Positions 1 to 64,000 of a stretch of 64,000 nucleotides of DNA are shown here, in pieces. Source of the DNA: Escherichia phage EC_OE_11; the sequence record OQ108497.1. The stretch is one strand, 5' to 3'. Numbering within the stretch: position 1 is the stretch's first letter; each line of letters starts with the position of its first letter. The notes beneath the pieces are model-generated. The model ran no database searches. It was not told where the DNA came from and saw only the letters and a program-made list of their open reading frames with translations. Both the position numbers and the translations under genes were made by a program.

Positions 1-64
1 AGTAATCTACACTTTCGTCATTAAGCAAGTTGTTACTTTCAATGTCGAAAGTAAAAGCTCCCAT
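1..64 (-). CDS. hypothetical protein, N-terminal fragment (gene runs off window start)
   Basis: Minus-strand ATG at 62-64 preceded by AAGGAGGGAG SD at 69-78; frame open to position 1. Confidence 0.4.
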   Translation of the reverse strand, partial: MGAFTFDIESNNLLNDESVDY

Positions 65-131
65 TCTCCCTCCTTAAAATATTTCTAAAGTCTTAATTTG
101 TTAATACTGTACCATAAATTAATTGTTTTGT

Positions 132-150
132 AAAGGGGCTTTCGCCCCTT
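132..150 (-). terminator. GC stem-loop aaaGGGGCtttcGCCCCtt, probable intrinsic terminator
   Basis: 5-bp GC stem with 4-nt loop just downstream of the 155..550 gene; near-identical hairpin recurs at 61091-61109. Confidence 0.45.
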
Positions 151-154
151 CTTG

Positions 155-550
155 TTATTTATTGTCAGCACTTAATTGTACTTTAATAAGGCAATTAGGG
201 ACACCATTGGTATTTCTCAAGCCTACACGGTCAATTTTAACTGTTCCTGTTAAGCCACTAAAAGTGGAAACAATGTTATTAATGTTTTCATCCTTACTAG
301 CGATATCAAGAACAACTTTATCACTAACATTTTTCAGCATACGATCTACAAGCTCTCCCACAAAACCACTGGTAGTTTGAATGAGAAGGTATAGGCAACC
401 ATCCTCAAACCACAAATGTTCACCATAAGCATAACCATATGGTTCTAACTCCGATCCATCTTGAAATTTAAACTTAGCAACAGTTTTCGTATAATCATAC
501 CCTAACGCAGAAGGGGATACCCCATAGAGGATGTTTTCGTTGTCTTTCAT
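155..550 (-). CDS. hypothetical protein
   Basis: 131-aa ORF, abuts primase-helicase gene; no recognisable motif. Confidence 0.55.
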   Translation of the reverse strand: MKDNENILYGVSPSALGYDYTKTVAKFKFQDGSELEPYGYAYGEHLWFEDGCLYLLIQTTSGFVGELVDRMLKNVSDKVVLDIASKDENINNIVSTFSGLTGTVKIDRVGLRNTNGVPNCLIKVQLSADNK

Positions 551-559
551 ATTTTCTCC

Positions 560-2332
560 TTAATAAGAACCAGCAGGAATATTCTCTGGGTTACTTGTGT
601 ATTGATCGTAATCGTGAAGTGTAGCTGTTTTAATCTCATAGAAGAAACTACCTGCTGCACCAGTCTCTGAGAACTCACGATTCTTTAGAATGTAGCAATA
701 TGTGCGGTTACGTTCCATAGGATCTTCAGCTTGTTTATCACGCTCCAGCGCAATTGTGATACCAGCACCTTTAGCAAGGAAGCTACTACCCATTGCATCA
801 TCTTCTACAATATGTTCATTGCTATTGTTAGAAGACTTTTTAACGTGTGAAATTACAACAATGGTGATTGCGTACTCTTTCATAATGCGTTTGAGCCACG
901 TCGCAAGTTCCTCTTGTTGTGACACGTCCATACCAGAAAGCAAGTCAGAATAAGGGTCGATAACAAGAATGGTTACTCCGAAATAAATAATCATTTCCAG
1001 AACCTTCTCTTTAATCACATCTACGTTAGCTCCACGATCATCACAAACATAGAAACGTGGTGTTCCATCTTCTCGTTCGTAAAAATCACGAATCTTTTCT
1101 TCATTATCTTTTAAAATCTTTTCCTTCTCTTCTTTCGTTTTACGGTGAAGAGGGATATGCAAGAATGAAGACAGTAAGTTACGAGAATACTTCTTATACG
1201 TTGCCTCCAAAGATAAAATACCAAGAGTATGTTCTGGGTGTGCAAGAATAATGTGCTTCGTAATCTCGTTAACCAACAGTGTCTTACCGATACTTGTTTT
1301 TGCAAGTATAACAGTAATTTCTTCTTCTACCAAGCCTCCACCTAACATATTAGAAGCAACACGCATGAATGGAGGAAGGGTGATCATTTTAGCTTCCAGG
1401 CATTCCAGGGCTGCTTCGTACAGTACGTTAGAAGCATAAACACCAGCAGGTGTGTACAGTTTAGCTTTGAAAAAGCGATCAATAAAGTGATCAATTTTTC
1501 CTTCTACTAACGCTTGGTTAGGATCTTTAACATCCGTTAGTTCCATCACGTAAACTTTATTACGTGGTAAGATTTTAACACATTTCTCAACTGCTGCACG
1601 TCCAGCTTCATCATTGTCCATACATAGAACAATCTTTTTAAATTGATCTAAGAATTTATAACGATGTTGAAGCTGCTTATGCAGAGATGTTTCGCCACAA
1701 GTACCAGATACTACAGCAGGAACAGGATATTTACCACCCTTGTTATAATCTTTTAGCATCTGTGTTGCAGCCAGCATATCGTGTTCACCACCAACGATTA
1801 GAATAGTACCGCTGTGGTTACGATATTTAAACTCCCCAAAAAGATCACAATCCTTTCCTGTTTCACCGATAGGATGCGAAAAATCTTTTGGATCGATACG
1901 TTGTTTATACCCAGCAATATTGTAATCTTTAGTTGTAGGGTATAGTGTTGAAATTACTTCGCCAGTAGCTTCATCGTACATATAGCGTACACCGAAAGGC
2001 TTAGAGATATCTTCACGAATACCACGATAACCTTTTGGATTAGTTCCAGTGCTGGCTTTTAGCTTATCATGCACTTCTGGATTAAACTCACTACCCAAGA
2101 TATCCTCCTCTTCAATTTCTTCGCCGTGTGCATTTAACCATTTTTGATCAGGGATAGTAAAGCCACAAGAAAAACAATGTGCGCCTCGATGGTCTTCATC
2201 GGCATCTAAGCCATATACCATTAAATTGTTTTGTGATCGATCACGTCCTCCTTTCATACAACGAGGACACCCAGTATGTCCTTCTTGACTTAGATCAATG
2301 TTATACCCATATTTATTTACAACATAAGACAC
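560..2332 (-). CDS. DNA primase/helicase (T7 gp4-like: zinc ribbon + TOPRIM + DnaB-type helicase)
   Basis: N-terminal CPRC..CFSCG zinc ribbon, TOPRIM-like GGEHD and DNDEAG motifs, Walker A AKTSIGKT, 590 aa. Confidence 0.85.
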   Translation of the reverse strand: MSYVVNKYGYNIDLSQEGHTGCPRCMKGGRDRSQNNLMVYGLDADEDHRGAHCFSCGFTIPDQKWLNAHGEEIEEEDILGSEFNPEVHDKLKASTGTNPKGYRGIREDISKPFGVRYMYDEATGEVISTLYPTTKDYNIAGYKQRIDPKDFSHPIGETGKDCDLFGEFKYRNHSGTILIVGGEHDMLAATQMLKDYNKGGKYPVPAVVSGTCGETSLHKQLQHRYKFLDQFKKIVLCMDNDEAGRAAVEKCVKILPRNKVYVMELTDVKDPNQALVEGKIDHFIDRFFKAKLYTPAGVYASNVLYEAALECLEAKMITLPPFMRVASNMLGGGLVEEEITVILAKTSIGKTLLVNEITKHIILAHPEHTLGILSLEATYKKYSRNLLSSFLHIPLHRKTKEEKEKILKDNEEKIRDFYEREDGTPRFYVCDDRGANVDVIKEKVLEMIIYFGVTILVIDPYSDLLSGMDVSQQEELATWLKRIMKEYAITIVVISHVKKSSNNSNEHIVEDDAMGSSFLAKGAGITIALERDKQAEDPMERNRTYCYILKNREFSETGAAGSFFYEIKTATLHDYDQYTSNPENIPAGSY

Positions 2333-2344
2333 ATGATTCTCCTA

Positions 2345-2614
2345 CTAAAATGATTCGTTTGTCTCCATAATATATTGCATTTCCAAATCTTCCATATGTT
2401 TCTTAAATTGGTAAACAATTTCCGATGGGGAAATATCTATATCAAAAAGTTCTTTTGTACCAGAATAAAACCTAATACCATCAACAATAAGACCACCATA
2501 ATAATCCCAATCACTTTCTCGTGAGAAAGGATTAGGTTCTTCATAATAGTAATCTACTTCAACAATAATAGGTTCTTTATTATCTTGTTTATACTCAAAA
2601 TCAAAAGTGTTCAT
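2345..2614 (-). CDS. hypothetical protein
   Basis: 89-aa ORF coupled to downstream gene. Confidence 0.5.
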   Translation of the reverse strand: MNTFDFEYKQDNKEPIIVEVDYYYEEPNPFSRESDWDYYGGLIVDGIRFYSGTKELFDIDISPSEIVYQFKKHMEDLEMQYIMETNESF

Positions 2615-3558
2615 TATAAATCCTCGATAAGCAGTCTGCGGGTTTCATTTAAATCATCAATATTGTAGTTATCTCTTACATACTTAGCAAGAGCCAATCC
2701 TTTCTCAATACAAACATCAGGAGATTCGATTAAGTATTCTACAATATCTTTCCACTCTTTAACTGAATCAGCAAAGAAGATTAGATCTTTAAACTCTTCA
2801 GTATAATAGTTCTCTCGTGGTGAACAAACGAGTGGCAAACCTTTAGCACCAGCTTCAAGAATTTTTAAATTACTTTTGGCATTATTAAAATGATTATTTA
2901 CTAATGGAGCTATGGAGATTTGATGACCATCGTATGCTTCCATATAGCACTCATAAGGACGAATACCTTCGTAAACACAATCTGGTTGAATATCTTCTTT
3001 AATTTGCAACCATTGAGCACTACTTAACTCTTCATGATCTCTACGAAATCCACATAAAGTTAAATCTTTACCAAAACTAGGAAGAATAGCTAAATCATGT
3101 TTATGTGTTTCACTTCCCGCCCAAACCAGTGGACTTTTAGAATAACGATCTTTCGTAAGAACAAACTGTCCTTCATCAAAAGGTAGTCCATTAGGCACAA
3201 TATGTACATTATCATTGTATTGGCTTAATTCAACCTTTAATGCTGGAGTTGTTGTAGTTACAAGATCGCTTCTTTCAAGGAACCATTTTAGATCATCTCG
3301 GATTTGATTTTCAAATAATCCTTCAAGCATATGTCCTTCAGGAATAATTAAAGAATCATCCAAATCCATTACCAATTTAAACCCAAGTTGTTTAAGAGCC
3401 AGGAAACCTGGCTTTCCACGGGTTGGTACTCCATTGAACACAAAAATATTATGCTTAGGATTAATGGTCAGTTTGCGTTTATATGGCAAAATGATTCTAT
3501 GAAAATCACATACACTATACTTTTCATTTCCGCGTGTGTCAAGAATAATATTAGGCAT
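2614..3558 (-). CDS. glycosyltransferase, GT-B-like (paralog 1)
   Basis: C-terminal KSNLKILEAGAKGLPLVCSP motif typical of GT1/GT4-type enzymes; paralogous to 3570..4544. Confidence 0.55.
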   Translation of the reverse strand: MPNIILDTRGNEKYSVCDFHRIILPYKRKLTINPKHNIFVFNGVPTRGKPGFLALKQLGFKLVMDLDDSLIIPEGHMLEGLFENQIRDDLKWFLERSDLVTTTTPALKVELSQYNDNVHIVPNGLPFDEGQFVLTKDRYSKSPLVWAGSETHKHDLAILPSFGKDLTLCGFRRDHEELSSAQWLQIKEDIQPDCVYEGIRPYECYMEAYDGHQISIAPLVNNHFNNAKSNLKILEAGAKGLPLVCSPRENYYTEEFKDLIFFADSVKEWKDIVEYLIESPDVCIEKGLALAKYVRDNYNIDDLNETRRLLIEDL

Positions 3559-3569
3559 ATCGCTCCTTA

Positions 3570-4544
3570 TTAAAGACTTTCAATAACTTGACGACGCAGT
3601 TCATTGGCATCTGCAAGATTATAATTAAGACGAACGTGTTCTGCAAGCATCATACCACGATCTTCTGTGTATCTAGGGTTTCTCATTAGCTTAACAACTT
3701 CATAATGCCAAGATGCTTTAGAGTCTGCATAGATAACAGCCTTTGCATCTACCGGATTGAAGTACGGCAGCACAGGAGAACAGATAATAGGAAGACCCTT
3801 TGCACCTGCTTCCAAAATCTTCAAATTGCTTTTACAATTGTTGAAGTCGTTATCTACCAGAGGAGCAATTGCAATACTGTGACCGTCATACACAGACATA
3901 TACTCACCTAAATTTTTAATAGCTGGTTTATACTGTGCATTTGGAATTTTACGTTTTACTTTAACCCACTCCGCAGTAGTTAGATACTGACTATTATTTC
4001 CAACAGGTGCAGAAGGATACACTTCATACCCTGCAATTGTCAATAGTGTATCATCAAATGTATTAGCTACAAGAGATAAATCAGGCTCATGGCTTGCTCC
4101 TCCAGCCCAAATAATAGGTGTGTCAGAATAACGGTCTTTTGTCAAAGTAAATTGACCTTCGTCGTAAGGTAGTGCGTTTCTAATAACGACAACATTACGA
4201 TTTAAATGACGAATTTTGTAAGCTAGGTATTCTGTTGTTACTGTAACAACATCTGCTAACTTAACCATCTCTACAATAGTCTTTGAATGATTAGTAAATA
4301 CGCCAGCCATATAATGTTCAGGATTAAGTGAATAAAAGTCATCTAAATCAACAATAATCTTAACACCTTGTGCCTTCAGGCGTTTAACTTCGTCTGCCCC
4401 ATGAGAATACACTCTATTAAAAACTAAAACGTCTTTCTTAGGTTTAAACGTATTTCCAGCAAATGGCATTACAATACGATGGTAATCACAACCACTGCCT
4501 AACTTATTATCACACTTAAGTACAGGAGTATTAGGATTTACCAT
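3570..4544 (-). CDS. glycosyltransferase, GT-B-like (paralog 2)
   Basis: Same KSNLKILEAGAKGLP motif and shared N-terminal CD(Y/F)HRI motif; start moved to ATG at 4544 with GAGGAGG SD. Confidence 0.55.
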   Translation of the reverse strand: MVNPNTPVLKCDNKLGSGCDYHRIVMPFAGNTFKPKKDVLVFNRVYSHGADEVKRLKAQGVKIIVDLDDFYSLNPEHYMAGVFTNHSKTIVEMVKLADVVTVTTEYLAYKIRHLNRNVVVIRNALPYDEGQFTLTKDRYSDTPIIWAGGASHEPDLSLVANTFDDTLLTIAGYEVYPSAPVGNNSQYLTTAEWVKVKRKIPNAQYKPAIKNLGEYMSVYDGHSIAIAPLVDNDFNNCKSNLKILEAGAKGLPIICSPVLPYFNPVDAKAVIYADSKASWHYEVVKLMRNPRYTEDRGMMLAEHVRLNYNLADANELRRQVIESL

Positions 4545-5217
4545 ATTTTTGAGCCTCCTCATAAGAGATAAAAGTTTTACCATTGCGAAGATCCTCCAGT
4601 GATTGTTTATATTGTTCCCAGTTTACACCAATCCCCTGTTCTTTCTCTTCTTTTGACAGATTCGCAAAAGGTAAAGGATTGTCTCCAAACACATCGTCAG
4701 GATGGATAAACGCCATAATTCGAATAGGACATGGTACGCCTGGAATACCTCGGTTCAAACCTGCCAGCGGAACGCGCTGAATCCACTCTGCATCTTCATA
4801 CCCATAACCGTGGGTGTATGAGCGGAAATAGCCAGCTTTCTCAATAACTGCACGGGAATACATACCAAACTGGCACATCCCTAGTTCCCAAATAACCACT
4901 TCTCCTTCAATACCTTTTACTTTATCTTTAAAGTATTCAGGCATACCAAAGAAATCCCAACCATTTTCTTTTGCCTGTTTTACAAAATATGTTTCCCAAC
5001 CTGGAACAACAGGATAACAATCATCATCAAAAATAAACCAGTAGTCATACCCTTCATCATAAAACTTTTTCATCAGTTCATTACGGGCATATGCAACACC
5101 TTTTCGTTCCCGATCATACTGCACAACAAAAGTAGCATTAGGATCAGTCACAAGATAATCTTTAAGAGGACGCTTACCTACAGTAATAACACCAACACCG
5201 ATTTTTGTATTTTCCAA
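4531..5217 (-). CDS. glycosyltransferase, GT-A-like (DxD motif)
   Basis: WFIFDDDCYP DxD-type motif, 228 aa. Confidence 0.5.
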   Translation of the reverse strand: MENTKIGVGVITVGKRPLKDYLVTDPNATFVVQYDRERKGVAYARNELMKKFYDEGYDYWFIFDDDCYPVVPGWETYFVKQAKENGWDFFGMPEYFKDKVKGIEGEVVIWELGMCQFGMYSRAVIEKAGYFRSYTHGYGYEDAEWIQRVPLAGLNRGIPGVPCPIRIMAFIHPDDVFGDNPLPFANLSKEEKEQGIGVNWEQYKQSLEDLRNGKTFISYEEAQKYGKS

Positions 5218-5226
5218 AATAACTCC

Positions 5227-5790
5227 TTAAATAATTTTATTCATGTCTTGACAATGTAAAAGGTGTGAAACAGCTTTCCTAGGATCATCACTACCTAAAC
5301 GGTATGTGTGAAATAAATATAACCCACGTAATAAACCTAGCCTTTTGTTGTTAGCATGTAATGCTTTAGAGAAAATTATATCAAATTGTATTGACCTTTC
5401 CTCAAAAGGGATTTCATTCCACAGGCTCTTACGAAAGAGAAGAAAGAATCCTGCTAAGATAGCATCTGTAGGTACTTCCTCTATTGAGTTTCCCCATTCT
5501 AGATGTGCTCTTTTTGCAATTTCAATGTGGTGTAATATATTTGGATCTTCACTTCTTTCATTATTAAATAATTGATATGTTGATCCCAGTCTATTACAAG
5601 ATGCACCAAGAACATCAAAATCAGGATTTGAACGGACTATTGATTCCAACCAAGCAGGTTGTTCTGGAAGAAGAAACATTGTATCAATGTCTCTTAGGCA
5701 AATCCAACTATCTTCTGGTAAGACACTTATTGTGTCATTGATACCTTTTCCAATATCTCCAGAAAGATAGGGAGTTATGTGAAATATCAT
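5227..5790 (-). CDS. hypothetical protein (possibly glycosyltransferase-associated)
   Basis: 187-aa ORF in glycosyltransferase cluster. Confidence 0.45.
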   Translation of the reverse strand: MIFHITPYLSGDIGKGINDTISVLPEDSWICLRDIDTMFLLPEQPAWLESIVRSNPDFDVLGASCNRLGSTYQLFNNERSEDPNILHHIEIAKRAHLEWGNSIEEVPTDAILAGFFLLFRKSLWNEIPFEERSIQFDIIFSKALHANNKRLGLLRGLYLFHTYRLGSDDPRKAVSHLLHCQDMNKII

Positions 5791-5847
5791 ACTCCCTCCG
5801 TATTATTACTTTAGCATTTTTAGACTAAAAAGTCCAAATGGTTTTAC

Positions 5848-6042
5848 CTATTGATTACGTTTTGCGAGTTCCATTTGGATAGCTAAACTGTGATCTCGTG
5901 CTTCCATATACTCTTTATATGTTTCATTAAGATGATCACGACAAACATCACGCAGTTTAATCAGTTTATCTGTAGGGATACCACTAAGATCATCCCAAGA
6001 CTTTACAACTTCACCAGTATCATTGATCCCAATGGTTTTCAT
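5848..6042 (-). CDS. hypothetical protein
   Basis: 64-aa ORF. Confidence 0.4.
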   Translation of the reverse strand: MKTIGINDTGEVVKSWDDLSGIPTDKLIKLRDVCRDHLNETYKEYMEARDHSLAIQMELAKRNQ

Positions 6043-6298
6043 CTACAACCTCCTTAATTGCTACAGCACAGTTTTTGCAGATACACTGCCCTTTACCTTT
6101 AGAAATCTGGATGTAAGGTTCATTTTCATTTTCGCCCTTACGTGAGTCATATATTACAGAATTGAAGCACACAACGCAAATATTTTTTAAGATTGTATAC
6201 TTATCAACTTTCTTTTTTGTTTTAAAGTTAACTTCAATAACATCAGCCATCAGTGTAACACTCCCAGTATGTTGTTTTGTGACATAACCATAGAACAT
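6020..6298 (-). CDS. hypothetical protein, Cys-rich (zinc-finger-like)
   Basis: CVVC...CICKNC cysteine pairs. Confidence 0.45.
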   Translation of the reverse strand: MFYGYVTKQHTGSVTLMADVIEVNFKTKKKVDKYTILKNICVVCFNSVIYDSRKGENENEPYIQISKGKGQCICKNCAVAIKEVVDENHWDQ

Positions 6299-6528
6299 TC
6301 AACATTATCGTGACTACGTGAAAAACGTTCCCAAACATCTTCATCGACTCGTAAAGCTATACAAGGATAGACGTTATCATTGATCATTTCAATTGAATAA
6401 ACATCCACATTGTCTTCGTCTTCGATGAACATCATTGCAAACTGTTCTAAATGTTTCCTAATGTAATGTACATCCTCTTCTGTAAGACCAATAACAAGAT
6501 AACTTGCAACGATAACGCCATCTTTCAT
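6250..6528 (-). CDS. hypothetical protein
   Basis: 92-aa ORF. Confidence 0.45.
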   Translation of the reverse strand: MKDGVIVASYLVIGLTEEDVHYIRKHLEQFAMMFIEDEDNVDVYSIEMINDNVYPCIALRVDEDVWERFSRSHDNVECSMVMSQNNILGVLH

Positions 6529-6538
6529 CTATATCTCC

Positions 6539-7048
6539 TTAGCGATAGAATTGATGTTCTTTGTAGCGGTACACTAGAACCATATCTTTTTCCCAGTGTG
6601 CTTTTATTGTAGATTTTTTAAAGTATAATGCGCCTTTTGTAATATCTAATGCAATTCGTAATTCTGGAAAATGGTTATCGAGATAAAGTAGACGTTCTGC
6701 TATAGCCTTAGCTTCCTTCCACTTATCGTGTTCCATAACATTGAATGTCTTCGTGTAAGAGAATTGTCCTTTTTGAAACAAAACTTCTTTTATAGTATCA
6801 GGGAAATATGAATCTCTCGCCCTATTCAATACTACATTACCAACAGCAGACATACCGCGCTTTCCTTGATTACGACTTTCTGCATAGATTGCACAAGCTA
6901 ATAGATTTTCTTTACTATCACGCTTTGTACACTTGTGAACTACTTTAGCAGTTTTTACGTTTGCAGCTTCGGCTTGCGCCACAACAGGTGTAAATGTAAA
7001 AGCAGTTAAGGATAGTAACGCAATTGCGACAAAGGTTTTTATTGACAA
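6539..7048 (-). CDS. SleB-like cell wall hydrolase with N-terminal signal/SAR sequence (candidate endolysin)
   Basis: Signal-like N-terminus then CAIYAESRNQG...VGNVVLNRARD...QFSY motifs of SleB/Hydrolase_2 family. Confidence 0.75.
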   Translation of the reverse strand: MSIKTFVAIALLSLTAFTFTPVVAQAEAANVKTAKVVHKCTKRDSKENLLACAIYAESRNQGKRGMSAVGNVVLNRARDSYFPDTIKEVLFQKGQFSYTKTFNVMEHDKWKEAKAIAERLLYLDNHFPELRIALDITKGALYFKKSTIKAHWEKDMVLVYRYKEHQFYR

Positions 7049-7111
7049 ACTTGCCTCCTATTTTGTTAAACGAACTTTTATTGTAACACAGAAGAGGCTG
7101 TTTTGCAAGTG

Positions 7112-7130
7112 GAGGGGGATAATCCCCCTC
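7112..7130 (-). terminator. GC stem-loop (possible terminator or RNA-stability hairpin)
   Basis: GAGGGGG-ataat-CCCCCTC hairpin downstream of 7141..7755; weak U-tract. Confidence 0.35.
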
Positions 7131-7140
7131 TTAGACTCTG

Positions 7141-7755
7141 TTAGATATTGTAAACCTTTGTATGAGTTACTACACCATCTTCTACAAAATCAATACGTTC
7201 TTGATCCGTAACTAGTGCAGACAACACTTTAAATTTAATTTTTACACGTTCAAAAGCTGGTTGACCATCTTTAAGATAATTATGTTCAGTTGTCACTGTC
7301 TTGTTTACAAAATCAACTTTTGCTTTACCGTTTTCGCGCAAATGGAATGTTTTCCCTGCTTTATACACAATTTCAACATTACCTTCAAGAGTAATTCCTT
7401 CAAAAAGTTCACCCTCGTCTTCATTTTCTTCTTCATTTTCTTCACTTTTGAACAGACGACGAAACTCTTCCATATCAAGATAAACAACATCTTCAGAATG
7501 ACTATCAGTAAGGTATGTCCTACCATCCATTAACCCGAAATATTGCCAGATTGCAGAATAAACATCACAAGTTGATCCTGCGGTTTCCTTTAGTTTAGTT
7601 CCACGGATTACTTCATAAACTTCAAAATTGAAACCAGATTGCAAAGCATTAAACAGTACATCACTAACCTCAAAAGCATAATCTTTATTGCTGTTAATAT
7701 CTACAAGAAAATTGCCACTGCGAATAAGTTTTTTACCTTCTAAAGTAATACCCAT
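7141..7755 (-). CDS. hypothetical protein (acidic stretch)
   Basis: 204-aa ORF with AGAGGAG SD; EENEEENEDEGE run. Confidence 0.55.
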   Translation of the reverse strand: MGITLEGKKLIRSGNFLVDINSNKDYAFEVSDVLFNALQSGFNFEVYEVIRGTKLKETAGSTCDVYSAIWQYFGLMDGRTYLTDSHSEDVVYLDMEEFRRLFKSEENEEENEDEGELFEGITLEGNVEIVYKAGKTFHLRENGKAKVDFVNKTVTTEHNYLKDGQPAFERVKIKFKVLSALVTDQERIDFVEDGVVTHTKVYNI

Positions 7756-7782
7756 TGTTTTCTCCTCTTTTATTTCGAATAT

Positions 7783-7798
7783 GCGCCCCGAAGGGCGC
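7783..7798 (-). terminator. GC stem-loop (possible terminator or processing hairpin)
   Basis: GCGCCC-cgaa-GGGCGC hairpin downstream of TerD-like gene; weak U-tract. Confidence 0.35.
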
Positions 7799-7807
7799 TA
7801 TGATTTA

Positions 7808-8404
7808 TTACTCGAACCAATCGTCGCCAGCGCCAAACGCTTTAACTACATCGTAAATGTCAAGCCCAGCTTTACCTACACCATATGCTTTCAGTTTCCA
7901 TTCGCTATCTTCTCGCACCAGGGAGGCAACGTGGCAAATGGTGTTACCTGCAAGTTCTGGAGCCAAGAAGTCAAAGTCCAGCAGTTCAACATTACGTTCA
8001 TCATCGAAGATTTTAAGGAAACCTTCGGTAGCGTGACCAAGGCGTTTCTTACCCGTTTCGTCATCAATAGTAATTACGAATGCAATTTCCTGTGCTTCAG
8101 CAGAGATATTATCCAGTGTAACATCAATCTGCTCCATTTGTCCTACACCGTCACGAACATCTTCACCTGCAAAAGTAGAACGTTCAGGATCAAATTTCTG
8201 CGCGTAGCATACCAGGTGGCGAGGAGACAACAGTTCCGGCAGACCAGATGCGTTGTGTCGGCAAATCAGAGCACTAACATCCAGATCCAGTTTTTCGTTA
8301 GATTTCCAAGAGAATTCCAGACGAATGCGTTTCAGTGCTGGTGCGATCTTTTTCAGAGAAACTTTTTCGCTAGAACCTTTTTTCAGGGAAATTTTCTGAG
8401 TCAT
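7808..8404 (-). CDS. terD: TerD-domain protein (tellurite-resistance/stress family)
   Basis: Alignable to TerD consensus: ISLKKG..VSL, LDLDVSAL, EIAFVITIDD, SEWKLKAYGVG; AAGGAG SD. Confidence 0.8.
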   Translation of the reverse strand: MTQKISLKKGSSEKVSLKKIAPALKRIRLEFSWKSNEKLDLDVSALICRHNASGLPELLSPRHLVCYAQKFDPERSTFAGEDVRDGVGQMEQIDVTLDNISAEAQEIAFVITIDDETGKKRLGHATEGFLKIFDDERNVELLDFDFLAPELAGNTICHVASLVREDSEWKLKAYGVGKAGLDIYDVVKAFGAGDDWFE

Positions 8405-8476
8405 AATTTATTATCTCCTTTGTTGTTAATTTACGTTGTCTATTTTACTAATCTTTTCTACAAAGTCAAGCGTTTT

Positions 8477-9271
8477 TTACGCTTTTGCTCCAAATTTTTT
8501 AACCCACTCGCCAAACTCTTCGGATAACAGTTTATCGTAAAGTTCTTCATCAGACAAGGACAAATCTGCAATACCGATAAAATCAACATTATCGTACTCT
8601 TTTGCCAAGTCTTTCAGGAATTTAAAGTTTGCATTACCTACACCAACCATAAACCAGTAAACAGGTGTATTGCGGTGTTTGTTCAGCAAGCTACGTACTG
8701 CTGAAGTATCCATGTTCTCCCCGTCAGTTTGGAAGAAAATCATTGCAGGAGTACGATCAACTTGTGCATTAGTATCTACAACCTGTTCTACAACAGTACG
8801 TGTAACTTGTACAAGTTCTTTTTTACCAGTTAGTTTAGCAAGGAAACCTTTAGCCGGAACTTCTTCATACTCAACGACTTCGCGTGTAATATTTTTCATA
8901 GGTACACTGCCGAAGTATGTATCATAAATCTCTTGCATTACTGGAGCATAAGCTGTACCACCGTTGATGCAAACATTAGACATGCAAGAGCCGACATAAT
9001 CATCATACACATCAGCCGTTGCAGGAGGCAGTTCAAAAGAAGAACTATTGAAAGCCCACATGTCAATCTGTGCATTATCATCAAACTTCATACCAAACGG
9101 CAGCAGTTTACCTACAAAATCACTAACAGTGCCATCACGATACAGTTCACACATACTGCCCGAAATATCTAAGGCGCTACCGACACGAAGAACAACATCG
9201 TTAATCTTTTTCTTACGCAGAGATACAGTAAGAGTTTCTTGACGTTTTTTAAGACTGATTTTATTGGACAT
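8477..9271 (-). CDS. von Willebrand factor A domain protein (TerY-like)
   Basis: MIDAS-type DISGSM, GGTAY and FFQTDGE motifs; adjacent to TerD gene. Confidence 0.65.
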   Translation of the reverse strand: MSNKISLKKRQETLTVSLRKKKINDVVLRVGSALDISGSMCELYRDGTVSDFVGKLLPFGMKFDDNAQIDMWAFNSSSFELPPATADVYDDYVGSCMSNVCINGGTAYAPVMQEIYDTYFGSVPMKNITREVVEYEEVPAKGFLAKLTGKKELVQVTRTVVEQVVDTNAQVDRTPAMIFFQTDGENMDTSAVRSLLNKHRNTPVYWFMVGVGNANFKFLKDLAKEYDNVDFIGIADLSLSDEELYDKLLSEEFGEWVKKFGAKA

Positions 9272-9272
9272 A

Positions 9273-9542
9273 TTATTTCTCCTTTCTGAGTGTAATGTTA
9301 GTAACTTCTAAATCCACTTCTACTACTTCTGTATCATATAAAATACAGTTAAGTTGACCTCTTTGTGAACCATTCAGACACATTGCTTGGTTTGTATTAA
9401 CCTTAATAAACACTAAGTTTCTGAACGTATCTAAACCAGCATCTTGATAGGCAACATAATATACGAATGTATCACCTGCGTCAAGTTCTCCAAAAGATTT
9501 AGGTTCATCTGATTTGTCGTCTTTGATATTAAATTTAAGCAC
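9273..9542 (-). CDS. hypothetical protein
   Basis: 89-aa ORF. Confidence 0.45.
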   Translation of the reverse strand: MLKFNIKDDKSDEPKSFGELDAGDTFVYYVAYQDAGLDTFRNLVFIKVNTNQAMCLNGSQRGQLNCILYDTEVVEVDLEVTNITLRKEK

Positions 9543-10098
9543 TGTCTTCTCCTTTACCTGCTCTCAAGCCTAAATAGAAAGCCTCTCTGGTGATCTTTTG
9601 CAACTCGTTTAAAGAGATAGTTACAACTAAATCATCTTCAATTTCTAGCCTTGAGTCTTCTTCTGTCTCAATGCAAGTATTATGCACTTTGTGGTAAGGA
9701 TTGTCAACACGTTTAAATTTATTATTTTCAGTGCTGAAGAAGCAATCTGGATCTTCTTCTCCATCACCCCAGCCCTGGTTAGGGTCTTCTTCAGATCTTT
9801 CTGTTGGGATCTCACCTGTAAAGTGCTCTTCTAATACCAGAGCAATACCATCCCCAAGATCGGAAGAGAACATCAAATTACAAACTTCTTCCCAAGGCAT
9901 AGACCACTTGAATCTTTTACGATTGCCATGTTTATCTTCTTCGTTAGAGAAAACACCACCATAGCTATCATAATTGCCATACATCTCTTCAACAACTTTA
10001 CCACCTTTCAAAAGAAATAGGTAGCAAGGAGAGCCATCGAAAGAGGTAGAAAGAGCAGCATTACCAGACTCTTTGCACAAGAAACTAAAGCACCCCAT
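9535..10098 (-). CDS. hypothetical protein
   Basis: 187-aa ORF. Confidence 0.5.
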   Translation of the reverse strand: MGCFSFLCKESGNAALSTSFDGSPCYLFLLKGGKVVEEMYGNYDSYGGVFSNEEDKHGNRKRFKWSMPWEEVCNLMFSSDLGDGIALVLEEHFTGEIPTERSEEDPNQGWGDGEEDPDCFFSTENNKFKRVDNPYHKVHNTCIETEEDSRLEIEDDLVVTISLNELQKITREAFYLGLRAGKGEDSA

Positions 10099-10298
10099 TA
10101 TACACCAGCCTTAAGATCAATTAAAGCCAAAGTTGTTTCAGAATGTGTTTGCTCGTCTACAGGTGCAGTCATATGATAATACAAAAAGTCTTCGGCATCA
10201 TACCAATCTGACTCTTGACCTTGTTTCCAACCATCAATGAAAGCATCTTCCATGATGGTTTGTAACTCTTCACGAGTTAAGTGAATATCTTTACTCAT
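10098..10298 (-). CDS. hypothetical protein
   Basis: 66-aa ORF, coupled. Confidence 0.45.
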   Translation of the reverse strand: MSKDIHLTREELQTIMEDAFIDGWKQGQESDWYDAEDFLYYHMTAPVDEQTHSETTLALIDLKAGV

Positions 10299-10531
10299 TA
10301 CACATTCTCCTCTTTTACCAATTCCATCGTTGAACTATCAAAACCATCTTTAGAAGAATAGGTATAGACAGGACGTAGTTCTCGCAGGACAGTGAATACA
10401 TTAGGATCATCTAACCAAGCATCCTGGAGGAGAACATAACGATCTTCATTGTCGTACTGGACAGCAATCATAGAACCAGACAGTTTGTAAATTTTAATAT
10501 TCATAATATATTTCTCCTTAAAGTAGACCAC
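10298..10531 (-). CDS. hypothetical protein
   Basis: 77-aa ORF, coupled. Confidence 0.45.
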   Translation of the reverse strand: MVYFKEKYIMNIKIYKLSGSMIAVQYDNEDRYVLLQDAWLDDPNVFTVLRELRPVYTYSSKDGFDSSTMELVKEENV

Positions 10532-11621
10532 GTTTAACAGTTTGAATCATACCATCTTCAAGAGATTGTACTTCTTGGATGTAATCAATACGAGCAGCAC
10601 GGGCTTCAGTGTTGATTCGGTTAGTTTCTTCCAACATTTTAACTAAGTTTTCTTGATCGCGACGTAGTGTTTCAATATCCAATACTTGACGATTAGCAAG
10701 TTGTGTAGCTTCAATTTGGTTTTGTGCAGCCAGATCACTACCCATTGCAATAGCAGCATTAAATTCATTCAGTACATTGTTCTGTGTATCGGCTGCTTTC
10801 TTCTGGCGTAGACTTTCAATATACATAGAAAAGTTTGCAGAGTAAGCAGGGATAACATTATTCACAATGTTACGTGCTGATCGCATCAAACTTGCAGATA
10901 CTTTCTGCATACTTTGTACACGTGGCCCCATCTGAACACACAGTAAACGCAAGGCTTTCAGGTCTGCAATACGAATTTCAAGCAGATCCATAGTATCACG
11001 AGTACGTTGACGCTCTTCTACTTCATTTTCAGGTAGAGTATTAAGGCGAACTTCTTCTTTTTCATAAGTAGCTGTTAGAAGCTCTATATCCCTGTTTAAG
11101 CTAAGAGCATATTTTGCAATAGCCTCTTCTAAACGTTGCAGATATCGTAAAGAATCTTCTTCTTTTTTCAAGTCTGTTTGGAGTGTCTTTACCAAACCTT
11201 CAATACGATTATTGATGGTGTCAAACTCTCCAAACAAATCTTCTTTCATACCTAACACTTTCTTAACTAGCTTACCTAAACCTTTAGATTGTTTAATAGA
11301 ATTAGGATCAAGTTGCTTTGCTTGCTTAATAAGTGCAGTTAAACGTTCACTCATTTCATCTCCCTGGGATGAACGCTGGTGTTTAAGCACTTCAGCATTA
11401 AGGTTACGAAGAGTAAGTCCTGCATCAGCACCAACTTGTTCAATCTCTTCACGAGACATTGGAGGCAGCATTTGTACAGGTCGTGCAACAGCAGGTGCAT
11501 ATACAGGGCTTGCATCCATAGCACTTGGAGCAAACAAAGACTTACTCTTTTCTGTTGTTGCCGTGAATACACTCATTTCAGACGGTTTGCTTTTTACGGC
11601 ACTGATAAAAGGACTGGACAT
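10518..11621 (-). CDS. TelA-like toxic-anion-resistance family protein (tentative)
   Basis: 367 aa, disordered N-terminus then long coiled-coil; size, architecture and Ter context match TelA/KlaB; not motif-proven. Confidence 0.45.
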   Translation of the reverse strand: MSSPFISAVKSKPSEMSVFTATTEKSKSLFAPSAMDASPVYAPAVARPVQMLPPMSREEIEQVGADAGLTLRNLNAEVLKHQRSSQGDEMSERLTALIKQAKQLDPNSIKQSKGLGKLVKKVLGMKEDLFGEFDTINNRIEGLVKTLQTDLKKEEDSLRYLQRLEEAIAKYALSLNRDIELLTATYEKEEVRLNTLPENEVEERQRTRDTMDLLEIRIADLKALRLLCVQMGPRVQSMQKVSASLMRSARNIVNNVIPAYSANFSMYIESLRQKKAADTQNNVLNEFNAAIAMGSDLAAQNQIEATQLANRQVLDIETLRRDQENLVKMLEETNRINTEARAARIDYIQEVQSLEDGMIQTVKRGLL

Positions 11622-11689
11622 TCAATTTCCTCCATATTCTTTAGTAGATGGTGATACCTCTGTACCACCATCATAACACAAATTAAGTA

Positions 11690-12541
11690 TTAAACAAACA
11701 TATCTAAATAATTTGTAGTAATAAATGCTCCATCTGCTTCCAGATTAACATAACCAGTAGCATTAGTGGTTAAGAAATCCAGATCGAAGGACTCTTTAAC
11801 ACCCCGTACCTCAACACGAGAGATATCGAATACAGGTAGTGTAACAGCCTCTTCGTGCAATACCGTACCTTTGTAGGTTGCCTTAATGATAAACTTGATA
11901 TTACCCGTTCCAGCATCATACAAAACACTTTCAAACCCTTTGAGAGTATATTTATCACCAGAAGTGAAGTGCAAAGTTGCTTTGTTTACAGTACGTTTTT
12001 TACGAGGAGTTCCTTTCACACGTTTATGATCACTACGTTTTTTGTATTTAGGAATGAATACAAACGATACACTCTCAAGAAAGGTATCAACATCAAGGAT
12101 TTTAATATCCTCTGTTGCAGCAAATTTTGAAGTCGTTGCATCAAAATGCTTTCCCCTGCGATCATACATAAAGATATCAAACCGATCTTCTAAATCAAAC
12201 AAATTATGTATCTTAATTTCAGAATGCTTGCACATTGCAGCAACCTTAAACTCTTCAAAACGTGGGTGTTCTACCAGTTCTTCAAGTTTTACACCAAAGA
12301 CAGTATATGGTTTCGAAGTTTTTTCTGGTGTTGGCATTACAGAAGCATAATCACCGATTGCGCTCTTAAAGCAAAATTGTTCTTGACCTGTATTTTTACC
12401 AACGAATTTACAGTATTCGTCATCGTGCATGCTTTCCTTGGTAGTACCAACAAACTCAAAACCATCTTTATTCTTCTCAAGAATTTCTTGATTAAAGATC
12501 CAACCTTCCAGGCGATACACTTTACCAACTTCTAGTTTCAT
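11690..12541 (-). CDS. hypothetical protein
   Basis: 283-aa ORF. Confidence 0.55.
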   Translation of the reverse strand: MKLEVGKVYRLEGWIFNQEILEKNKDGFEFVGTTKESMHDDEYCKFVGKNTGQEQFCFKSAIGDYASVMPTPEKTSKPYTVFGVKLEELVEHPRFEEFKVAAMCKHSEIKIHNLFDLEDRFDIFMYDRRGKHFDATTSKFAATEDIKILDVDTFLESVSFVFIPKYKKRSDHKRVKGTPRKKRTVNKATLHFTSGDKYTLKGFESVLYDAGTGNIKFIIKATYKGTVLHEEAVTLPVFDISRVEVRGVKESFDLDFLTTNATGYVNLEADGAFITTNYLDMFV

Positions 12542-12576
12542 CTGTTTCTCCTTCTTGTTTAATCTGTATTAAATTA

Positions 12577-13182
12577 TTAACGACGACGTGAGCTACTAAA
12601 ACTACGTTTCGACGAAGAATAACTTTTCGAAGACTTACTATAAGAGCTAATAGGACTTGAGTAAGACTTACGAGCAGAGTAATCACTATTCACTTTTGTT
12701 GTTGATGGGCGTGAATACGTTTGTACACTTTGCTGCTTAATTGTGTTTTGTTTAGTGGTTGTATATGTATTTACAGGTTTATCATAAAAACTACGCTTTT
12801 GTGTTGTATATGATTTACTGTTAGTTGTAGGAGCAGCATTGTTATTAATAATGGTTGTATTGCTACCACCATCTCTATAACCACCACCGCCACTATTACC
12901 ACTCAACATATGACCAAGAAGCATACCTGTAGCAAATTCACCTACACCAGAAGAACTACTACCGCCTCCTTGCACAACAACTGTTGAAGGTTGTGCAGGT
13001 GCTGCTTGAACAACTTGAGGTGCAGGTTGATTTACATATTGTTCATCTACCATCTGATTTGGTGTTTGTTGGTAACGTTGATTTTGTACATTTTCAGAAT
13101 CATCACAACCTACCAGCAATACACTACCTAATACAACTGCAACAATAAAAGATTTAATGTTTTTCATTTGTAACCCTCTCAT
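12577..13182 (-). CDS. lipoprotein, low-complexity S/T/Y/K-rich
   Basis: Signal peptide with LLVGC lipobox; C-terminal repetitive S/Y/K region. Confidence 0.55.
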   Translation of the reverse strand: MRGLQMKNIKSFIVAVVLGSVLLVGCDDSENVQNQRYQQTPNQMVDEQYVNQPAPQVVQAAPAQPSTVVVQGGGSSSSGVGEFATGMLLGHMLSGNSGGGGYRDGGSNTTIINNNAAPTTNSKSYTTQKRSFYDKPVNTYTTTKQNTIKQQSVQTYSRPSTTKVNSDYSARKSYSSPISSYSKSSKSYSSSKRSFSSSRRR

Positions 13183-13360
13183 TTAAAGTCTCAACACAAT
13201 TTTTAAAATCCCTAGAGAAACAATACATCTGTTCTCCGTTCCTGTTGATAGTAATTGTATGATTATCAATGTATGTTGTCAAGATAAAAATCAAACAAAA
13301 TAACCCTAAAGCAAAACAAATATTTTCAAACAGAATCCAAAGAACACGTAAAACCACCAT
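13154..13360 (-). CDS. small membrane protein (hypothetical)
   Basis: 68-aa hydrophobic ORF. Confidence 0.35.
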   Translation of the reverse strand: MVVLRVLWILFENICFALGLFCLIFILTTYIDNHTITINRNGEQMYCFSRDFKNCVETLNERVTNEKH

Positions 13361-13375
13361 CAGATCACCTCAACA

Positions 13376-13393
13376 AAGCCCCCGAAGGGGCTT
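13376..13393 (-). terminator. intrinsic terminator-like hairpin downstream of terC
   Basis: aaGCCCC-cgaa-GGGGCtt followed on minus strand by TTTGTT. Confidence 0.5.
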
Positions 13394-13399
13394 AATGAA

Positions 13400-14377
13400 T
13401 TAAGCAACAGCCTGGTCTTCTTTTTCAGGGAAGATTAAACTTGCAATGACACCCAGCCCCAGAGTACCTAACACAATATACATACTGATCGTCGGATCAA
13501 TGTGTGCTGGCAGGAAACTCACTTTTGCGTGCAGAGTTTCTGCAAACGGGTGATACATCAGTTTTACACCCACAAATACCAGGACTACGATAACTGCTTT
13601 CTCCAGATGAACCAAATATTTCAGTGCAACACTAAGGACAAAGAACAGAGCACGTAGACCTAAAATTGCACACAGCATTGAAGAAAATACAAGCAGAGGT
13701 TCTTGTGTCACTGCAATTACTGCTGGAACAGAGTCTACTGCAAAGATTACGTCAACCATTTCCATTACAAACACACAAACCAGAGCCGGAGTTGCTACAC
13801 GAACACCATTTTTGATTGTGAAGAACTTCTCACCATCCATCTGATCAGATACAGGGAACAGCTTACGAACAATGCGAGTAGCCCAGTGTTTAGAGTAATC
13901 AACTTCTGCGTCATTATCTCCAGCGAATACCATTTTAGCTGCACAGAAAAGGATGACCGCACCGAAGAAGATATTAACATACCAGCCCAAACTCAACAAA
14001 TAAGTGCCTACTGCTACAAACACACCTCGGAAGACAATCGCACCTGCAATACCCCAAAGTAGAATCTTGTGTTGCAAGTGTGTGCTTTTAATACCAAAAC
14101 TTGCGAATACTGCCACAAATACTACTAAGTTATCTACAGAAAGAGATTTCTCCAACACATATCCACTCAAGAACAAGCTCGCAAAATCAGCACCGTGCTG
14201 GAAGTATACAAAACCATAGTAGGCTAATGATACCCCAATCCAGAAAATTGACCAACCAATTGCAGATTTAAATGAAATTTCTTTGTTTTCTCTGTGTCCA
14301 AAGAAATCAATACAAATCGACAACACTAAAATACCCACTAAAACAACCACATCAATAATTGGGAAACCCAGTTGCAT
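13400..14377 (-). CDS. terC: TerC-family integral membrane protein
   Basis: Multi-TM protein with duplicated TerC signature (LEKSLSVDNLVVF...LWGIAGAIVFRG and AVDSVPAVIAV...ILGLRALFF). Confidence 0.8.
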   Translation of the reverse strand: MQLGFPIIDVVVLVGILVLSICIDFFGHRENKEISFKSAIGWSIFWIGVSLAYYGFVYFQHGADFASLFLSGYVLEKSLSVDNLVVFVAVFASFGIKSTHLQHKILLWGIAGAIVFRGVFVAVGTYLLSLGWYVNIFFGAVILFCAAKMVFAGDNDAEVDYSKHWATRIVRKLFPVSDQMDGEKFFTIKNGVRVATPALVCVFVMEMVDVIFAVDSVPAVIAVTQEPLLVFSSMLCAILGLRALFFVLSVALKYLVHLEKAVIVVLVFVGVKLMYHPFAETLHAKVSFLPAHIDPTISMYIVLGTLGLGVIASLIFPEKEDQAVA

Positions 14378-14395
14378 TCTTATCTCCTCTTTAAT

Positions 14396-14414
14396 GCGGA
14401 GGACAATCCTCCGC
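14396..14414 (-). terminator. GC stem-loop just upstream of terC SD (terminator/attenuator)
   Basis: GCGGAGG-acaat-CCTCCGC hairpin between 14455..14703 and terC. Confidence 0.4.
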
Positions 14415-14454
14415 TCTATGTCTTATACTATAAACTGTTTTTAAAGAAAGTCAA

Positions 14455-14703
14455 CTAGTTCAGTTCTGTAATTTTAAGTTTATCTTCTTTGTTAATGATA
14501 GGGAAAGCTACAGCATCACCTACGTCATCAATAAAGCAAATAGCAAGACCACCTTCCACTTTACTAATCTGACCCTTAAAGGCGCGATACGGGGCAGGAA
14601 CTTTATCTCCATCTTCAAGGATAATAGCCTCGTAAACCTTGCCGATAGTACAATCACGAGTGTTTCTAAATTTTTCAAGCACTTCAACATTTACTTTACG
14701 CAT
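14455..14703 (-). CDS. hypothetical protein
   Basis: 82-aa ORF. Confidence 0.5.
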   Translation of the reverse strand: MRKVNVEVLEKFRNTRDCTIGKVYEAIILEDGDKVPAPYRAFKGQISKVEGGLAICFIDDVGDAVAFPIINKEDKLKITELN

Positions 14704-14718
14704 ATAAAAAATCCTCTC

Positions 14719-14925
14719 TTATTTGTTAGATTGAAAGATACCACGAAGTACCGCAAGAATGAACGTCACACAGACTACACTCCAAAACGTTACAGGAACA
14801 TGATGCCAGTCTAAACCGATAATGTCAATCATATAGTTGTATGCTAAAAGCAGCAGCCAACTAGGGATTAACACAATCAAAAACACAACAATAAAACAAC
14901 CTAATACTGCTAAAACACCTGCCAT
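14719..14925 (-). CDS. small membrane protein
   Basis: 68 aa, two predicted TM helices. Confidence 0.5.
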   Translation of the reverse strand: MAGVLAVLGCFIVVFLIVLIPSWLLLLAYNYMIDIIGLDWHHVPVTFWSVVCVTFILAVLRGIFQSNK

Positions 14926-14934
14926 ACTTTCTCC

Positions 14935-15651
14935 TTATTTCAGTTTGTAAACAATTACATTTAAACCTTTGTTTACTAGAGTTTCTTCGATCATAAGTTT
15001 TACAATATTCCAAGAACCTCCAGCCAAACCACAACCAAGCATTGGTAAACCTACAATTTTACCGCCTGAAGATACAACATCGTCTCCCATACTATCTAGC
15101 GCATTGTAGATAGCTTCATAATTCAGATCACGCTTACCTTCCTCACGACTACTATAACCATATTGTCCATATAAATTATAAATTGTCAAATTGTTTTCTG
15201 TATATTTGGTAAACGTACCTAATTTTTTATAATCACCACGTTTAGTGGCACAATCTGCTTTAAACGCACCAGGCCACTTGCTTTTAATTTTTGGTGCAAT
15301 ACCACTACCCATAGTGCAAAAACAGTTACAGCAGTGTGCTATAGCGTCTATATCGCCTCTCTCGGCTGCTGCTAAAAGATCACCGTATACCTCAACGATA
15401 CCTGCTGGATAACTTGTTACAATTTCATCTTCCCAGTACATTTTCTCTACACCACCGATCAGTGCAAAGTTTTGTGTAATGCGATCATCAATATAGTTAA
15501 GACCTGAAACATACACAGCGTATTCATCCTGTGCTGTAATACCTTGCACACGAATTCTTAAGACACCATCTTTATCTGTTGCTACACGCCCAAAATCTTT
15601 TTCTGTAATATTGGTGATAGGATCTCCGAAAGTCATTACTTTATTAGACAT
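14935..15651 (-). CDS. macro-domain-like protein (putative ADP-ribose binding/processing), tentative
   Basis: DAIAHCCNCFCTMGSGIA resembles macro DAIVNAAN..LGGGGV motif, later LPMLGCGLAGG; start moved to ATG at 15651 (SD AAAGGGGA) to clear PRTase overlap. Confidence 0.4.
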   Translation of the reverse strand: MSNKVMTFGDPITNITEKDFGRVATDKDGVLRIRVQGITAQDEYAVYVSGLNYIDDRITQNFALIGGVEKMYWEDEIVTSYPAGIVEVYGDLLAAAERGDIDAIAHCCNCFCTMGSGIAPKIKSKWPGAFKADCATKRGDYKKLGTFTKYTENNLTIYNLYGQYGYSSREEGKRDLNYEAIYNALDSMGDDVVSSGGKIVGLPMLGCGLAGGSWNIVKLMIEETLVNKGLNVIVYKLK

Positions 15652-16501
15652 AATAATCCCCTTTAACATTAGATTTGTTGATAATGTTGCTTTCAAAAAA
15701 TTGACGTAGGAAATCAAAGTTCTCTTTGTATTTTTCAATGTTATTGTAGCCTTCTGCAAGGCAACCAAAGAACAGTTGTTCTACATAATACAAAGGAAGC
15801 TGTGAAAGTGCAATTTTAAAATCAACTTCGCTTTGACTCATTAGATACTTAATAGGACGAACCAAACATTTAGCATCAGTTTCTTGCTTAATCATTTTAA
15901 TAAAAGCTGCCAGGTTATTGATATAGTTGAAGTTAAGTGCAGCTTCGGTGTTGGCTTCTGTACCTTCATACTTTGCAAAGTACAGGAAAAACGTATCGTT
16001 TTCAACACCTTCTTTGTCTAAAATTTCAATAAGTTTTTCTTCGTGTGTTCCTGTAATATTAACATCATCAATGAAAATCAGAGTTTTATTACCCCAGAAA
16101 TCACGATTGATAGAGAAAGTGTCACCATCGATCAAAGCCTTACGATCTTCTTTGCTAAGAAATCCATAATCATTGATATAGCTCACTTTACGATGAACGA
16201 TATCCCACTCCACTGGTTTACCACCTTTGATAGAGATTAGGTAGTTGAGGTGATCTACAAAATGTTCAGATAACACTGTAGCTGCATTTTTCACATAGTT
16301 ATATGGAGATGGAATAACAACAAAACTTTCATTTACCAGTCGTTCTTCATACTTAGAAAAGAAACTTTCAGCCAGAATGCGCCCCATTCTTTTTGCTGCC
16401 TGGTTACTACCAAACTTTAGTTTGGAATAATCTGCAATGTTAAATTTTGCTTCCTTCAGGTTAGTAAAAGTATTAGCAAAATGTTGAATTTGATTACGCA
16501 T
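15644..16501 (-). CDS. phosphoribosyltransferase-like protein (Ter-associated PRTase type)
   Basis: PRPP-binding-like motif LIFIDDVNITGTHE; AGAGGA SD. Confidence 0.6.
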   Translation of the reverse strand: MRNQIQHFANTFTNLKEAKFNIADYSKLKFGSNQAAKRMGRILAESFFSKYEERLVNESFVVIPSPYNYVKNAATVLSEHFVDHLNYLISIKGGKPVEWDIVHRKVSYINDYGFLSKEDRKALIDGDTFSINRDFWGNKTLIFIDDVNITGTHEEKLIEILDKEGVENDTFFLYFAKYEGTEANTEAALNFNYINNLAAFIKMIKQETDAKCLVRPIKYLMSQSEVDFKIALSQLPLYYVEQLFFGCLAEGYNNIEKYKENFDFLRQFFESNIINKSNVKGDYYV

Positions 16502-17150
16502 TAATAAGTTCCTCTTTTTTAAGTTTAGCCAACAAGTTTTCTGGATTAATAATATGACAGAACTTCATCCCTATGTCAACAGCTTTTCCATCATAGATCA
16601 AACTATCTCCAACGTGTAAGATCTCCTCTGGTGCGAGATCAAACGTTACCATTTCATCAAAAGAGAGTTTAAAAAACCTAGGATCTGGTTTACACAAGCA
16701 AAACTCATCAGAAAAATGCATAAAGTCGAATGGTAATTTTGTCAAGCCAGAATATACAGCTAAGAAACTACCAGGTACAAAATTGGTATTGCTCTTAATA
16801 CTCAAAGAATAGGTTGAACTTAGCTCTTCCAACTTCTTGCAAAGTTCAGGGTTTAATGTTGGAGGATGTTTTATAAACATTGCTAAACAGTCTCTTTTTA
16901 ACCCATCCACCTTATCAAGATCAATGTTCAAATGAGCAGAAAGTGTTTCCCAAGCATTTCTAGATGTTCCACAAATGCCTTTTTCTGCTTTTAAATCCAA
17001 GAGAGTTTTTACCTCTTTATATACGGTAGCTGCTTCTACCTCAGAACAAGAGGCATACTCGGCAATAACCTTGTTGCGTTCTTCTGCATACAAAGGATTA
17101 GCAGTAATAAGAGTATTCCATACATCAAAAGAAATATGCTTAACAGTCAT
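16494..17150 (-). CDS. HAD-superfamily hydrolase (phosphatase)
   Basis: Motif I ISFDVWNTL and C-terminal HVGDSLIYDG; start set to ATG at 17150 with GGAGG SD. Confidence 0.6.
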   Translation of the reverse strand: MTVKHISFDVWNTLITANPLYAEERNKVIAEYASCSEVEAATVYKEVKTLLDLKAEKGICGTSRNAWETLSAHLNIDLDKVDGLKRDCLAMFIKHPPTLNPELCKKLEELSSTYSLSIKSNTNFVPGSFLAVYSGLTKLPFDFMHFSDEFCLCKPDPRFFKLSFDEMVTFDLAPEEILHVGDSLIYDGKAVDIGMKFCHIINPENLLAKLKKEELINA

Positions 17151-17319
17151 TTTTAATCCTCCGTCCAAAAGAATATCATCTGCTTAATTTTATTGATCTC
17201 TTGATGTAGTAACTTTCCAGCATGTAATTGATCTTTAATATTGACAGCAAGAATTTCAAGCTCCGTCAGTTTTTCTTGGATAGCTTTATATTCATCATCT
17301 GTAAGCATTTTCTTCCCCT

Positions 17320-17523
17320 TTAGAATGGTAATCTTTGTATGTCACTTGTCCCCACACCAAGAAGTCTAGCAATATCCTTATCTAAAAGCAACTCTTTTTG
17401 TTCTAAAATGTTAATCAGATCTCCTAATACTTCTTTAATGTCACGATCATTTTTAGCAACGTGACCACCTGCGGTATCAACTTTATCTTTAAAAATAAAA
17501 TAATGATCCATAATACCCTCCAT
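17320..17523 (-). CDS. hypothetical protein
   Basis: 67-aa ORF. Confidence 0.45.
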   Translation of the reverse strand: MEGIMDHYFIFKDKVDTAGGHVAKNDRDIKEVLGDLINILEQKELLLDKDIARLLGVGTSDIQRLPF

Positions 17524-17530
17524 ATAAATA

Positions 17531-17550
17531 AAGGAGGCTTTCGCCTCCTT
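17531..17550 (-). terminator. intrinsic terminator (bidirectional-looking)
   Basis: aAGGAGGC-tttc-GCCTCCTt with T-rich flanks on both strands, downstream of AAA+ ATPase gene. Confidence 0.55.
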
Positions 17551-17557
17551 TTATCAC

Positions 17558-18718
17558 TTAGTAAGAACGACCACCAAACACATACTCTGTGTAGTTTTTA
17601 CGTTCTTTGTTTTTAATAACAACTTCAATGTTGTTACCTTTATCATCGGTGAACATAAAGTGATAACCGTCACCACCCATTGTACGGATGTGTTTTTCAT
17701 CATACGTTAGCAAGATACGGTCTACACCCCAGTAGTAGTCACCTTCTTCATCTTTATCTTCTACGGTAACGATCCCTTCCATTTCAGGAAGATGCTCTTC
17801 ACCTAGTTTATGGTCTACAGCTACAACATAACGATTACCACTAAACAAACCTTGTGCTGTCATACCGTCAATATCGGTATCTGCCGAAACATCTCCTGTA
17901 CGATCTACACCGTTAACTTTCAGAAGTTTAACCTCTTTTGCAGCATAGCGGTGTTCAGTAATACTGATACCCATTAGTGCAAGTGCATCAGAGAATTTGT
18001 CATTAGGGTAACGGTTAAGTTCTTCTACTAATGACTGAACAATATCAAAGTTCAAATCCACGGAGAGATTATAAAGCGTTTCAAAGTCTGGTAAGAAGGC
18101 TTTGTTCTCCAGATTTTTAGCCAGATAATCATCCATAGTAGCTTTAGGTAGTTTCTTATAGCTAAAACTGTAGAAAATACGGCTAGGACGATTACGCAAA
18201 AATTCTGATACATAACCATCATTTTTAGTCAATACAAACAGTTTGTCGTAGCCACCAACACCATCCAGCAGGGTAAGCAAACCATCTTGTGCATCTTTTT
18301 CAGCATACAGTTTATCAAATTCATCGATCATAATCATTACAGGTTGTGTGATTTTAGACATAAAATTGATAAAGCCTTCACCATTAAAAGCACTGCCGAT
18401 AGAAATAGTAGGAATACCCATTTCACGAAGAGCAGAAGACAGCATTTTAGCTTGCAAAGTTTTACCGCTACCTTTCGTACCTTCAAGGAGAACACCTGTG
18501 TTTTTACCTTTGCGGCTAAGGAACGTTTTGATAATACGTTCTGATTTATCATCAGTATCACCGTATGTTACTGAAGGGACTTCCATATCGTTTTTAGGAT
18601 ACAGGAAGAACTCACCACTTTGAGTAACACCTACACCAAAAGTTCCTGCTGGAATTTCTTCAATATCTGTACCAGATTTCTGACGCAGGAAGATTTGATT
18701 GCCGAATACTGTAAACAT
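17558..18718 (-). CDS. AAA+ ATPase (paralog 1)
   Basis: Walker A GTKGSGKT, Walker B MIMIDEFDK, sensor-1 FVLTKN; paralog of 32445..33572. Confidence 0.7.
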   Translation of the reverse strand: MFTVFGNQIFLRQKSGTDIEEIPAGTFGVGVTQSGEFFLYPKNDMEVPSVTYGDTDDKSERIIKTFLSRKGKNTGVLLEGTKGSGKTLQAKMLSSALREMGIPTISIGSAFNGEGFINFMSKITQPVMIMIDEFDKLYAEKDAQDGLLTLLDGVGGYDKLFVLTKNDGYVSEFLRNRPSRIFYSFSYKKLPKATMDDYLAKNLENKAFLPDFETLYNLSVDLNFDIVQSLVEELNRYPNDKFSDALALMGISITEHRYAAKEVKLLKVNGVDRTGDVSADTDIDGMTAQGLFSGNRYVVAVDHKLGEEHLPEMEGIVTVEDKDEEGDYYWGVDRILLTYDEKHIRTMGGDGYHFMFTDDKGNNIEVVIKNKERKNYTEYVFGGRSY

Positions 18719-18738
18719 AGTTTTCTCCTCTATTTAAT

Positions 18739-19209
18739 TTAGTCAGATTCCCAAATGTTGTCTTTCTTAACCCACATTCGTTGATTATCTGAACCTCTAT
18801 AACGTTTCGTTGTTGGTTGATTCATATCATACTTACCATCTATCACTATGTCAACCAGTTTTTTAATTTTTTCTGGAATTTCTTCAAAAAGATATCCTGT
18901 ATATAAAACAATATCTTTTTTGTTTCCAAAACAATCTCTTACCTTCTCAAGAACATACTCTACAGTGTCAATGTTCTCTTTGTCAAGAGGTTCACCACCT
19001 AAAACTGTTAATCCTTTAATGAAAGGTCGAGATAAATCTTCCAAGATAAGATCTAATGTTTCAGCAGTGAACTCTTGTCCGTAGTTATACGACCAGGCTT
19101 TCTGGTTAAAGCAGCCACGGCAACCGTGGCTGCAACCGCTCACCCACAAAGAGCATCTTACACCGTCACCGTTGAGCATGTCAACAGGTTCATATCCGGC
19201 GTAATTCAA
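18739..19209 (-). CDS. nrdG: anaerobic ribonucleotide reductase activating protein (radical SAM)
   Basis: GCSHGCRGC CxxxCxxC cluster; 4-bp overlap with nrdD. Confidence 0.8.
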   Translation of the reverse strand: MNYAGYEPVDMLNGDGVRCSLWVSGCSHGCRGCFNQKAWSYNYGQEFTAETLDLILEDLSRPFIKGLTVLGGEPLDKENIDTVEYVLEKVRDCFGNKKDIVLYTGYLFEEIPEKIKKLVDIVIDGKYDMNQPTTKRYRGSDNQRMWVKKDNIWESD

Positions 19210-21005
19210 AAGTGTTTCTCCCTTTCTAGTACCTCTTGCATTTTACCTTTATTATAAGGGCGAGAGTTAGGGGCAGAAAGGTATCCTGACACTCTTCTGA
19301 TCACAGATATGGATTCTTCTTCATGATTACCGCAACTTGGACACTCGAAGCCTTTAGCCGTTGCTTTAAATTCACCATGAAAACCACATTTGAAACACTG
19401 ATCTACAGGTTGGTTCACGCCAAAATAAGGAATTTTGTTGTAGGCATAATCTACAAGAGTTTCCAGTGCTTGCAAGTTATTTTTAAGGTTTGGTGTTTCT
19501 ACATAACCTATGTTCCCACCATTACTAATTTGTGCAAAACCTTCCTCATAATCCCATTTTTGGAACGGGGTAGTGTGCATCCATACAGGTTGATGGAAAG
19601 AGTTTGTCAAGTAGTCACGATCAATAGAACCAGGATAGCGATCATTTAACGCTTTGGCAAATTTATAGCACAAGGATTCTGCTGGTGTTCCATACAAACT
19701 AAAAGCTAAACCAGAACGTTCTTTAAATGTGCAACAGATATCCTTCATATATTGAAGGATGTTTTTACCCATTGCTTTTGGATTGGTGTTATTTGGGTAT
19801 AAAATTTCCATAGCTTCTGCTAAACCTACATAACCGATACTAATAGAGGCATAACCACCCTCAAATAGTTTACCAATCTCTTCATTAGCTTCTAGTCGAG
19901 CTAAAGCCCCTTCCATAAACAATGTAGGGTTTTGAGATGCTTTGGTATGTCTAATACGGTTAACACGTAGCATATGTGCCTTATACGCCATCTCCATATG
20001 TTGTTCCAACAGTTCAGTAAATAAGATGCCCTTTTCACGGGACTCTGCTGCAATGATAGGTAAGTTTAAAGAAACCACGCCTAAGTTGAAACGACCATCA
20101 TATTTTTCACCTTGCTCTGTTGCATAATATGACAAGAAACTACGGCAACCCATGCTTGTGACGCGACCATCTGAAGATCCTGTAACTTCTTTGTTTAAAG
20201 GTACAGAGATAAAATCAGGATAAATGCGTTCAGCACAACACTCCATTGCCAGTTGCTTCAAATCATAGTTTGGATCGCCAGCTTTCATGTTAACACCATC
20301 TTCCAAGAAGAAGATAACTTTAGGAAACACAGGAGTTACCCTATCTTTTCCTAATCCTTGTTTGTGCACCATTAGGTAGTTTTTAGTGATCATTCTACCA
20401 AAAGCAGAGGTATCCAAGCCTAAACTAATTGTTATAAAAGGTGACTGACCATTTACACTCATCAAGGTGTTCACCTGGTAGATTAAAGTTTGCATTGCAT
20501 CGTAAACCTGTTTATCTACCATACGCATAGCAATATCATAATCGCCAACATCGGCATAGATTTTATTAAAACTTGCTTTAACGTATTGACTAAGCCCAGT
20601 ATCAATATGTGCACAAGTTTGTCCACCATATTGGCTAGAAGCTACTGCTTGAATAATTTGAGTTAGGACAGTAGTTGCTACACCGATAGATTTTGGTTTT
20701 TCAATATGTGCATTACCAATACGGAAACCGTTCTCAAGCATATCTTGGTAATTTACCAGGCAACAATTAGTTAGAGGTGAGAGTAAATAATCTAAATCGT
20801 GAATATGACCATACCCACTTTTATGCCATTCTGCCAGATCTTCCGGTAAAATATGGGTCATTGCCATGTGCTTGCTTAGGATACCTGCTAGTAAGTCTCG
20901 GTGAGTATTAACAATCATTGCAGGTTTGTTTGCATTTTCACGAGTAAATTCTTCGGATGTTTGTTCGAGGAATCCGATTACATCCTCATATAGTTTTTGG
21001 GTCAT
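19206..21005 (-). CDS. nrdD: anaerobic ribonucleoside-triphosphate reductase
   Basis: C-terminal glycyl-radical RVSGY motif and CFKCG..CPSCG zinc ribbon; start moved to ATG at 21005 with GGAGG SD. Confidence 0.9.
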   Translation of the reverse strand: MTQKLYEDVIGFLEQTSEEFTRENANKPAMIVNTHRDLLAGILSKHMAMTHILPEDLAEWHKSGYGHIHDLDYLLSPLTNCCLVNYQDMLENGFRIGNAHIEKPKSIGVATTVLTQIIQAVASSQYGGQTCAHIDTGLSQYVKASFNKIYADVGDYDIAMRMVDKQVYDAMQTLIYQVNTLMSVNGQSPFITISLGLDTSAFGRMITKNYLMVHKQGLGKDRVTPVFPKVIFFLEDGVNMKAGDPNYDLKQLAMECCAERIYPDFISVPLNKEVTGSSDGRVTSMGCRSFLSYYATEQGEKYDGRFNLGVVSLNLPIIAAESREKGILFTELLEQHMEMAYKAHMLRVNRIRHTKASQNPTLFMEGALARLEANEEIGKLFEGGYASISIGYVGLAEAMEILYPNNTNPKAMGKNILQYMKDICCTFKERSGLAFSLYGTPAESLCYKFAKALNDRYPGSIDRDYLTNSFHQPVWMHTTPFQKWDYEEGFAQISNGGNIGYVETPNLKNNLQALETLVDYAYNKIPYFGVNQPVDQCFKCGFHGEFKATAKGFECPSCGNHEEESISVIRRVSGYLSAPNSRPYNKGKMQEVLEREKHF

Positions 21006-21023
21006 TAATCCTCCGTGGAAAAT

Positions 21024-21048
21024 AAAAGCCAGCATTAAGCTGGCTTTA
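21024..21048 (-). terminator. intrinsic terminator upstream of nrdD
   Basis: AAAGCCAGC-ttaat-GCTGGCTTT followed on minus strand by TATTTT. Confidence 0.6.
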
Positions 21049-21094
21049 GGGTGGATCTTTATTTTAAATCTTTTTCGTAAGATTGTCCTTGATC

Positions 21095-22045
21095 TTAGTC
21101 AAGGTTTTTGGTAATACGTGTACAACCGTCAGAAGTCAAACCGTCAACTTGAGTTTCCCAAGTACCATGAATATTTCGGAACAATGTTGTTACACCTTTT
21201 GGTTCATTAATAATGATTGCCATAACAAGTTTAGGATCGATAACAGACATAATCTTTTCCTCAATACCCTCTGTAATAACGTTATTGCGCACAATATTAA
21301 TTGCATCTTCTTGTACAGTAAGAACACTTACGTTCTTAAGAGTATATACCTGCTGTGTAGTGTAAATGATACGAACATAACTTACAGAACGAGTAGGCAC
21401 AGGTTTACGCGGTCGGCGAAAACGTGGTTTTGGTGAAGATTCAGTTTTACTTTCATCTTTTGAATAATACTCCTCAAACAGTTTAGTAAATGTTTTTACA
21501 TCAACTACAAACCGATCTTTCCGATATGGAGAATTCTTATGTGCACCATTAATACCACTGTTTTCATCGAAGAAAGTAATGTTTTCTTCAGTTGAATACA
21601 TTAGATAATGATCTGCATTGTTCCAATGTGGTTGTGGACAACGAGAATTACAAACGGAAAGCAGATAATTAATATTTTCTTTCGTGGCCTCAGTATCCAG
21701 GAAACACGTATTATGCACAGTCAGTTGTACTTTTTCAGCCATATCCTTTTCTTTATCCCCATTGGTAAGATATTCAGTACGAAGAATTTCCAGAAAATTT
21801 TCAGGTGTTACTTCCATAAATGTATATTCAGGATGAAGTTCCATATATTCAAATCCACAACCATCTAATTGCTGTAGAAAGTTAGGGTAGAAGAACAAAT
21901 CATTAACACTGTGAATCAGATCATTGATTTCTGCTTCAGTTGTGTAACCAAAACTTTTGTGAATTGCCTCGTTAAGAGTATGCAGGATACCCATCTCTTC
22001 TGCTGCTTTTTTAACTTCCAGTTTATTAGCGTAAAATGCAATCAT
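21095..22045 (-). CDS. hypothetical protein
   Basis: 316-aa ORF. Confidence 0.55.
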   Translation of the reverse strand: MIAFYANKLEVKKAAEEMGILHTLNEAIHKSFGYTTEAEINDLIHSVNDLFFYPNFLQQLDGCGFEYMELHPEYTFMEVTPENFLEILRTEYLTNGDKEKDMAEKVQLTVHNTCFLDTEATKENINYLLSVCNSRCPQPHWNNADHYLMYSTEENITFFDENSGINGAHKNSPYRKDRFVVDVKTFTKLFEEYYSKDESKTESSPKPRFRRPRKPVPTRSVSYVRIIYTTQQVYTLKNVSVLTVQEDAINIVRNNVITEGIEEKIMSVIDPKLVMAIIINEPKGVTTLFRNIHGTWETQVDGLTSDGCTRITKNLD

Positions 22046-22062
22046 TATGTTCTCCTTCTAAA

Positions 22063-22497
22063 TTAGTTTAAAATTTCTTTTGCAATGGTAGAAGCAAGTT
22101 TTCCATCATATTGATTCGGATACTCTGCTTTAAGGTGTTTCATCATATCTGGCATTTTCTTGCCTGTCAAGGCAAATTCTTCAGCAATAGCTCGAAGATC
22201 ATCTTCAGATAGCATTTCTGGCAAATATTTTTCCAGAGCGGTGATATCACGCATAGCTCGCTCACATTTGCTAATGGAGGCATTAACTTTCTTAAGTGAG
22301 TCTAGTTCCTCTTTAGCGTGTGCAATACCAATCTTAACAATGTTAATCATAATATCGTCTTCTGATTTGTTTAGATTTGCCTTTTGAGTACGAGCAAGGT
22401 CAAACTCACCAATAATATTAGTTAACAAAGCAAAAGCACCCTTATCGGTTGTACGTGCTAAGATACGATCTGCTTTCATTTGTGTCACAATAGACAT
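22063..22497 (-). CDS. GatB/YqeY-domain protein
   Basis: 144 aa with YqeY-like pattern (EKYLPEMLSEDDL...DGKLAS...KEIL). Confidence 0.6.
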   Translation of the reverse strand: MSIVTQMKADRILARTTDKGAFALLTNIIGEFDLARTQKANLNKSEDDIMINIVKIGIAHAKEELDSLKKVNASISKCERAMRDITALEKYLPEMLSEDDLRAIAEEFALTGKKMPDMMKHLKAEYPNQYDGKLASTIAKEILN

Positions 22498-22509
22498 TCT
22501 ATTCTCCTC

Positions 22510-23082
22510 TTATTTGCTAATGCTTTGAGTTTTGTTTACAACACGGTTTATTGCCAGTGAAGCCCTAGGCTCTGCAATACCTGTTGCATAGATATAAGGA
22601 TGACCTTTTGGAGACTCCCTCATACCGAATGAACCTAATTCTAAACCATATTCATCCTCTACGTCAACCCCAATATTAGTGGGTACTAAATATGTTTTAA
22701 CTCCATAATAAGTAGAGAAGAAACAGCGCATAGCGTTAGCATACTCTTCAATTGTAGCATCAGGGTAGAACTCAATCAACTCCAATTTCAAGAAAATATT
22801 AAAATGGGTATCATCTAAATTTTCTTCTGTACGGTAACATGGTGTTAGTGCCATATACGGATTACCTGCTGCAAATTCAAAACCATCCTTCTCCATTTGC
22901 AGGAAAGATTGTTCTGCACTAGCTACATAGTATTTACCGTTAGGATGCCCTAATGGGCGATCCTCTTTATTTTCTGGTAGTGTGTACGCCAGTATATCAG
23001 TATCCACGAGATATGGAACTTCTAACATTTGTGCAAATCGACCATAGTAATCAATAGCTTGAGCTATTACTGCAACATTCAT
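22510..23082 (-). CDS. class II aminoacyl-tRNA-synthetase-like catalytic core protein (tentative)
   Basis: Motif-2-like CYRTEENLDDTHFNIFLKLELIEF; only 190 aa, so a truncated ligase-like domain. Confidence 0.35.
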   Translation of the reverse strand: MNVAVIAQAIDYYGRFAQMLEVPYLVDTDILAYTLPENKEDRPLGHPNGKYYVASAEQSFLQMEKDGFEFAAGNPYMALTPCYRTEENLDDTHFNIFLKLELIEFYPDATIEEYANAMRCFFSTYYGVKTYLVPTNIGVDVEDEYGLELGSFGMRESPKGHPYIYATGIAEPRASLAINRVVNKTQSISK

Positions 23083-23330
23083 GATCGACCTCCGTTGCGG
23101 AATGCACGTTTAGTAATGTTTGACATAGTGATCAAATCTTGAAGCGTCATATCAGGAAAATGCTGTTCAAGAACACCCTCAACAGCGCCTACAATATCTG
23201 ATAACTCAATAAGTTGCATCAGCTTGCAATCTTGATCAATAGCATCTTGAAGTTCATAAAGCTCTTCTTGAATCTTAGCAACAGAACCATATTCCTCTTT
23301 GCTAATCTCCTTCAAATGATACCCTGCCAC
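23079..23330 (-). CDS. MazG-like nucleotide pyrophosphohydrolase (small), tentative
   Basis: 83 aa with EExxELxDA-type acidic helix motif. Confidence 0.4.
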   Translation of the reverse strand: MAGYHLKEISKEEYGSVAKIQEELYELQDAIDQDCKLMQLIELSDIVGAVEGVLEQHFPDMTLQDLITMSNITKRAFRNGGRS

Positions 23331-23340
23331 TTTAACCCCC

Positions 23341-25077
23341 TTAGTTTACCAGTTTATTTATGTCTGGTAAAAGATTTATTTCACCTAAAAAATCACCTTC
23401 ACCTTCCTCTAGCCAACTCTCATATGCTTGTGCATGATTATAGTTACCATCAAAAGACTCTGCAACAAATTTTTCTACAGTTTTTCGAGATGTGCCAGCG
23501 CCAAATACACCAAGTTTAATACCATTGATCGGTAAAGTGGTGCTTGTAGGTACTTTCTCTGTTGCAACACGGTTGATATCTATAATCTCCTGTACGGTTG
23601 TGTTCCATTGTAAGCATTTAACACAACGGGTATGCGCTACATACAGTAGGTTTCGCTCTGCCTCTTCTAGTCCTACCCACTCACCAGTCTTTTTATCATA
23701 GTTGGAAGGAAAATCATTAGCAACAATAACCTGATCCCACTCCAAACCTTTAGACTTATGTGCTGTAGTCAATGTGACTTTTGCTGTAGGAGAATTTCTA
23801 TGCGTTCTAAGTGTATGTGCTATAGTGTTTGCCTTACCAGAAACTACAATGTTTAACAAGCGTTTAGCATCTGGATCAGCCTCTGCACACTCGACAAATT
23901 CATTCCAGTCTGCGTAAGGTAATACAGTTTCATGTTTTACTTTCTCAATATCTCCTCTCCGAAGAGCATTAACACTATCTACCATAGAGATAAAATCCCT
24001 GGTATCTACGTTAATAATAATTTCTTCCCCATCTGCAATACGATCCATTGCCTCCATAAGCAAGGTTAAATTCTTGCGAAAGATGATGGTGTAAGGTTTT
24101 GTATAGTCTACAACATCTGATTTGTAGCTACCTACTACAGTATCAAAGCCTTTACCAACCAAAGGATGACGCAAAGGTTCTTTATCACTTAAAATCATAT
24201 TCGCAATGTTTGCCACTTTGGGGCCAAAACGGAAGCAAGCAGTTAATGGAAGCTCTGCCCCATATGTAGAGGTTTCCTTCATCATATTTTGGCTTCCACG
24301 GAACTGGTAGATGCTCTGATATTCATCCCCCACCACCACTACTTGTTTTGCAGATTTAGCATTTCGCAGAATAGACAAGAATGCAGGGTTAACATCCTGG
24401 AATTCATCCCCAAAAATAATGTCATAACCAAGATCAGCACCTGATAACTCAAACAATTTTACATAGGTGTCATGAGTCATCAAAGTATCTGTGTTAGGAT
24501 CAATGCGCTCTCGCCACAATTGTTTTGCATACTTAACTACTTCTGTAATTAGTTTGTGTTCGTTAATACCTTTTCTTTTAATATCTGCAAGATGTACACT
24601 AGGAAAATGTTTACGGCTGATAAAAGGATCATCCGAAAATTCAAACTTACCTACGGTTTGCTTGATCATTAAACCAATCATAGCACGAGTTAAAAGTGTT
24701 TTCCCTCGTTTATCAATAAGATTATTAATCTTGAATTTCTTTGCTATCTCGCTACCTGTACCTGCAACGTTAACATACTGTCCTTCTGGTCGTGACAGTT
24801 TTGCACGTAAACGATGATCCAGGAATTGATAGCAAATGGAATGCAATGTACGGCATTCTACATTTGGTGGCATCTTACGCCGTGCTTCTTCTGCCATGCT
24901 TTTATTGAAAGCTAAGTAAAGAATGCGATCTTCTGTACTGTTAGCCAGCAAATAAAGTGTTGACGTTTTGCCTGACCCAGATTTAGCTTGGATAGTTAAA
25001 AAGCGATGATCTGGAAAAGCCTCCTTAATAGCTGTTTGCTCTTCTGTTGGAGTAAAACTCAACTCTTTCTTAGCCAT
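23341..25077 (-). CDS. UvrD/PcrA-like SF1 DNA helicase
   Basis: Walker A AKSGSGKTST, DEFQD, C-terminal TAHKSKGLEWDQV; start moved to ATG at 25077 with AGAGAGG SD. Confidence 0.75.
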   Translation of the reverse strand: MAKKELSFTPTEEQTAIKEAFPDHRFLTIQAKSGSGKTSTLYLLANSTEDRILYLAFNKSMAEEARRKMPPNVECRTLHSICYQFLDHRLRAKLSRPEGQYVNVAGTGSEIAKKFKINNLIDKRGKTLLTRAMIGLMIKQTVGKFEFSDDPFISRKHFPSVHLADIKRKGINEHKLITEVVKYAKQLWRERIDPNTDTLMTHDTYVKLFELSGADLGYDIIFGDEFQDVNPAFLSILRNAKSAKQVVVVGDEYQSIYQFRGSQNMMKETSTYGAELPLTACFRFGPKVANIANMILSDKEPLRHPLVGKGFDTVVGSYKSDVVDYTKPYTIIFRKNLTLLMEAMDRIADGEEIIINVDTRDFISMVDSVNALRRGDIEKVKHETVLPYADWNEFVECAEADPDAKRLLNIVVSGKANTIAHTLRTHRNSPTAKVTLTTAHKSKGLEWDQVIVANDFPSNYDKKTGEWVGLEEAERNLLYVAHTRCVKCLQWNTTVQEIIDINRVATEKVPTSTTLPINGIKLGVFGAGTSRKTVEKFVAESFDGNYNHAQAYESWLEEGEGDFLGEINLLPDINKLVN

Positions 25078-25078
25078 T

Positions 25079-25555
25079 TCAACCTCTCTTAATTTGTTTA
25101 ACAAGCATAGGAACAAAATCTCGTTTTAAAATTTGTTCAATAATGTGATCAGGTAGCTGTTGGAAATTATAATTAAAAGCTACTGTTTCACCTTTAGGTG
25201 TTTCTACTCGCACATATAACATGTTGCGAAGTTTATCCACTTGTGCTGTATATTCTAAACCACGTAATTGATGCATTGCAAACATCAAATCATCAGTTTC
25301 AGTTTGGAATCTATCCCTTGTCTGCATCAAGGATAAGGCAAAAGGTAGATTTTCCCTAAGAGCCACCTTCTTAGGCACTAGTGAAGGGAAATACTCCCCA
25401 ATAACTTCCTGTGTAAGCTGAATACACTCTTTTTCAAGCTGGTTTTGTTCCTTGAGTTCACAAACACTTTTTTGTAAAGTGTTAACCTCTTTTTGCAAAG
25501 CTGCTAGTTGAGCACTTAACTTTCTTTTTTGATTACGACCAAAACGTTTAGACAT
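25079..25555 (-). CDS. hypothetical protein (coiled-coil N-terminus)
   Basis: 158-aa ORF. Confidence 0.5.
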   Translation of the reverse strand: MSKRFGRNQKRKLSAQLAALQKEVNTLQKSVCELKEQNQLEKECIQLTQEVIGEYFPSLVPKKVALRENLPFALSLMQTRDRFQTETDDLMFAMHQLRGLEYTAQVDKLRNMLYVRVETPKGETVAFNYNFQQLPDHIIEQILKRDFVPMLVKQIKRG

Positions 25556-25563
25556 ATTTCCCC

Positions 25564-26079
25564 CTAGTAAAACCCCTTAACAATTTGTATTAACTCGGCA
25601 CAACGGTTGACCAACTTTTCCTCGTACAATACACGTTGTGGCATATGTTGTATAATATACTCCATTTGCTCATGCCATGTCCACTTTTCTTTTTTGTCTG
25701 GGATAACATCACTAGCACGAGAATTATCTTTTAATGTTTGTATAATCCAATTGCTTGGAAAGTGCTCTCCACCTTTCTTAAATGGTTTATAGTGGCCTAG
25801 AGTGAATTGAGAATCCCCTGTTAGAGCACCCAATTTATTTAGATGGATAATCAAACTACGAAACACGTAGTATTCATAGATGTTATCCACCGTATAGCAA
25901 GCATAATATTTCAAGATGCCCTTATCTCGCGGATACTTACCAACATCCAGATTACACCAGTTGACATTTTCTGGATCATAGTGGTGTTCCTTAAGCCATA
26001 TTTCTCTTTCATCAAAGTCTGGATATATTACCGCCCTGCTTACAGAGTCAACAAGTGGAGATTGAGCATCAAAAAACAT
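25564..26079 (-). CDS. hypothetical protein
   Basis: 171-aa ORF. Confidence 0.5.
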   Translation of the reverse strand: MFFDAQSPLVDSVSRAVIYPDFDEREIWLKEHHYDPENVNWCNLDVGKYPRDKGILKYYACYTVDNIYEYYVFRSLIIHLNKLGALTGDSQFTLGHYKPFKKGGEHFPSNWIIQTLKDNSRASDVIPDKKEKWTWHEQMEYIIQHMPQRVLYEEKLVNRCAELIQIVKGFY

Positions 26080-26100
26080 TATATTTTCCTTATTGGTTTG

Positions 26101-26466
26101 TTAAACGTTTTCTAAATCTTTTAAGGCATTACCCAACGTTAGAACAATAACATCGTTTGCTGCCTCTTCCCCATTGATATTGGTGAAATTTGGTGTGACA
26201 AAAGTAACCATATAAAACTCGTCCACCTGGAAGATAGCAATAACACCATCCATCTTAACATCTTGACGAAAGGAAAAACCAATCATCTTCTCTTGCAAAG
26301 GCATATCCCCTTCCTTCATTACCGCCAGGGAGTTTTCAGGAATGTTATATTTATCTGCTCCGATGTAGATGTACGTAATGTTATCTTTATCGTGATGATA
26401 CAGGGTTGCTTTTTCCATGTCTAAACCTGACAGATCAAATACGTTAATTTCTTGTGTAGTCTTCAT
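26101..26466 (-). CDS. hypothetical protein
   Basis: Start moved to ATG at 26466 with GGGAGG SD. Confidence 0.5.
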   Translation of the reverse strand: MKTTQEINVFDLSGLDMEKATLYHHDKDNITYIYIGADKYNIPENSLAVMKEGDMPLQEKMIGFSFRQDVKMDGVIAIFQVDEFYMVTFVTPNFTNINGEEAANDVIVLTLGNALKDLENV

Positions 26467-26830
26467 AAATATCCTCCCAAATCCAATAATCATCTGTGTA
26501 AGTAGGATGCCTTTTATCCCACTCTGTTCTAGCCCAAGCAACCGCTGCTACCAACACATCACCATGACAAGGTTGAGGTGAGCAGAAGCAAACTAAGTCT
26601 TTCCCTTCTAATTCTAACAAATCTTCAAGAGTGATTTTACCACAACGAATTTGCTCCCACAACCACTCTTTATATCTTTGTATAGTTGATCCTCGTGGTT
26701 CATCATCCTTTAACTTGAAAGGATTTGCAAACTTTGAGGCTTTTAACCCCATATGAGGCATAGCTCTACCAATGTACACTGCACCTTCAGGTATTACTTT
26801 ACCTAAGTGGTAAAAATTTAATACTTTCAT
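26444..26830 (-). CDS. DUF4326-like protein (tentative)
   Basis: CFCSPQPCHGDVL motif. Confidence 0.4.
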   Translation of the reverse strand: MKVLNFYHLGKVIPEGAVYIGRAMPHMGLKASKFANPFKLKDDEPRGSTIQRYKEWLWEQIRCGKITLEDLLELEGKDLVCFCSPQPCHGDVLVAAVAWARTEWDKRHPTYTDDYWIWEDIYEDYTRN

Positions 26831-26831
26831 A

Positions 26832-27182
26832 TTAACCCAAACACATCCGCGCGATCAAGCCTTGTATAAATTTATTAGCTTCTTTACTGTCGTAGTCAGT
26901 CTCTTCTGGATATCCATCTTCATCGTACACAACTGTACCTTCAATATACCCTGCCTCAATTAAGGCGCGGATCATATCAAATTGCCAGCATGAGTTACCA
27001 AATGGACGTTTACCATTAAAACACTCTTCTTCTCTCCATAACGTAGAGAGTAGTTGTCGGAAATATTCCCGTACAGTGACAGTACCAAGATCTGAATCCT
27101 CAAACATAACATCCAGAGCATCAGGATTGCTTTTCTCTACGTAAGGAATATATTTAACACCATTAATAGTTACATCAAGCAT
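26832..27182 (-). CDS. hypothetical protein
   Basis: 116-aa ORF. Confidence 0.5.
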   Translation of the reverse strand: MLDVTINGVKYIPYVEKSNPDALDVMFEDSDLGTVTVREYFRQLLSTLWREEECFNGKRPFGNSCWQFDMIRALIEAGYIEGTVVYDEDGYPEETDYDSKEANKFIQGLIARMCLG

Positions 27183-27545
27183 TTATTTCTCCTTATCATC
27201 ATATTCTAGGAACATATCTGCACGATATGCTTTACGCTCTTCAAACTTAGCAGGATTTACAACAATAAGCAATACAAGGTTAACATCTAAATACTTCTTA
27301 ACAAATAGAAATAAATCTTTTCCACAGTTAAAACCTACACCAGTATAGGCATCCCCATATTGATCTACTGATTTAATCTTCTTACTAACCGTACACTCTA
27401 TGCTATTCTTTTCTTCTTGGTATAAGGCTTTCCCACCCCAATATGTAAAGAATTTAGTACCGTCAGCACCAAGTTTAAAACCTTCTGTTGCATGTCCAGC
27501 AAATGAAAGTAAACATAACCAAGTAATCATCAGGTACTTTAGCAT
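27183..27545 (-). CDS. secreted/periplasmic protein (signal peptide)
   Basis: Start at ATG 27545 (GGGTGG SD); N-terminal signal-like MLKYLMITWLCLLSFAGHA. Confidence 0.5.
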   Translation of the reverse strand: MLKYLMITWLCLLSFAGHATEGFKLGADGTKFFTYWGGKALYQEEKNSIECTVSKKIKSVDQYGDAYTGVGFNCGKDLFLFVKKYLDVNLVLLIVVNPAKFEERKAYRADMFLEYDDKEK

Positions 27546-27546
27546 T

Positions 27547-28029
27547 TTAACCACCCAATTGCAAATGTTTAGAAAGAACAATATCCCATTGATCACCACA
27601 ACCGTTATCTATGCGGAACATAATGTACGTATCATCTTCTTCTACAACATACCGTACCTCATAGGAGTTACAACAGCCTTCCCAATTTTTAACGGCTTCT
27701 GGTGTATGATGTGTAAGAATTTCATTACCATCATATGACCAAAACAAAGGGGTAAGGTTTTCGAAGGTCAGTGAAGTAGGGTTTACTTCATCTTTAACTG
27801 CTTCCTCATATTCCTTATGCGTTTGTACTGCTTTAGTTAGTGTACTCATGTCTATCTCCTTTTCTCCTTCTTGACTATGGAGGATAGCGAACTCTCTAAA
27901 CTCCACCTCACGCCATGTTTTCAGGTAGTGCTTTATAATTTGATCAACATCTGCCTGTTCAACGTTACTTTTCAAGCAATAGTAGTCATGGTCTTCACCC
28001 ATTCTACCCCATATGCTATACATTGTCAT
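27547..28029 (-). CDS. hypothetical protein
   Basis: 160-aa ORF with AAGGA SD. Confidence 0.5.
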   Translation of the reverse strand: MTMYSIWGRMGEDHDYYCLKSNVEQADVDQIIKHYLKTWREVEFREFAILHSQEGEKEIDMSTLTKAVQTHKEYEEAVKDEVNPTSLTFENLTPLFWSYDGNEILTHHTPEAVKNWEGCCNSYEVRYVVEEDDTYIMFRIDNGCGDQWDIVLSKHLQLGG

Positions 28030-28297
28030 CTGATTGATCCTTCACATTGTTCTTGGCATACACAGGAATAACATCATGGTGATCTTTATTACTTTCGTCT
28101 GTTAAAGCCCAAAACAACTTACCTGCCGGATGTTTAAAGATGTAAGCAATAGGTTCCTCTTCCTGTGCTTCTTTGCTACGGATGCCATCCCGCCAGGCAA
28201 GCCAAGTGTAGATCATCATCTCTTGACGTTCTTCTTCATTAGGCCACAGATGGGGTAGAAAGTTTTTATCAAACCATTGCTTAAACTCTTCAGTCAT
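28016..28297 (-). CDS. hypothetical protein
   Basis: 93-aa ORF with AAGGAG SD. Confidence 0.5.
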   Translation of the reverse strand: MTEEFKQWFDKNFLPHLWPNEEERQEMMIYTWLAWRDGIRSKEAQEEEPIAYIFKHPAGKLFWALTDESNKDHHDVIPVYAKNNVKDQSDDNV

Positions 28298-28307
28298 AGT
28301 CTACTCC

Positions 28308-28472
28308 TTAGCGTACAAAGTTAACTTCTGCTTCTTTCAGCTTTGACACTTCTACATAACCACCATGATCATCTTTAATCCATTCTTTTCCTTTACGGAT
28401 GATAACAGGATATGTAGAGTGAGTAAGTTTAGGTACAGATCTTTTTGTTTTAGTGATAGAAATGTTTTGCAT
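28308..28472 (-). CDS. small hypothetical protein (54 aa), not in ORF track
   Basis: ATG at 28472 preceded by TAAGGAG SD; stop overlaps SD of next gene. Confidence 0.45.
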   Translation of the reverse strand: MQNISITKTKRSVPKLTHSTYPVIIRKGKEWIKDDHGGYVEVSKLKEAEVNFVR

Positions 28473-28532
28473 AGTAATCTCCTTAGTAAATTTTACATAG
28501 AGTCTAGATTATTTAGTAGGTAGAGTCAATAA

Positions 28533-28799
28533 CTAATTACTGTTAGATCTGTACTCTGTCTTCCATTCACAATGGTAAACTTCAACAGGTTCTAACTTCC
28601 AGTGTTCAGGAACTAGTTCAGGACAATATCTACAAAAGAGAAATAGATAGATAACTAAGACAGGTATTAAATAGTAAAATGGTATACGATCATAACCATA
28701 CTTACGAGATAACATGTAGACATATAGATAGGGTATAACAATTAATCCTATAACTATAAGTAAGAAGAGAAGTATAAACCTTAGTGTAGTAACATCCAT
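28533..28799 (-). CDS. small membrane protein
   Basis: 88 aa, two TM helices. Confidence 0.5.
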   Translation of the reverse strand: MDVTTLRFILLFLLIVIGLIVIPYLYVYMLSRKYGYDRIPFYYLIPVLVIYLFLFCRYCPELVPEHWKLEPVEVYHCEWKTEYRSNSN

Positions 28800-28878
28800 A
28801 GTATTCTCCTATACAGTAATATACTCTGTTCCTGCCCCTCCATGAGTGACAGGAACAATATCTATAGAGAATACTAAC

Positions 28879-28935
28879 TCGCTTCGCTCGTCACCTTTCA
28901 GGTTTAGGGTAGCATGTTTTTCTGAAAAAGTCAAT
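28879..28935. repeat. intergenic conserved element, copy 1 (core TTAGGGTAGCATGTTTTT)
   Basis: 18-mer at 28904-28921 identical to 56766-56783; shared upstream TCGCT..CGCTCG. Confidence 0.55.
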
Positions 28936-28963
28936 ACTCTCCACAAAACTTTACAAAATACTT

Positions 28964-29236
28964 TTACATAGGTACAACAGAGTCTGTTTTGAAGTCGTAC
29001 ATATGATTTACACCTGTGATTTTTGACATAGAGATTGCACGTTTAACACCTGCAATTACCTGGTCTGTCTTCTTAATCTCTTCACGGAACTTACGCACAG
29101 TTAGAGAGAAGAAACGATGATCCATCCATTGACGATTCACACGATCACGCTTGAAGTGACGGAAATCTTCAATCTGTTTATTGCGCAATCGGCGCAGTAC
29201 ATGCAATAATTTATAGTAAGGGTGTTTATTTTTCAT
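28964..29236 (-). CDS. hypothetical protein (basic)
   Basis: 90-aa ORF. Confidence 0.5.
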   Translation of the reverse strand: MKNKHPYYKLLHVLRRLRNKQIEDFRHFKRDRVNRQWMDHRFFSLTVRKFREEIKKTDQVIAGVKRAISMSKITGVNHMYDFKTDSVVPM

Positions 29237-29239
29237 AAT

Positions 29240-29668
29240 TTATTCTCCAAATCGAAAATCGTCAATATCATCAAACCATACACAATGGTGAGTCCTTTCT
29301 TTTTCTGTTGCAGACATTGTTTCAACAGCTTTAGGACTAAGCACAACAGGAATGTAACGAATAGGTCGTTCATAATAGTAGCCATACTTTTCTGTATTAG
29401 CTGCCTCAAAGACTTTACGGCGTTCTTCAAGATCTTCTATGGTGAATCCTACCATATAACCATCATATTTGCTACCCCATCCTTCCTCACTTTCAACAAT
29501 CGGGATATAAAAGCCGTTACGCGTCCCTGACGCTGGTTCTTCTTGAGCCTGAAGGCAAGCCTCCCATCCTGCTTTAAAGACGTTATAGAGCGATTTACGC
29601 ACGTTATGAGTGCCGCTTTCGCTTGCTGGATAGAGTTCATTAAATTTATCTTGGATTTGTTGTGTCAT
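29240..29668 (-). CDS. hypothetical protein
   Basis: 142-aa ORF. Confidence 0.5.
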   Translation of the reverse strand: MTQQIQDKFNELYPASESGTHNVRKSLYNVFKAGWEACLQAQEEPASGTRNGFYIPIVESEEGWGSKYDGYMVGFTIEDLEERRKVFEAANTEKYGYYYERPIRYIPVVLSPKAVETMSATEKERTHHCVWFDDIDDFRFGE

Positions 29669-29811
29669 ACTCGCCCCTTAGTGATTATTTGACCAGCTAA
29701 ACAAATAGCTTGTAGTACAATAAAGAAGTAGCCTAATTTTACACTACCCAATACCCAGAATGCAATGTTTGCAAACAAACAAAAAGCAATATTAAGTCTA
29801 AAGAATAACAT
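29665..29811 (-). CDS. small membrane peptide (48 aa), not in ORF track
   Basis: ATG at 29811 with GGGGA SD; stop overlaps next ATG (ATGA coupling). Confidence 0.4.
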   Translation of the reverse strand: MLFFRLNIAFCLFANIAFWVLGSVKLGYFFIVLQAICLAGQIITKGRV

Positions 29812-30012
29812 TTAATCCCCTTCATATTTAGGTAAAGGCATATATGCCACAATAGGAGGGTAATCAAAGTGAAAATGATGGTTCACCACAATAATCTTAC
29901 CAGACATACTTTTATGCACTTCACAATACCCTTTTTCACCATCTTCCATTACCACCACATACTCACCTAGTGGGATATCGTATGGATCTTCTACTTTTAC
30001 CCATTCTGTCAT
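29812..30012 (-). CDS. hypothetical protein (66 aa)
   Basis: Start moved to ATG at 30012 with GAGGAG SD. Confidence 0.5.
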   Translation of the reverse strand: MTEWVKVEDPYDIPLGEYVVVMEDGEKGYCEVHKSMSGKIIVVNHHFHFDYPPIVAYMPLPKYEGD

Positions 30013-30161
30013 TTTGTAAACTCCTCGTAGTAAGGTAAAGCCTTGACCAGTTGTTCTGAAGTGCCATTTTGCACCCACGTAACACCATTGTCAACAGAAA
30101 CATACCCTTTTTTGTCAATAAATTTACGCAGACAGCCAGTGAACTTATTTTTGTAGATCAT
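30009..30161 (-). CDS. small hypothetical protein (50 aa), not in ORF track
   Basis: ATGA coupling at both ends (30158-30161 and 30009-30012). Confidence 0.4.
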   Translation of the reverse strand: MIYKNKFTGCLRKFIDKKGYVSVDNGVTWVQNGTSEQLVKALPYYEEFTK

Positions 30162-30325
30162 TTCTTCTTTCCTTTTTGATTACAGCCCCCATCACTCTCT
30201 TGCCAAACTTCCGATCTGAATTCCATCTCAAACCACTCACCACCGCAAAAACGGTTATGTTCAACACGTCTATCTTCCTTCATTGCTTCTTTAGCTTCGA
30301 TAGAAGTTAGTTCGATGTTTTGCAT
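30158..30325 (-). CDS. small hypothetical protein (55 aa); first gene of minus-strand transcription unit
   Basis: ATG at 30325 with AAGGAG SD; ORF-track version extended into promoter region. Confidence 0.5.
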   Translation of the reverse strand: MQNIELTSIEAKEAMKEDRRVEHNRFCGGEWFEMEFRSEVWQESDGGCNQKGKKK

Positions 30326-30355
30326 TTGTTTTTCTCCTTTCATTTGGTATGCGCT

Positions 30356-30384
30356 AATCTTAACAAAATAAAAATGTATGTCAA
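30356..30384 (-). promoter_or_regulatory. sigma70-like promoter driving the minus-strand block
   Basis: On minus strand TTGACA-16nt-TAAGAT about 25 nt upstream of 30325 start. Confidence 0.45.
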
Positions 30385-30392
30385 TACTTGAT

Positions 30393-30425
30393 TTGACATT
30401 AGTTTCTGGTACTCTGTGGGTATCG
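30393..30425 (+). promoter_or_regulatory. possible divergent plus-strand promoter
   Basis: TTGACA at 30393-30398; -10 not clear. Confidence 0.3.
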
Positions 30426-30443
30426 TAACAAAAGAGGTTAGAT

Positions 30444-30734
30444 ATGAACATCACACTAGCAACTAAGAATATTACAGAAACTTTTGATGGTTTTGGCATT
30501 ATTATTGCTGTTCATGGGCATAACGAAAAATGGTTAGCCTCTTTTGAAGAGGACAAAGAACGTAATGTACGTTTGAATGCACCAATCAAAGTTTTACACC
30601 AGGTAAGTGAGAATAAGAAACAATGGAGATCATACAAAGAGTGGAACATTACGAACGAGTTAATACACAAACTTGACAAAGTGATAAACATGTTCGACAA
30701 TGCACCAAGCAGTGCAAAACGTGTTTTACTATAA
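30444..30734 (+). CDS. hypothetical protein
   Basis: 96-aa ORF, AGAGG SD. Confidence 0.5.
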   Translation: MNITLATKNITETFDGFGIIIAVHGHNEKWLASFEEDKERNVRLNAPIKVLHQVSENKKQWRSYKEWNITNELIHKLDKVINMFDNAPSSAKRVLL

Positions 30735-30745
30735 AGGAGAGTGAT

Positions 30746-31099
30746 ATGAAAATTGTACACGATGAAATTCAATTTGAAGAGAGTGATCTTCTTGATCTGG
30801 ATGTGACACTAAGTAAACTGATCTACAACGCACTTTCTGCATATCGTGCAAAAGTGATAGCCACAAACAATGTTAAAATTCCTAGTGGGTTACTTCGTCG
30901 GATGTACCCACACGCTAAAGGTGACTATCTACCTTATATGGAAGAACGAGCAGCAGAACACTGGTTAGAAATTCTTGAAAAAATGGAGTCCTCTTTTAAA
31001 GATTCAACTCCACCTGAAGAAGTTAATGAAAAACAACGGCAAGAGCGTTTAGAAGGTCGTATTTTGTTTGCTAAGTATTTCCATAATTTGTGGAGCTAA
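30746..31099 (+). CDS. hypothetical protein
   Basis: 117-aa ORF, AAAGGAG SD. Confidence 0.55.
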   Translation: MKIVHDEIQFEESDLLDLDVTLSKLIYNALSAYRAKVIATNNVKIPSGLLRRMYPHAKGDYLPYMEERAAEHWLEILEKMESSFKDSTPPEEVNEKQRQERLEGRILFAKYFHNLWS

Positions 31100-31197
31100 A
31101 CATATCTGGTAAAATCACTTATATGTTCTTAGTATACTTGTGTAAAGAAGTTATCTAATAGGTGTTGAGTGGACTATTAAATTAGGAGGGCTTTAAT

Positions 31198-31536
31198 ATG
31201 TTTAGTAAAGAAATGAGAGAAGTAATTGCCACTTTGGTAGTTGATCATGGTGTTGAAGTTGAGCGTCACGTTTGGAACGATGAACCTCCTTTCTTCGATT
31301 TGGCATCACGAGCTAAAAGTCATATGCACCTGCTGGAAGACGGTAATGAGTTTGTTCTCCGTATGCGTTATGATCGAGAGTTTCGAATTCCGCTTGACAC
31401 TGAACCAGATGGTGTAGTAATGTGGTTGGCAGAACATTTCGCATACGATGCACTACATGGAAGAAGTTTTGGTAATGAGCGTTGGGATGCCATTTGTCGT
31501 AAGCATAATATTGAACCAGAGTACGGAGTTTTATAA
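31198..31536 (+). CDS. hypothetical protein
   Basis: 112-aa ORF, AGGAGGG SD. Confidence 0.55.
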   Translation: MFSKEMREVIATLVVDHGVEVERHVWNDEPPFFDLASRAKSHMHLLEDGNEFVLRMRYDREFRIPLDTEPDGVVMWLAEHFAYDALHGRSFGNERWDAICRKHNIEPEYGVL

Positions 31537-31787
31537 TGTTAAGTATCAAACCTAAAATGATAACAGCAGATGAAGCAGACTTTATTTTCAAATGTGGACG
31601 TGTATGGAGAGAATTCACAAAAGGGAATGAAGTGGTTGTTGTTGTCGAACACAAGATATCTATCCAGGATCTGTTTGGACAATATGTTGATGTTATTAAA
31701 TTAGGTATTGACAAGGGTTTAGTTGAGGTGTTAACATTAGATCAAGTTGAAGCAGAGCACCTCGATAAAGTGGTGGTTGAATTTTAA
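31536..31787 (+). CDS. hypothetical protein
   Basis: 83-aa ORF, coupled. Confidence 0.5.
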   Translation: MLSIKPKMITADEADFIFKCGRVWREFTKGNEVVVVVEHKISIQDLFGQYVDVIKLGIDKGLVEVLTLDQVEAEHLDKVVVEF

Positions 31788-31807
31788 AATACAGACGGGA
31801 GAAAGGT

Positions 31808-31981
31808 ATGAGTTTCTTTGTTACAGTATTTATGGCTATCTGGATTGTAGTCTCACTCGTTCTTTTCCTGGTGGGTTGTCTGGAAGAGATTAAGAAAGCA
31901 GTTATTTGCGGTTTCTTTGGCTTTATTATCTCTCCTGCCTGGATGTGGTTCTTCATTATGATTGGTTTCCTTAAAAGGTAA
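31808..31981 (+). CDS. small membrane protein (57 aa), not in ORF track
   Basis: ATG 31808 with GGGAGAAAGG SD; two TM helices. Confidence 0.45.
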   Translation: MSFFVTVFMAIWIVVSLVLFLVGCLEEIKKAVICGFFGFIISPAWMWFFIMIGFLKR

Positions 31982-31995
31982 GTGAGGAATAAAGA

Positions 31996-32433
31996 ATGAG
32001 TAAAACAAACGCAATCGCAGATAAAGCAACGGATGTACTTCTGAACATGGTTAACGTCACTATTCAAACAATGAGTGATGTTGTGGAGTTTGGAAAACAA
32101 CAAATTCCAGAAGTAATCCATCAATTACTAGTGTGGAAAGCAGTATCCGCAGGTTTATGGCAACTTTTTAGTATTTGCTTTATGTTTATTACTTTTATTG
32201 CTGTGCGGAACCTCGTAAAAGCAATTAAAGATAAAGAATGCCTGTGGTCACGAGATCGCTATGGTGAAGTATCTGCTTTACCTATTGTTGGTCTTGTTGT
32301 CTGTGCTTTCTTTTTCTTTTTAGGATTTGTTATTTTCTTTTCGAATTTTGATTGGCTAAAAATCATTATTGCACCAAAAGTGTATCTGATTGAATTTGCT
32401 GCTGATTTAATTCGTTCATCTCAACAAAAATAA
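31996..32433 (+). CDS. membrane protein
   Basis: 145 aa, several TM helices. Confidence 0.55.
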   Translation: MSKTNAIADKATDVLLNMVNVTIQTMSDVVEFGKQQIPEVIHQLLVWKAVSAGLWQLFSICFMFITFIAVRNLVKAIKDKECLWSRDRYGEVSALPIVGLVVCAFFFFLGFVIFFSNFDWLKIIIAPKVYLIEFAADLIRSSQQK

Positions 32434-32444
32434 AAGGGGTTAAA

Positions 32445-33572
32445 ATGAAATACACGATTTATGGTGATATTGTAAGTGTAAATAAAGATATGGGTGTGGA
32501 ATCTAATTATCTTCCACCTGGATTCTATACTGTTAGTCGTGATCCCCTTGGCAATTATTTTTTAAGCCGTGGTAATCTAACAGGTGTACCGGATGTTCTG
32601 TATGGTGAAACAGAAAAACGAGCAAATCACGTTATCCGTACATTCCATCGCCGGAGTGCACAAGGTAAAAATACAGGTTTGCTTCTGACAGGAACTAAGG
32701 GCAGTGGTAAAACTATGTTAGCCAAGCTCATTAGTCGTGACCTTGTAGAAGAAGGTATTCCAACTATTATGGTTACTCAAGCCTACAGTGATGCTAATTT
32801 CATTGAACTTATTAGCAAGATCACCGACAAAGCAGTGATTATTTTTGACGAGTTTGATAAAGTATATGAGAAGAAACAAGATCAAGAAGCACTTCTCACT
32901 TTGTTAGATGGTACTGGCAGTGGTAATAAACTGTTTATTCTAACTAAAAACAGTGGCTTTATCTCTGAATTCTTTCTAAATCGTCCTAGTCGTGTGTTTT
33001 ATAATTTTAATTATGATAAAATCTCACTAGAAACTATGATTGACTATTTAGATAAAAACCTGGATAACAAAGCACACTTTGATAATTTCCAAAGACTTTG
33101 GGATGTAAGTTTAGAGTTGTCCTTTGATGTGATCCAAGGTATAGTAGAAGAACTTAATTTCTACCCTGATTTATCCTTTAAAGAATGCATCTCTATGATG
33201 GGCGTTTCTTTGGGTGGTGGTAATAAATGGGATATCAGTAGCGTTATTATTAATGGAAAACTTCAGAAAGTTAGCTGGGTATCTAGTTGGCATAACTTTA
33301 CACCTGCAATCTTTTTAGGTGGCTCGTGCACACTAGACGTGTACTTGTCATCTCCAAGTGATGCAGATTCTAAAGAAGCCCTTGCTAATAGCTCTTACGT
33401 GGTTTTTGATGATGAAGGCGATGCTCGAATTCCGTTGAATGCGACAAAAATGAAAGCAGACCTTATCACAGGCGGTAAAATCGTTGTGTTTAGTGATGAT
33501 CCAGAAGATTCTTTCCGTATTGTTCTGGAACCAACTATCACCAATGGTGCAACTTTGGCAAGTGTGTTTTAA
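32445..33572 (+). CDS. AAA+ ATPase (paralog 2)
   Basis: Walker A GTKGSGKT, Walker B IIFDEFDK, FILTKN; collinear with 17558..18718. Confidence 0.7.
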   Translation: MKYTIYGDIVSVNKDMGVESNYLPPGFYTVSRDPLGNYFLSRGNLTGVPDVLYGETEKRANHVIRTFHRRSAQGKNTGLLLTGTKGSGKTMLAKLISRDLVEEGIPTIMVTQAYSDANFIELISKITDKAVIIFDEFDKVYEKKQDQEALLTLLDGTGSGNKLFILTKNSGFISEFFLNRPSRVFYNFNYDKISLETMIDYLDKNLDNKAHFDNFQRLWDVSLELSFDVIQGIVEELNFYPDLSFKECISMMGVSLGGGNKWDISSVIINGKLQKVSWVSSWHNFTPAIFLGGSCTLDVYLSSPSDADSKEALANSSYVVFDDEGDARIPLNATKMKADLITGGKIVVFSDDPEDSFRIVLEPTITNGATLASVF

Positions 33573-33585
33573 GTAAGCCAGCAAA

Positions 33586-33610
33586 TAAAAACCCGCTTCG
33601 GCGGGTTTTC
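33586..33610 (+). terminator. intrinsic terminator
   Basis: AAACCCGC-ttcg-GCGGGTTTTCTTGTAT; identical copy at 60338-60361. Confidence 0.8.
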
Positions 33611-33646
33611 TTGTATTGATGCCAGATTTAATAAAAGGAGTAGTAG

Positions 33647-34819
33647 ATGGTAGCACTAAAATCATGGGAACAATATAAAGAAGAATTAATACCCCTTGCT
33701 AAAAATCACAATATTCAAATCTTGGGTTATGTTGGTGAATGGAAAGGGAACAAGACTAAACTTAAGCTATCTTGCCCTAAACATGGAGAGTGGAACACCA
33801 CGAACATTAATGATTTTAAGAAGGGACGTGGTTGTCCTATCTGTTCTGGTAAGAAGCCGTTAACATGGGAAACAGAATTGCCGATCTTGGAAGAGATAGC
33901 ACAGAAGAGGGGGTATCAGGTGTTAGGGTACGTGGGAGAATGGAAAGGGAATAAAACAAAACTTGATTTGTTGTGTCATTGTGGTAATAAATGGGATACT
34001 ACAAGTATTAACAATTTTAAACGTGGTAGCGGTTGTCCACAATGTAAGAGGGAGAGACAAACAATGTCCGACGATCAACATATTGCAGATTTCTTTTCTA
34101 CAGGGGAATTTAAGGAAGGCACTATCTTCACCAATACAGGGAAACGTAACAAGCGTGATGCAGTATGGATGGTTGAGTGTCCTGTTTGCTCCCATGATGA
34201 ATATGTTCAAGCAGGTGTTTGTGATGGTAAATTTTACTCTGCAGGACATAACCTTAAACAAGGGTATATTCCGTGTCGTTGTGGGAACTATCAGTATACA
34301 GAAGACCAGATCACCTATAGGGTAAAAAAGGAAGTAGAAGGGAAAGGGTATGTCTGGGTAGATTGGATTACCAAACCCTCTTCTATAGGTAAGTTTAAAT
34401 ATCTTTGTCTTGTGCATGGTGAGCAGATAGGGAGTGCTCGTAATTTATTAAGCCTCGGTCAAGGTTGTCCACAGTGTGCTGGTCATAATCAACAGCAATT
34501 ATATATTAATATTGTTAAAGATAATGATATTATAGTTGCTCTTAAGTTTGGCATAGCTAAAGATAGTGACAGGCGATTAAACAATCAAAATAGGCGTAAT
34601 ATGTTTTTTATGGAGCGTATTTGTTTATATGATTTTAGTACAGTGAAACAGTGTAAGGCTGCTGAAAGAGCTATAAAGAAAAAACTAAAAACTGGTATTT
34701 TAACAGCAAGAGAGTTGAAAGATGGTTATACAGAAACAGTAAGTGTTTCTGATTTGGAAAATCTTCAAAAAATTATTACACAATATGGTGGCAAGTTAGT
34801 ATACAGTAAGGAGGTGTAA
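33647..34819 (+). CDS. zinc-ribbon-repeat protein with C-terminal GIY-YIG-like (T5orf172/MUG113-type) domain
   Basis: Two about 45-aa repeats (GYVGEWKGNKTKL..C..G.W.TT.IN.FK.G.GCP.C) plus more CxxC pairs; C-terminal LYINIV...KFGIAKDSDRRL...AERAIKKKL. Confidence 0.45.
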   Translation: MVALKSWEQYKEELIPLAKNHNIQILGYVGEWKGNKTKLKLSCPKHGEWNTTNINDFKKGRGCPICSGKKPLTWETELPILEEIAQKRGYQVLGYVGEWKGNKTKLDLLCHCGNKWDTTSINNFKRGSGCPQCKRERQTMSDDQHIADFFSTGEFKEGTIFTNTGKRNKRDAVWMVECPVCSHDEYVQAGVCDGKFYSAGHNLKQGYIPCRCGNYQYTEDQITYRVKKEVEGKGYVWVDWITKPSSIGKFKYLCLVHGEQIGSARNLLSLGQGCPQCAGHNQQQLYINIVKDNDIIVALKFGIAKDSDRRLNNQNRRNMFFMERICLYDFSTVKQCKAAERAIKKKLKTGILTARELKDGYTETVSVSDLENLQKIITQYGGKLVYSKEV

Positions 34820-35371
34820 ATGCGGATTACTGATAAGTATGTGTTCTTCTTCTCGGCAAAAGATGAATTTAGCAACTGGTATCTATCATCTTTTATTGAA
34901 CCTTTAGCTCCCAAGTATAATAATTCTATTACAAGTTCTGTTGAATTTACTTGTGTGGAACAATATATGATGTGGAGAAAAGCATGTTTGTTTTATGATT
35001 ACAACATTGCATCTTCTATTTTAACCGGAGATCTAAGATATACAGGAGAAAAAGAACAGGCATATTATAAGCGACTAGGTAGATTAGTTAAAGATTACGA
35101 TGAAGCTACTTGGACTTCTTTACGGGAGAAGATTGTCAAGCGTGGTTTGTATCTTAAATACACACAAAATGAAGATCTCAAAAATAAACTTATAGCTTAC
35201 GCAGATAAGGAGTTTGTAGAGGCAAGTCCTTATGATTCTATTTATGGTATCAAAATGGGGATGTGGGATCGGGACGTGGAAAATAAGGATTGTTGGAAAG
35301 GACAAAATCTTTTAGGAAAATGGCATACAGACCTTGCTGTTTATCTAAAATCACAATCTGATATTTCCTGA
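34820..35371 (+). CDS. NADAR-family protein (YbiA-like)
   Basis: FFFSAKDEFSNW, CVEQYMMWRKA, EASPYDSIYGIK, GQNLLGKW align to YbiA motifs. Confidence 0.7.
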   Translation: MRITDKYVFFFSAKDEFSNWYLSSFIEPLAPKYNNSITSSVEFTCVEQYMMWRKACLFYDYNIASSILTGDLRYTGEKEQAYYKRLGRLVKDYDEATWTSLREKIVKRGLYLKYTQNEDLKNKLIAYADKEFVEASPYDSIYGIKMGMWDRDVENKDCWKGQNLLGKWHTDLAVYLKSQSDIS

Positions 35372-35585
35372 TATTTTGAAAATTTTTACTTTTATAAAAA
35401 GGGGTGTGGGTTTCATGTACGGAAATCCACCCTCTGAATAATATATCCAGAGTAAATATTATTCTGTACTCTGTTAATAAAGTATTTAATTTGTTTGTTG
35501 GACTATGGTATCTGATCTTTAAAAGGCATACTATCTCTTAACTACTATTTATAACAGAACAGTAAAATCATTTTTATAAAAAGGA

Positions 35586-35790
35586 CAAAATTATTTAAAG
35601 TTTTTACAGATTTTTGGATACAAATTTTGAAAATGAAAAGTTCAAGTTTGGTCAAAATTATTTAAAGTTTTTGTACGTATTTCTATCCAGATTTTGAAAA
35701 TGAAAACTTCAATTTTTTAAAAATTCCCCAGTTTATTTAAAGTTTTTTTGCCTTTTTCCGTAGAAAAATCAAAAATGAAAAGTTCAATTT
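35586..35790. repeat. 3 tandem copies of about 67-bp AT-rich unit
   Basis: Each unit has AAAATTATTTAAAGTTTTT and ATTTTGAAAATGAAAAGTTCAA. Confidence 0.7.
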
Positions 35791-35811
35791 CGTGTTTTTA
35801 TAGGTGTGCGT

Positions 35812-35925
35812 ATGATAATCATTCTCATTTGTAAATGAGAATCATTATCATTTAATTATGTAAGTGATAATCATTCTCAGTAAGAGAATGAGAATCATTA
35901 GCAAATGAGAATTTTTCTCATTTAG
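35812..35925. promoter_or_regulatory. cluster of Fur-box-like motifs (GATAATCATTCTCATT / AATGAGAATCATTATC)
   Basis: At least 5 units in both orientations resembling Fur consensus GATAATGATAATCATTATC. Confidence 0.5.
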
Positions 35926-35929
35926 AGAA

Positions 35930-36480
35930 TAACGCGCAGGGGTGGTGTTTGTCTCGCGCTCCCGTGTCCCTCGCCATACAATAAGAATAGCATAACCAAC
36001 AACAAAAGCAAGCGATTATTTTTATCTTTACATTTCTTTACAAATTTATTTTAGACGAGCTACCGGCGATCAACCTTCCAACCAGTGCCCCTGGTATGTT
36101 AGCCCCGCCTTTACGCCGTGGGGGTGGCGCTTCCTCTTCTGTATGTAAAACAGTATAAGCCCGATCCCTGGGCTTGTCAAGATTATTTTTTGTTTTCTTG
36201 CCAGGAAAGGACACCTAACCAAAAATACATATCGCCCCGCGCCCCTGGCGGGATCTTGCTTTCCCCGCCGCCACTGCAAGCCCATAAATAACCATCAGCG
36301 AACGGATCAAAATGTTCTATCTCTTCCACCTTATGATCGCCCAGGTTGAGAACGGTTTCAACCTTTAAGCCCGTTGCGCTTGCTACCTGGTGCACCGTGC
36401 CGCCTTGCCAGCCCAATGAGTGCATGAGATGTAAAGGAGTATTTGTCATGGTATCGCCCTTTCTTTGATGTGCGCCCTGG
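35930..36480. other. GC-rich compositional island inside AT-rich non-coding hub
   Basis: Visibly GC-rich versus flanks; only weak ORFs. Confidence 0.5.
36183..36449 (-). CDS. hypothetical protein (88 aa) within GC-rich island; possibly acquired
   Basis: ATG 36449 with AAAGGGCG SD-like; atypical codon composition. Confidence 0.3.
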   Translation of the reverse strand: MTNTPLHLMHSLGWQGGTVHQVASATGLKVETVLNLGDHKVEEIEHFDPFADGYLWACSGGGESKIPPGARGDMYFWLGVLSWQENKK

Positions 36481-36714
36481 TTGGCGCGGTAGAAAGATAA
36501 TAGCCGTTTCCTTTATAGATAGCAAGCAAAAAGAAATGAAAAAAAGATTAAAAAATGGTTGACGTTCCTCACCTGGTAGCGTAGTATTCATCTTGTCGAG
36601 GGGGGCAAGGCACAACGACAATAAACAATAGGCGGGTGCAATGCAGGACGGGCAAAGGTGAGGATCTCCACAATCCACCGTCACAATAACATTACTTATA
36701 AAAGGTTGATAACG

Positions 36715-36810
36715 ATGATCAAGAAAGAAAACAGCTTGACGGTTGGAACGATTAACGCTATCATTCTAGCCGTTCCATTTTGGATTGTAGTAGCGGTTGT
36801 TATTTTCTAA
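36715..36810 (+). CDS. small membrane peptide (31 aa), speculative
   Basis: ATG 36715; single hydrophobic helix; weak SD. Confidence 0.25.
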   Translation: MIKKENSLTVGTINAIILAVPFWIVVAVVIF

Positions 36811-36819
36811 AAAATATTC

Positions 36820-36878
36820 TTGACAACGTTTTTTAATCTGATAAGATGTATCACATAGGGCGGCAATAGTGCCGCTCA
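36820..36878 (+). promoter_or_regulatory. promoter + 5'-leader stem-loop cassette (PeSL-like, type B)
   Basis: TTGACA-16nt-TAAGAT then GCGGC-aatagt-GCCGC hairpin, SD, ATG 36900. Confidence 0.55.
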
Positions 36879-36899
36879 TAACAGAAGAGAGAAATAATC

Positions 36900-37172
36900 A
36901 TGGCATCATATAGCGCATCAATGATCGTAACGGGCATGACTGGTAAACCTATGCGCGGTGGCGGATCTTTCGCTAACATCAATATTGATGGGCGTTTATC
37001 CCTGGATGCAGCGATCACCGTGGCACGGGAAACATTTAAAAAAGAATGTAATTTCAATAAACAAGATTATCTCGGCTTCGTTATTGAAAAAACCGCGCGC
37101 TTTGTTGATTATAAAAGCCCGAAAATGATCGACACTACACTAAAAGCGCAAGATGTAGCATTTTTGCTTTAA
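36900..37172 (+). CDS. hypothetical protein
   Basis: 90 aa. Confidence 0.55.
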   Translation: MASYSASMIVTGMTGKPMRGGGSFANINIDGRLSLDAAITVARETFKKECNFNKQDYLGFVIEKTARFVDYKSPKMIDTTLKAQDVAFLL

Positions 37173-37175
37173 GGC

Positions 37176-37235
37176 TTGACACTGAAAAATAATTTAGTAA
37201 TATATACCACATAGGGCGGGAAATGGTTTCCCGCC
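37176..37235 (+). promoter_or_regulatory. promoter + stem-loop cassette (type A: GGGCGGGaaatggtttCCCGCC)
   Basis: TTGACA-16nt-TAATAT then 22-nt hairpin. Confidence 0.6.
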
Positions 37236-37257
37236 AAATCAAAGAAAGGGTAACACA

Positions 37258-37620
37258 ATGAGCAAGCAAATCAATACTATCATGTTAAACCTGGTATCTT
37301 TCCGCGATGACGTGAAAAATCTTTCGCGTGATGCAGTGGATGCACGGATCGAAAGCTATCGCACACAGATCGCGACATTACCGTTAAAACGTGATCAACA
37401 TGCCGCTAATATGATGCTTGATGCTATGATTAAAAAGATGATTCAATGTGATCTTACCCTGGCTTATGAATATGCTGGCGATCTTTTTGTAACGTATAAT
37501 AAACCCGTTCCAGGTATGAGCACCACGGAAGAATTGCATGCCTTAAATCTGCGACAAGATGCATGGGATAACATGCGCCGTGTTATGGTATGGGTAGAAA
37601 GCGGTAAAATTTACGAATAA
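37258..37620 (+). CDS. hypothetical protein
   Basis: 120 aa. Confidence 0.55.
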   Translation: MSKQINTIMLNLVSFRDDVKNLSRDAVDARIESYRTQIATLPLKRDQHAANMMLDAMIKKMIQCDLTLAYEYAGDLFVTYNKPVPGMSTTEELHALNLRQDAWDNMRRVMVWVESGKIYE

Positions 37621-37626
37621 AAACGG

Positions 37627-37680
37627 TTGACATTGCACGAAAACCTGATAAGCTATCTTAAAGCGGGAATTGTTCCCGCT
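37627..37680 (+). promoter_or_regulatory. promoter + stem-loop cassette (variant AGCGGGaattgttCCCGCT)
   Basis: TTGACA-16nt-TAAGCT then hairpin. Confidence 0.55.
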
Positions 37681-37698
37681 TACATAGGATAAAACTTT

Positions 37699-37845
37699 AT
37701 GAAACAATATGTAATGAGTATCCACACCAAAAACGGCGCTACTGTTACGACTCCGGCACGGTTTGCACTTGTAAACCGTTGCAAGAGACTAAAACGAGAG
37801 TTAAAAAATAACCGTGCAACGGGCTTTAAACGCTGGGGAGGATAA
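37699..37845 (+). CDS. small basic protein (48 aa), not in ORF track
   Basis: ATG 37699 downstream of cassette. Confidence 0.45.
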   Translation: MKQYVMSIHTKNGATVTTPARFALVNRCKRLKRELKNNRATGFKRWGG

Positions 37846-37847
37846 TC

Positions 37848-38108
37848 TTGTTTTTTCTAAAAGTTTGTGATAATGTGATCGCTTTTGAACATGCTACAAC
37901 GTTCGACCTGGCGAGATACGCTATCAGGTTTAAAGATAATGTTTATCCCCGTGCTGGCGGCGGTTACACTATTTTTAATCACCGTAACGCTCAATTAACG
38001 GATATAACTAATCCAGATCCTGGAGTGTATCGCATAGGCTGGCTACCGTCAAAAGACGCTGCAAGCATGTTTAAGGTGTGCAAACTACTAACAGAAGAGG
38101 CGAACTAA
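37848..38108 (+). CDS. hypothetical protein (TTG start as in ORF track; GTG at 37875 alternative)
   Basis: GGAGG SD 7 nt upstream of TTG. Confidence 0.45.
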   Translation: MFFLKVCDNVIAFEHATTFDLARYAIRFKDNVYPRAGGGYTIFNHRNAQLTDITNPDPGVYRIGWLPSKDAASMFKVCKLLTEEAN

Positions 38109-38109
38109 C

Positions 38110-38664
38110 ATGGGGCGTGAATATGTGATCCAGTCCTGGGTAAAGCATGATGCTAATGATCCGCGCATAATACCAGATGACATGATCGATCACATGGTAG
38201 GGTATAGCGGGGAGCAGATAGGAAATCGAGCGGCAAAGAGCAACGGCAACACCAGGACGCGATCCGTTCGCCCTGGATGGCTGGCGAATGGTAACGCTGA
38301 CATTGCAAGCGCCGCAGATCCAAGCGATGACGCTAAAAATAATCCCTTATACAGCATTGATCCGGCTTTTAAGGTGTTAGAAGAGTATCCCGCTAAATTA
38401 GCCGCACTAGATAAGGCATACGAAGAAAAGCGCATGGCATGGACTGTATACAACACCGCTAAAATGGTGCTAGATGCAAAATTGATTAAAGCCCAGGAGA
38501 AGATCAATAAACTTGTTACCATAGCGCAAGAGGAAGACCAGGACTACCAGGAGGAAGCGGAAGAAATCATGCCTACTCTGGAAGAGGAAGAGATCCAGCC
38601 ATACATGCCGACGGAAGAGGAAAAAAGACAAGCCCTAAAAAATTATGAAAATTGCATTGTGTAA
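38110..38664 (+). CDS. hypothetical protein with acidic C-terminal tail
   Basis: 184 aa, coupled. Confidence 0.55.
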   Translation: MGREYVIQSWVKHDANDPRIIPDDMIDHMVGYSGEQIGNRAAKSNGNTRTRSVRPGWLANGNADIASAADPSDDAKNNPLYSIDPAFKVLEEYPAKLAALDKAYEEKRMAWTVYNTAKMVLDAKLIKAQEKINKLVTIAQEEDQDYQEEAEEIMPTLEEEEIQPYMPTEEEKRQALKNYENCIV

Positions 38665-38667
38665 GGC

Positions 38668-38724
38668 TTGACATAGGCAAACAAGCCCCGTAATATGTAC
38701 CACATAAAGCGGGGCAACGCCCCA
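38668..38724 (+). promoter_or_regulatory. promoter + stem-loop cassette (variant)
   Basis: TTGACA-17nt-TAATAT then GGGGC-aac-GCCCC hairpin. Confidence 0.5.
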
Positions 38725-38745
38725 TAAGGTGAAATAAAAAATCAC

Positions 38746-38773
38746 TTGACACCTGAAATCAGTAAGCTATAAT
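38746..38773 (+). promoter_or_regulatory. sigma70-like promoter (no stem-loop)
   Basis: TTGACA-16nt-TATAAT. Confidence 0.55.
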
Positions 38774-38810
38774 GCTTATATAGATTGAAACATTACTAAG
38801 GAATAAAAGC

Positions 38811-38990
38811 ATGGCTATTATTGCAAAGACTGAGATCGTAGGTTTAGATTCTATCATCCTGGCATATGAGGAAGCTATAGAAATGTATGTGGTTTCCTAT
38901 GGTGATTATATCCGTGAATATAAATCTATTGATCTAGCTTTTGAATGCTATATTCGCCAGGTCAATAAAGCATATGATGATTATCGTTAA
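38811..38990 (+). CDS. small hypothetical protein (59 aa), not in ORF track
   Basis: ATG 38811 downstream of tandem promoters. Confidence 0.45.
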   Translation: MAIIAKTEIVGLDSIILAYEEAIEMYVVSYGDYIREYKSIDLAFECYIRQVNKAYDDYR

Positions 38991-39009
38991 AAGTTTTAGT
39001 CTTGTGCTA

Positions 39010-39038
39010 TTGACAACGAACGATAGTACAAGCATAAT
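39010..39038 (+). promoter_or_regulatory. sigma70-like promoter
   Basis: TTGACA-17nt-CATAAT. Confidence 0.5.
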
Positions 39039-39085
39039 AACTTTTATCGGGAATACTCCTAACTAATCAAAAGAGATTAAAGACT

Positions 39086-39451
39086 ATGGCTAAAAATATC
39101 AATGTTTCTGCTTATGCTACCCTGGCTAACACTGCTAAAATTGAACTATCCAGCATTGAAGCGGTACATATTAGCGCCCGTCGCTGGTTTCAAAAGTCTT
39201 ATGGTAATACTTATTTCTCTTTGATGGTTGACGTTGAGATCGGCGGTAAACTGATCGAAGTAGTTAACGTTCCGTTTCAATATGGTTATGGGGATCATTT
39301 TGATACCGTTGCCCTAGAAGAGTTTAGCAAGGTTATCAACCTGGAAGGTAAAGACTTTTCAAATTATGCTTACCTTTCCCGCTTTTGCCGTGATAATGGG
39401 ATCGCTGTATACAGTCATGCAAGCGATGTAAAACGTAAAAAAGATTTATAA
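39086..39451 (+). CDS. hypothetical protein
   Basis: 121 aa. Confidence 0.55.
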   Translation: MAKNINVSAYATLANTAKIELSSIEAVHISARRWFQKSYGNTYFSLMVDVEIGGKLIEVVNVPFQYGYGDHFDTVALEEFSKVINLEGKDFSNYAYLSRFCRDNGIAVYSHASDVKRKKDL

Positions 39452-39457
39452 AAAGCA

Positions 39458-39517
39458 TTGACAGCACGAATAAAAAGCATATAATACTTATATCGAGAGC
39501 GGGAATAGTTCCCGCCT
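39458..39517 (+). promoter_or_regulatory. promoter + stem-loop cassette (variant AGCGGGaatagttCCCGCC)
   Basis: TTGACA-16nt-TATAAT then hairpin. Confidence 0.6.
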
Positions 39518-39539
39518 CACTGAAAAAGAGATTAACATC

Positions 39540-39779
39540 ATGGCTAAATCTAAAATGTACAACGGTCACAAAAATAAAACTCATTGGAATGTAAGCCTTT
39601 GGATTAATAATGATGAATCGTTATACTTATACGCTGTAGGTTTAATAAATGAGTGCGGCAATAAAGATAAAGCGGCGGATCTGATGTGCTACAGATTAAA
39701 ACAGGATGGAATCACTCATACACCTGATGGTTTCAAGTATAGTAAAACTGCAATCCGTGCCGCTATGGTAGGAATGTAA
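39540..39779 (+). CDS. hypothetical protein
   Basis: 79 aa. Confidence 0.55.
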   Translation: MAKSKMYNGHKNKTHWNVSLWINNDESLYLYAVGLINECGNKDKAADLMCYRLKQDGITHTPDGFKYSKTAIRAAMVGM

Positions 39780-39788
39780 TAAAAGCAG

Positions 39789-39848
39789 TTGACAACGTTT
39801 TTTAATCTGGTATAGTTTATCGCATAGGGCGGGAAATGGTTTCCCGCC
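39789..39848 (+). promoter_or_regulatory. promoter + stem-loop cassette (type A)
   Basis: TTGACA-16nt-TATAGT then GGGCGGGaaatggtttCCCGCC. Confidence 0.6.
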
Positions 39849-39870
39849 AAATCAAAGAAAGGTTATCATT

Positions 39871-40098
39871 ATGGCTATCGTTATTGTTCGCGTATCCGGC
39901 ACGGTTGGAATCTCCCAGGTAGTAGCAGTTATCACCGAGAAGAAAGGGGATGATCTTCACTCCTCATTGAATAGCTGGGCGGTCGCTAACTTTGGGCAAT
40001 GGTCGAGCGTTGAGTACATCGAATCCTACCAGGTGCCAACGATTAGCCTGACCGATCTCAACGTTGATCGTCTGTTATGCCTGGATCAATTAAACTAA
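39871..40098 (+). CDS. hypothetical protein
   Basis: 75 aa. Confidence 0.55.
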   Translation: MAIVIVRVSGTVGISQVVAVITEKKGDDLHSSLNSWAVANFGQWSSVEYIESYQVPTISLTDLNVDRLLCLDQLN

Positions 40099-40106
40099 AA
40101 ATAATA

Positions 40107-40164
40107 TTGACAAGACAACTAAAATTAGTAAAATGTAATTCATAGGGCGGCAATAGTGCCGCCC
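40107..40164 (+). promoter_or_regulatory. promoter + stem-loop cassette (type B)
   Basis: TTGACA-16nt-TAAAAT then GGGCGGC-aatagt-GCCGCCC. Confidence 0.6.
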
Positions 40165-40185
40165 CTAGTAAGAGAGATTATCAAA

Positions 40186-40401
40186 ATGGCTAATATCCGC
40201 ACCTTGTTAAAAAATGCAAAGCAAGTTTTATTTTCAGATGACGAGTATTTCAACAAAGACATTACAGGCGTGAAAAATTTAAAAGACGTGAAGGATGTTA
40301 TCGGTATCCGTGGATCTTTACGTAAAGGTGACATATACGGTAACAAGGTGCAATATAAACTGTCAAAAGATTATGATTTTACTTTGACAATTATTTCATA
40401 A
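40186..40401 (+). CDS. hypothetical protein (71 aa)
   Basis: Start moved to ATG 40186 (MANIRTLL). Confidence 0.5.
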   Translation: MANIRTLLKNAKQVLFSDDEYFNKDITGVKNLKDVKDVIGIRGSLRKGDIYGNKVQYKLSKDYDFTLTIIS

Positions 40402-40407
40402 AACTAC

Positions 40408-40470
40408 TTGTAAACCTGGTAAAATAAAGTAAACTATATTCATCAAGGCGGTGGAATAGCCCACCGCCTA
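40408..40470 (+). promoter_or_regulatory. promoter-like + stem-loop cassette (variant GGCGGTGGaatagCCCACCGCC)
   Basis: TTGTAA -35-like, long hairpin, then SD and ATG 40493. Confidence 0.45.
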
Positions 40471-40492
40471 ACAAAGAGAAGAGGAAAATATC

Positions 40493-40663
40493 ATGATCAC
40501 TTTCGCTACCCGTGAAGCCGCTCGCAACGTTGCACGTAAAGTTAACGCCGCAAACCTGGGCGCTACGCTTAAAGCCCCGGTGAAAGATGAATCAGGAAAA
40601 TGGATCTTTCCTGGTCTGCGTCACGCTGATAAGCTGGGAACATTAACGTTAAAAAATAAATAA
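40493..40663 (+). CDS. small hypothetical protein (56 aa), not in ORF track
   Basis: ATG 40493 with GAGGAAAA SD-like. Confidence 0.45.
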   Translation: MITFATREAARNVARKVNAANLGATLKAPVKDESGKWIFPGLRHADKLGTLTLKNK

Positions 40664-40670
40664 TATCCGC

Positions 40671-40729
40671 TTGACAGTAGCATCATTTATAAGTAAAGTA
40701 ACAACAACGGCGGGAAATGGTTTCCCGCC
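40671..40729 (+). promoter_or_regulatory. promoter + stem-loop cassette (type A)
   Basis: TTGACA, -10-like, GGCGGGaaatggtttCCCGCC. Confidence 0.55.
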
Positions 40730-40749
40730 ATCAATAAAGAGATAAGATT

Positions 40750-41109
40750 ATGAAATCAGTAAAAGCAATTAAAACTTACATTGTGTCGGCTATTTCTTTT
40801 GATGGTACTACAACCGAAAAAGAAAAAATCACCGAACTGATGCGCCGTTTTAACTCTGAATACTGGTATCAATCTAATCGTGATCGTTATAATAACAATA
40901 TGGTACAAGCTGTTAAAAGCTGGTTGCAAGGTTTACCGTCAGATATCAATATCGCTTTTAATTATAACGAGATCGATCAATTATTAATTGAATGGAAGTA
41001 CATAAAAGAAACAAGCAAAGAAACAACCGTTACCCGTGAGCGGGAAAATTATTGGTTATATATTGCAAGCATGATCGTAACTTTGGCAAAATATCATAAC
41101 GTAGCGTAA
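40750..41109 (+). CDS. hypothetical protein
   Basis: 119 aa. Confidence 0.55.
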   Translation: MKSVKAIKTYIVSAISFDGTTTEKEKITELMRRFNSEYWYQSNRDRYNNNMVQAVKSWLQGLPSDINIAFNYNEIDQLLIEWKYIKETSKETTVTRERENYWLYIASMIVTLAKYHNVA

Positions 41110-41123
41110 TCGAGAGGAAAAAC

Positions 41124-41261
41124 ATGAACGCATCACAGCAGATCGAAAAATTCAACCGCAACAAAGCGCGTAAAGATTGGAACGAAGAGATCACCAAGAA
41201 AGGCGACAAGCGGAACAAAACAAAGAGAGATCGCAGCAGCAAAAGATACTGGAACGAATAA
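41124..41261 (+). CDS. small basic protein (45 aa), not in ORF track
   Basis: ATG 41124 with GAGAGG SD; K/R-rich. Confidence 0.4.
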   Translation: MNASQQIEKFNRNKARKDWNEEITKKGDKRNKTKRDRSSKRYWNE

Positions 41262-41263
41262 CA

Positions 41264-41290
41264 AAAAAGGGCGCAATAAGCGCCCTTTTA
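41264..41290 (+). terminator. intrinsic terminator
   Basis: GGGCGC-aataa-GCGCCC + TTTT. Confidence 0.75.
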
Positions 41291-41379
41291 GCTTATATAG
41301 GGGCTTGTTAGTTATAGGCAATGGTAACGCCAGGATAAGCCTATAAACCACGTTAGACAGCTTTACAGGAGCTTTAAAA

Positions 41380-41562
41380 ATGAAATTAGACGAAATAAGC
41401 AAGGCACTAGCCCAGGGGCAAAGGTTATGCGCCCGATATCGTGATCAATATGGCTTTATAACTAGCGGCGTGATCCTGGGGATTGAAGACAATAAAATTT
41501 TTATTGACACGTGGAAAAACGTTGTATATAGTGACAATATAATCTCAATAAAACATATATGA
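41380..41562 (+). CDS. hypothetical protein
   Basis: 60 aa. Confidence 0.5.
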   Translation: MKLDEISKALAQGQRLCARYRDQYGFITSGVILGIEDNKIFIDTWKNVVYSDNIISIKHI

Positions 41563-41570
41563 GGCAAGAA

Positions 41571-41972
41571 ATGAAAAAATTATTGATCGCTGGTTTACTC
41601 TCTTTTGGTATGGTTGGAACATCTAGCGCGGCGATATCCTCCACAGTAGCAGAATTAAGCGCCGTTGATGCAATGGAAAACGTCATGATCATTAATAATG
41701 CGATCCCCGATGAAATCATGGAGGATTCACACATGATCGCTTATGGTGCTATTACACAACTGACGGCAAAAATAGATAAATCTATTGTTAATGGCTTAAA
41801 TGAAGATGTACCATGCGAAATTATTACCAGTGTGCTCACTACTCAAAATTTTACGCCGTGGTTAAAAAGTATTCAAAAAGTACACAGTACAGCCGCAGAT
41901 CGTAGCAATGAAAAACTAGTGTCAGCACTTGCAACGTATACCCTAGCAAAATGTACTGAAATAAAAGATTGA
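41571..41972 (+). CDS. secreted protein (signal peptide)
   Basis: MKKLLIAGLLSFGMVGTSSA signal; start at 41571 with GAGG SD (ORF-track start 41559 also possible). Confidence 0.5.
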   Translation: MKKLLIAGLLSFGMVGTSSAAISSTVAELSAVDAMENVMIINNAIPDEIMEDSHMIAYGAITQLTAKIDKSIVNGLNEDVPCEIITSVLTTQNFTPWLKSIQKVHSTAADRSNEKLVSALATYTLAKCTEIKD

Positions 41973-42019
41973 CAACATAGAAAGCACGTTATAAGATACA
42001 CACAACAAAGGAGAACTAC

Positions 42020-42322
42020 ATGAACGGCATAGCTAAAACGTTTTTTCTTTTTTCTGGTGTAAATGATCCATCAATAAAAGTCGATAGCGTAAAAGAAAAC
42101 AATACTATCACCGCTAAATTATTTCAAGATGAAACAAATAACGTGCTAATCATTAATCTTAAAGAAATAACAAAAGGTTATTATACTATTGCTTACCATG
42201 CGATCTATAATGCTGATACTAGTGAGGAAGTGCAAACAAGCAACAACGAAAGCGCGGCGCTACCTGGTGATCTGGTGCTGGGCGTTATCAGTTTAATTGT
42301 CAATGATTTTTTTAAGGAGTAA
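42020..42322 (+). CDS. hypothetical protein
   Basis: 100 aa. Confidence 0.5.
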   Translation: MNGIAKTFFLFSGVNDPSIKVDSVKENNTITAKLFQDETNNVLIINLKEITKGYYTIAYHAIYNADTSEEVQTSNNESAALPGDLVLGVISLIVNDFFKE

Positions 42323-42326
42323 AACC

Positions 42327-42422
42327 ATGCCCTATTTACATTTATTTTTCGGTATCTTATTGACAGGATCTTTTTTCTTCTGTATGCTTGTTTCTATTGT
42401 AAACCACGTTTTAAGACATTAA
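42327..42422 (+). CDS. tiny membrane peptide (31 aa), speculative
   Basis: AAGGAG SD 7 nt upstream of ATG 42327. Confidence 0.35.
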   Translation: MPYLHLFFGILLTGSFFFCMLVSIVNHVLRH

Positions 42423-42431
42423 GGAAACAGC

Positions 42432-42551
42432 ATGAAAATTATTCCCGTACAGTATAGCGTAATAAATCCAGCATATGAGGAAGGAAGGAAAACAAGCATG
42501 GCTTTATGTTGTATTGCTACTATAACCATGTTGTTATACATTGTGTTTTAA
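42432..42551 (+). CDS. small membrane peptide (39 aa), speculative
   Basis: ATG 42432; hydrophobic C-terminus. Confidence 0.25.
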   Translation: MKIIPVQYSVINPAYEEGRKTSMALCCIATITMLLYIVF

Positions 42552-42580
42552 TAGGTTTTATAGTTGTACGCTTTAAAGGC

Positions 42581-42608
42581 TTGACAATTTTTTGTTATGC
42601 TTTAAAAT
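42581..42608 (+). promoter_or_regulatory. sigma70-like promoter
   Basis: TTGACA-16nt-TAAAAT. Confidence 0.5.
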
Positions 42609-42651
42609 ATATCTTGAAAACGGCAAAGGCCGCAAACAAAAGGGTAAAATT

Positions 42652-42975
42652 ATGAAATCTGTGATCGGTGTTTATTTGGATAACTCTGATTTTTTCTATC
42701 ATCGCGCTCGTTTCCTTGATGCGATTGAAATGATAGAATCAGGCTTTAAAGAGTATCGCCTTGCACATGATGACCTGGAAGCATTACAGGACAATAGTGT
42801 TTTTACATTGCAAGCTAAAGCACTATGCAAAAGCCGGATCGACATTGCAAGCAAAAAGATAGAACGCGGCATGTCCTGGTTGCGCACCGCAGAAATCAAC
42901 ATGGGGCAATGGTACGGCGAAAACTTAGAAAATAAACACACTTTTGTAAATGTAGAAAATATTAAAGATTATTGA
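42652..42975 (+). CDS. hypothetical protein (107 aa)
   Basis: Start moved to ATG 42652 downstream of promoter. Confidence 0.5.
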   Translation: MKSVIGVYLDNSDFFYHRARFLDAIEMIESGFKEYRLAHDDLEALQDNSVFTLQAKALCKSRIDIASKKIERGMSWLRTAEINMGQWYGENLENKHTFVNVENIKDY

Positions 42976-43037
42976 TTGACAGCACACCTGATAAGTAATA
43001 TATTGTATCTCATAGAGCGGGGAAATGGTTTCCCCGC
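42976..43037 (+). promoter_or_regulatory. promoter + stem-loop cassette (type A variant)
   Basis: TTGACA, TAATAT-like -10, AGCGGGGaaatggtttCCCCGCC. Confidence 0.55.
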
Positions 43038-43057
43038 CTTAACAGAAGAGATAAGAT

Positions 43058-43342
43058 ATGAAGATCACAAAAGCACTTTCCAACTATGCAGCACGTCGCG
43101 GCTTATGTTTAACCGTTGAAAACCTGGGGAAAGAAGATTTTTTGTGCTTTTGGGAGCTTGAGAATGATAATGAGTGGATCTTCTCTTATTCTATCTGCGA
43201 AGATCAAAACGGTTGTTTATTAACCTGGCGCGGTAATATCTATTTACCGCAAGAAATCAAAGAGGAACTACCAGGCACGATCATGACTGAGAAACAGCTT
43301 AAGGAAGTGATCAATTTTGTAGGGCAAAACATTAAAAAATAA
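43058..43342 (+). CDS. hypothetical protein
   Basis: 94 aa. Confidence 0.55.
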   Translation: MKITKALSNYAARRGLCLTVENLGKEDFLCFWELENDNEWIFSYSICEDQNGCLLTWRGNIYLPQEIKEELPGTIMTEKQLKEVINFVGQNIKK

Positions 43343-43343
43343 T

Positions 43344-43404
43344 TTGACACTAGGCAAACAACGTAGTAAAGTTTATCACATAGGGCGGGAAATGGTTTCC
43401 CGCT
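43344..43404 (+). promoter_or_regulatory. promoter + stem-loop cassette (type A)
   Basis: TTGACA then GGGCGGGaaatggtttCCCGCT. Confidence 0.55.
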
Positions 43405-43426
43405 CACAGTAGAAGAGAAACAAATC

Positions 43427-43597
43427 ATGATCCCAACTATGTTTTATGTATCGCGCAAAGGTCACAATATTTTTTGGTCTGAAGATTTAAATGAAGCCAT
43501 GACGTTTGCCCGTGATCGTGTTGCTATTGGTGGCGTTAATATCACTGTAACCGATGAAAATGGCATTGAATACTATAACGGCGACGATGAAGAGTAA
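43427..43597 (+). CDS. small hypothetical protein (56 aa), not in ORF track
   Basis: ATG 43427 downstream of cassette. Confidence 0.45.
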   Translation: MIPTMFYVSRKGHNIFWSEDLNEAMTFARDRVAIGGVNITVTDENGIEYYNGDDEE

Positions 43598-43604
43598 TTA
43601 ATGA

Positions 43605-43630
43605 GGCGGGGGGAGTATTCCCCGCCGTCA
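43605..43630 (+). promoter_or_regulatory. orphan GC stem-loop without obvious promoter
   Basis: GGCGGGGGG-agtatt-CCCCGCC between coupled genes. Confidence 0.4.
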
Positions 43631-43645
43631 ATAAAGAGATAAATC

Positions 43646-43915
43646 ATGAAAATATCATTAGACGTTGCAATCAAGGCCATCGAATCCGGTTACATCCTGG
43701 TAAAAGATGATAAGGCTAAAACCGTGCACCACGTTAACAAGGAAACAGGCGAAAGCATGATCACATATAAAGCCGCCTACTTTCTCCAATCAGTAGCAGA
43801 TCCGCGCGTACAACGCCAGGTTACAGCGGCTATTGCTAAAAAATTATGTGCTTTACAGGGCACAAGTTTTAACGAGATCGCCCCGTGTTTTGACTGGTCG
43901 AGCTTGAAAAAATAG
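43646..43915 (+). CDS. hypothetical protein
   Basis: 89 aa. Confidence 0.55.
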   Translation: MKISLDVAIKAIESGYILVKDDKAKTVHHVNKETGESMITYKAAYFLQSVADPRVQRQVTAAIAKKLCALQGTSFNEIAPCFDWSSLKK

Positions 43916-43916
43916 T

Positions 43917-43972
43917 TTGACAACAATTATAAATCGGGTAGAATGTATTTCGTAGGGCGGCAATAGTGCCGC
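43917..43972 (+). promoter_or_regulatory. promoter + stem-loop cassette (type B)
   Basis: TTGACA-16nt-TAGAAT then GGGCGGCaatagtGCCGC. Confidence 0.6.
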
Positions 43973-43995
43973 TCACAACTAAAAGAGAAATCATC

Positions 43996-44190
43996 ATGGC
44001 GCTTAAAAAATTAACAAGCAATACTCGTTGGGATGAAATCGACGGGGAAGTATACATTTTCGCCCGTAAACCAGGTGATCAAAAATGGTCAAAGGCTTTT
44101 ACTTGCCACCCTGCAACAATAGATCTAATAAAAAGTAAAGGTTTACGTGAAGCAGTAGCAAGGAGCTTACTGATCCCTTATAAAAAATAG
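43996..44190 (+). CDS. hypothetical protein (64 aa)
   Basis: Start moved to ATG 43996. Confidence 0.5.
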   Translation: MALKKLTSNTRWDEIDGEVYIFARKPGDQKWSKAFTCHPATIDLIKSKGLREAVARSLLIPYKK

Positions 44191-44191
44191 T

Positions 44192-44250
44192 TTGACAATA
44201 CGCGGTTATCTGGTAAAGTGTACGACATAGGGCGGGGCAATAAGGCAACG
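44192..44250 (+). promoter_or_regulatory. promoter + imperfect stem-loop cassette
   Basis: TTGACA-16nt-TAAAGT then GGGCG...CGCCC. Confidence 0.5.
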
Positions 44251-44271
44251 CCCACTAATGAGGGTAAAATC

Positions 44272-44376
44272 ATGTTAGAGAAAATTTTCACGGTTGTAGT
44301 AGTGGGCCTGGCGTTATCGGTTGGAGTGATTGCAACTATGGCTAACATGATCCTATCTTCCCACGGTATTGGATAA
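44272..44376 (+). CDS. small membrane peptide (34 aa), not in ORF track
   Basis: ATG 44272; single TM helix. Confidence 0.4.
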   Translation: MLEKIFTVVVVGLALSVGVIATMANMILSSHGIG

Positions 44377-44386
44377 GGTGAATCAA

Positions 44387-44602
44387 ATGATCACGAATAA
44401 GACAGGTAAAACAGAATTTTTACGCGGCTTGCAAATAGGTAAACCTGAAATCTGGCATTGCACTAAAACACCACGTGACGAAATGAAAGATTTCACCGCT
44501 ACTTTACAACGTGTTAAAATATCTATCACACAGAAAAAAGCCTTGTTAGTAGTAGAAAACGAGATCCCGCAAACCATTATTATTGTTGAGCGTACAGCAT
44601 GA
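44387..44602 (+). CDS. hypothetical protein (71 aa)
   Basis: ATG 44387 with AAGGTG SD; ORF track used upstream TTG. Confidence 0.5.
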   Translation: MITNKTGKTEFLRGLQIGKPEIWHCTKTPRDEMKDFTATLQRVKISITQKKALLVVENEIPQTIIIVERTA

Positions 44603-44985
44603 AAACAGAAATCATTATTGAAATCATCAACGGTTATAAAGAAGCCTTTATTTTTGCTGAATCCGCCAGGGATCATGAAGGTAATTTTATTGATAACTTA
44701 GACGATTATGATTTTTCAGATCAAGCCCATCAGCGGATTATACGTGACGTGGCGGCGTTTTGTGATGCCAATGATGCCGCTATCTCTGAGGCAATGAGCG
44801 ACGGCGCAACAGCCAACCAGATCGGGAATGATTTACATTTTACCCGTAATAGTCACGGCGTAGGCTTTTGGGATCGCCCTGAAATATACACTACTAACAC
44901 CGCCAACCGCTTAACTAATGCAGCTAAATTGATGCCATCGGTGCATGCTTACATTGGTGAAGATAATTTGATTTATATTGAATAA
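44599..44985 (+). CDS. hypothetical protein
   Basis: 128 aa, ATGA coupling. Confidence 0.55.
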   Translation: MKTEIIIEIINGYKEAFIFAESARDHEGNFIDNLDDYDFSDQAHQRIIRDVAAFCDANDAAISEAMSDGATANQIGNDLHFTRNSHGVGFWDRPEIYTTNTANRLTNAAKLMPSVHAYIGEDNLIYIE

Positions 44986-44991
44986 AAAGTA

Positions 44992-45050
44992 TTGACACCG
45001 ATCCCCAATATGGTATGATTTACCACGTAGGCGGGAAATGGTTTCCCGCC
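44992..45050 (+). promoter_or_regulatory. promoter + stem-loop cassette (type A)
   Basis: TTGACA-16nt-TGGTATGAT (extended -10) then GGCGGGaaatggtttCCCGCC. Confidence 0.6.
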
Positions 45051-45073
45051 AGGTAATCAAAAAGGTAAATACT

Positions 45074-45463
45074 ATGCGCAACCTGGTTTCTGTTTCTAAC
45101 GTTGAAAAATTTCAATCCTTGCAGGGTATCGTTAACAACGTAGCGCCTTTTTTAGTCAATGGCTTGATTGCAAAGATGAAGAATAAACATCATGCGGCAT
45201 GGTCTGCTTACTGCTTTGATAATGATGAAAAAGCGGCTGAAATGATGTTAAATATGCTGTTAGATAGTGTAGAATCATCTTTACCGGAAAACATCGCAGA
45301 AGAGATCACCTATCGTTATAATATGGCGATCACTTACCAGGAAGTGGCGCAATTTAATATGATGGATGATGACGAACAACAGGATCAGGAAATTTTCTGG
45401 GAGTATGCAGATCGTCAATCAGCTTTTGATGAAAAATTAGCGATGTATTATAACGAATATTAA
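45074..45463 (+). CDS. hypothetical protein (129 aa)
   Basis: Start moved to ATG 45074. Confidence 0.5.
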   Translation: MRNLVSVSNVEKFQSLQGIVNNVAPFLVNGLIAKMKNKHHAAWSAYCFDNDEKAAEMMLNMLLDSVESSLPENIAEEITYRYNMAITYQEVAQFNMMDDDEQQDQEIFWEYADRQSAFDEKLAMYYNEY

Positions 45464-45472
45464 TACACGGTA

Positions 45473-45504
45473 AAAGAAAGGGGCGCACTAAGCGCCCTTT
45501 TTTG
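45473..45504 (+). terminator. intrinsic terminator
   Basis: GGGCGC-actaa-GCGCCC + TTTTTT. Confidence 0.8.
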
Positions 45505-45849
45505 TATTCTTTTTTTCACGATGGAAACAACACGTAAAGAATAGGCGTAAAGGTGGCGTAAAACCATCTAAAACCGACTGTAACCGCTTAAACAAGGTAG
45601 GAATGATTAATCACCTTACCAGGATGAAAAAGCTGTTAGAGAGCTATTCAGAGCGTTTAAAGCACATAGGAAATAATTTGCTTTTTATCTTGCCTTTTAT
45701 CCTGCTTTTGATTATTATTATGGAACGGGCGGCACCTGGGGACAGGGGAAGATAATCACCGGAAGATCCCGCTATATATTAATAGCTAATACCTATTAAA
45801 CAACAAAACATCAAAGGTATAAACTATCAAATCTTTACAATTCTACCTA

Positions 45850-45878
45850 TTGACACCGGATCACGCTTACACTATTAT
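45850..45878 (+). promoter_or_regulatory. sigma70-like promoter
   Basis: TTGACA-17nt-TATTAT. Confidence 0.55.
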
Positions 45879-45924
45879 TTATCACGTAGGGCAAATCATT
45901 TTAAACGGTAAACGAGGAATCACC

Positions 45925-46308
45925 ATGAGCAATATCATCAACCTGGCAGCGACTGTAAACGGTAAAGACTTTAACGGCGCTGTAGACCGTGATCCTATGT
46001 GGTGCTTGTCAGTGTTTAAAGGCGATCTGGTTGAAGTTAGAACAACCGAAGGTTATAGCGACGATTATAAATGCGAGATCCATTTACATAACTGGTACAC
46101 GGGGAAAACTTATGCGCTGAATCACGCGTTTATCGGGAAAATTGAATATCGCGAGATGATCGACGAAGAAACGGGGCAAGATTTTAGCGATTATGTTTAT
46201 ATCCGTTCAGAAACATTAGCCGAACGTTTGATCGAGAAAATGAAAGCAAAAAATAAAATTAATTTATCTCATTGGATTGATATAACAAACGATCCTGCTT
46301 ATCAGTAA
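45925..46308 (+). CDS. hypothetical protein (127 aa)
   Basis: Start moved to ATG 45925. Confidence 0.5.
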   Translation: MSNIINLAATVNGKDFNGAVDRDPMWCLSVFKGDLVEVRTTEGYSDDYKCEIHLHNWYTGKTYALNHAFIGKIEYREMIDEETGQDFSDYVYIRSETLAERLIEKMKAKNKINLSHWIDITNDPAYQ

Positions 46309-46332
46309 ATAACATTTCATACCAGGGCGCAC

Positions 46333-46360
46333 AAAGCGCCCTTTCTTTTTACCTAAATAA
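46333..46360 (+). terminator. intrinsic terminator
   Basis: GGGCGC-acaaa-GCGCCC + TTTCTTTT. Confidence 0.75.
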
Positions 46361-46554
46361 AGATGATAGCTTTTACCTATCAAAAACGTTCACCGAAAAA
46401 AGTGAATAGATCGCGGTATCGAGCTAATCAAGGAGCAGATGAACAACCATACCATGAAGATCATAAGGCGCTTACAACGTGTTTTAGACCGCTTATTTTT
46501 AATTTCTCAATGTAACTATCGGGCAAAAACAGCCTTTTTCTTGTCTTTCCTCTT

Positions 46555-46572
46555 AAATGATAATCATTCTTA
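46555..46572. promoter_or_regulatory. Fur-box-like motif AAATGATAATCATTCTTA
   Basis: Matches GATAATGATAATCATTATC-type consensus. Confidence 0.45.
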
Positions 46573-46610
46573 TTTATAGCTGATTATTTATGCAATAAAC
46601 TGCATAATGC

Positions 46611-46630
46611 AATAATGATAATCATTCTTA
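46611..46630. promoter_or_regulatory. Fur-box-like motif AATAATGATAATCATTCTTA
   Basis: Second copy about 55 bp downstream. Confidence 0.45.
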
Positions 46631-46924
46631 ACTTATGACCATCTAACCTATAAAATAATAAGTTATCTAACTAAATTAAAGCTAACTATTTCACCTTTAT
46701 TTATAACTTACTGTTACTATCTCATTGATAACCTTATATTAAACAACAATAACTAATATAAATCATTACTAAGCTAAATATAATCTATCTAACCTTTAAA
46801 ACTATAACTATAATCTATCGAATTGTTGCACAAAGTAACTATTAAATTGTTAGTAACATTACTAAATAATTCACATCCTATCTATTTATGATCTAATCTT
46901 TACCTTCCTATCTATTACCTAAGT

Positions 46925-46956
46925 AATCATTTCATACAGCAATCATTTCATACAAC
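46925..46956. repeat. tandem direct repeat AATCATTTCATACA(G/A)C x2
   Basis: Two adjacent 16-bp units in ORF-free AT-rich region. Confidence 0.6.
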
Positions 46957-47019
46957 AACTATAACAAGAAATATAATTAGCAAGCGTATCATTAGCAGCC
47001 TATGCCGGACACATAGGCG

Positions 47020-47165
47020 GCTAATAATAACGCAACTACACACCCCACATAATAACCATCACCGATAGTTATTATCTGTGCTTATGTAGCTTGCAACAAT
47101 TGCAAGCGCAACAATATACATGGTATATTGTATCCCTTACATTGTTGCGGTGCGTTATTATTAGC
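47020..47165. repeat. large dyad-symmetry element: 14-bp inverted repeats flanking about 120 bp with internal hairpins
   Basis: GCTAATAATAACGC at 47020-47033 vs exact reverse complement at 47152-47165; internal CGCAACAAT...ATTGTTGCG hairpin. Confidence 0.6.
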
Positions 47166-47511
47166 TAATGTTTGGAACATTGGCTATAATATAAGCTACA
47201 TATAATAAGCTATTCAATAATAAACATCGTGAATAATGACATTGAAATGAATAATGACACTGATGATCATAATGCGCCACCTTCCAGGGGGCGCTATGTG
47301 AACACAAAGAAATCTTTCTTGTCAAGAAAAATATCACCATTATTGCGCAAAATTATTTATATCTGAATAGATGATTTTTCATACTATTGCCCCTATACAC
47401 TACCTCATTTGTTGCAATGTATCCCCCTATTTGTTGAGCCTATTCTCTTAAAAGCGCAATAAATCAGAATTATCTTGATTTTTAGTGGATTTTATAGTAT
47501 AGAAAATATGC

Positions 47512-47529
47512 AAATGATAATCATTATCA
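47512..47529. promoter_or_regulatory. Fur-box-like motif AAATGATAATCATTATCA
   Basis: Near-consensus Fur-box-like palindrome. Confidence 0.45.
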
Positions 47530-47694
47530 GCTATCTTCCACGGGTGGCACTATTTCACGCCAGATCATTTCATTTGGCAAGGTGTATATAGATGTTTAGA
47601 AATGCCAAGCCATTGATTTACTTAGAATTTATCTGTTTTGTTGTGAGTAGTGCCTTTCTTGCTCAGAAAATAATCAAAAGTCTTATAAGTCATT

Positions 47695-47730
47695 GAATGA
47701 TAATGCAAATGATAATAATTCTCATTGATA
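47695..47730. promoter_or_regulatory. tandem Fur-box-like motifs
   Basis: GAATGATAATGCAAATGATAATAATTCTCATTGA. Confidence 0.45.
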
Positions 47731-47846
47731 TTTGAGGGGGACGGTCGGCAGAAATCGGGGGGCGCTGAAAATCGCGTTAAGCACCTCTCGCAAGCGAGCA
47801 GTATTTTGCGGCAAGTTATTGATATTATTGGCTTTACGCTTATGGA

Positions 47847-47954
47847 AAGGGGGTGTGTCGAAATAAATCGGGTATACCGGAAAATTTTTGTGGCATAGAT
47901 ATTTATTTGTCTATATTATGTACAAAGGGGTGTGTTAAAAATATTAGGTATATA
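47847..47954 (+). repeat. two copies of about 30-bp direct repeat (AAAGGGGTGTGT..AAATA..GGTATA), possible promoter elements
   Basis: 47847-47876 and 47924-47954, about 75 bp apart, upstream of first gene of 48-60 kb cluster. Confidence 0.5.
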
Positions 47955-48085
47955 TAGAATAATTGATAGGGAAATCCTATACTAATTCCTCTATTAATGA
48001 TGCTTCTAGGTTGCTGTTCTTGTAATAGATGAAAAGACGCTATATGATGTGTGGCATGAAACGTAAATTTATAAAGGAGTCTGAT

Positions 48086-48445
48086 ATGTGTGTTCCTCTT
48101 AGCAGTCCACTGCTGTTAGAATTTTACAAAGCATGGATGGAAGATCATTCCTCAATGCATCGTGAGAATGTTGGTTTGTGTAATTGCCTTATGGATTACC
48201 TGGCAACCACTATGTCAAAGAAAAAACCTACGGAAGAAGATATAGAATATTTCAAGATGGTTCGTAGCAAAACGCTGGAAGAGATGAAACTGCAATTCAC
48301 GTGTGCTGGGCTATGCTCCTTCCTACCCTTTAATTATGATCTTCTGTGTTATGAAGATGAAGGTAAGACACATTCTTGCCATACCAACCCAAAGAGATTG
48401 CAGTGGGTGAAAGATCGTATTGCCGATTCATGCAAGGGTGTGTAG
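48086..48445 (+). CDS. paralog family member A (conserved-Cys family)
   Basis: ATG 48086 with AAAGGAG SD; shared LLEFYKAW, GLC.CL, FTCAGL, LPFN.D, RLQWVKDRI. Confidence 0.55.
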   Translation: MCVPLSSPLLLEFYKAWMEDHSSMHRENVGLCNCLMDYLATTMSKKKPTEEDIEYFKMVRSKTLEEMKLQFTCAGLCSFLPFNYDLLCYEDEGKTHSCHTNPKRLQWVKDRIADSCKGV

Positions 48446-48446
48446 A

Positions 48447-48602
48447 ATGTTGGAATTGATTGGGATAGTTTGGTTAATGATAAAAGCAGGTTTCGTCGGT
48501 TTCGGACTTCTTATAATTTTGTGTATGTTCCTTAGTGCAATACAGGCATTCTTTTATCTGCTAGGTAGAATACTTAAGTTGGGAGGTGATAATGAAAAGT
48601 AA
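48447..48602 (+). CDS. small membrane protein (51 aa)
   Basis: ATG 48447 right after upstream stop. Confidence 0.4.
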   Translation: MLELIGIVWLMIKAGFVGFGLLIILCMFLSAIQAFFYLLGRILKLGGDNEK

Positions 48603-48960
48603 TATTCCGTTGAGTAGTGCAGCTTTAATACGATTCTATAAAGCATGGATTGCCAACCATCCTGCAATGAATCGCACAACGAGTGGCTTATGTGGTTGTC
48701 TGGTAGATTATGTAGATGATTTTGTTGGGGAGATAACTAGAGAAGAAGATAAAAGATGGCGTGATCGTTTGTTGGATAGTTTGAAATACGAAATGAGGAA
48801 ACAATTTACATGTGCAGGACTGGACTACAATCTTCCGTTCAATGCAGATTGCATGGATTACCTTTCAGAGTGTATAGACTTGGCGTGTCATACCAACACG
48901 TTACGTCTTCAATGGGTGAAAGACAGAATCGAAGATGCAAATAATGCTTGCATTGAATAG
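48592..48960 (+). CDS. paralog family member B
   Basis: ATG 48592 with GGGAGGTG SD; same motif set. Confidence 0.55.
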   Translation: MKSNIPLSSAALIRFYKAWIANHPAMNRTTSGLCGCLVDYVDDFVGEITREEDKRWRDRLLDSLKYEMRKQFTCAGLDYNLPFNADCMDYLSECIDLACHTNTLRLQWVKDRIEDANNACIE

Positions 48961-49030
48961 AAATGTCTGTACACTGTGTTCCATAAGATATACAATATCG
49001 CGCATAACAAACTACTAATGAGAGGTGTAA

Positions 49031-49489
49031 ATGAAAACTGTATCTTTGTATCTTGCTAACACGGAGCGTGTACATAATCTTGTAAAAGAATGCGGTGTGA
49101 GTGTTCAATTTAACATAGGAAAGCCTTCCGTGGTGACAGGCAGTGAGATGTGTGTTATTGATTTCCTCAATGAGTATTTTCGTGGAAAACCTATTGCTCG
49201 TCACTTCATTCAAGAAATGCGAGATGTACTACAGGCTTATGAATTCTACCCAGAAATTTGTGAACGCTATGAAACGATTCTTAGTTCTGTAGAAGATCCA
49301 GATACTAGTGAAACAGGTGCTTCCCACTTGCTGTGGATGTTGAATGAAATTCAGGATGGGTGTAATGGTATGTCTGAAACCAAACGCCATCGCTGGCTAG
49401 GCTATATTCAGGGTGTTATGGTTATGAAAAACCTTATTACAGTGAATGATGAACGTAACGCTACCCGCCCAGTCTTTAATGGAGCATAA
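49031..49489 (+). CDS. hypothetical protein
   Basis: 152 aa. Confidence 0.55.
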   Translation: MKTVSLYLANTERVHNLVKECGVSVQFNIGKPSVVTGSEMCVIDFLNEYFRGKPIARHFIQEMRDVLQAYEFYPEICERYETILSSVEDPDTSETGASHLLWMLNEIQDGCNGMSETKRHRWLGYIQGVMVMKNLITVNDERNATRPVFNGA

Positions 49490-49490
49490 C

Positions 49491-49706
49491 ATGAAAAGCA
49501 TTAGGGTGTGTATCGAAAATAATTGTGGCTATCTGGGGTTGACACACGTTGCTTTCCCTCTTATATTGGATGCCGATATAGCTTACAGTGGAGTTGCTTA
49601 TGTGTCATTCAAGACAATGAGCCAAGTACCTGGCTGGAATTGGGAAGTGGTTGATGTTGTTGAAGGAGAAGACTATGTTTTCCTTCCACACGAATATACT
49701 GTTTAA
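49491..49706 (+). CDS. hypothetical protein (71 aa)
   Basis: ATG 49491 with GGAG SD. Confidence 0.5.
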   Translation: MKSIRVCIENNCGYLGLTHVAFPLILDADIAYSGVAYVSFKTMSQVPGWNWEVVDVVEGEDYVFLPHEYTV

Positions 49707-49721
49707 AGAGAGGAAAAGAAG

Positions 49722-49904
49722 ATGGATAAACAAACTACTGTGTACTTAGTAACAAAGAATACCCTAGACTGGAACCAATGCAGCACTGTCCCTTACAAGA
49801 TCTGTGCAACATTAGAACTAGCACAACGTGCAGAAGCAGAAGTGGATGCCATGCAAATGCAACACAGCTATGGTGAAATCATTCCTTTTACTATTGAACA
49901 ATAA
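49722..49904 (+). CDS. hypothetical protein
   Basis: 60 aa. Confidence 0.5.
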   Translation: MDKQTTVYLVTKNTLDWNQCSTVPYKICATLELAQRAEAEVDAMQMQHSYGEIIPFTIEQ

Positions 49905-49915
49905 GGAGTTGTGTA

Positions 49916-50368
49916 ATGTTTGAAATTGGTAAAGTGTATCGTTTTAAGAACGAATCTTATATCCGTAAGTTTGCTAATGTGTCTGAGTGCAATAGCAGGA
50001 TTGCTTCTTTCTTAGGTGATTCCTGTTTTCGTGTATTAGATGTGGATGCCTGGTATGGTGTCACTTCTTTGCAATCCTTAGCAGGAGAGCAAGAAATTAT
50101 CACTCAAAATGAAGGAGACTTTGTTCTGTGTTACACATTGCTTGCAGAAAGTGAGTTTGAATACTTTGTAGAAGTAGTAGAGGAAACACCAAAAAGTAAA
50201 CATGAAGAGAAATACCTGCTTGTAGTGGATGGAGTTCCAATCGTGGAAACCATCTACCGTGAGGAAGTTGAAAAAGAGGCAAAACGTTACAAGCTGGATC
50301 GTACACAGAGTGTAGTTGAAGTCTATTCTCTTATTGGTGTTGCAGATGTTCATGTGAACATTGTATAA
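49916..50368 (+). CDS. hypothetical protein
   Basis: 150 aa, AAGGAG SD. Confidence 0.55.
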   Translation: MFEIGKVYRFKNESYIRKFANVSECNSRIASFLGDSCFRVLDVDAWYGVTSLQSLAGEQEIITQNEGDFVLCYTLLAESEFEYFVEVVEETPKSKHEEKYLLVVDGVPIVETIYREEVEKEAKRYKLDRTQSVVEVYSLIGVADVHVNIV

Positions 50369-50369
50369 T

Positions 50370-50582
50370 ATGTGTAATGATAGATACATTCTTCGTGTAT
50401 CTGATAAGTCTCCTATGTTTGACTGGCGGGGCTGGTGGCTACTAGCTCCGATGCTAGGTCTGACTGACGTGGAAAAGGAGGCTTATGTGTATACAAAAGA
50501 AGAGATAGAAGATAGCCTTTATTTGACAGATAACATTAAGAATGGTATCTTTGAGTGTAAATTGAAAGGAGAGGAAGAATGA
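50370..50582 (+). CDS. hypothetical protein (start uncertain)
   Basis: First ATG at 50370; weak SD. Confidence 0.35.
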   Translation: MCNDRYILRVSDKSPMFDWRGWWLLAPMLGLTDVEKEAYVYTKEEIEDSLYLTDNIKNGIFECKLKGEEE

Positions 50583-50878
50583 CTGTTACAGAAAAACTGC
50601 GTTGTATTGCAAAGCAAAGCGGGGAAGGTTTGTGGTTTCCTATTGATGAAGTTATTCAGGACTGTTATGATCAGGCTAAGACTGGTAAATACTCCAAAGC
50701 ATTTAAACCATCTGTTTTCGGTCTGGATGACTATCCGACAAATGAACAAGCAAGGAAACGCCAAGTTGATTTGATTGATCTTGCTATGGAAGCACTACGG
50801 GAGCGTGGACTTAGTAAGGTGTATGCTTTAAACACCAAAGAGGGTTTTGTAGATTCCGTGATCGTAGACTGGCATTAA
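50579..50878 (+). CDS. hypothetical protein
   Basis: 99 aa, AAAGGAGAGG SD. Confidence 0.55.
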   Translation: MTVTEKLRCIAKQSGEGLWFPIDEVIQDCYDQAKTGKYSKAFKPSVFGLDDYPTNEQARKRQVDLIDLAMEALRERGLSKVYALNTKEGFVDSVIVDWH

Positions 50879-50887
50879 GGAGAGATC

Positions 50888-51127
50888 ATGCAAGACAAGA
50901 ACCTAGCTGTAGGTGATACTGTTATTTACACACCGATGAAGCCCAATGGTTTTCCTATGCTCGGTACTGTTGTAGATATTACAGACCGTTTTGTCACCAT
51001 CTCTACAGGAGATATGCAGGTTGTACGTGATCGCAAGAATATCACTCGCTTTACGGACACTAAAACAGCATATGAGTCGAGAGATAAATTGGCTGAAGAG
51101 ATTGCCAAGTGGTATCCTGTACACTAA
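50888..51127 (+). CDS. hypothetical protein
   Basis: 79 aa, AAGGAG SD. Confidence 0.55.
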   Translation: MQDKNLAVGDTVIYTPMKPNGFPMLGTVVDITDRFVTISTGDMQVVRDRKNITRFTDTKTAYESRDKLAEEIAKWYPVH

Positions 51128-51141
51128 AAGGAGTGTGTAAC

Positions 51142-51483
51142 ATGAAAAGCAGCCCCTATTTGCTACAATTTTATGAGTGGTGGTTAGAACAAGAAGATAC
51201 AAACTTTAGCAAAAAGCACTATGGTCTTTGCACGTGTCTTGTAGACTTCTTATACAATATTGCTTGGATAAAAGATGTTGAGAATGTATCAAAACTCCAG
51301 TCCTCTGTACGAGAGGAAATGAAGGAACAGTTTAAGAAAGCGGGTTTGAACCATTTACACCCATTTAATACAGATTTCTCACATTACTTTACGGAAACAG
51401 AGTTAGGCATTGCACACCTTAACAAAAAACGTGTACAATGGGTGATTGATCGTATTCGTGATATGGAGGAATATAATGGTTAA
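51142..51483 (+). CDS. paralog family member C
   Basis: ATG 51142 with AAAGGAG SD; LLQFYEWW, GLC.CL, FKKAGL, HPFN.D, RVQWVIDRI. Confidence 0.55.
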   Translation: MKSSPYLLQFYEWWLEQEDTNFSKKHYGLCTCLVDFLYNIAWIKDVENVSKLQSSVREEMKEQFKKAGLNHLHPFNTDFSHYFTETELGIAHLNKKRVQWVIDRIRDMEEYNG

Positions 51484-51694
51484 GTTTAAAACTTTCTGTG
51501 CAATCTCTGTTTGTCTTGTTCTTGCATACGTGTTATTCTCTGGTATCATTCGTTTAGGTGATCATATGGCAAGAGAAGCTCGTGAAAGTGAAGCTAAAAA
51601 AGAACAGTGTATTGTGTTCAAGCATCAAAGAGATGCTGAAAAGTTTCTCGCACTTGATTGCAATCGTTATGTATCTTATCAAATGTATAAGTAA
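51476..51694 (+). CDS. small N-terminally membrane-anchored protein (72 aa)
   Basis: ATG 51476 with GGAGG SD; paralog of 56188..56412. Confidence 0.5.
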   Translation: MVKFKTFCAISVCLVLAYVLFSGIIRLGDHMAREARESEAKKEQCIVFKHQRDAEKFLALDCNRYVSYQMYK

Positions 51695-51703
51695 GGAGGA
51701 TTT

Positions 51704-51928
51704 ATGGTAAAACGTCTGGAATGGGATGCGTGTACTGCTCACGCTTGTCACTGCGATATTGTTGAAGATCCTAATGGGGAGATGGTGTATTACGAGGATT
51801 ACGAAGCATTGCATAATGCTGTGATCGCTTTACTGGATGATATTAGCTCACGCTATCCAGGACAACAGTTTACGTGTCCACATATTCAACTGTTAGCCAA
51901 ACTTACGGAGTATCCAAGTGTTCCATAA
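51704..51928 (+). CDS. hypothetical protein (Cys/His-rich N-terminus)
   Basis: 74 aa, AAGGAGG SD. Confidence 0.55.
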   Translation: MVKRLEWDACTAHACHCDIVEDPNGEMVYYEDYEALHNAVIALLDDISSRYPGQQFTCPHIQLLAKLTEYPSVP

Positions 51929-51929
51929 T

Positions 51930-52097
51930 ATGGGTGTCCCTGAACAACTCCTCTTTATTGTAGGACTAGTAGGCTTATTGGCGGCTGGAGCTAAAGCCGC
52001 TTCTCACACGCGTCACATAATGTTAAGATTTCTATTCCTGCTCCCTTCTATCCTCGTACTACTAGTCATACTGATCGATAACATTTTGCACAACTAA
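51930..52097 (+). CDS. small membrane protein (55 aa), speculative
   Basis: ATG 51930; hydrophobic; no clear SD. Confidence 0.25.
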   Translation: MGVPEQLLFIVGLVGLLAAGAKAASHTRHIMLRFLFLLPSILVLLVILIDNILHN

Positions 52098-52106
52098 GGA
52101 GAAGTC

Positions 52107-52691
52107 ATGAGTAAAATTATACCAAGCAGTTATGAATTATTGCAGTTTTATGTCTATTATATAGACTGGGTTACTAGATCGAATGTTAAAGACAATGCGA
52201 TGTTTAGTAAAAACATCTGTTTAACAGAAAGTATCTTCCGTTACTGGCACACAGGCAGAAAGTGTACACACAGTGAAGCTATGCGCATTGTAGGTGAATA
52301 CCTGGAGCAATTGCAAAAAGCAGAACTTCCTGTCCTTCACCCATTCAATGAATCTAAAGAAGAATTAGAACAAGAGTGTAGGGAAGGTAAGTGTCATTTG
52401 AATGAAAAACGTATTGAATGGGTAAGGCAACGTTTAGCCGATGCAGGAAAGCCTCCTAGTGACTCTGACTATACGTGGTACGATGTAGAGGGTTTAGTTC
52501 AAGGTTTTGAGGCTTGTGCTATAAATAATACCAACTTTGCTAAAGTTTTATGCGAGGTTTATGATTTGGCAGATAAAATCCGAAATCAAGGATGGAAACA
52601 AGAGCATAAAGAATCATATGAACGCCTTGACAAGATTTTCAAACAGATCTATTCTAACCACAAAGAGATGTTCCAAATGGAGGATGTGTAA
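52107..52691 (+). CDS. paralog family member D (longer C-terminal extension)
   Basis: LLQFYVYY, FSKNICL, QKAELPVLHPFN, RIEWVRQRL; 194 aa. Confidence 0.5.
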   Translation: MSKIIPSSYELLQFYVYYIDWVTRSNVKDNAMFSKNICLTESIFRYWHTGRKCTHSEAMRIVGEYLEQLQKAELPVLHPFNESKEELEQECREGKCHLNEKRIEWVRQRLADAGKPPSDSDYTWYDVEGLVQGFEACAINNTNFAKVLCEVYDLADKIRNQGWKQEHKESYERLDKIFKQIYSNHKEMFQMEDV

Positions 52692-53377
52692 TGAAAGAGA
52701 TTATGTTTGAAGGGCATCGTTACGAAGTTCCAGATAATGCAAATTTCATGGCTCGTGATATCACTGGAGATGTGTTCTGGTTTGAAGATGAACCTGTGTT
52801 TTCTTCGAACAAACACTGGTTTTCACAACAATCTTCTTCGGAAAATATGACTTTTGGCTACGTAGAGCCTAAAGTGCGCTGCAAAGCAGCTTCTTCTTTG
52901 GTAAAAATTTCCCAAGATGATCAAGAAAATACTCAAGATGTTGTTAGTGCACTACTGAAGTACATTGCCGAACTTGAGAATAAAATTAAAGAAGCAGAAA
53001 CTAAAGTGAAAGCACGATCAGCAATCATTGAAGCTATGTCTGAACGTATTTTAGAACTAGAAGATTTGTGTGGAGAGGCTTATCAAGTGGTTGGTGCACT
53101 GGCTTGTGAAGCAGAAATGTTTGAAACTTCAGAACAAGTTTCACATATGTTAGATAATTTGAGTGAATGTAAAATGATTCATGATGATGTATTGCCATTT
53201 TGTTGCAATGTTAACAAAACAGAGCAAACAGAAGATTCAGAAACAGTTTATGTTCCGCTGATGTGTATTCCAGATCATCTAAAAGGTGTATTCTCTTGTA
53301 AATGGTCATTGTTGAGCGTTACTAATTGTGGTGAAAATTATTCTGCTAACATTGAATTGCTAAAACACGTTAAATAA
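52691..53377 (+). CDS. hypothetical protein (central coiled coil, Cys-rich C-terminus)
   Basis: 228 aa, GGAGG SD. Confidence 0.55.
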   Translation: MKEIMFEGHRYEVPDNANFMARDITGDVFWFEDEPVFSSNKHWFSQQSSSENMTFGYVEPKVRCKAASSLVKISQDDQENTQDVVSALLKYIAELENKIKEAETKVKARSAIIEAMSERILELEDLCGEAYQVVGALACEAEMFETSEQVSHMLDNLSECKMIHDDVLPFCCNVNKTEQTEDSETVYVPLMCIPDHLKGVFSCKWSLLSVTNCGENYSANIELLKHVK

Positions 53378-53387
53378 GGAGAGTAAT

Positions 53388-53792
53388 ATGTGGTCTGTTA
53401 AAATCAAATATAATGCGCAGTATTATGGTGGGAAGCCTTACGAAGTTGTTATTTGTGACTGTATCTCTAAAGAAGTTGCACAGCTTTGTGGCGCTGGTGT
53501 TAGTGAAGCTATGAACAAAATGCATAACTCCACTGTACGTTACCTGGATCGGGATATTTCAGAAGATGTAAATGACTATGATTACGAGGTTATTTACAGT
53601 GAAGGTAAGAAACTCTCTATTGAAGATGCACTTAAAGCACTACCTGCTCTCTGCAATCCGACACCAGAAGCAGTTAAAGAGATTTTACCAGAATCCAACC
53701 CCGATGAATATGCCTCTATGGTTGCTTCAGATATGTGGAATCTCTGTCGAGAAACTATGATTAAAAATCTTGTGGAAATGGCACATGAGTAA
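53388..53792 (+). CDS. hypothetical protein
   Basis: 134 aa, AAGGAG SD. Confidence 0.55.
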   Translation: MWSVKIKYNAQYYGGKPYEVVICDCISKEVAQLCGAGVSEAMNKMHNSTVRYLDRDISEDVNDYDYEVIYSEGKKLSIEDALKALPALCNPTPEAVKEILPESNPDEYASMVASDMWNLCRETMIKNLVEMAHE

Positions 53793-54003
53793 AACGCACT
53801 TTATACATCCGTTTGATCCAAAGAACAAGGCGGTTATACACCGCCGTTGGACTGAAACGCGCATTACAAAATGTCCTGTGCCAGCAGCAGAGGAATATAA
53901 CAAAACATATAAAGCAGAATTCGTGGAGTACACCTTTGTGAATAACAAAGGGAAAGAGGTTTATGTTCCAGAATACTGTCTTTGGATAAAATGGGAGGAA
54001 TAA
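53785..54003 (+). CDS. hypothetical protein (72 aa)
   Basis: ATG 53785. Confidence 0.45.
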   Translation: MSKTHFIHPFDPKNKAVIHRRWTETRITKCPVPAAEEYNKTYKAEFVEYTFVNNKGKEVYVPEYCLWIKWEE

Positions 54004-54170
54004 TGCAAACATTTTTTATCGACAAGTTCAATAAAAATATGAACACGTGGATGGCAACATTCACTATGCAATTTGCGTCGTTTAAAGAAGCTCAAGAATG
54101 GTGCGATCAGCACAAGGATTTTGATTTTTACTATCAAATTAATACAAATCTCTCTCCAGAGGAGAAATAA
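54003..54170 (+). CDS. hypothetical protein (55 aa)
   Basis: ATG 54003 with GGGAGG SD, TAATG overlap. Confidence 0.45.
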   Translation: MQTFFIDKFNKNMNTWMATFTMQFASFKEAQEWCDQHKDFDFYYQINTNLSPEEK

Positions 54171-54171
54171 T

Positions 54172-54516
54172 ATGTTGGCTGATATTGAAATCCTTATGTA
54201 CCGACAAGGTATGATCAAAATGTGGCTGGACTCTTTTAGCAACATATACAGCACAGTGCGATCAGCAGAGGAGCGTAAAACGCTTATTTTATCTGCTATT
54301 GTTGATAAACAACGTTTCTTCAAAGAAGTTTTGCAAACAGGCTTCTCTGATGCAGGAGTAGAAATTGCAACTCTAAGTCTTGGGGTGCTGTCTTACTTGG
54401 AGTCCGTTGTTTTATATGTCTTCTCTTTAGAAGAAGACTTGCAATTTGAAGCATTAAAACTTATCTTAGATGCTGCAATTGACATAGAACAAAATCGAAT
54501 TGATTCTTTTGAATAA
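54172..54516 (+). CDS. hypothetical protein (114 aa)
   Basis: ATG 54172 with GAGGAG SD. Confidence 0.5.
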   Translation: MLADIEILMYRQGMIKMWLDSFSNIYSTVRSAEERKTLILSAIVDKQRFFKEVLQTGFSDAGVEIATLSLGVLSYLESVVLYVFSLEEDLQFEALKLILDAAIDIEQNRIDSFE

Positions 54517-54532
54517 AAATAAGGAGAAAACT

Positions 54533-54991
54533 ATGCAAGAGGTTAAACATTATCCACATGGTCGTAGTTTTGTAGCTGTATGGCATGTTCCTGCTCGTAA
54601 TGAACTGTTTTGTGCATCTTTTCATTACAAAGATGGACAATATTTCACCTATGACGAGACGATGGATGATTTTATCCCAGAGTGCGATCATGGGTATACA
54701 CCAATGTTCTTTAAACGTATGAAAGCTCGTTTCTTCGTTACAGATGTTGATGGTGAACCTACTTGGCACATCGAAGAAGATTGGCAAGATTCTGTGGATA
54801 TTAAAGAAGCCCCAGAATGGGCTACACTACTGGTACACGTGAAAACCCCTACCCTTGATATTATGGCGTGGGTTAATCATGATGATACCCATTACCAATA
54901 CATAAACAGTAGCACAGAGATTTCTGGTGAGATTATTGGTCGTTGGAAGCCTACGAATCAGGTTGCTATTGTCGGATATAAGACAGTATAA
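54533..54991 (+). CDS. hypothetical protein (152 aa)
   Basis: ATG 54533 with AAGGAG SD. Confidence 0.55.
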   Translation: MQEVKHYPHGRSFVAVWHVPARNELFCASFHYKDGQYFTYDETMDDFIPECDHGYTPMFFKRMKARFFVTDVDGEPTWHIEEDWQDSVDIKEAPEWATLLVHVKTPTLDIMAWVNHDDTHYQYINSSTEISGEIIGRWKPTNQVAIVGYKTV

Positions 54992-54992
54992 T

Positions 54993-55187
54993 ATGAAAAG
55001 TAGCGTAGATTGGGATGATTTATCCGCTTTTGAAAAATGGTTCTTAGGTAGTGGTTGTTATGCAGATGGGGATCTCGAAAGAGATCCTTCTGGAAACTAC
55101 ATTATGCCATTAACCCAAGGTTTTTATGAGTGCTGGTGTGCAGCACAAAACAACGTACTGAATAAGGAGACAACACAATGCAATTAA
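54993..55187 (+). CDS. hypothetical protein (64 aa)
   Basis: ATG 54993 right after upstream stop. Confidence 0.4.
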   Translation: MKSSVDWDDLSAFEKWFLGSGCYADGDLERDPSGNYIMPLTQGFYECWCAAQNNVLNKETTQCN

Positions 55188-55417
55188 ACATCGGACAACC
55201 AATTTTTGATGCAGATACTGGTCAATATGCAGTGATTGTTGCTCGTATGAGCGGTGATGACTTTATTGTTTCAGAACTACTAGGATCAGATCCGCAACTA
55301 CGCGTAGTATGTGATCTATATCTTCGAGACGAAAGTGATCGCATTGCATTGAAGGAAGATGGTATGCTCTACTACACCTGGACTAGAGATCCTGGGGTAA
55401 CGGAGGTAGAGGTATAA
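55178..55417 (+). CDS. hypothetical protein
   Basis: 79 aa, AAGGAG SD. Confidence 0.55.
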   Translation: MQLNIGQPIFDADTGQYAVIVARMSGDDFIVSELLGSDPQLRVVCDLYLRDESDRIALKEDGMLYYTWTRDPGVTEVEV

Positions 55418-55716
55418 TGGTAAGGAATAGGGGTTTACATAAAAGAAGACACCTTACTTACTGGCATCGCAAAGTACATGAACCTGTATCAAAGAAAGAA
55501 TGGCAATACCTGCCTTATGGAAAGGAGCGAAGGAAGTATTTGTTAGCTCATTTAAGGGTACATGGTTCGCTTCCTGTTAACAGTAAGTGGCAATTGCAAA
55601 CAGCTTATGACGAAGATATGAAATATCTGTTAAAGAGAGGCATTATTTGCCTTGTTAAGATAGGGAGATGGAAATCTCGTCAATCCTATATCGTACTTAA
55701 ACAGGAGAAACCATGA
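55417..55716 (+). CDS. hypothetical basic protein
   Basis: 99 aa, K/R-rich N-terminus, GGAGG SD. Confidence 0.5.
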   Translation: MVRNRGLHKRRHLTYWHRKVHEPVSKKEWQYLPYGKERRKYLLAHLRVHGSLPVNSKWQLQTAYDEDMKYLLKRGIICLVKIGRWKSRQSYIVLKQEKP

Positions 55717-55964
55717 ATATCAAAGATGTTGTAGCATACGTAGAAGATGAAGTTAAAAACCATACAAGTTTACTGAAAGTAATGGTTGTGGTTAAAAATG
55801 GCATTGGACAAGTAAACGTGCAACATGTCCTATCTGATACTGTATATAATGTGTTTGAATGTAAAGACACACCTCATGGAGTACGTGTGGTGTATATTGA
55901 TAACAATTTCAAAGAGTGTGTGAGACATACCTTAGAAAATGAGCTAAGGATCACAATCTTATGA
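55713..55964 (+). CDS. hypothetical protein
   Basis: 83 aa, AGGAG SD. Confidence 0.55.
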   Translation: MNIKDVVAYVEDEVKNHTSLLKVMVVVKNGIGQVNVQHVLSDTVYNVFECKDTPHGVRVVYIDNNFKECVRHTLENELRITIL

Positions 55965-56134
55965 GTTATTATGTTGTACCCTATGCTAATAAGTGGAGAG
56001 TAAGAGAAACTTGTTTTCTATTCTCCTGGTGGGCTACGTTCGGAGATGGTTGTGGAAATGATACAGGGAAGCCTGTAGAGTATGACACAAAAGAAGAATG
56101 TGAACAGTGGATAAAATTAACACAAAGATGTTGA
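55961..56134 (+). CDS. small hypothetical protein (57 aa), not in ORF track
   Basis: ATGA coupling with upstream gene. Confidence 0.35.
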   Translation: MSYYVVPYANKWRVRETCFLFSWWATFGDGCGNDTGKPVEYDTKEECEQWIKLTQRC

Positions 56135-56159
56135 CACGATCTTAACTTCTTGTTAGTAT
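56131..56159 (+). promoter_or_regulatory. sigma70-like promoter
   Basis: TTGACA-17nt-TAGTAT upstream of 56188. Confidence 0.5.
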
Positions 56160-56187
56160 CAATATGTACTAACGATAAGGAGGGTTT

Positions 56188-56412
56188 ATGAAGTCTGTAA
56201 ACAAGTTGCAACAATTTTTGTTATCAACAGCAATCTTTTTGCTTTTGTTAATTGGTATTCTGTATGGTGCATCTAACTTATACAATCTACACAACAATGT
56301 AGAACATAATATAGAGAAGTGCACCATCCTAAAACACAATAAACAAGCAGAAGATTTCTTAAAGAATAAGTGTTACAATTACATTGATTATGAGGAGACA
56401 AACAATGATTAA
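56188..56412 (+). CDS. small N-terminally membrane-anchored protein (74 aa)
   Basis: AAGGAGGG SD; shares E(K/Q)C.(I/V).KH...AE.FL...C..Y motif with 51476..51694. Confidence 0.55.
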   Translation: MKSVNKLQQFLLSTAIFLLLLIGILYGASNLYNLHNNVEHNIEKCTILKHNKQAEDFLKNKCYNYIDYEETNND

Positions 56413-56647
56413 ACAATTAGGGATGCGAGTATACAGTGAGTGGACTCCAAGCAATGGCCCAGGAGTTGTTGCAGCTAAATGTATCAATGGTCGTATTGAG
56501 TACCTGGAAGGTTATGAAGATAATGAAGAGTTAGTAGATTATGCTAAATCTTTTATTGAAGATGATACAGACTTTATTGTATTATATGATACAGGAGAGT
56601 TAGAGTATGGATATGATGGAGATGGGGATATCTTTGAACTTCAATAA
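56405..56647 (+). CDS. hypothetical acidic protein (80 aa)
   Basis: ATG 56405 with GAGGAG SD. Confidence 0.5.
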   Translation: MIKQLGMRVYSEWTPSNGPGVVAAKCINGRIEYLEGYEDNEELVDYAKSFIEDDTDFIVLYDTGELEYGYDGDGDIFELQ

Positions 56648-56742
56648 GAGTAGTAAGTAAGATATAAAGAGTATATAGTTAGCTATAGAGTTAGTAACAT
56701 TACATATACTCTTTCCATGTATAACATGGAATATTCTCTACC

Positions 56743-56800
56743 TCGCTATCGCTCGGTATATAAGATTAGGGTAGCATGTTTTTTACGAAAAGTAAAACTG
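56743..56800. repeat. intergenic conserved element, copy 2 (core TTAGGGTAGCATGTTTTT)
   Basis: 18-mer at 56766-56783 identical to 28904-28921. Confidence 0.55.
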
Positions 56801-56854
56801 TTTGTACCGATTGATAGCAGGTTTTTAATAGATTTTATCTATGAGGAGTAGAAA

Positions 56855-57073
56855 GTGTACAAATTATATAAAGCAAAAGATAAGTTTACGGGCAATACAT
56901 CTGGTTTCTATGTAACACCCCGTGGTGTTGCTGTGTTTGATTGGATCTCTGGTACTCCAGATCGTGAAATGATCTCTCTTGTAAAACTGTCAGAACAAGA
57001 TTATACTTACGGTGACATTACAACGTTCTATTCTCGTGCAGAAAATCCAAAACTGATTGCGGAGTGGGAATAA
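56855..57073 (+). CDS. hypothetical protein (GTG start)
   Basis: GAGGAG SD 7 nt upstream of GTG at 56855. Confidence 0.45.
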   Translation: MYKLYKAKDKFTGNTSGFYVTPRGVAVFDWISGTPDREMISLVKLSEQDYTYGDITTFYSRAENPKLIAEWE

Positions 57074-57336
57074 TGGTTACACGATATGGTTTAGAGGTGT
57101 ACAGCCAAGGTGCTGCTGGTCAGTGTGATATTGTACCAGATCCAGAAGGGGATTATGTTCTTCTTGCTGATTACAATAAGCTAGAAGAAAGACTTCTGGC
57201 TGTGTATGCTAAAGAGAACAAAACAATCTGTCCTTATTGCAGTGGAATGGGTTGGGTTGTTGCAGATATTGGACAAATGTATGAATGTGTACCTTGTAAA
57301 ACCACAGGATTTATTGAAAAGGATACTGACAAATGA
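57073..57336 (+). CDS. zinc-ribbon protein (CPYCSG...CVPCKTTG), 87 aa
   Basis: ATG 57073 with GGAGTGGG SD; two CxxC pairs. Confidence 0.5.
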   Translation: MVTRYGLEVYSQGAAGQCDIVPDPEGDYVLLADYNKLEERLLAVYAKENKTICPYCSGMGWVVADIGQMYECVPCKTTGFIEKDTDK

Positions 57337-57581
57337 CTGTAGCAGATAAAATGAGAGAACTGGCAGAAAACGCAGAACTTAACAAAGCAAAGGAGAGTTT
57401 ACAAAATATCTACGCGTATATTGAGAGAGCAGCTAAAGACGGGGACAGAGAAGTTGCTATCTACACGCTTTATCCAACTTTTGTAAAAGTTAGCTTGGAT
57501 GCTGAAGGTTTTTCAACTTTTATTGATACAGCAACATCTCATTACGATGAAAACTTTACTCGAATAGTTATTCGATGGTAA
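57333..57581 (+). CDS. hypothetical protein
   Basis: 82 aa, ATGA coupling. Confidence 0.5.
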   Translation: MTVADKMRELAENAELNKAKESLQNIYAYIERAAKDGDREVAIYTLYPTFVKVSLDAEGFSTFIDTATSHYDENFTRIVIRW

Positions 57582-57686
57582 ATTTCTGACATTTATGCGC
57601 CCTGGCTACCTGGGCGTAATAAATTCAGCTTATATTTGATCCGCGCCTTCGGCGCTTAGGCAAAGCCACGCCACACAGGAGGGTTT

Positions 57687-58097
57687 ATGTTCAAATGGTT
57701 AAAAGGGTTTCTAACATCTTTGGCAGAACCTAAGCAAGATGTTATTAAAAGCTCTATCACAGGAAAACCGCTTGTTATAGTTACAGGCGGCTTTGGTCAT
57801 GGGTTTTCCCTTAAACAAACAGATATAGGTTTACAGGGATGTTTGATTAGTTTTAGAATCACTCAATTAGGAGACAACAGACAAACAATCTTAGATCTTT
57901 TCAATGGAGAGTTTGATGATTATTTATCTAAGAGTGATAAAGAACGTCTGATCGAGCATATAAAACATCGTTATGAGCGTGGTGGTTACTATCTAGAGAC
58001 AAAACGTAATTCACAAGGTAATCTTGACATAGTTAGCACAGCGTGGGATAATGAATTTAAAACTAAACTTGGTAAACTTCTGGAGGAGTTATGGTAA
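57687..58097 (+). CDS. hypothetical protein
   Basis: 136 aa, AGGAGGG SD. Confidence 0.55.
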   Translation: MFKWLKGFLTSLAEPKQDVIKSSITGKPLVIVTGGFGHGFSLKQTDIGLQGCLISFRITQLGDNRQTILDLFNGEFDDYLSKSDKERLIEHIKHRYERGGYYLETKRNSQGNLDIVSTAWDNEFKTKLGKLLEELW

Positions 58098-58273
58098 ATA
58101 TTAAAACAGGTGATATTGTACGTCTTGCCAGCGAAGAAATGTTAATGACTGTAATGGTATCTACTTACGATACTTGCGAAGTGGTGTGGTTTGATGTTAA
58201 TGAGCAACTACAGAAAGCTACATTTGATAAACGTATGCTTCGTAAAGTTGAAGAAGTGAAGGAGGAAGAATAA
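58091..58273 (+). CDS. hypothetical protein
   Basis: 60 aa, GGAGGAG SD. Confidence 0.5.
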   Translation: MVNIKTGDIVRLASEEMLMTVMVSTYDTCEVVWFDVNEQLQKATFDKRMLRKVEEVKEEE

Positions 58274-58274
58274 T

Positions 58275-58487
58275 ATGGGAATGTTGCTTCGTGTTTTTGT
58301 GTTTCTTATGTTCTGGATTATCGTTGGTAATGGTATTGTATTTTTGATTTTTCCTGAAGTGATGACAGGTAATGAAAATAAGGCAGTGCCTTACATTATG
58401 CTTATCGGTTACGGTATTGGTACACTTGGACTACTGTTTGCTGACTGGTTGATCAATACTTTGTTCTCTAAGTACAGGAACAACTAA
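58275..58487 (+). CDS. membrane protein (2 TM)
   Basis: 70 aa, AAGGAGGAAG SD. Confidence 0.55.
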   Translation: MGMLLRVFVFLMFWIIVGNGIVFLIFPEVMTGNENKAVPYIMLIGYGIGTLGLLFADWLINTLFSKYRNN

Positions 58488-58488
58488 T

Positions 58489-58761
58489 ATGTCGGAAAAA
58501 TTACCTAACGTTTTCTTTTGTTTTGTAGATTGCGTTACACAAGAAATTATAGTTGACGAAGAAGGTATGTTTACTTATTTTGCATCTGAAGAAGAGGCAA
58601 AACTGTCAGCTATAAAGTGTATAAGCCAATTGTCAGTACCTGCTGTCAACAGGTTCGGTATTGCACAGGTGTATAAAACAGTAACAGAGTTTACACCAGA
58701 TCGAAAACTAACTTTTCTTAACGTTCACTTTGTTTGTAAGTTTAGTGAACTACGACATTAA
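58489..58761 (+). CDS. hypothetical protein
   Basis: 90 aa. Confidence 0.5.
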   Translation: MSEKLPNVFFCFVDCVTQEIIVDEEGMFTYFASEEEAKLSAIKCISQLSVPAVNRFGIAQVYKTVTEFTPDRKLTFLNVHFVCKFSELRH

Positions 58762-58774
58762 ATCAGGAGTAAAA

Positions 58775-59374
58775 ATGAAAGAATATTGGAGTGGTGAGAA
58801 GGGCTTGCTAAAGCCAGGAATGCTTTTGCGAGTAAAGAACATGTTGATCACACAAGATTACATAATGCCTAATCCTGGAGCATTAGTAGAATTCCTTACT
58901 GCGCGAGATCAACCTGGGGTTGGTGAAATGTGGATTGTAACGTGGATATCTCTCGATAGTAAATTACGCGTTGCTCCTATTGACCCAAAACACTTGGAAT
59001 CTCCTTACGCCAGCATTGATTCTCGGATCATAGATTTGGCTAGAGTTTATAAGGCTAGAACTGGTGTAGAATTAGATGTAGAAATTTTAAATCAATGTAT
59101 TGACTTCTTACCTGAAAAAGTGCATAATGCACAACAAGAAGATAGCGGTTTAGAAGTTATTCTTCTGAATGATGGGATGTTCTCTGGTCTGGCATCTGTA
59201 GATTTTCCAATAACATTAAGATTGTTACCTGGGGAATACGTACTGGATGACACTACTATTGCTATATCCTCTAAAATTTTAGAACTCATTCCAGGTGCAA
59301 GGTGTGTTGGTGATACATCTTCCTTGCTGTTTACTCTGAATGAAGAAGCCATTATAGTTAAAAAGGAGAAGTAA
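58775..59374 (+). CDS. hypothetical protein (199 aa)
   Basis: ATG 58775 with AGGAG SD. Confidence 0.55.
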   Translation: MKEYWSGEKGLLKPGMLLRVKNMLITQDYIMPNPGALVEFLTARDQPGVGEMWIVTWISLDSKLRVAPIDPKHLESPYASIDSRIIDLARVYKARTGVELDVEILNQCIDFLPEKVHNAQQEDSGLEVILLNDGMFSGLASVDFPITLRLLPGEYVLDDTTIAISSKILELIPGARCVGDTSSLLFTLNEEAIIVKKEK

Positions 59375-59479
59375 ATGATGACGTTTATTGTTGGTGTTGT
59401 TGTTGGTTATTTTGGTCACAAGTACCAGGATGTTATCATCGCTAAAGTTGACGAAGTAATCGAAAAATTTAAACACTAA
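59375..59479 (+). CDS. small membrane peptide (34 aa), not in ORF track
   Basis: AAGGAG SD; ATG right after upstream stop. Confidence 0.4.
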   Translation: MMTFIVGVVVGYFGHKYQDVIIAKVDEVIEKFKH

Positions 59480-59530
59480 TTTTCTAAAAGGCTGTACTAT
59501 TGTGCAGCCTATCTTTCAAAGGAGAGTAAA

Positions 59531-59695
59531 ATGTTCAAAGATACCAATTATAAATGTGTACATTGTGGTAAATCTTTTGGTGATCACCAAGCTAAGACGT
59601 TCAATTGTCCACGAAAAGGGCGAGGTAGCTTTAAAGGTTTTAATCCATCCCACGTTTATTCTCCCAACTACGAGAAACCAGAAGAAGAAAAATTT
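59531..59695 (+). CDS. small zinc-finger-like protein (54 aa), not in ORF track
   Basis: AAGGAG SD 7 nt upstream of ATG 59531; CVHCG...CPRKG; preferred over ORF-track 59502..59699. Confidence 0.5.
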
Positions 59696-59713
59696 GTAAT
59701 CTGAGGAGGCAAT

Positions 59714-60001
59714 ATGGAACTAGTACAAGAAGTTTATGAAAAACTAAAAGAAGAGAATCTTGATTGGCCTGAACATGCTCTTATTGTCGTCAAAGATACT
59801 AATGGTGAAATAAAATTCTCAAGTGTAAGTGAAGATGATGTTGTTTTAAGTCCTACAGGATATTATATGAGAGGTGTTACGTGTCTATTCAACACCAAAG
59901 TGTATCCTGAAGTTAAACTTAGTTACGGTGAACCTGATCATCCAGAAATCGTTACACGTAATGAATATGAAAATTATTATTTTGCTCGTGAAAGCAAATA
60001 A
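59714..60001 (+). CDS. hypothetical protein
   Basis: 95 aa, GAGGAGG SD. Confidence 0.55.
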   Translation: MELVQEVYEKLKEENLDWPEHALIVVKDTNGEIKFSSVSEDDVVLSPTGYYMRGVTCLFNTKVYPEVKLSYGEPDHPEIVTRNEYENYYFARESK

Positions 60002-60009
60002 GGAAAACT

Positions 60010-60333
60010 ATGCAAAAAATAAACACTGGTTCTCGTCCTAAACAGAAGCAAACAAAAGCAAGGGTGTCTTATATTGATAACTCTTGCTATAATTTCAAAA
60101 ATGTTAAAGAAGTCATCATTGATGAAAAAGAAGGTTTGATTCACATTTCATCTGAACGTTTGAAAGGTAGTGTTACTCTTCGTGAGAATGTATCTATACC
60201 TATGAAAGTTGTGGCTACACTCTGTGTTGATAAACCAGATGTTGCTAACTATTATGTGTTCCGTGATAATCGTATTTCATTACATAACAAGATTTTTAAA
60301 TCTTCGCACGTTAAAACAAAACACATTGTATAA
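60010..60333 (+). CDS. hypothetical protein
   Basis: 107 aa. Confidence 0.55.
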   Translation: MQKINTGSRPKQKQTKARVSYIDNSCYNFKNVKEVIIDEKEGLIHISSERLKGSVTLRENVSIPMKVVATLCVDKPDVANYYVFRDNRISLHNKIFKSSHVKTKHIV

Positions 60334-60337
60334 CGCA

Positions 60338-60361
60338 TAAACCCGCTTCGGCGGGTTTTCT
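60338..60361 (+). terminator. intrinsic terminator (duplicate of 33586-33610)
   Basis: AAACCCGC-ttcg-GCGGGTTTTCTTGTAT. Confidence 0.8.
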
Positions 60362-60418
60362 TGTATATATGCTCTTTATATGTTATAAACACTTTTAGCA
60401 TAAACAATAGGAGGTATT

Positions 60419-60640
60419 ATGTCTGTAGTTGTAGAAGGTAGTATTGGTTTCTTAGTAGATAACCCTCACCCTTTCGTGGTTAAGGTTCATATTCAAGAAA
60501 AGGTAAGCAACAATACGTGGTTGTGCTTGTTAGATAGTAAGATACACTCTTATACAGAGGTTTATCTTCACACTTGGCAAATTGGTACGATAACAGCAGA
60601 GGATGAATTGATAATTGAACTATATGAACGAGATTTATAG
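60419..60640 (+). CDS. hypothetical protein
   Basis: 73 aa, AGGAGG SD. Confidence 0.55.
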   Translation: MSVVVEGSIGFLVDNPHPFVVKVHIQEKVSNNTWLCLLDSKIHSYTEVYLHTWQIGTITAEDELIIELYERDL

Positions 60641-60715
60641 ATGACTTTACTAGAGAGTATTGTAGTGTTAATCATCTTTATCATTGTTGTCATAGGATAT
60701 TTTACAGAAGACTAA
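60641..60715 (+). CDS. tiny membrane peptide (24 aa), speculative
   Basis: ATG right after upstream stop; single hydrophobic helix. Confidence 0.25.
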   Translation: MTLLESIVVLIIFIIVVIGYFTED

Positions 60716-60716
60716 A

Positions 60717-60753
60717 ATAAAGCCCCTAGAAGCGATTCTAGGGGCTTTTGTTT
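60717..60753 (+). terminator. strong intrinsic terminator ending the plus-strand block
   Basis: AGCCCCTAGAA-gcga-TTCTAGGGGCT + TTTTGTTTG. Confidence 0.85.
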
Positions 60754-60815
60754 GCATTAGGTAGGGAAACGTATTACTAAAATAAAAAGTGCGTTAGAAT
60801 GCGTTACAGAAGGTT

Positions 60816-61073
60816 TTAGGAATGCATAAAATCTTCTTCAGGGCAGGTTGAGAGATAAGAGATGCACGTTGGGACAACAACAACATTATCTTTAAGGTTT
60901 GCAACCAGTCCTTTTGTAATCCCAGCCACTGCCCCGTTAATATCTGCTTGACGGATACCAAAACCTTGTTGTGCGGATAGATAACAAAATCCTTCACCTT
61001 TCTGTTGATTGTTATTGAAGTAATAAACGTAGTGCATCATAAAATGGTCTTTAACGATTTGTTCTGTGGTCAT
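60816..61073 (-). CDS. hypothetical protein
   Basis: 85 aa; ATG 61073 with AGGAG SD. Confidence 0.5.
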   Translation of the reverse strand: MTTEQIVKDHFMMHYVYYFNNNQQKGEGFCYLSAQQGFGIRQADINGAVAGITKGLVANLKDNVVVVPTCISYLSTCPEEDFMHS

Positions 61074-61090
61074 AATATTCTCCTATAAGA

Positions 61091-61109
61091 AAAGGGGCTT
61101 TCGCCCCCT
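61091..61109 (-). terminator. intrinsic terminator downstream of Sir2-like gene
   Basis: aaGGGGC-tttc-GCCCCc then TTTTCTTA on minus strand; sequence family shared with 132-150. Confidence 0.6.
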
Positions 61110-61117
61110 TGGTTAAG

Positions 61118-61930
61118 TTATTTAGTCAAATGATCTTCTATCATTTTTATGAAAGCAGGATTGCTAAAAGCATCTGCGGCCTTTTCTCGATAAACAAAGA
61201 CTCCTCTATCTTCGTAAAGAAGAGTTTCTTCGTAATTAATTCCTGGGTTAACAACGATCATTTTTGTACCCATATTAAGTGCAGGGAATAATTCCCAATT
61301 AAAATTGATAACTTGGTTTGAACATCCTACTACTACAACCAAATCTTGCATGGTCAAAGTATCAAACAAGTGAGCCATATCTGCATACAAAGGTGCAGCC
61401 TCACCAAAAAATACAACATTAGGCTTCACCCAGTTGTAATCATCTATGTTTATACTGTTGTAACCAATATCTACCAGTGTTTTGTAATCCCCAGGATGCA
61501 TACGGTAAACTATTTCAGGAAGATATCCGTGCACGTGAATAACCGAATCTCTGTCTACACCTGCTCGCTCTAGTAGATCATCGACGTTTGTTGTCAAGTT
61601 TACTACTTGGTTAGGATATTCCTTAAACCACTTTGCTATTTGAATATGTGCAGCATTAGGTTGTACATCTTTAAGCTCAACACGTCTTTTGTTATAAAAT
61701 TCGTGTGTTTTGGCATACAAATCCATACCGTTCTCGTCTACACCACCAACCACGGGAAGATCTGGAGATGTTCTAACACGATAACCTGCTTGGAAAGCTC
61801 CAATATCGCAGACCTCTTCTAAATCATATTCTTCCCATAAGGCACGACCACTATCGGTGTCTGTTCGGAATGTTCGAATCCCACTGTCTGCACTTAAACC
61901 TGCGCCACTGACAAAAATTACTCTTCGCAT
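61118..61930 (-). CDS. Sir2-family protein (sirtuin-like NAD-dependent deacylase or ADP-ribosyltransferase)
   Basis: VIFVSGAGLSADSGIRTFR, PNAAHIQIA, TTNVDDLLERAG...HVHG, VVFFGE, VVVGCSNQV; no obvious Zn-binding CxxC pairs. Confidence 0.75.
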   Translation of the reverse strand: MRRVIFVSGAGLSADSGIRTFRTDTDSGRALWEEYDLEEVCDIGAFQAGYRVRTSPDLPVVGGVDENGMDLYAKTHEFYNKRRVELKDVQPNAAHIQIAKWFKEYPNQVVNLTTNVDDLLERAGVDRDSVIHVHGYLPEIVYRMHPGDYKTLVDIGYNSINIDDYNWVKPNVVFFGEAAPLYADMAHLFDTLTMQDLVVVVGCSNQVINFNWELFPALNMGTKMIVVNPGINYEETLLYEDRGVFVYREKAADAFSNPAFIKMIEDHLTK

Positions 61931-62472
61931 TCAATATCCTCTTCGTAATCATCATCCCAAGAAGATGCATCGTAACGCTCTTCCTCTTCGAAATCCCAAT
62001 TAATTTCTACTCCAAAATCTAAAAACAATTTAACAATGTTTTCTGTAGAATAGTATTTATCATAAGCGTTAGCTAGTTCCCAATACTTGTCACTCAATTT
62101 TTTATAAGTAGGATCATTATAGTCATAATCTACTTTATAACCATAGTCATACATCTCTTGTTCAGCTTTAAGCATAGCTTCTGGTGTAAGAAGATTAGGG
62201 AACGGACGATTTCTTTCTTTTAACTTAGAAGTAATCCAGTTTGCAACATTCGCCACTTCACCATCTCGATTATCACCTAAACAACTTGCATAATCTCCAT
62301 CTTCGTAAGTGCCTAAATCCCCACTGACTTCATGTACAATAGATGAATACGATCCACACGTTTCACAATCTGAAAAAGTGTCTACTGTTGTAATATCAAT
62401 AGATAAAACTGGTAAAGCCATAGCTTCTTTCACACAAGCCTCCTCATATAATAACATGTCATCAAAACCCAT
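61918..62472 (-). CDS. hypothetical acidic protein (184 aa)
   Basis: Start moved to ATG 62472 with GGAGG SD. Confidence 0.5.
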   Translation of the reverse strand: MGFDDMLLYEEACVKEAMALPVLSIDITTVDTFSDCETCGSYSSIVHEVSGDLGTYEDGDYASCLGDNRDGEVANVANWITSKLKERNRPFPNLLTPEAMLKAEQEMYDYGYKVDYDYNDPTYKKLSDKYWELANAYDKYYSTENIVKLFLDFGVEINWDFEEEERYDASSWDDDYEEDIECEE

Positions 62473-62490
62473 ATATCCTCCAGACAAATA

Positions 62491-62509
62491 AAGCCCCTGC
62501 TTGGGGCTT
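62491..62509 (-). terminator. intrinsic terminator-like hairpin
   Basis: aaGCCCC-tgctt-GGGGCtt then TATTTGT on minus strand. Confidence 0.5.
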
Positions 62510-62526
62510 TGGTTAAGTTTTACGGA

Positions 62527-63138
62527 TTATACCAGACTTTTAAGGTACTTGTCAAGGGCTTCTTGATCACCTTGACAAACATAGCAACGGAAGTCTTGAG
62601 CAGAAGGTTCTTTGTCCTCGTCCCAATCCCAGTAGACAGTACCTTTATAGCGTGAGCCTGGGAACTCGAAGTATGCTACATGAGTAATATGGTGTGGGCC
62701 ACCCCAAAACTCTGTAAAAGTAAATTGAGGATACGCGGCTTTAACTGTATTTTCAAACCAAGTTTTACGATCTAATGCTTCGTTTATAAAATAAGCATGG
62801 CGTTCCATTTCATCCCAATCTTTCCAAACGCATTTTTCATCCAGAGAGAAAACAAAATTTTCACTGTTAAACTCGTCTGTATCTGATTCCAAAATATCAT
62901 AGTCATGTGCACTAGGTATCCACCACCCAGCTTCTAATAGTGCTTTTGCAGGTACAAAACCTTTTTCAGCGTATTGATCAAATTCTTTTACTCTACGTAC
63001 AGTGCAGTATTCATCTTCACCACCAATGTCCAATAGACAAGCGCCTCTGCGTCTTGCTGCAAGACCATGTGTATCAAAAACTACAACGCTACCTTCACCA
63101 TCTTCACGATCTACTTGATATGCAACTTTTTGAGTCAT
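62527..63138 (-). CDS. hypothetical protein
   Basis: 203 aa; GGGGG SD. Confidence 0.55.
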   Translation of the reverse strand: MTQKVAYQVDREDGEGSVVVFDTHGLAARRRGACLLDIGGEDEYCTVRRVKEFDQYAEKGFVPAKALLEAGWWIPSAHDYDILESDTDEFNSENFVFSLDEKCVWKDWDEMERHAYFINEALDRKTWFENTVKAAYPQFTFTEFWGGPHHITHVAYFEFPGSRYKGTVYWDWDEDKEPSAQDFRCYVCQGDQEALDKYLKSLV

Positions 63139-63139
63139 A

Positions 63140-63262
63140 TTACCCCCAATGTATATGGGAAATTACCCAAAAGATAAATTCCCAAAAACACCAACCAAGA
63201 AAAGTTAATGGAATTATAAAAGCTATCAGAGCAGTCTTCCAGCCTTTCCACAATGTTTCCAT
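63140..63262 (-). CDS. small membrane peptide (40 aa), not in ORF track
   Basis: ATG 63262 with GGGGGAATA SD, overlaps upstream stop by 1 nt. Confidence 0.4.
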   Translation of the reverse strand: METLWKGWKTALIAFIIPLTFLGWCFWEFIFWVISHIHWG

Positions 63263-63999
63263 TATTCCCCCATAGATTTAAGAATATGTGCAATAACAGG
63301 TATAGTCCAACCATTGCCTAACATCTTATATGCTTGTGTGTTACTACTCACTTTAAAGTAATCATCTGGAACACCTTGTAAGCGGCAACACTCTTTAACC
63401 GTTAACTTTCTATAATGTACGCCTTCACTCAATTTTTCAAAGGCATCTAGATATCTTCCAGGTGGAATGTAAGCTAGTAGTACGTCTTTAGGCACAGTCG
63501 TGAGGCAACGAGTTTTTTCACTGTCCTGAACTTCCAAACAATGTACCAAACGATCAGTTTTAGATGTATTACGTTTGCCATTTTCATTAATTCTACGCCC
63601 ATATATTGCTGCCGGATAAAAAGCCAGTTGTCTGCGACTCTTTTCAAAATACTGTTCTATATTACCACCTTTGGCATAATTTGCATCTATGCAATAAGCC
63701 TTATCTCTGTCTACGATACTATCATCTTCAATGATATCTTGCAACACTTCATTGGTAATATCCCAAGGTTTTATTTCCCAATTGCACCAGTATAAACGTT
63801 GTCTATTCTGTGCCGTGAAATCTGCGGAGTTAATGAATACGGGATCAACACCTAAGTAACTTGTGATCACGTTTTCCCACTCCACCTTCATCTTAACGTT
63901 TTCAAGCATGAACTTAACATTAGGGTTAAACTTTTTAATATGTTCAAGAATTTCAACATATTCAAAGAACAGTTTTGATCGCGGGTCTTCAAAGTTCAA
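63262..63999 (-). CDS. DNA (cytosine-5)-methyltransferase, C-terminal part (5' end beyond window)
   Basis: Motif VI FMLENVKMK, motif VIII TAQNRQRLY, motif X MLGNGWTIPVIAHIL; motifs I and IV (PCQ) expected upstream. Confidence 0.7.
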   Translation of the reverse strand: MNFEDPRSKLFFEYVEILEHIKKFNPNVKFMLENVKMKVEWENVITSYLGVDPVFINSADFTAQNRQRLYWCNWEIKPWDITNEVLQDIIEDDSIVDRDKAYCIDANYAKGGNIEQYFEKSRRQLAFYPAAIYGRRINENGKRNTSKTDRLVHCLEVQDSEKTRCLTTVPKDVLLAYIPPGRYLDAFEKLSEGVHYRKLTVKECCRLQGVPDDYFKVSSNTQAYKMLGNGWTIPVIAHILKSMGE

Positions 64000-64000
64000 A

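Follow-up and report, generated by a model that had tools for sequence, protein, structure and literature searches.

A conserved triple repeat in a non-coding control region of phi92-like phages: a possible origin of replication

In bacteriophage T7, the primary origin of replication is formed by the tandem promoters phi1.1A and phi1.1B, followed by an AT-rich segment, and in T4 the origins oriF and oriG each pair a promoter with a downstream unwinding element. Origins of the iteron type, such as lambda ori, P1 oriR and those of pSC101 and R6K, are single loci in which conserved direct repeats of 17–22 bp lie in roughly helical phasing within AT-rich surroundings. Direct repeats are also found in Repeat Region 3 of T5, where Davison placed the shear point of first-step transfer beside 66-bp DRE repeats (bioRxiv 10.1101/866236). 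In the case of rV5, a replisome with a PolA polymerase and a gp4-type helicase has been described, skew analysis did not locate the origin, and the genome map marks a ‘non-coding’ box (PMC3606486) that is possibly homologous to the region analysed here. Our literature searches returned no description of the repeats reported below, of an origin in rV5-like or phi92-like phages, or of Fur boxes in virulent phages. Since these myophages are widely isolated and are used in therapy cocktails, it matters that their origin, early regulation and mode of DNA entry can now be addressed.

Here we describe an array of three AT-rich repeats in a 64,000-nucleotide stretch of DNA (the window) from Escherichia phage EC_OE_11 (OQ108497.1), a phi92-like Justusliebigvirus whose relatives are E. 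coli myophages of ~148 kb in the subfamily Stephanstirmvirinae. The array belongs to a conserved 1.2-kb non-coding region, which we could resolve into modules: a fixed triple repeat (two invariant subsites in each unit), a Fur-like array, two promoters and a structured RNA. It is most likely akin to known cis-acting elements of the origin or iteron type and represents no new category. Its interest lies in how tightly two subfamilies conserve the number and spacing of the units and in a composite architecture that includes Fur-like sites and an undescribed RNA.

The locus resembles the T7 primary origin and T4 oriF and oriG in that two tandem promoters read into AT-rich DNA of low stability, and it resembles T7 further in that the phage has a gp4-type primase-helicase and the site lies near, but off, one end of the genome. 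In contrast to the T7 and T4 origins, however, the promoters are of the host sigma70 type rather than the phage-polymerase type, three ordered repeats with invariant subsites make up the AT-rich segment, and promoter and AT-rich DNA are separated by a Fur-like array and a structured RNA. With iteron origins the locus shares the confinement to one site, the conserved direct repeats, the roughly helical phasing and the AT-rich surroundings, whereas its units are 67–75 bp long with two subsites each, and sites for DnaA and IHF are absent.

Anatomy of the repeat array

A preliminary description of this DNA had reported three tandem AT-rich repeats after the NADAR gene, and the sequence is as described. 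Between positions 35586 and 35790, three imperfect units follow one another head-to-tail (GC content 0.20–0.23), and a repeat search of the window returned them as a single family of three copies with start-to-start distances of 67 and 75 bp. Over 79 nt, copy 2 is 73% and copy 3 is 71% identical to copy 1. Because copy 3 is more diverged and 8 bp longer, TRF scored copies 1 and 2 alone (period 67, 82% matches, score 185). We agree with the earlier statement that the repeats are not CRISPR-like, and rejected a CRISPR array on the grounds that the units, at 67–75 bp, are imperfect, abut one another and are not interrupted by unique spacers.

Each unit contains two subsites, motif A and motif B, separated by a variable 18-bp spacer. 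In unit 1 (35586–35652, 67 bp), motif A, TATTTAAAGTTTTT, occupies 35592–35605 and motif B, ATTTTGAAAATGAAAAGTTCAA, occupies 35624–35645. In unit 2 (35653–35727, 75 bp) the motifs lie at 35659–35672 and 35691–35712, and the linker, which contains TTTTTTAAAAATT, is 8 bp longer. Unit 3 extends from 35728 to about 35795, with motif A at 35734–35747 and motif B at 35766–35787, the latter consisting of a degenerate palindrome, AAAATCAAAAAT, followed by an exact GAAAAGTTCAA. Motif A is exact in all three units (starts at 35592, 35659 and 35734), and no further match to TATTTAAAGTTTTT with 0–1 mismatch was found in the 64 kb beyond these. The segment AAAATGAAAAGTTCAA of motif B begins at 35630, 35697 (one mismatch) and 35772, and units 1 and 2 contain exact copies of the palindromic core ATTTTGAAAAT, unit 3 a degenerate one. 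As had also been noted, this core occurs once more just after the NADAR gene: an exact, solitary copy lies at 35373–35383, two bases past the stop codon, and a similar sequence, GATATTTTGA, follows the NADAR stop codon in other genera. In VEcB, a complete genome of 148,885 bp, each of the two motifs is found three times and is again confined to the array. Their recurrence solely in the array, in the window as in VEcB, is far beyond chance.

Calculated from their coordinates, the alternating A and B subsites are placed ~32.5, 34.5, 32.5, 42.5 and 32.5 bp apart, centre to centre. The six subsites are thus spaced by roughly whole helical turns, with about three turns between A and B. AA/TT steps in the array show an 11-bp periodicity, in a test that is inflated by the repetition itself. 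When duplex stability was compared in 200-bp segments across the 149-kb genome, the array and its left flank ranked 3rd and 8th among the least stable. Compared with shuffled sequences, the repeats show no excess of RNA folding: z-scores of +0.4 and +0.2 were obtained, with neither strand significant. The lack of significant RNA structure on either strand favours a role at the level of DNA. In GenBank, two records label the array merely as ‘repeat_region’, and another annotates a 36-aa ORF across it.

The surrounding control region and its place on the genome

The array is the left module of a non-coding region of ~1.2 kb (35372 to ~36560). The order of modules is equal across lineages and runs, rightward, from the array through Fur-like palindromes, a GC-rich segment, promoter P2 and a conserved RNA block to promoter P1. 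Much of this wider context lies outside what the preliminary description had covered, among it the Fur-like palindromes, both leftward promoters, the RNA block and the distance to the genome end. To the left of the array, a terminator-like hairpin with a U run is encoded on the minus strand at 35395–35432 (MFE −15.3 kcal/mol, z = −2.0). It is plausibly an intrinsic terminator for leftward transcripts that have passed the repeats, and may additionally end the NADAR operon.

To the right, beginning 17 bp past unit 3, four to five Fur-box-like palindromes (TGATAATCATTCTCA / TGAGAATCATTATCA, in 7-1-7 arrangement) occupy 35807–35925. The Fur box of E. coli is 19 bp long, the 7-1-7 consensus of the Fur operator is TGATAATNATTATCA, and the palindromes deviate from this consensus by 0–2 mismatches. 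The window as a whole holds 24 Fur-like matches, compared with 4.1 expected, and a Fur-like stack adjoins the array in every lineage examined. A BLAST search with the Fur-like array against E. coli genomes for iron-regulated promoters was uninformative at such a query length. The palindromes are followed by a conserved GC-rich segment (35926–35976; GACGCGCAGGGGTGGTGTTTGTCTCGCGCTCCCGTGTCCC on the plus strand), which would be the leader of any transcript from P2 on the minus strand.

Both promoters are predicted on the minus strand, and the calls rest on consensus and conservation. P2, at 35984–36011 (TTGCTT-16-TATTCT), is directed into the Fur-like array and, beyond it, the repeats. In Vequintavirinae its counterpart is TTGCAA/TTGCCA-17-TATATT. 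A match of at least 8/12 to the consensus is found at the same place in nine of 11 lineages, while in the window P2 is weak (7/12). P1, at 36152–36180 (TTGACA-17-TATACT), is a predicted strong sigma70-type promoter that matches the consensus at 11/12 positions, and its hexamers are conserved, with a variable spacer, in all 11 lineages. Downstream of P1, a candidate structured RNA on the minus strand (36025–36149) forms the most widely conserved part of the region. This block of ~120 nt matches 234 phage records, including rV5-like, CR3-like, PVP-SE1-like, Mydovirus and Pectobacterium phages. In its consensus structure, one pair covaries between A-U (six sequences) and G-C (eight), and an invariant G-U pair is compatible with the minus strand alone. 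An Rfam scan of 34–38 kb at E ≤ 1 gave two chance-level matches, neither on the repeats nor on the RNA block, and a search for tRNAs in the window returned none.

The gene upstream of the array encodes a NADAR-domain protein (Pfam E = 2e-36), and 2 kb upstream lies a gene for an AAA+ ATPase with weak PHROG matches to DnaC-like helicase loaders and clamp loaders. On the other side, a flanking 88-aa ORF on the minus strand (36183–36449) had no known family or function in Pfam or PHROGs, and no initiator was recognised. The replicative helicase is encoded elsewhere in the window, by a minus-strand ORF (560–2332) with Toprim_2 and DnaB_C domains, that is, a gp4-like fused primase-helicase of the T7 type. 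From 36559 rightward, about 30 small genes follow, each placed after a near-consensus sigma70 promoter and a conserved hairpin, and the largest ORF of this cluster (36.5–46.3 kb) has at most 184 aa.

The array marks the inner boundary of this terminal early-gene block. The phi92 record contains 343-bp direct terminal repeats that map to 47437–47779 of the window, and a 342-bp PhageTerm repeat of BME3 maps to the same position, which places the array 12.0–12.2 kb (8.2%) inside the right end. The layout is the same in KPP-1 (Vequintavirinae), in which the corresponding region lies 8.5 kb inside a terminal repeat at 116,316–116,829 (PMC9862379). A ‘terminal repeat’ of phiWec187 proved to be a 148-bp assembly overlap and was left out of the analysis. 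Small early-type genes continue beyond the terminus. A second non-coding zone, at 46309–48028, holds the terminal repeat and four more Fur-like sites, of which the one at 47515 matches the consensus perfectly. The least stable DNA of the whole genome lies within this zone, at 46.6–46.9 kb, where it adjoins the terminal repeat and has short repeats of its own.

Conservation among relatives

The locus is 97–98% identical to Justusliebigvirus genomes (phi92, JohannJBalmer, alia, inny and others). In total, 55 records contain the region at 95–99% identity, all of them aligning over at least 80% of the 559-bp query, and in the 14 full-length rows listed the alignment is a single ungapped stretch of 557–559 bp. 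Across nine Justusliebigvirus genomes, motif A (0/42 columns) and motif B (0/66), jointly 0/108, are free of variation, whereas 4/55 columns vary in the A–B spacers and 2/53 in the linkers between units. This gives 6/216 variable columns for the whole array against 26/214 (12%) for the left flank; in the Fur-like palindrome array the figure is 13/119. A DnaA-like box in unit 1 (GGATAC) was rejected for the reason that it varies among relatives, the spacer reading GGATAC, GGGTAC, CGGTAC or GGCTAC at this point.

Repeat number in related phages had been singled out beforehand as a check on the array's importance. Every genome inspected has three copies; the repeats are neither absent from relatives nor unconserved in them, and this clearly favours a function. 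The array is under purifying selection, present in a single copy and fixed in number. A neutral minisatellite or VNTR was rejected on account of the constant three copies and the low variability relative to the left flank.

Outside the genus, the sequence of the units changes more than their arrangement. Klebsiella phage phi1_175008, from a different genus of the Stephanstirmvirinae, has three units with the identical 67/75 spacing and a largely different unit sequence; the parts held in common with the window are (T)TATTTAAA(G/C), A/T tracts and, in two units, a TTTT(G/C)AAAA-like core. In Phapecoctavirus and the phiWec186/190 group, units 1 and 3 are kept, 138–139 bp apart, and unit 2 is degenerate. 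Vequintavirinae (PVP-SE1, CR3, KaOmega, KPP-1 and several IMG/VR contigs) have three units of different sequence at the same position, with the pattern GGGT(C/T)CTCGATCG-TTTTC..TTTC-AAA.CGTATTT...AAAAAATTTTT and a spacing of 75/67, 74/67 or 78/63. What the two subfamilies have in common is therefore the number three and a span of ~141–142 bp from the first to the third unit, while the sequence has turned over. Such retention of number and span is expected for the sites of a co-evolving DNA-binding protein, and a lineage-specific repeat sequence would likewise be expected if a co-evolving initiator binds, as in origins of the iteron type.

We also compared the units of the two subfamilies directly. 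Local alignment favoured the reverse orientation (z about 3.5–5.6 in four of five comparisons), free-end global alignment gave nothing in 19 of 20 comparisons, and in ungapped comparison the forward orientation scored better, at an offset of −52 (z 5.7). As these three approaches contradict one another, we limit the claim to number, position and total span, and make none about homology or inversion. Finally, a scan of metagenomes and IMG/VR for two copies of motif A 45–70 bp apart yielded one extra Justusliebigvirus contig; the remaining matches were almost all unrelated AT-rich repeats, adding little diversity.

Candidate functions of the array

The reading that we tentatively favour is that the array is an iteron-like, transcription-activated origin of replication for the phage's T7-type primase-helicase. 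We infer both the binding of a protein to the array and its service in the initiation of replication; the observations behind the proposal are the conservation of the array, its uniqueness, its AT-rich composition and the geometry of the promoters. Under such a scheme, the three units would act as protein-binding sites at the DNA level, each with subsites A and B, and would together form the AT-rich core of the origin. The tandem host-type promoters P1 (36180–36152) and P2 (~36011–35984) would fire leftward, and transcription would cross the GC-rich segment and the Fur-like array before entering the easily melted 205 bp of repeats. A phage or host protein seated on the phased A and B subsites could bend and open the DNA, and either the transcript or the opened duplex would then provide the starting point for the primase-helicase and polymerase, with the iteron-like sites supplying specificity much as they do at lambda or plasmid origins.

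The suggestion in the preliminary description that the repeats could be iterons or other protein-binding sites fits what we find: a single-copy locus, invariant motifs with variable spacers, a conserved copy number and spacing, and no RNA structure. Of the features looked for in an origin, the locus has direct repeats at one place, adjoining AT-rich, unstable DNA and predicted promoters that read into it, and the phage encodes a fused primase-helicase; the one hint of a cognate initiator is the AAA+ ATPase 2 kb upstream. However, the host-factor sites that mark iteron origins are missing, as the region 35372–36560 contains no match to the DnaA (TTWTNCACA) or IHF (WATCAANNNNTTR) consensus, and an origin of the DnaA/IHF type in the E. 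coli sense was rejected for that reason. In addition, the units are much longer than classical 17–22-bp iterons, P2 is weak by consensus in Justusliebigvirus (7/12), and an origin of the T7 or T4 type needs no precisely spaced repeats, so that the analogy leaves the anatomy of the array partly unexplained. The unstable DNA of the second non-coding zone (46.6–46.9 kb) is an equally plausible candidate for the origin. Should the array prove to be the origin, it would help in engineering rV5-like and phi92-like phages and in their plasmid-based propagation.

The same arrangement of promoters and repeats might serve transcription instead. The array lies exactly between the end of the rightward operon and the first early promoters, P1 and P2 both face it, the Fur-like array separates these promoters from the repeats, and a terminator-like minus-strand hairpin lies beyond. 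An early phage protein or a host nucleoid protein could bind the repeats and block or modulate leftward transcription from P1 and P2, possibly with Fur, insulating the upstream ATPase-endonuclease-NADAR operon from the early block and playing no part in replication; the 11-bp AA/TT periodicity suggests bent DNA, which nucleoid proteins favour. We consider this possible but unlikely. A simple terminator would suffice for the task, the conserved number of three and span of ~142 bp in two subfamilies, against a turnover in sequence, are more suggestive of a defined nucleoprotein complex than of a generic roadblock, and the periodicity test is inflated by the repeat. It is very unlikely that the repeats act as RNA, as the 3′ part of a leftward transcript (~550 nt from P2, ~750 nt from P1) that binds or titrates an RNA-binding protein or a small RNA. 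Such a transcript would be consistent with the conserved leftward promoters upstream, the minus-strand U-run hairpin downstream and the conserved structure carried by the adjoining P1 transcript, but neither strand of the repeats folds better than shuffled controls, their conserved subsites include palindromes (TTTAAA and ATTTTGAAAAT) typical of duplex DNA recognition, and the Fur-like array would fall mid-transcript. The further proposal of the preliminary description, stacked promoters that a phage-specific sigma factor or polymerase would recognise, is barely credible in the light of these comparisons. Motif A contains TAAAGTTT, which resembles the −35 element of a sigma28 promoter, and the units recur at regular intervals ahead of the early region. 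Yet there is no conserved −10 partner, since on inspection the would-be −10 of this sigma28-like arrangement lands in the variable spacer; a consensus scan found a single weak sigma70-type site (9/12) inside the units; the nearest plus-strand gene start downstream is more than 1 kb away; and the early genes use canonical sigma70 promoters. Moreover, the absence of the motifs elsewhere in 149 kb means that there is no regulon for such promoters to control.

Position on the genome brings in T5. Its Repeat Region 3 is, like the present region, a large untranslated zone, rich in direct repeats and palindromes, that lies on the inner side of a terminal early-gene block, and palindromes of the AAATGAGAATCATTATCATTT type are common to both. 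By analogy, the terminal ~12 kb (8%) with its roughly 30 early genes might enter the cell first, and transfer might pause at the palindrome and repeat zone until early proteins have been made. Between the array and the right end, 12.0–12.2 kb away, there are only small sigma70-driven genes, the KPP-1 layout is likewise 8.5 kb inside its terminal repeat, and the Fur-like stack has sequence matches in T5-like Repeat Region 3, ~9.8 kb from the end (the distance is 9.6–9.8 kb in T5-like phages, against 12 kb here). Nevertheless, we judge an entry stop to be improbable. The T5 zone lies inside a 10-kb terminal repeat, has paired DnaA boxes (7–8 boxes in all; at 9751 and 9812 in the T5-like phage EC100) and nine DRD repeats, and belongs to an experimentally supported two-step entry, whereas here the terminal repeat is 343 bp long and 12 kb away from the array, DnaA boxes are lacking, and nothing in T5 corresponds to the three A/B units. 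In the present phage the early genes are oriented towards the genome end, and small early-type genes are present across the terminus too. The T5 A1 protein has about 60 kDa, and with no ORF above 184 aa between 36.5 and 46.3 kb, a protein of that size is not encoded there. If such a stop did exist, two-step DNA transfer would be no peculiarity of T5. A site for terminase recognition, of the pac or cos type with repeats for the small terminase subunit, or alternatively a neutral tandem duplication, is extremely unlikely. Lambda cosB has three R sites and SPP1 a bent pacR, both of which the three phased AT-rich repeats recall, and slippage can generate tandem repeats; but the physical ends are 12 kb off (8.5 kb in KPP-1), so the array is not the packaging site, and a neutral origin is contradicted by the invariant motifs, the fixed copy number and the conservation across subfamilies.

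The Fur-like sites add a further aspect to the possible origin. The sites next to the array resemble E. coli Fur operators in that they have 0–2 mismatches to the 7-1-7 consensus and form a 115-bp cluster, and Fur sites in E. coli are known to cluster over up to ~140 bp (PMC2189734). Unlike Fur operators, the cluster lies about 50 nt downstream of P2 and overlaps no strong promoter, and the phage that carries it is virulent and has no gene for iron uptake close by; the cluster is Fur-box-like by sequence. One could imagine that the composite region common to rV5-like and phi92-like phages, with its triple repeat, Fur-box array, tandem promoters and non-Rfam RNA, couples an early decision, either the start of replication or continued DNA entry, to the iron status of the host through Fur bound between promoters and repeats, and that the injection stop region of T5 and the terminal repeat of a jumbo Klebsiella phage acquired the same Fur-like module independently or by exchange. 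We regard this extended scenario as doubtful. The occurrence of Fur-like palindromes close to genome ends in three mutually unrelated groups of virulent enterobacterial phages nonetheless raises the question of how host Fur relates to infection; in the jumbo Klebsiella phage Muenster, a comparable Fur-like stack lies within the predicted terminal repeat.

Unit spacing and the conserved RNA candidate

When the three tandem AT-rich units downstream of the NADAR gene (window 35586-35795) were compared with those of four further sequences (L018, L020, L023 and L025), the spacing between units in the Stephanstirmvirinae was found to be 67 and then 75 bp. In several Vequintavirinae the order is the other way round, 75 (or 74) and then 67 bp, so that the two subfamilies share a summed spacing of about 142 bp. 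This swapped order may reflect an inversion of the module.

Beyond the repeats, we identified a candidate structured RNA of about 120 nt (window 36025-36149, minus strand), which is conserved across both subfamilies (234 phage records) and lies downstream of P1, a strong and conserved leftward sigma70-type promoter (36152-36180). Next after the RNA comes a double motif, TTTGTAAAGAAnTGTAAAGA, which is conserved as well. The candidate contains one covarying pair (A-U/G-C), together with an invariant G-U pair that is compatible with the minus strand only. A search of Rfam returned no match to it. The same region is split by an HNH homing-endonuclease gene in a Vequintavirinae contig (L030, IMGVR_UViG_2974574029_000001, ~6300-7080), which still carries, to the left of the insertion, the three-unit array, the Fur-like sites and the candidate leftward promoter P2 (35984-36011 in the window). 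An HNH gene is likewise annotated at the conserved RNA block in the Klebsiella phage record OY757067.1.

Fur-box-like palindromes and early-gene promoters

Palindromes of a 7-1-7 form resembling Fur boxes fall into two clusters in the window, one at 35807-35925 and the other at 46558, 46616, 47515 and 47710, where the site at 47515 matches the Fur-like consensus TGATAATNATTATCA perfectly. Allowing up to two mismatches to this consensus yielded nine sites in the 64-kb window, eight of them inside the two large non-coding zones (35372-~36560 and 46309-48028), and in the genome of one complete relative 12 such sites were observed, against an expectation of about 2.4. Similar palindrome stacks are present in the injection-stop region of the T5-like phage EC100 (~9.85-10.0 kb) and in the jumbo Klebsiella phage Muenster, where they lie within its predicted terminal repeat. 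The literature searched yielded no account of Fur boxes in virulent phages.

Between 36559 and 37700, a sigma70 promoter close to consensus (TTGACA-16/17-TAAGAT/TAATAT) stands ahead of every small early gene, and a conserved GC hairpin, CATAGGGCGGCAATAGTGCCGCTCA or one of its variants, comes directly after the promoter; examples lie at 36820-36880, 37176-37240 and 37628-37680. The phAPEC8 record annotates these hairpins as PHIRE 'promoters'.

Genome ends

Direct terminal repeats of 343 bp are annotated in phi92, and their sequence, which agrees with the 342-bp repeat obtained by PhageTerm for BME3, is located at 47437-47779. The physical ends of the genome thus fall inside the window. On either side of the repeat there are small early-type genes, every one of them on the plus strand. 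Just left of the repeat, at 46600-46960, the DNA is less stable and richer in AT than anywhere else in the genome (GC ~0.20). This segment carries many short TATCTAAC or ATCTATC-like repeats and two tandem copies of the 16-bp AATCATTTCATACAAC, and it could be an alternative origin or a zone where terminase binds.

Neighbouring genes and database records

Upstream of the NADAR gene are encoded a CapR/T5orf172-type endonuclease-like protein (33647-34819), whose gene measures 1398 nt in phage alia versus 1173 nt in phage inny, and an AAA+ ATPase (32445-33572) with weak similarity to a DnaC-like helicase loader and a clamp loader. A 36-aa TTG-start ORF crosses repeat unit 1 (35545-35655, minus strand); since its conservation pattern is non-coding, it is almost certainly spurious. 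Some records enter it as a CDS (e.g. bas62_0107). Finally, this region of the E. coli phage recurs at ~96-97% identity in five records named 'Campylobacter phage' (146,366 bp; including MG065656.1 and MG065689.1), which look like mislabelled or contaminant Justusliebigvirus genomes.

Follow-up and report, generated by a model that had tools for sequence, protein, structure and literature searches.

Fur-box-like palindromes in a non-coding hub and near the genome end of a phi92-like Escherichia phage as candidate sites for host Fur

Fur-box-like palindromes in a non-coding region of an Escherichia coli myovirus raise the question of which protein reads them, and to what end. The DNA analysed here (the window) is a stretch of 64,000 nucleotides from Escherichia phage EC_OE_11 (OQ108497.1). 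It is 97-99% identical to the phi92-like E. coli myoviruses outra, PaulScherrer, alia, and phi92, and is by sequence a phi92-like Justusliebigvirus of the Stephanstirmvirinae. The region of interest, the hub, is a gap of about 0.8 kb without annotated gene between the end of a NADAR-domain gene (35371) and a small leftward ORF (36183-36449). In deposited records this stretch is annotated as "repeat_region" at most, and the map of the rV5 genome paper, in which the origin could not be located, shows a "non-coding" box only (PMC3606486). A preliminary description of the locus had noted at least five Fur-box-like palindromes at 35812-35925, regarded them as unexpected in a lytic phage, and offered three uses for them: coupling to host iron status, a sink for Fur, and sites for a phage-encoded regulator. 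In this study, the boxes were compared with bacterial Fur operators and with similar sequences in other phages, and their possible functions were weighed. A near-complete composite genome of about 148 kb was formed from the window, positions 1-50 kb of phi92, and an unannotated Justusliebigvirus record.

Layout of the hub and the nine boxes

The elements of the hub are as follows.

35400..35435, plus strand: GC-rich hairpin (-19 kcal/mol) downstream of the NADAR-domain gene
35570..35790, plus strand: three direct repeats of 67-75 bp, 21% G+C; the repeat arrangement is kept across genera, the sequence is lineage-specific
35810..35830, no strand: Fur-like box 1, GTATGATAATCATTCTCATTT; core 35813-35827, TGATAATCATTCTCA; 25.9 bits with the phage matrix, 21.0 bits with the E. 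coli-derived matrix
35833..35853, no strand: Fur-like box 2, AAATGAGAATCATTATCATTT; core 35836-35850, TGAGAATCATTATCA; 16/19 to the classical consensus
35862..35882, no strand: Fur-like box 3, AAGTGATAATCATTCTCAGTA; core 35865-35879, TGATAATCATTCTCA, the same as that of box 1
35886..35906, no strand: Fur-like box 4, GAATGAGAATCATTAGCAAAT; core 35889-35903, TGAGAATCATTAGCA; 16/19 to the classical consensus
35903..35923, no strand: Fur-like box 5, AAATGAGAATTTTTCTCATTT; core 35906-35920, TGAGAATTTTTCTCA; the weakest box, adjoining the conserved GC-rich block
35926..36150, no strand: conserved GC-rich non-coding block; 76% mean column identity over six genera; starts about 5 bp past box 5
36152..36180, minus strand: sigma-70 promoter TTGACA-17-TATACT, 11/12 matches, firing leftward to the boxes
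36183..36449, minus strand: conserved short ORF (88 aa) within the hub, phi92 gp224

The cluster described earlier was confirmed as five boxes of 21 bp at 35810-35923. Their consensus is AAATGA(G/T)AATCATT(C/A)TCATTT, in which 15-bp cores are flanked by AAA/TTT-like sequence. The centre-to-centre spacings are 23, 29, 24, and 17 bp. Box 2, which is inverted relative to box 1, scored 31.5 bits with the phage matrix and 24.6 bits with the E. coli-derived matrix (both matrices are described below). The position of box 5 is occupied by a box in all six genera examined.

The hub is a convergent zone that is apparently untranscribed. The hairpin at 35400..35435 is likely the end of the rightward unit converging on it. 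From the other side, the promoter at 36180..36152 points leftward into the hub; its hexamers are kept in all seven genomes aligned while the spacer varies, and this is good evidence that the promoter is real. A transcript from it would traverse the GC-rich block and meet the boxes at about 230 nt, with the AT-rich repeats beyond. The GC-rich block retains 85-87% identity in distant genera. A scan of 35000-37200 against Rfam at permissive E-values gave sub-threshold microRNA-like hairpin hits only, none near the gathering score, and RNAalifold on a seven-genome alignment of the box and the GC-rich block found no convincing covariation on either strand (-1.17 and +0.19 kcal/mol); hence, the block is not called an RNA. 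The genes flanking the hub encode the NADAR-domain protein and unknowns. The AlphaFold model of gp224 has a confident fold (pLDDT 94.6), and a structural neighbour search with it returned no significant neighbour, and none that is DNA-binding. Across six genera of the rV5/phi92 group the order of the hub is the same: three to five direct repeats, one to five boxes, the GC-rich block, and the leftward promoter.

Four further boxes, absent from the preliminary description, were found to the right of the hub, with cores at 46558-46572, 46616-46630, 47515-47529, and 47710-47724. They lie in or near the terminal repeat.

46555..46575, no strand: distal Fur-like box, AAATGATAATCATTCTTATTT, in a 1.5-kb non-coding region left of the terminal repeat
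46613..46633, no strand: distal Fur-like box, TAATGATAATCATTCTTAACT; core 46616-46630
47437..47779, plus strand: equivalent of the 343-bp direct terminal repeat of phi92, 97% identical, mapped from the phi92 annotation
47512..47532, no strand: terminal-repeat Fur-like box, AAATGATAATCATTATCAGCT; a perfect 7-1-7 site, 17/19 to the classical consensus; phi92 positions 79-93
47707..47727, no strand: terminal-repeat Fur-like box, AAATGATAATAATTCTCATTG; core 47710-47724; phi92 positions 274-288

Because 47437-47779 corresponds to the 343-bp direct terminal repeat, its two boxes are at distances of 79-93 and 274-288 bp from the end of the genome. A matrix scan found no other strong box in the composite genome of about 148 kb, whose coverage is near-complete. 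The strong boxes of this genome are therefore confined to the hub, the terminal repeat, and sites about 0.9 kb away from the latter.

Correspondence with bacterial Fur operators

The boxes were compared with the classical Fur 19-mer, GATAATGATAATCATTATC. Two positions in the hub match it at 16/19 and two at 15/19; over all boxes of the window the range is 15-17/19, and the cores deviate from the 7-1-7 unit TGATAATnATTATCA at 0-2 positions, the weak fifth box excepted. At a threshold of at most three mismatches to the 19-mer, the window contains five matches, compared with 0.03 expected from shuffled sequences.

The scan with a Fur position weight matrix that had been proposed for this locus was carried out with a matrix built from E. 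coli operators, and the boxes of the window scored 15.7-24.6 bits; the operator sites for this matrix were chosen via the phage matrix, yet these sites agree with published ones. Within the two non-coding regions (2.3 kb), the same matrix gave ten hits of at least 12 bits (0.14 expected), and the maximum in 500 composition-matched simulations was two. For the reciprocal test, 200 kb of E. coli K-12 were searched with a matrix made from 23 phage boxes only. Highest-ranking were the ryhB promoter (25.6 bits), fecI, entC, fhuA, fecA, fepA/fes, fepB, and fepD/entS, and known Fur operators made up nine of the 12 best hits in these 200 kb. The recovered operators coincide with Fur sites supported by footprint or gel-shift data (Chen et al., 2007; PMC2189734), and the phage boxes are in sequence equivalent to these proven operators. 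One further top hit, between map and rpsB, is unexplained.

The details of the motif agree as well. The fourth position of the half-site is G (TGAGAAT) in 64% of the phage half-sites, where the Fur consensus has T, and the same alternation between TGAGAAT and TGATAAT is present in ryhB, fhuA, fecI, and fecA. In Fur-DNA crystal structures, Arg57 contacts a guanine and Lys15 reads an AT-rich stretch through the minor groove (PMC4506495); the invariant G and the AAT of the phage half-site fit this guanine contact and minor-groove readout.

For the tandem arrangement, a scan for two strong boxes 2-25 bp apart covered 185,579 bacterial species with one genome each, and 17 loci were found. In the ten loci examined, the array lies 12-80 bp upstream of a gene for a TonB-dependent receptor (five of ten), an extracellular solute-binding protein (PF13343/SBP_bac_6), or a FecCD permease. 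In sequence terms, then, motif and tandem arrangement are those of the Fur regulon. As for the earlier reading of the palindromes as Fur boxes, the resemblance is real and quantitatively strong, given the outcome of the reciprocal matrix test and a tandem pattern that marks bacterial iron-uptake genes. That part of the reading stands, and binding of Fur to the phage boxes is likely on these comparisons. The motifs of KdgR, ArgR, IHF, and Zur, as far as we know them, do not fit the invariant AAT.ATT core.

The motif in T5, lambda, and other phages

The view that Fur boxes are out of place in a lytic phage needs revising: the motif is conserved in T5-like phages, at lambda cos, and in many unrelated viral contigs, of all of which it appears, from the sequences compared, to be a previously unrecognised feature. 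Its carriers comprise six genera of rV5/phi92-like myoviruses, T5-like siphoviruses (which were reached by a distant BLAST search with the hub cluster), lambda, and at least ten unrelated viral contigs. In phAPEC8, four boxes are set at an exact spacing of 29 bp. In IMG/VR, a scan found at least ten contigs without relationship to T5 or phi92 that carry arrays of two to nine boxes; their G+C contents are 0.35 to 0.54, and the arrays often occupy large non-coding gaps or lie close to terminase genes or to the ends of contigs. One of the array-bearing contigs is distantly related to Queuovirinae.

T5 permits the closest comparison. Its Repeat Region 3 has the same 21-bp motif, and T5 9576-9596 is identical to box 2 of the window (AAATGAGAATCATTATCATTT). 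The motif corresponds to copies 1-4 of the annotated "direct repeat C" together with palindromes E, G, H, and I of the E-I region (9468-9637). Over the 100 kb scanned of a T5-like genome, the boxes are confined to the left terminus (4 and 204), a weak site at 5730, and four copies at 9358-9480. Repeat Region 3 is part of the left terminal repeat, and both the shear point of first-step transfer, at about 9618 (7.9%), and the injection stop signal have been placed there (10.1101/866236). In Davison's comparison of 25 T5-like phages, a preprint of 2020, the repeats are described as extremely conserved and their function as "impossible to guess"; DnaA boxes are discussed and Fur is never mentioned (10.1101/866236).

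In both T5 and the hub, the cluster is located in a large untranslated region between convergent transcription units, and its inward side bears lineage-specific direct repeats (nine copies of DRD in T5, three 70-bp repeats here). The terminal segment of T5 and of phi92 is full of small early genes, and those closest to the end are transcribed toward it. The hub array is 11,512-11,619 bp from the right end of phi92, i.e., 7.75-7.82% of the genome, and the T5 array is at 7.78-7.92% from the end that enters first; the order of entry is established for T5 only, and the parallel in percentage could be a coincidence. There are also clear differences. The T5 array is within a 10-kb terminal repeat, whereas the repeat of phi92-like phages is 343 bp and the hub is outside it. 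The T5 array is beside paired DnaA boxes (inverted repeats IRD'-spacer-IRC'), whereas the hub has none; no match to TTWTNCACA was found in 35000-37000 or 46300-48200. Two-step DNA entry is known for T5 and not for phi92-like phages, and tblastn found no homologue of A1/A2 or other T5 pre-early proteins in the window; the composite genome likewise showed no A1/A2 homologue.

Lambda has a single strong box in its 48.5 kb, TGATAATCATTATCA at 48452-48466, which scored 26.6 bits against 6.3 for the next best. The right end is 36 bp away from it, and GGGTCCT, which we take to be cosQ, 7 bp. A nearly identical site is located upstream of nohA in the Qin prophage: its box, GTGATAATGATTATCATC, differs from that of lambda solely at the unconstrained central base. 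Both TGATAATCATTATCA of lambda and TGATAATGATTATCA of Qin are perfect 7-1-7 cores, the same class as the window box with its core at 47515. The Qin "nohA" site was selected in vivo as a Fur site and gel-shifted by Fur in vitro, and the sites of the nohA and nohB type, nohB being the DLP12 equivalent, are among the strongest in E. coli (22.3 and 25.3 bits) (PMC2189734). The box of the Qin/DLP12/lambda type, too, lies within tens of bp of the end of a phage genome, and no iron-related gene is close by. It differs in being a single box rather than an array and in belonging, in lambda, to a temperate cos phage. As for nohA and nohB, their sites have been catalogued as gene promoter sites; no discussion of them as part of cos was found, nor did the literature search find a paper that combines cosQ and Fur.

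Candidate readers and functions of the boxes

The reading that we prefer is that the boxes are selected high-affinity sites for host Fur in its Fe2+-loaded form, rather than for a phage protein, and that the array may serve as an iron-sensing architectural or boundary element. To this reading as a whole we assign a probability of about 0.45. We infer that Fur would occupy the boxes during infection; the boundary function of the array is a conjecture.

Whether the reader is instead a phage-encoded protein, or a host protein other than Fur, with the resemblance to Fur sites incidental, is the first alternative to be considered, and we regard it as unlikely. Its candidates are a replication initiator acting at an origin, a packaging or end-recognition protein, and a DNA-entry factor. 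A regulator encoded by the phage, as proposed earlier, is disfavoured because unrelated phages share the motif and have no DNA-binding protein in common. An all-against-all comparison of the phi92-like and T5-like ORF sets left only NrdD, Sir2, a cell-wall hydrolase, and a few unannotated ORFs in common, and the genes next to the arrays in the unrelated array-bearing contigs have no shared protein family; a small, fast-evolving DNA-binding protein could nevertheless be shared below the sensitivity of BLAST, and the hub does encode a conserved 88-aa protein. With an approximate E. coli Fur sequence as the tblastn query, no Fur homologue was found in either phage genome. The direct repeats beside the boxes diverge between genera and subfamilies, as expected for sites of a co-evolving phage protein, whereas the box sequence is constant, in keeping with a host protein that does not change. 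A packaging or end-recognition protein would suit boxes that lie in the terminal repeat, beside the presumed cosQ of lambda, and near terminase genes in some viral contigs, yet the motif with its flanks is that found upstream of bacterial iron-uptake genes, and the Qin/lambda-type box does bind Fur (PMC2189734). An initiator would suit a hub that resembles an origin in its direct repeats, AT-rich stretch (21% G+C in the repeats), and strong promoter pointing in (36180..36152). However, the hub has no GC-skew extremum, no DnaA box, and no adjacent initiator gene; the cumulative GC-skew minimum is at about 30 kb, and the skew tracks gene orientation. Apart from its repeat, AT-rich, and promoter context, the hub has no independent sign of a replication origin.

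Three further explanations concern function. If the boxes formed a classical operator, Fur at the box closest to the GC-rich block would shut off a rightward promoter, so that a hub RNA or the downstream early genes would be turned on at low iron only. Such an operator would have in its favour that in each of the seven aligned genomes the conserved block begins at a fixed distance, about 5 bp, from a box, that the box of Seunavirus and Henunavirus fills the spacer of TTGAAT-18-CAGAAT/CGGAAT, and that a -10-like nAGAAT is kept in six of the seven genomes. We nevertheless consider it quite improbable. The -35 element is absent in Justusliebigvirus, Phapecoctavirus, and rV5-like W70 (GCAAAT, GTAAAT, and GAGGTG, respectively), the best promoter found by scanning has 9/12 matches and is located inside boxes 1-2, and the true early promoters of this phage are near-consensus. 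The rightward RNA has no covariation support, and the four extra boxes, including those of the terminal repeat, have no promoter partner. The hub boxes are hundreds of bp from any start codon, the nearest correctly oriented start being about 1 kb away. A rightward promoter under the boxes was thus not accepted, the weak TTGAAT-18-CAGAAT arrangement being confined to Seunavirus and Henunavirus. Coupling to host iron status, the first of the uses proposed earlier, is possible, but by sequence the boxes overlap no convincing promoter. The second proposed use, a Fur sink, is also possible in principle, at long odds: the 9-11 strong boxes on each replicating genome would titrate Fur, derepress the iron-uptake regulon, and supply iron to phage enzymes such as ribonucleotide reductases. 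Multicopy Fur boxes do derepress the regulon, which is the principle of the Fur titration assay. The boxes score at least as high as the best E. coli operators, and the phage encodes NrdD and an ORF matching a 759-aa T5-like ORF that we take to be NrdA. A sink would not need the strict placement in hub and termini, and so leaves the positional pattern unexplained; nor does it account for the fixed place that the box keeps in one-box genera, or for the single box of lambda. In T5, moreover, host DNA is degraded early (PMC13250531), so that derepression would be pointless. Least credible to us is that the palindromes act as nucleic-acid structures without a specific protein, either as RNA terminator hairpins for a leftward hub transcript or as DNA cruciforms. 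Boxes 1 and 2 do form a 19-nt inverted repeat with 95% complementarity, the boxes are about 230 nt downstream of a conserved promoter, and the weak microRNA-like Rfam hits reflect hairpin potential. However, seven of the nine window boxes combine one TGATAAT-type half with one TGAGAAT-type half, by which internal pairing is broken at positions 4 and 12; this argues that they were selected as protein sites and not as hairpins. The half-sites vary independently and do not compensate, and phAPEC8 lacks the larger inverted arrangement (boxes 1-2 and 3-4). The hairpins are not followed by a U-tract on either strand. Unrelated phages, moreover, share the primary sequence itself, a conservation that structure alone would not demand.

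The preferred reading, host Fur acting at an architectural element, is favoured over an operator because the hub is a convergent, apparently untranscribed zone. In an iron-replete cell, each 21-bp box would bind one or two Fur dimers, and the Fur-coated array would form a nucleoprotein block of about 110 bp between the leftward promoter with the GC-rich block on one side and the three AT-rich, lineage-specific direct repeats on the other. Such a block might halt RNA polymerase arriving from the leftward promoter, keep nucleoid proteins from spreading, or stand in the way of a DNA motor. When iron is sufficient, the repeats would be insulated from transcription or nucleoid proteins; when iron is scarce, they would be released. 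The hub array would act together with the four boxes in or near the terminal repeat, which may have a similar role at the DNA ends. To our knowledge, no defect of fur mutants as hosts of T5 or lambda has been reported; Fur would therefore have a modulatory effect at most.

A much wider extension of this proposal can be framed, and we hold it to be very unlikely as a whole: Fur-box arrays would be a general, hitherto unrecognised cis element marking phage genome ends and the inner border of the first-entering segment, Fur would be a missing component of the T5 injection stop signal, delivery or activation of phi92/rV5-like genomes would be a two-stage process divided at about 7.8% from one end, and iron status would gate entry or early-to-middle progression in several unrelated phage families. 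If Fur does occupy the arrays, the global iron sensor would be a host factor acting in cis on lytic-phage DNA, and its action would be at genome ends and at the early-region border, not at iron genes. It would also be the first named candidate protein for the T5 repeats, which have been annotated since 1987-2005 and are located where T5 DNA transfer pauses. Fur would be an immediately testable candidate for the mechanism of this pause, a problem that dates back decades. The rV5/phi92-like and T5-like phages are also common candidates for phage therapy, and infection sites are iron-limited, a condition under which Fur would leave the boxes.

Fur boxes as such are already known, as are the nohA and nohB sites in their guise of promoter sites; what appears new from the sequences is the occurrence of host-regulator sites in a phage genome in non-promoter, end-associated, array form. 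In our literature search, neither the T5 repeats nor cosQ nor rV5/phi92-like hubs were connected with Fur in any paper, and no paper assigned Fur such a role in lytic phages; nor do we know of such a report. Sites for host proteins do occur in phage genomes, as in the NtcA/PhoB boxes of cyanophages, the IHF sites of lambda cosB, and the DnaA boxes proposed for the T5 injection stop signal. As would hold for the boxes here, these are conserved sites of a host DNA-binding protein that shapes the DNA or signals the physiological state of the host. The cyanophage sites are promoter-associated, unlike the hub boxes.

The nearest precedent for a boundary role is the Fur-box array upstream of E. coli ftnA, which Nandal and co-workers (in 2010) reportedly found to activate the gene by displacing H-NS. 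By analogy, the hub may resemble this array in having several discrete Fur boxes distant from a promoter as a barrier to a nucleoid protein. The ftnA array, however, belongs to a host ferritin gene with a clear iron logic. H-NS might also take part at the phage hub, where the adjacent repeats are 21% G+C. The chromosomal operators of ryhB, fhuA, fecI, entC, and the TonB-dependent receptor genes have the same consensus, the same G/T tolerance, and the same tandem two-box pattern as the phage boxes. They differ in overlapping promoters 12-80 bp upstream of iron genes, which they repress, whereas the phage boxes neighbour no iron gene; not being beside a promoter, the latter would not work in the usual mode of Fur. 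The hub boxes are also discrete, at 17-29 bp from one another, whereas many E. coli operators consist of overlapping sites offset by 6 bp (PMC2189734).

Conserved elements beside the boxes of the hub

Five of the Fur-like boxes of the window stand in a non-coding hub between two further elements, both of which recur in rV5/phi92-like phages.

35570-35790: direct repeats, three copies of 67-75 bp each, 21% G+C
35926-36180: GC-rich non-coding block and promoter (promoter on the minus strand, 36180..36152)

The GC-rich block is approximately 230 bp long and, together with its promoter, is conserved in six genera of the rV5/phi92-like phages. The promoter is a near-consensus sigma-70 promoter (TTGACA-17-TATACT) pointing leftward, and the block holds several runs of 9-15 bp that are invariant across genera, such as ACCGGCGAT. 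Neither an Rfam family nor a conserved ORF was found for the block, and no convincing covariation was found in it on either strand. The block could be a primer RNA, a regulatory RNA, or a DNA element.

An equivalent layout with three to five direct repeats was present in every genus of the rV5/phi92-like group compared; the repeat sequence itself is not constant and varies from subfamily to subfamily. The direct repeats resemble iterons that a co-evolving phage protein would recognize, and they may mark an origin.

Further short repeats are dense in the non-coding stretch to the left of the terminal repeat.

46516-47437: 0.9-kb stretch, 30% G+C

Within it, aatcatttcataca occurs twice near 46926-46955, aataatgaca occurs twice near 47233-47262, and a GC-rich palindrome lies at about 46998-47020.

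Boxes near the genome ends of T5-like phages and lambda

The box array of T5 (L009, 9468-9637) lies 7.78-7.92% of the genome from an end, and that of phi92 (136,993-137,100) lies 7.75-7.82% from an end; the fractional distance from array to genome end is nearly equal in these two unrelated phages. In T5-like genomes, a box also lies no more than about 250 bp from the left terminus, and the record of the T5-like phage Kenya-K43 (L017) opens with a box at position 4.

L009:230-250: T5 box, located in the 3' portion of dmp
L017:1-21 and 201-221: Kenya-K43 boxes

The few proteins common to the window phage and T5-like phages include NrdD, an anaerobic ribonucleotide reductase, at 45% identity and a Sir2-family protein at 52% identity.

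19209-21098: NrdD
61121-61930, minus strand: Sir2-family protein

The sole strong Fur-type box of lambda (L064/L046) is a perfect TGATAATCATTATCA, separated by 36 bp from the right cohesive end and by 7 bp from the cosQ sequence GGGTCCT. Its counterpart was found in the Qin prophage (L045).

48452-48466: lambda box
L045:4094-4108: Qin prophage counterpart

The published E. coli Fur sites 'nohA' and 'nohB' are this cos-adjacent box of lambda, carried by cryptic prophages. A literature search found no publication on a connection between Fur and cos.

Boxes in metagenomic contigs and in E. coli

Arrays of three to nine boxes occur in unrelated IMG/VR viral contigs (L024, L026, L030, L031, L036, L038, and L041) at a regular spacing of 29, 30, 37, or 41 bp. 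Contig ends are a frequent location of these arrays, at a distance of no more than about 1.3 kb, as are non-coding gaps exceeding 1 kb in the neighbourhood of genes for terminase or primase. The lean toward contig ends is only suggestive because several of the contigs are mutually related and repeats can break assemblies.

A strong Fur-like site was also located in the map/tff-rpsB intergenic region of E. coli K-12 (L011); to our knowledge, it is not a recognized Fur target.

L011:44581-44601 (genome position ~189,580): AATTGAGAATCATTCTGAATT, 20.8 bits

The 'Campylobacter phage' records A150, C3, A110a, B15, and C13 share 93-97% identity with E. coli phi92-like or T5-like phages and are probably mislabelled or contaminant assemblies.

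Follow-up and report, generated by a model that had tools for sequence, protein, structure and literature searches.

A GC-rich stretch of Escherichia phage EC_OE_11 is probably an inherited leftward early unit with a structured noncoding RNA

Results

The GC-rich stretch is a mosaic

We analyzed 64,000 nt of DNA from Escherichia phage EC_OE_11 (OQ108497.1; hereafter, the window), in which a sequence-only reading had singled out positions 35930-36480 as a GC-rich island. Sliding windows of 550 bp (mean GC 0.375, sd 0.029) bore out the compositional part of this claim: the stretch has a GC content of 0.494 compared to 0.374 for the whole window and is the window's highest 550-bp peak, lying outside normal variance at z 4.14, with the runner-up at 38011-38560 (z 3.7). 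It is a mosaic and not a single island, and it contains or adjoins the following features.

35810-35925, no strand assigned: Fur-box-like palindrome array of inverted repeats, with sites at 35814-35826, 35837-35849, 35866-35878 and 35890-35902 and a weaker site near 35908-35920
35926-35980, minus strand: second GC-rich block (GC 0.60), the 5' part of a putative 'RNA2', with a conserved GAGACAAACACC...CUGC in alignments
35981-36049: AT-rich promoter segment (GC 0.23)
35984-36011, minus strand: second promoter P2, TTGCTT-16-TATTCT in the window, stronger in relatives
36027-36041, minus strand: CpxR-box-like direct repeat GTAAA-N5-GTAAA, upstream of P2
36050-36146, minus strand: conserved noncoding RNA, 'RNA1', ~100 nt, read from 36146 to ~36050, with a purine-rich leader (GC 0.58)
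36147-36182: segment between the RNA1 block and the 88-aa ORF (GC 0.47)
36152-36180, minus strand: near-consensus sigma-70 promoter P1, TTGACA-17-TATACT, with an A/T-rich upstream element
36157-36175, minus strand: GC-rich hairpin AAGCCC-AGGGATC-GGGCTT, terminator-like in a scan
36183-36449, minus strand: 88-aa gene encoding a five-helix orphan protein (GC 0.50)
36472-36487, minus strand: predicted GC hairpin GCGCC-AACCAG-GGCGC in the 5' leader of the 88-aa gene, read from the sequence
36497-36525, minus strand: candidate promoter P0 of the 88-aa gene, TTGCTA-17-TATTAT (9/12 matches in a promoter scan)

Purifying selection marks the 88-aa ORF as a conserved gene

The sequence-only reading had seen only weak minus-strand ORFs in the stretch, among them an 88-aa candidate with an SD-like site that it could not recognize. 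This ORF is present exactly at 36183-36449, and the SD-like site, AAAGAAAGGG, can be read 8-9 nt ahead of its ATG. The ORF is a real, conserved gene of the Phi92_gp224 / bas60_0113 family (PHROG 19316), and dN/dS values of 0.14-0.27 demonstrate purifying selection; thus, the description as weak fails for this ORF. The other small ORFs of the island are without family matches and overlap RNA1. The lack of recognition holds at the level of function, as searches of sequence families and folds returned no match to which a function could be assigned. The structure model of the protein is confident (pLDDT 94.5). A helix-turn-helix reading was rejected, with weak sequence hints, no fold support, and no significant match to a helix-turn-helix family or fold, and matches of the protein profile to large multi-repeat proteins were leucine-rich-repeat false positives. 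In a codon-usage comparison, the third-position GC of the gene was an outlier at 0.52, compared to 0.31 ± 0.06 for the 65 other ORFs of the window (z 3.8).

The candidate promoter P0 is divergent from a plus-strand early promoter at 36559-36587, and the predicted hairpin in the 5' leader has counterparts in the 5' stem-loops found after the plus-strand early promoters. At the other end of the gene, the hairpin at 36157-36175 lies directly past the stop codon, within the P1 spacer, and is probably a 3' hairpin or terminator of the 88-aa gene. In other phages, the P1 spacer differs in sequence yet again contains a GC hairpin, often with a GNRA loop. The slot upstream of P1 is occupied by unrelated small ORFs in other lineages, and the neighboring ORFs are small and mutually unrelated; the slot exchanges its content over long timescales and only between distant lineages.

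RNA1 is a noncoding block downstream of a conserved promoter

P1, with 11/12 matches, is the best site in the region by promoter scan, and 29 of 34 non-redundant copies of the locus have a site with at least 9/12 matches at the corresponding place, with a divergent spacer. Its upstream element and -35 hexamer are 94% identical to those of a plus-strand early promoter at 36809-36826 (repeat I4), and P1 belongs to the same promoter type as the plus-strand early array. The strand of RNA1 was assigned as minus because of the direction of P1; counts of G.U versus A.C pairs were uninformative for this purpose in the helices tested (3 versus 3 in hairpin C).

The RNA1 block retains 72-86% DNA identity in distant phages in which its flanks are not conserved, and it is more widely conserved than the neighboring 88-aa gene. 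Conservation peaks at ATCGCCGGTAG, which does not vary at the DNA level. Indels in the core are of 1 and 5-9 nt, which are not multiples of three, and the aligned phage copies share no conserved start codon. A hidden micro-ORF was rejected on these grounds, as the indels break every frame, and the small ORFs that overlap RNA1 gave no Pfam or PHROG match. By these sequence criteria, we regard the block as noncoding. Some phage records place spurious small CDSs over RNA1.

Covariation supports RNA1 helices

The structural elements of RNA1, all on the minus strand, are as follows.

36129-36126 with 36117-36114: stem A
36122-36119 with 36106-36103: pseudoknot
36098-36079: hairpin C, with a variable tip
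36077-36060: tail AAGGUnnAUCGCCGGUAG, a near-invariant 18-nt 3' segment

Across the alignment, 89% of the cells in these helices are paired, compared to 21-47% in controls in which the helices were slid along the sequence. Ten RNA1 pairs change on both sides, and 0-1 of 500 shuffles do likewise, although, with related copies in the alignment, these shuffle counts should not be read as probabilities. In hairpin C, 6 of 6 pairs show compensation, and its sequence has changed in at least eight different ways with pairing kept; covariation thus supports this hairpin. The pseudoknot, which was left out of the covariance model, shows C-G/A-U and A-U/C-G/G-C/U-A exchanges; only two of its positions covary, and one copy (L265) retains just two of its pairs, so that covariation supports the pseudoknot moderately. 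RNAalifold favors an alternative, invariant long-range helix. Thermodynamic stability does not serve as evidence for structure on either strand, as folding energies were not below those of shuffles (z -0.12 for the minus strand and +0.65 for the plus strand). Of the two explanations offered by the sequence-only reading, a structured RNA is therefore supported for 36146-36050 of the minus strand, where a conserved promoter, a noncoding block and covarying helices coincide, with the qualification that the RNA is not unusually stable.

A search of the whole window against Rfam 15 gave no family match at gathering thresholds, in the island or elsewhere. At E values up to 10 over 35350-36900, nothing fell on 35930-36180 and all matches were far below threshold; those to miRNA, PrrF and SpR14 families are AT-rich palindromes. 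ARAGORN found no tRNA or tmRNA gene in the window. RNA1 is absent from Rfam and is annotated as an RNA in no record, and literature searches on transcriptomes or sRNAs of phi92/rV5-like phages returned nothing pertinent. We infer the RNA1 transcript, its ends and its timing from sequence. The core is followed by an AU-rich segment and then by P2, with no intrinsic terminator, U-tract or other signal that would define a 3' end, and RNA1 may be part of a longer transcript. Searches for a partner of the invariant tail found no complementary site within the fetched phage loci and no significant complementarity to 16S, 23S or 5S rRNA or to tRNA-Ile, tRNA-Ala or tRNA-Asp; pairing with the 3' end of 16S rRNA was no better than for shuffles (p ~0.06 and 0.28).

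A second promoter and a Fur-box-like array lie downstream of RNA1

P2 is weak in the window (7/12 matches) and was not reported by the promoter scan; its equivalent reaches at least 9/12 in 24 of 32 copies. The predicted start reads ACAT(A/G)GCG, like those of the phage's other early transcripts. P1 and P2 form a leftward tandem with no conserved ORF downstream. The direct repeat at 36041-36027 perfectly matches the CpxR-box consensus, a direct repeat GTAAA(N)4-8GTAAA (PMC9603713), and in 21 of 32 non-redundant copies a perfect repeat recurs at a fixed offset. The distance from the repeat to the -35 hexamer of P2 is 5 nt, or 15 nt in phi92-like phages, a shift of +10 bp. By number alone, such repeats are not clearly enriched in the window, with 2 found compared to 0.56 expected and 13 of 100 shuffles reaching 2. 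For RNA2, the predicted structure consists only of a 6-bp closing helix that is rich in G.U pairs and lacks clean covariation.

We scored Fur-type sites by the 13-bp 6-1-6 unit and the 19-bp consensus (PMC2189734). Within 90 bp, the array contains three sites with one mismatch to GATAATnATTATC and one site with two mismatches, and positions 35810-35925 form a cluster of three or more hexamers as described for Fur (PMC2189734). The window contains 22 Fur-box-like sites compared to 6.9 ± 2.4 expected, a number reached in 0 of 100 shuffles. Across phages, the density of these sites is 3.0/kb just downstream of RNA1 and 0.03/kb elsewhere in the same loci, a ~100-fold enrichment in the 300 nt downstream of RNA1. 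Some relatives carry a perfect TGATAATGATTATCA site, and many copies read GAGAAT, not GATAAT. One lineage (L143, L153, L114) has a different repeat at the position of the array, and a phage-encoded binder of the Fur-type sites is therefore possible. Promoter-like matches inside the array reach only 9/12 and are palindromic, and a Fur-controlled plus-strand promoter reading into the island was unsupported, as its would-be -10 hexamer varies at the key position 2. Just past the Fur-type boxes, phages of the Mydo- and Seunavirus-like groups have a strong leftward promoter. Literature searches on Fur sites in virulent phages returned nothing pertinent. A second ORF-free AT-rich hub of the window, at 46.3-48.0 kb, has its own Fur-type sites.

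The unit is shared by two phage subfamilies

In 236 phage records, this arrangement recurs at the equivalent strand-switch, and synteny of the locus extends across the Stephanstirmvirinae (phi92-like) and Vequintavirinae (rV5-like) myoviruses. A covariance model scored the single RNA1 copy of the window at 110 bits. Viral loci yielded 46 occurrences of the family and metagenomes a further 23, mostly from contigs of ~115-150 kb and some from shorter ones. The hosts of these phages include Escherichia, Klebsiella, Salmonella, Cronobacter, Pectobacterium, Proteus, Serratia, and others. Phage P7_Pc carries two tandem RNA1 copies, each with its own promoter.

The other explanation of the sequence-only reading was recent horizontal acquisition, here taken as transfer of the island DNA from the host or another GC-richer source. 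Its GC content of ~0.50 is close to that of E. coli, and the third-position GC of the 88-aa gene, the unrelated small ORFs that fill the slot upstream of P1 in different lineages, and the presence of the module in Av-05 at 78% DNA identity all fit such a transfer. The GC-rich parts, however, coincide with constrained RNA helices and hairpins, and within Justusliebigvirus and Phapecoctavirus the island remains syntenic at 91-98% identity, being present in all close relatives. Searches of 5,426 complete E. coli genomes with blastn at distant sensitivity returned no match to the island, and 185,579 bacterial and archaeal genomes yielded 94 pattern matches, of which 93 were chance and one was a true copy, on a 4-kb contig of a metagenome bin. 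The RNA1 block is conserved across two subfamilies and is therefore old in this lineage. The combined evidence leaves this explanation unsupported and extremely improbable, and largely refutes both 'recent' and 'from the host'.

Discussion

A proposed leftward early unit with a structured RNA

We propose that the GC-rich stretch is a compact, inherited leftward early unit in which a small gene is followed by a promoter-driven, structured noncoding RNA that runs toward Fur-type sites, a reading that we consider probable. The unit would have been inherited throughout the phi92-like (Stephanstirmvirinae) and rV5-like (Vequintavirinae) myoviruses. Reading leftward, it would begin with the 88-aa gene, its candidate promoter and its 5' hairpin, and continue through the post-stop GC hairpin nested in the P1 spacer to the ~100-nt RNA1, which would start at ~36146 and fold into a short stem, a pseudoknot and a variable-tip hairpin followed by the near-invariant tail as a single-stranded 3' segment. 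Beyond RNA1 would come the AT-rich block with its GTAAA repeats and the weaker P2, then a second transcribed GC-rich block, and finally the Fur-box-like array. The stretch would look like an island because functional constraint holds the GC-rich sequence of the RNA blocks and hairpins in a genome of 37% GC, with the atypically GC-rich codons of the 88-aa gene contributing further.

In this model, host RNA polymerase would make RNA1 early, as a stand-alone molecule whose invariant tail would engage, in trans, a partner shared among host genera or among the phages themselves, and binding of host Fur downstream would modulate the extent of leftward transcription. A trans-acting early RNA is our best guess for the function of RNA1, and a replication-origin primer is its main rival. 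We also entertain, as an unlikely extension, that the virulent phage reads the state of its host, with Fur arrays reporting iron and the CpxR-type box reporting envelope stress and both gating the leftward unit, whose noncoding product, a pseudoknotted RNA with the invariant 18-nt tail, would reprogram a universally conserved host component or fire the phage's origin of replication. In that case, iron and envelope status would influence whether infection goes ahead, and the second hub at 46.3-48.0 kb would join the same circuit.

Alternative roles for the RNA block

The main rival holds that transcription from P1 and P2 enters the adjacent AT-rich repeats and so primes or activates an origin of replication, with the GC-rich RNA serving as primer or forming an R-loop. 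Two tandem leftward promoters without a conserved ORF downstream fit this role, and both aim into the lowest GC of the region (0.19-0.29), where there are three ~70-bp direct repeats and arrays of palindromes. The minus-strand transcript is G-rich, the plus-strand GC skew being negative here, no intrinsic terminator follows RNA1, and many relatives carry an A6T6 tract further downstream. A primer, however, has no obvious need for an 18-nt invariant segment, a covarying hairpin with a free tip, or a pseudoknot; moreover, the cumulative GC skew turns at ~30.3 kb, at a gene-strand switch, and not at this locus, and the ORF-free, AT-rich hub at 46.3-48.0 kb is no worse a candidate for an origin. 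On balance, an origin role for the locus seems unlikely.

The missing terminator and the short helices directly downstream of a strong early promoter would also suit an RNA that acts in cis on polymerase or transcript, either by put-like processive antitermination or as a stabilizing 3' or 5' UTR structure within a longer leftward transcript; Fur-type sites bound by protein further downstream would then act as a roadblock, passable for a modified polymerase. Such a role is rather improbable, as nothing conserved lies downstream to read through into, Rfam shows no similarity even at E values up to 10, and P7_Pc duplicates the whole unit with its own promoter, which fits a gene product better than a leader. 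This duplicated promoter also counts against the conserved block being a DNA-level element, that is, a protein-binding site or cruciform without RNA function. The DNA-level invariance of the most conserved stretch, the equal possibility of the helices on both strands, and the crowding of the region with candidate protein-binding sites are compatible with such an element. Against it, the promoter keeps its distance in 29 of 34 copies even as its spacer drifts, and the many paired variants of hairpin C are those expected of a transcribed structure, making an element without RNA function very improbable.

Significance

The phi92-like and rV5-like myoviruses are among the coliphages with the broadest host ranges and are widely used in phage-therapy collections, and their early regions are annotated almost wholly as hypothetical proteins. 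RNA1 is the most conserved sequence at this locus, has its own host-type promoter, and was previously unannotated as RNA. It offers a defined RNA of testable structure and a discrete invariant motif to mutate, and the Fur-type array provides a concrete hypothesis, namely that host Fur acts on the genome of a virulent phage. For sequence scans in general, a GC 'island' in an AT-rich phage can signal constrained RNA and not imported DNA.

Comparison with known systems

Promoter-dependent origins that combine promoters with AT-rich DNA include ColE1 RNA II, the primary origin of T7 (tandem promoters and an AT-rich stretch), and T4 ori(uvsY) and ori(34). The present locus resembles them in its strong promoters directed into AT-rich repeats, its G-rich transcript, and the absence of a coding function downstream; it differs in sequence, with no similarity, and in that RNA1 combines a pseudoknot with an invariant single-stranded motif, neither of which is required of such primers. 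The put RNA of HK022 is a small, multi-helix antitermination RNA located directly downstream of early promoters. RNA1 is likewise a small multi-helix RNA directly downstream of an early promoter, but nothing conserved, neither a terminator nor a gene, lies in its region for read-through, and a pseudoknot takes the place of the two adjacent hairpins.

Like RyhB and PrrF, RNA1 is a small RNA gene that adjoins clustered Fur boxes. The Fur-type sites here, however, lie downstream of RNA1 and P2 and not over the promoter of RNA1, and RNA1 has no similarity to RyhB or PrrF by sequence or model, the sole PrrF match scoring 17 bits against a threshold of 90 and falling on palindromes. RNA1 also differs in having no terminator and U-tail; an Hfq-type trans-acting sRNA was set aside because the 3' terminator hairpin and U-tract of that class do not follow the RNA1 core. 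Fur boxes of E. coli form arrays of GATAAT hexamers in 6-1-6 or 7-1-7 units (PMC2189734). The phage array resembles them in that several of its sites overlap or adjoin one another and deviate from GATAATnATTATC by 0-1 mismatch, but it lies in a virulent genome, has no visible overlap with a strong promoter, and often reads GAGAAT.

A phage-encoded small noncoding RNA has been described in Pectobacterium phage phiTE, the pseudo-ToxI RNA (PMC3475682). Pseudo-ToxI and RNA1 are both short noncoding RNAs in an intergenic gap of an rV5-like myovirus, and phiTE also carries the RNA1 element. The two are not the same RNA, as they occupy different loci in phiTE, with pseudo-ToxI at 106,714-106,772 (genes 202/203) and the RNA1 element at ~39.7 kb (genes 078/079). 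A type III, ToxI-like antitoxin RNA was rejected because each genome carries RNA1 once, or as two complete units in the case of P7_Pc, and its neighbors are small unrelated ORFs. Unlike pseudo-ToxI, RNA1 has no tandem 36-nt repeat or known toxin partner, and whereas pseudo-ToxI is found in one phage, RNA1 spans two subfamilies.

Composition and setting of the island

The sequence-only reading had described 35930-36480 as a GC-rich island, and computation bears this out: the GC content of this segment is 49.4% compared to a window average of 37.4%, making it the top 550-bp GC peak of the window (z = 4.14; sliding windows with mean 0.375 and sd 0.029). The second-ranked 550-bp peak, at 38011-38560 (z = 3.7), coincides with a 184-aa early gene (ORF 38110-38664, + strand, GC3 0.495), and GC content in the early region at 36.0-38.7 kb is generally above that of the rest of the window. 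The island is not uniform, because a 100-bp profile places the main elevation (GC 0.48-0.57) across about 36050-36500, with a small separate patch at 35926-35980.

Segments of the island, in the direction of leftward transcription
36183-36449 (-): 88-aa ORF; GC 0.50
36147-36182: segment containing promoter P1 (36152-36180, -); GC 0.47
36050-36146 (-): noncoding RNA core; GC 0.58
35981-36049: AT-rich block containing leftward promoter P2 (35984-36011); GC 0.23
35980-35926: second GC-rich block; GC 0.60

The window derives from a phi92-like myovirus (Justusliebigvirus, Stephanstirmvirinae), and the 2-kb surroundings of the island are 96-98% identical to those in phages such as PaulScherrer (Bas60), alia, and phi92. 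Flanking genes on both sides lie on the + strand, and the island is the sole leftward unit between them. To the left are genes for an ATPase, a CapR/T5orf172 protein (33647-34819, +; four CapR-homology repeats and a T5orf172 domain), and a NADAR-domain protein (34820-35371, +; annotated in relatives as a YbiA-like N-glycosidase). To the right, 36.7-45.9 kb is a host-polymerase-dependent early region. Its small + strand genes each have a strong sigma-70-type promoter in front, about 20 in a dense array, and a conserved 5' stem-loop follows most of these promoters. This initial transcribed stem-loop, a 5' element that recurs among the early transcripts, reads CACATAGGGCGG(G/C)AA..CCGCC, for example at 36848-36880 and 37205-37235.

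The locus is shared among phages

Recent horizontal acquisition had been proposed for the island, and database searches speak against import from a host. Segment 35925-36560 had no match in 5,426 complete E. coli genomes (blastn, 11-base words) and matched 236 phage records. A 16-base signature of the conserved core matched 94 places in 185,579 prokaryotic genomes, only one of which proved to be a true copy by profile check; it comes from a metagenome bin, on a contig of 4 kb. These comparisons point to an old locus that is specific to phages. The region is also matched by five records under Campylobacter phage names (host C. jejuni), which mislabelling or contamination may explain.

A conserved noncoding RNA with a predicted promoter of its own

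In far more distant phages of Klebsiella, Proteus, Cronobacter, Pectobacterium, Salmonella, Enterobacter, and Acinetobacter, blastn detected 36025-36149 (35926-36146 in some phages) at 72-86% identity; the 88-aa ORF was not detected at the DNA level in these phages, and the position of the RNA usually carries no annotated feature. Alignments define a conserved core of about 100 nt with an internal segment whose length differs between copies by 1 and 5-9 nt, which is incompatible with a reading frame. Directly upstream on the minus strand is P1 (TTGACA-17-TATACT), which matches the consensus at 11/12 positions, the top score among promoter-like sites in the region. Of 34 non-redundant copies, 29 have a site scoring 9/12 or better at this position, with a wholly diverged spacer between its hexamers. 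The conserved P1 gives the transcribed strand and a predicted start at about 36146-36144. P1 shares a nearly identical upstream element and -35 hexamer with one of the + strand early promoters (repeat I4). The P1 spacer forms a GC hairpin whose loop is often of the GNRA type and that is terminator-like in a scan and directly follows the stop codon of the small ORF, and thus the 3' hairpin of the gene is nested within the promoter of the RNA.

A covariance model found a single copy of the RNA in the window (110 bits), 46 copies in viral loci, and a further 23 strong matches in metagenomes, most of them on contigs of phage size. Pectobacterium phage P7_Pc carries two tandem units, at 1297-1395 and 1483-1588, each with its own promoter. 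The second of these is of a divergent type (47 bits), and the record annotates a 24-aa CDS (orf146, a 75-nt feature) across the first. In Salmonella phage vB_Sen_SG_WM_RUS_R7, classified as Demerecviridae, the element lies at the very start of the record (1-310), under an 'attL' repeat feature and small CDSs; both annotation and taxonomy look doubtful. Neither the matching records nor the literature searched yielded any annotation or mention of the RNA.

Covariation supports a hairpin and, moderately, a pseudoknot

The fold proposed from divergent copies consists of a 4-bp stem A, a 4-bp pseudoknot joining the stem A loop to a downstream G-run, and a 6-9-bp hairpin C. In a MAFFT alignment of 34 copies, 89.0% of cells pair, a share that falls to 21-44% on shifting the partners by 1-3 columns, and 10 of 17 pairs have changed on both sides. 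Shuffles reached the observed values in 0/500 trials for four of five measures and 3/500 for the fifth, counts that are not probabilities because the copies are related. When 39 distinct copies are aligned with the covariance model, hairpin C shows compensation at each of its six modelled pairs; because the model left out the pseudoknot, the alignment is unbiased there. At one pseudoknot pair, 27 copies have C-G and 7 have A-U, and the next occurs as A-U, C-G, G-C, and U-A. Hairpin C exists in at least eight sequence versions (e.g. CAUAGC-GAAA-GCAUG and GAUACUU-GCAA-AAGAUC), and stem A is nearly invariant. One copy (L265) retains just two pseudoknot pairs, and RNAalifold favors an alternative long-range helix without any variation. 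The suggestion of a structured RNA is supported for part of the island, the core with its covarying helices; the RNA matched no Rfam family or tRNA, and shuffling its sequence left the folding stability about the same (z -0.12). Nothing else in the locus is as conserved as the tail 3' of hairpin C, AAGGUnnAUCGCCGGUAG.

The 88-aa ORF is a real orphan gene in a variable slot

The minus-strand ORF noted by the sequence-only reading is present at 36183-36449; the description of the island's ORFs as weak does not suit it. In relatives it is a hypothetical protein (Phi92_gp224, bas60_0113; PHROG 19316), with homologues of about 88 aa in 21 clusters whose aligned identity to the window protein falls to ~40%. 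The family has 17 invariant residues, mainly in the N-terminal half, its pairwise dN/dS is 0.14-0.27, and a confident AlphaFold model from the family alignment has five helices (pLDDT 94.5, pTM 0.87). GC3 is unusual for the phage, at 0.52 compared to 0.31 ± 0.06 in 65 other ORFs of the window. An exhaustive profile search gave 208 representatives, most of those listed being small proteins. Three large multi-repeat matches that were scanned were leucine-rich-repeat false positives, and the remaining scanned matches contained no significant Pfam domain. An impression of a helix-turn-helix drew only sub-threshold support.

The slot upstream of P1 varies between lineages, and the end of its ORF always falls 35-56 nt short of the RNA core. 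What stays constant at the locus is the RNA, and what varies is the upstream gene.

Occupants of the slot upstream of P1
gp224 family: phi92-like phages, Av-05, FBKp34, phiTE, and others
Unrelated 58-63-aa family: Mydo, BIS47, GAP31, and SalR7 lineages
Still other ORFs: KP2025, ABPH49, and IMG/VR contig L114

Candidate regulatory sites downstream of the RNA

The AT-rich block contains a GTAAA-N5-GTAAA direct repeat, perfect and at a fixed offset in 21 of 32 copies, that fits the E. coli CpxR consensus (PMC9603713). Two such repeats occur in the window compared to 0.56 expected, which is not beyond chance, and so the CpxR reading stays a lead. P2 lies 5 nt after the repeats in most phages and 15 nt after them (+10 bp) in phi92-like phages; it scores at least 9/12 in 24 of 32 copies and only 7/12 in the window. 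Its predicted transcript start, ACAT(A/G)GCG, is a motif typical of the phage's early transcripts.

Beyond the second GC-rich block, 35810-35925 contains Fur-box-like palindromes, with three sites one mismatch from GATAATnATTATC; some relatives have perfect 7-1-7 Fur-type sites. The window contains 22 Fur-type sites compared to 6.9 ± 2.4 expected, and across phages their density is 3.0 per kb over the first 300 nt past the RNA and 0.03 per kb in the remainder of these loci. Both motif and clustering fit a published description of Fur sites (PMC2189734). In three IMG/VR contigs (L143, L153, and L114), (A)CTATCAC(G/C)CC(C)GAAAC repeats replace the palindromes ~100-250 nt past the RNA core; in this lineage, the position of the 'operator array' is kept and the motif swapped. 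A different repeat at the same place makes it conceivable, from sequence comparison, that the binder is phage-encoded.

Several phage loci (L008, L009, L011, L005, and relatives) have a third leftward promoter ~170-230 nt past the core (e.g. TTGACT-17-GATACT), adjoining the far edge of the Fur-type sites, with a CCC(T)AAAAAATTTTTTCGCG tract conserved after it; the promoter has no clear counterpart in the window. Between the Fur-type array and the NADAR gene end, 35570-35790 contains three ~70-bp direct repeats (71-73% identity, GC 0.19-0.29), where PaulScherrer has an annotated 36-aa ORF; they are possibly iterons, promoters, or an unwinding element. A second very AT-rich, nearly ORF-free hub at 46300-48000 (GC 0.25 at 46501-47000) has many short direct repeats and a further four Fur-type sites, one of them a perfect TGATAATCATTATCA (47515-47529); as a regulatory hub or replication origin it is no less plausible than the island.

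Possible modes of action

The analysis shows a conserved, noncoding, covarying RNA equipped with a promoter, a conserved gene, host-type early promoters, and Fur-type sites. We consider this anatomy together with a stand-alone RNA fairly probable and, within that reading, have only a moderate preference for a trans-acting mechanism. Host RNA polymerase would transcribe the RNA from P1 as infection begins, the helices of the RNA would offer the invariant single-stranded tail to a partner common to all these phages or hosts, and proteins at the downstream sites would set the extent of leftward transcription. Searches for a partner of the tail in the fetched loci, the rRNA operon, and the 16S 3' end found none. 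Tandem promoters firing into AT-rich repeats, together with the absence of a terminator, also fit the main rival, in which transcription of the unit may activate a replication origin that the RNA primes; however, an origin leaves the invariant tail and the pseudoknot unexplained.

The stand-alone RNA comes closest to the known small RNAs that phages encode. Pseudo-ToxI of phiTE, a phage of the same group, is a small RNA at a different locus, and Fur-regulated sRNAs have only the neighborhood of Fur boxes in common with the RNA described here, which we would class as a new family among phage noncoding RNAs.
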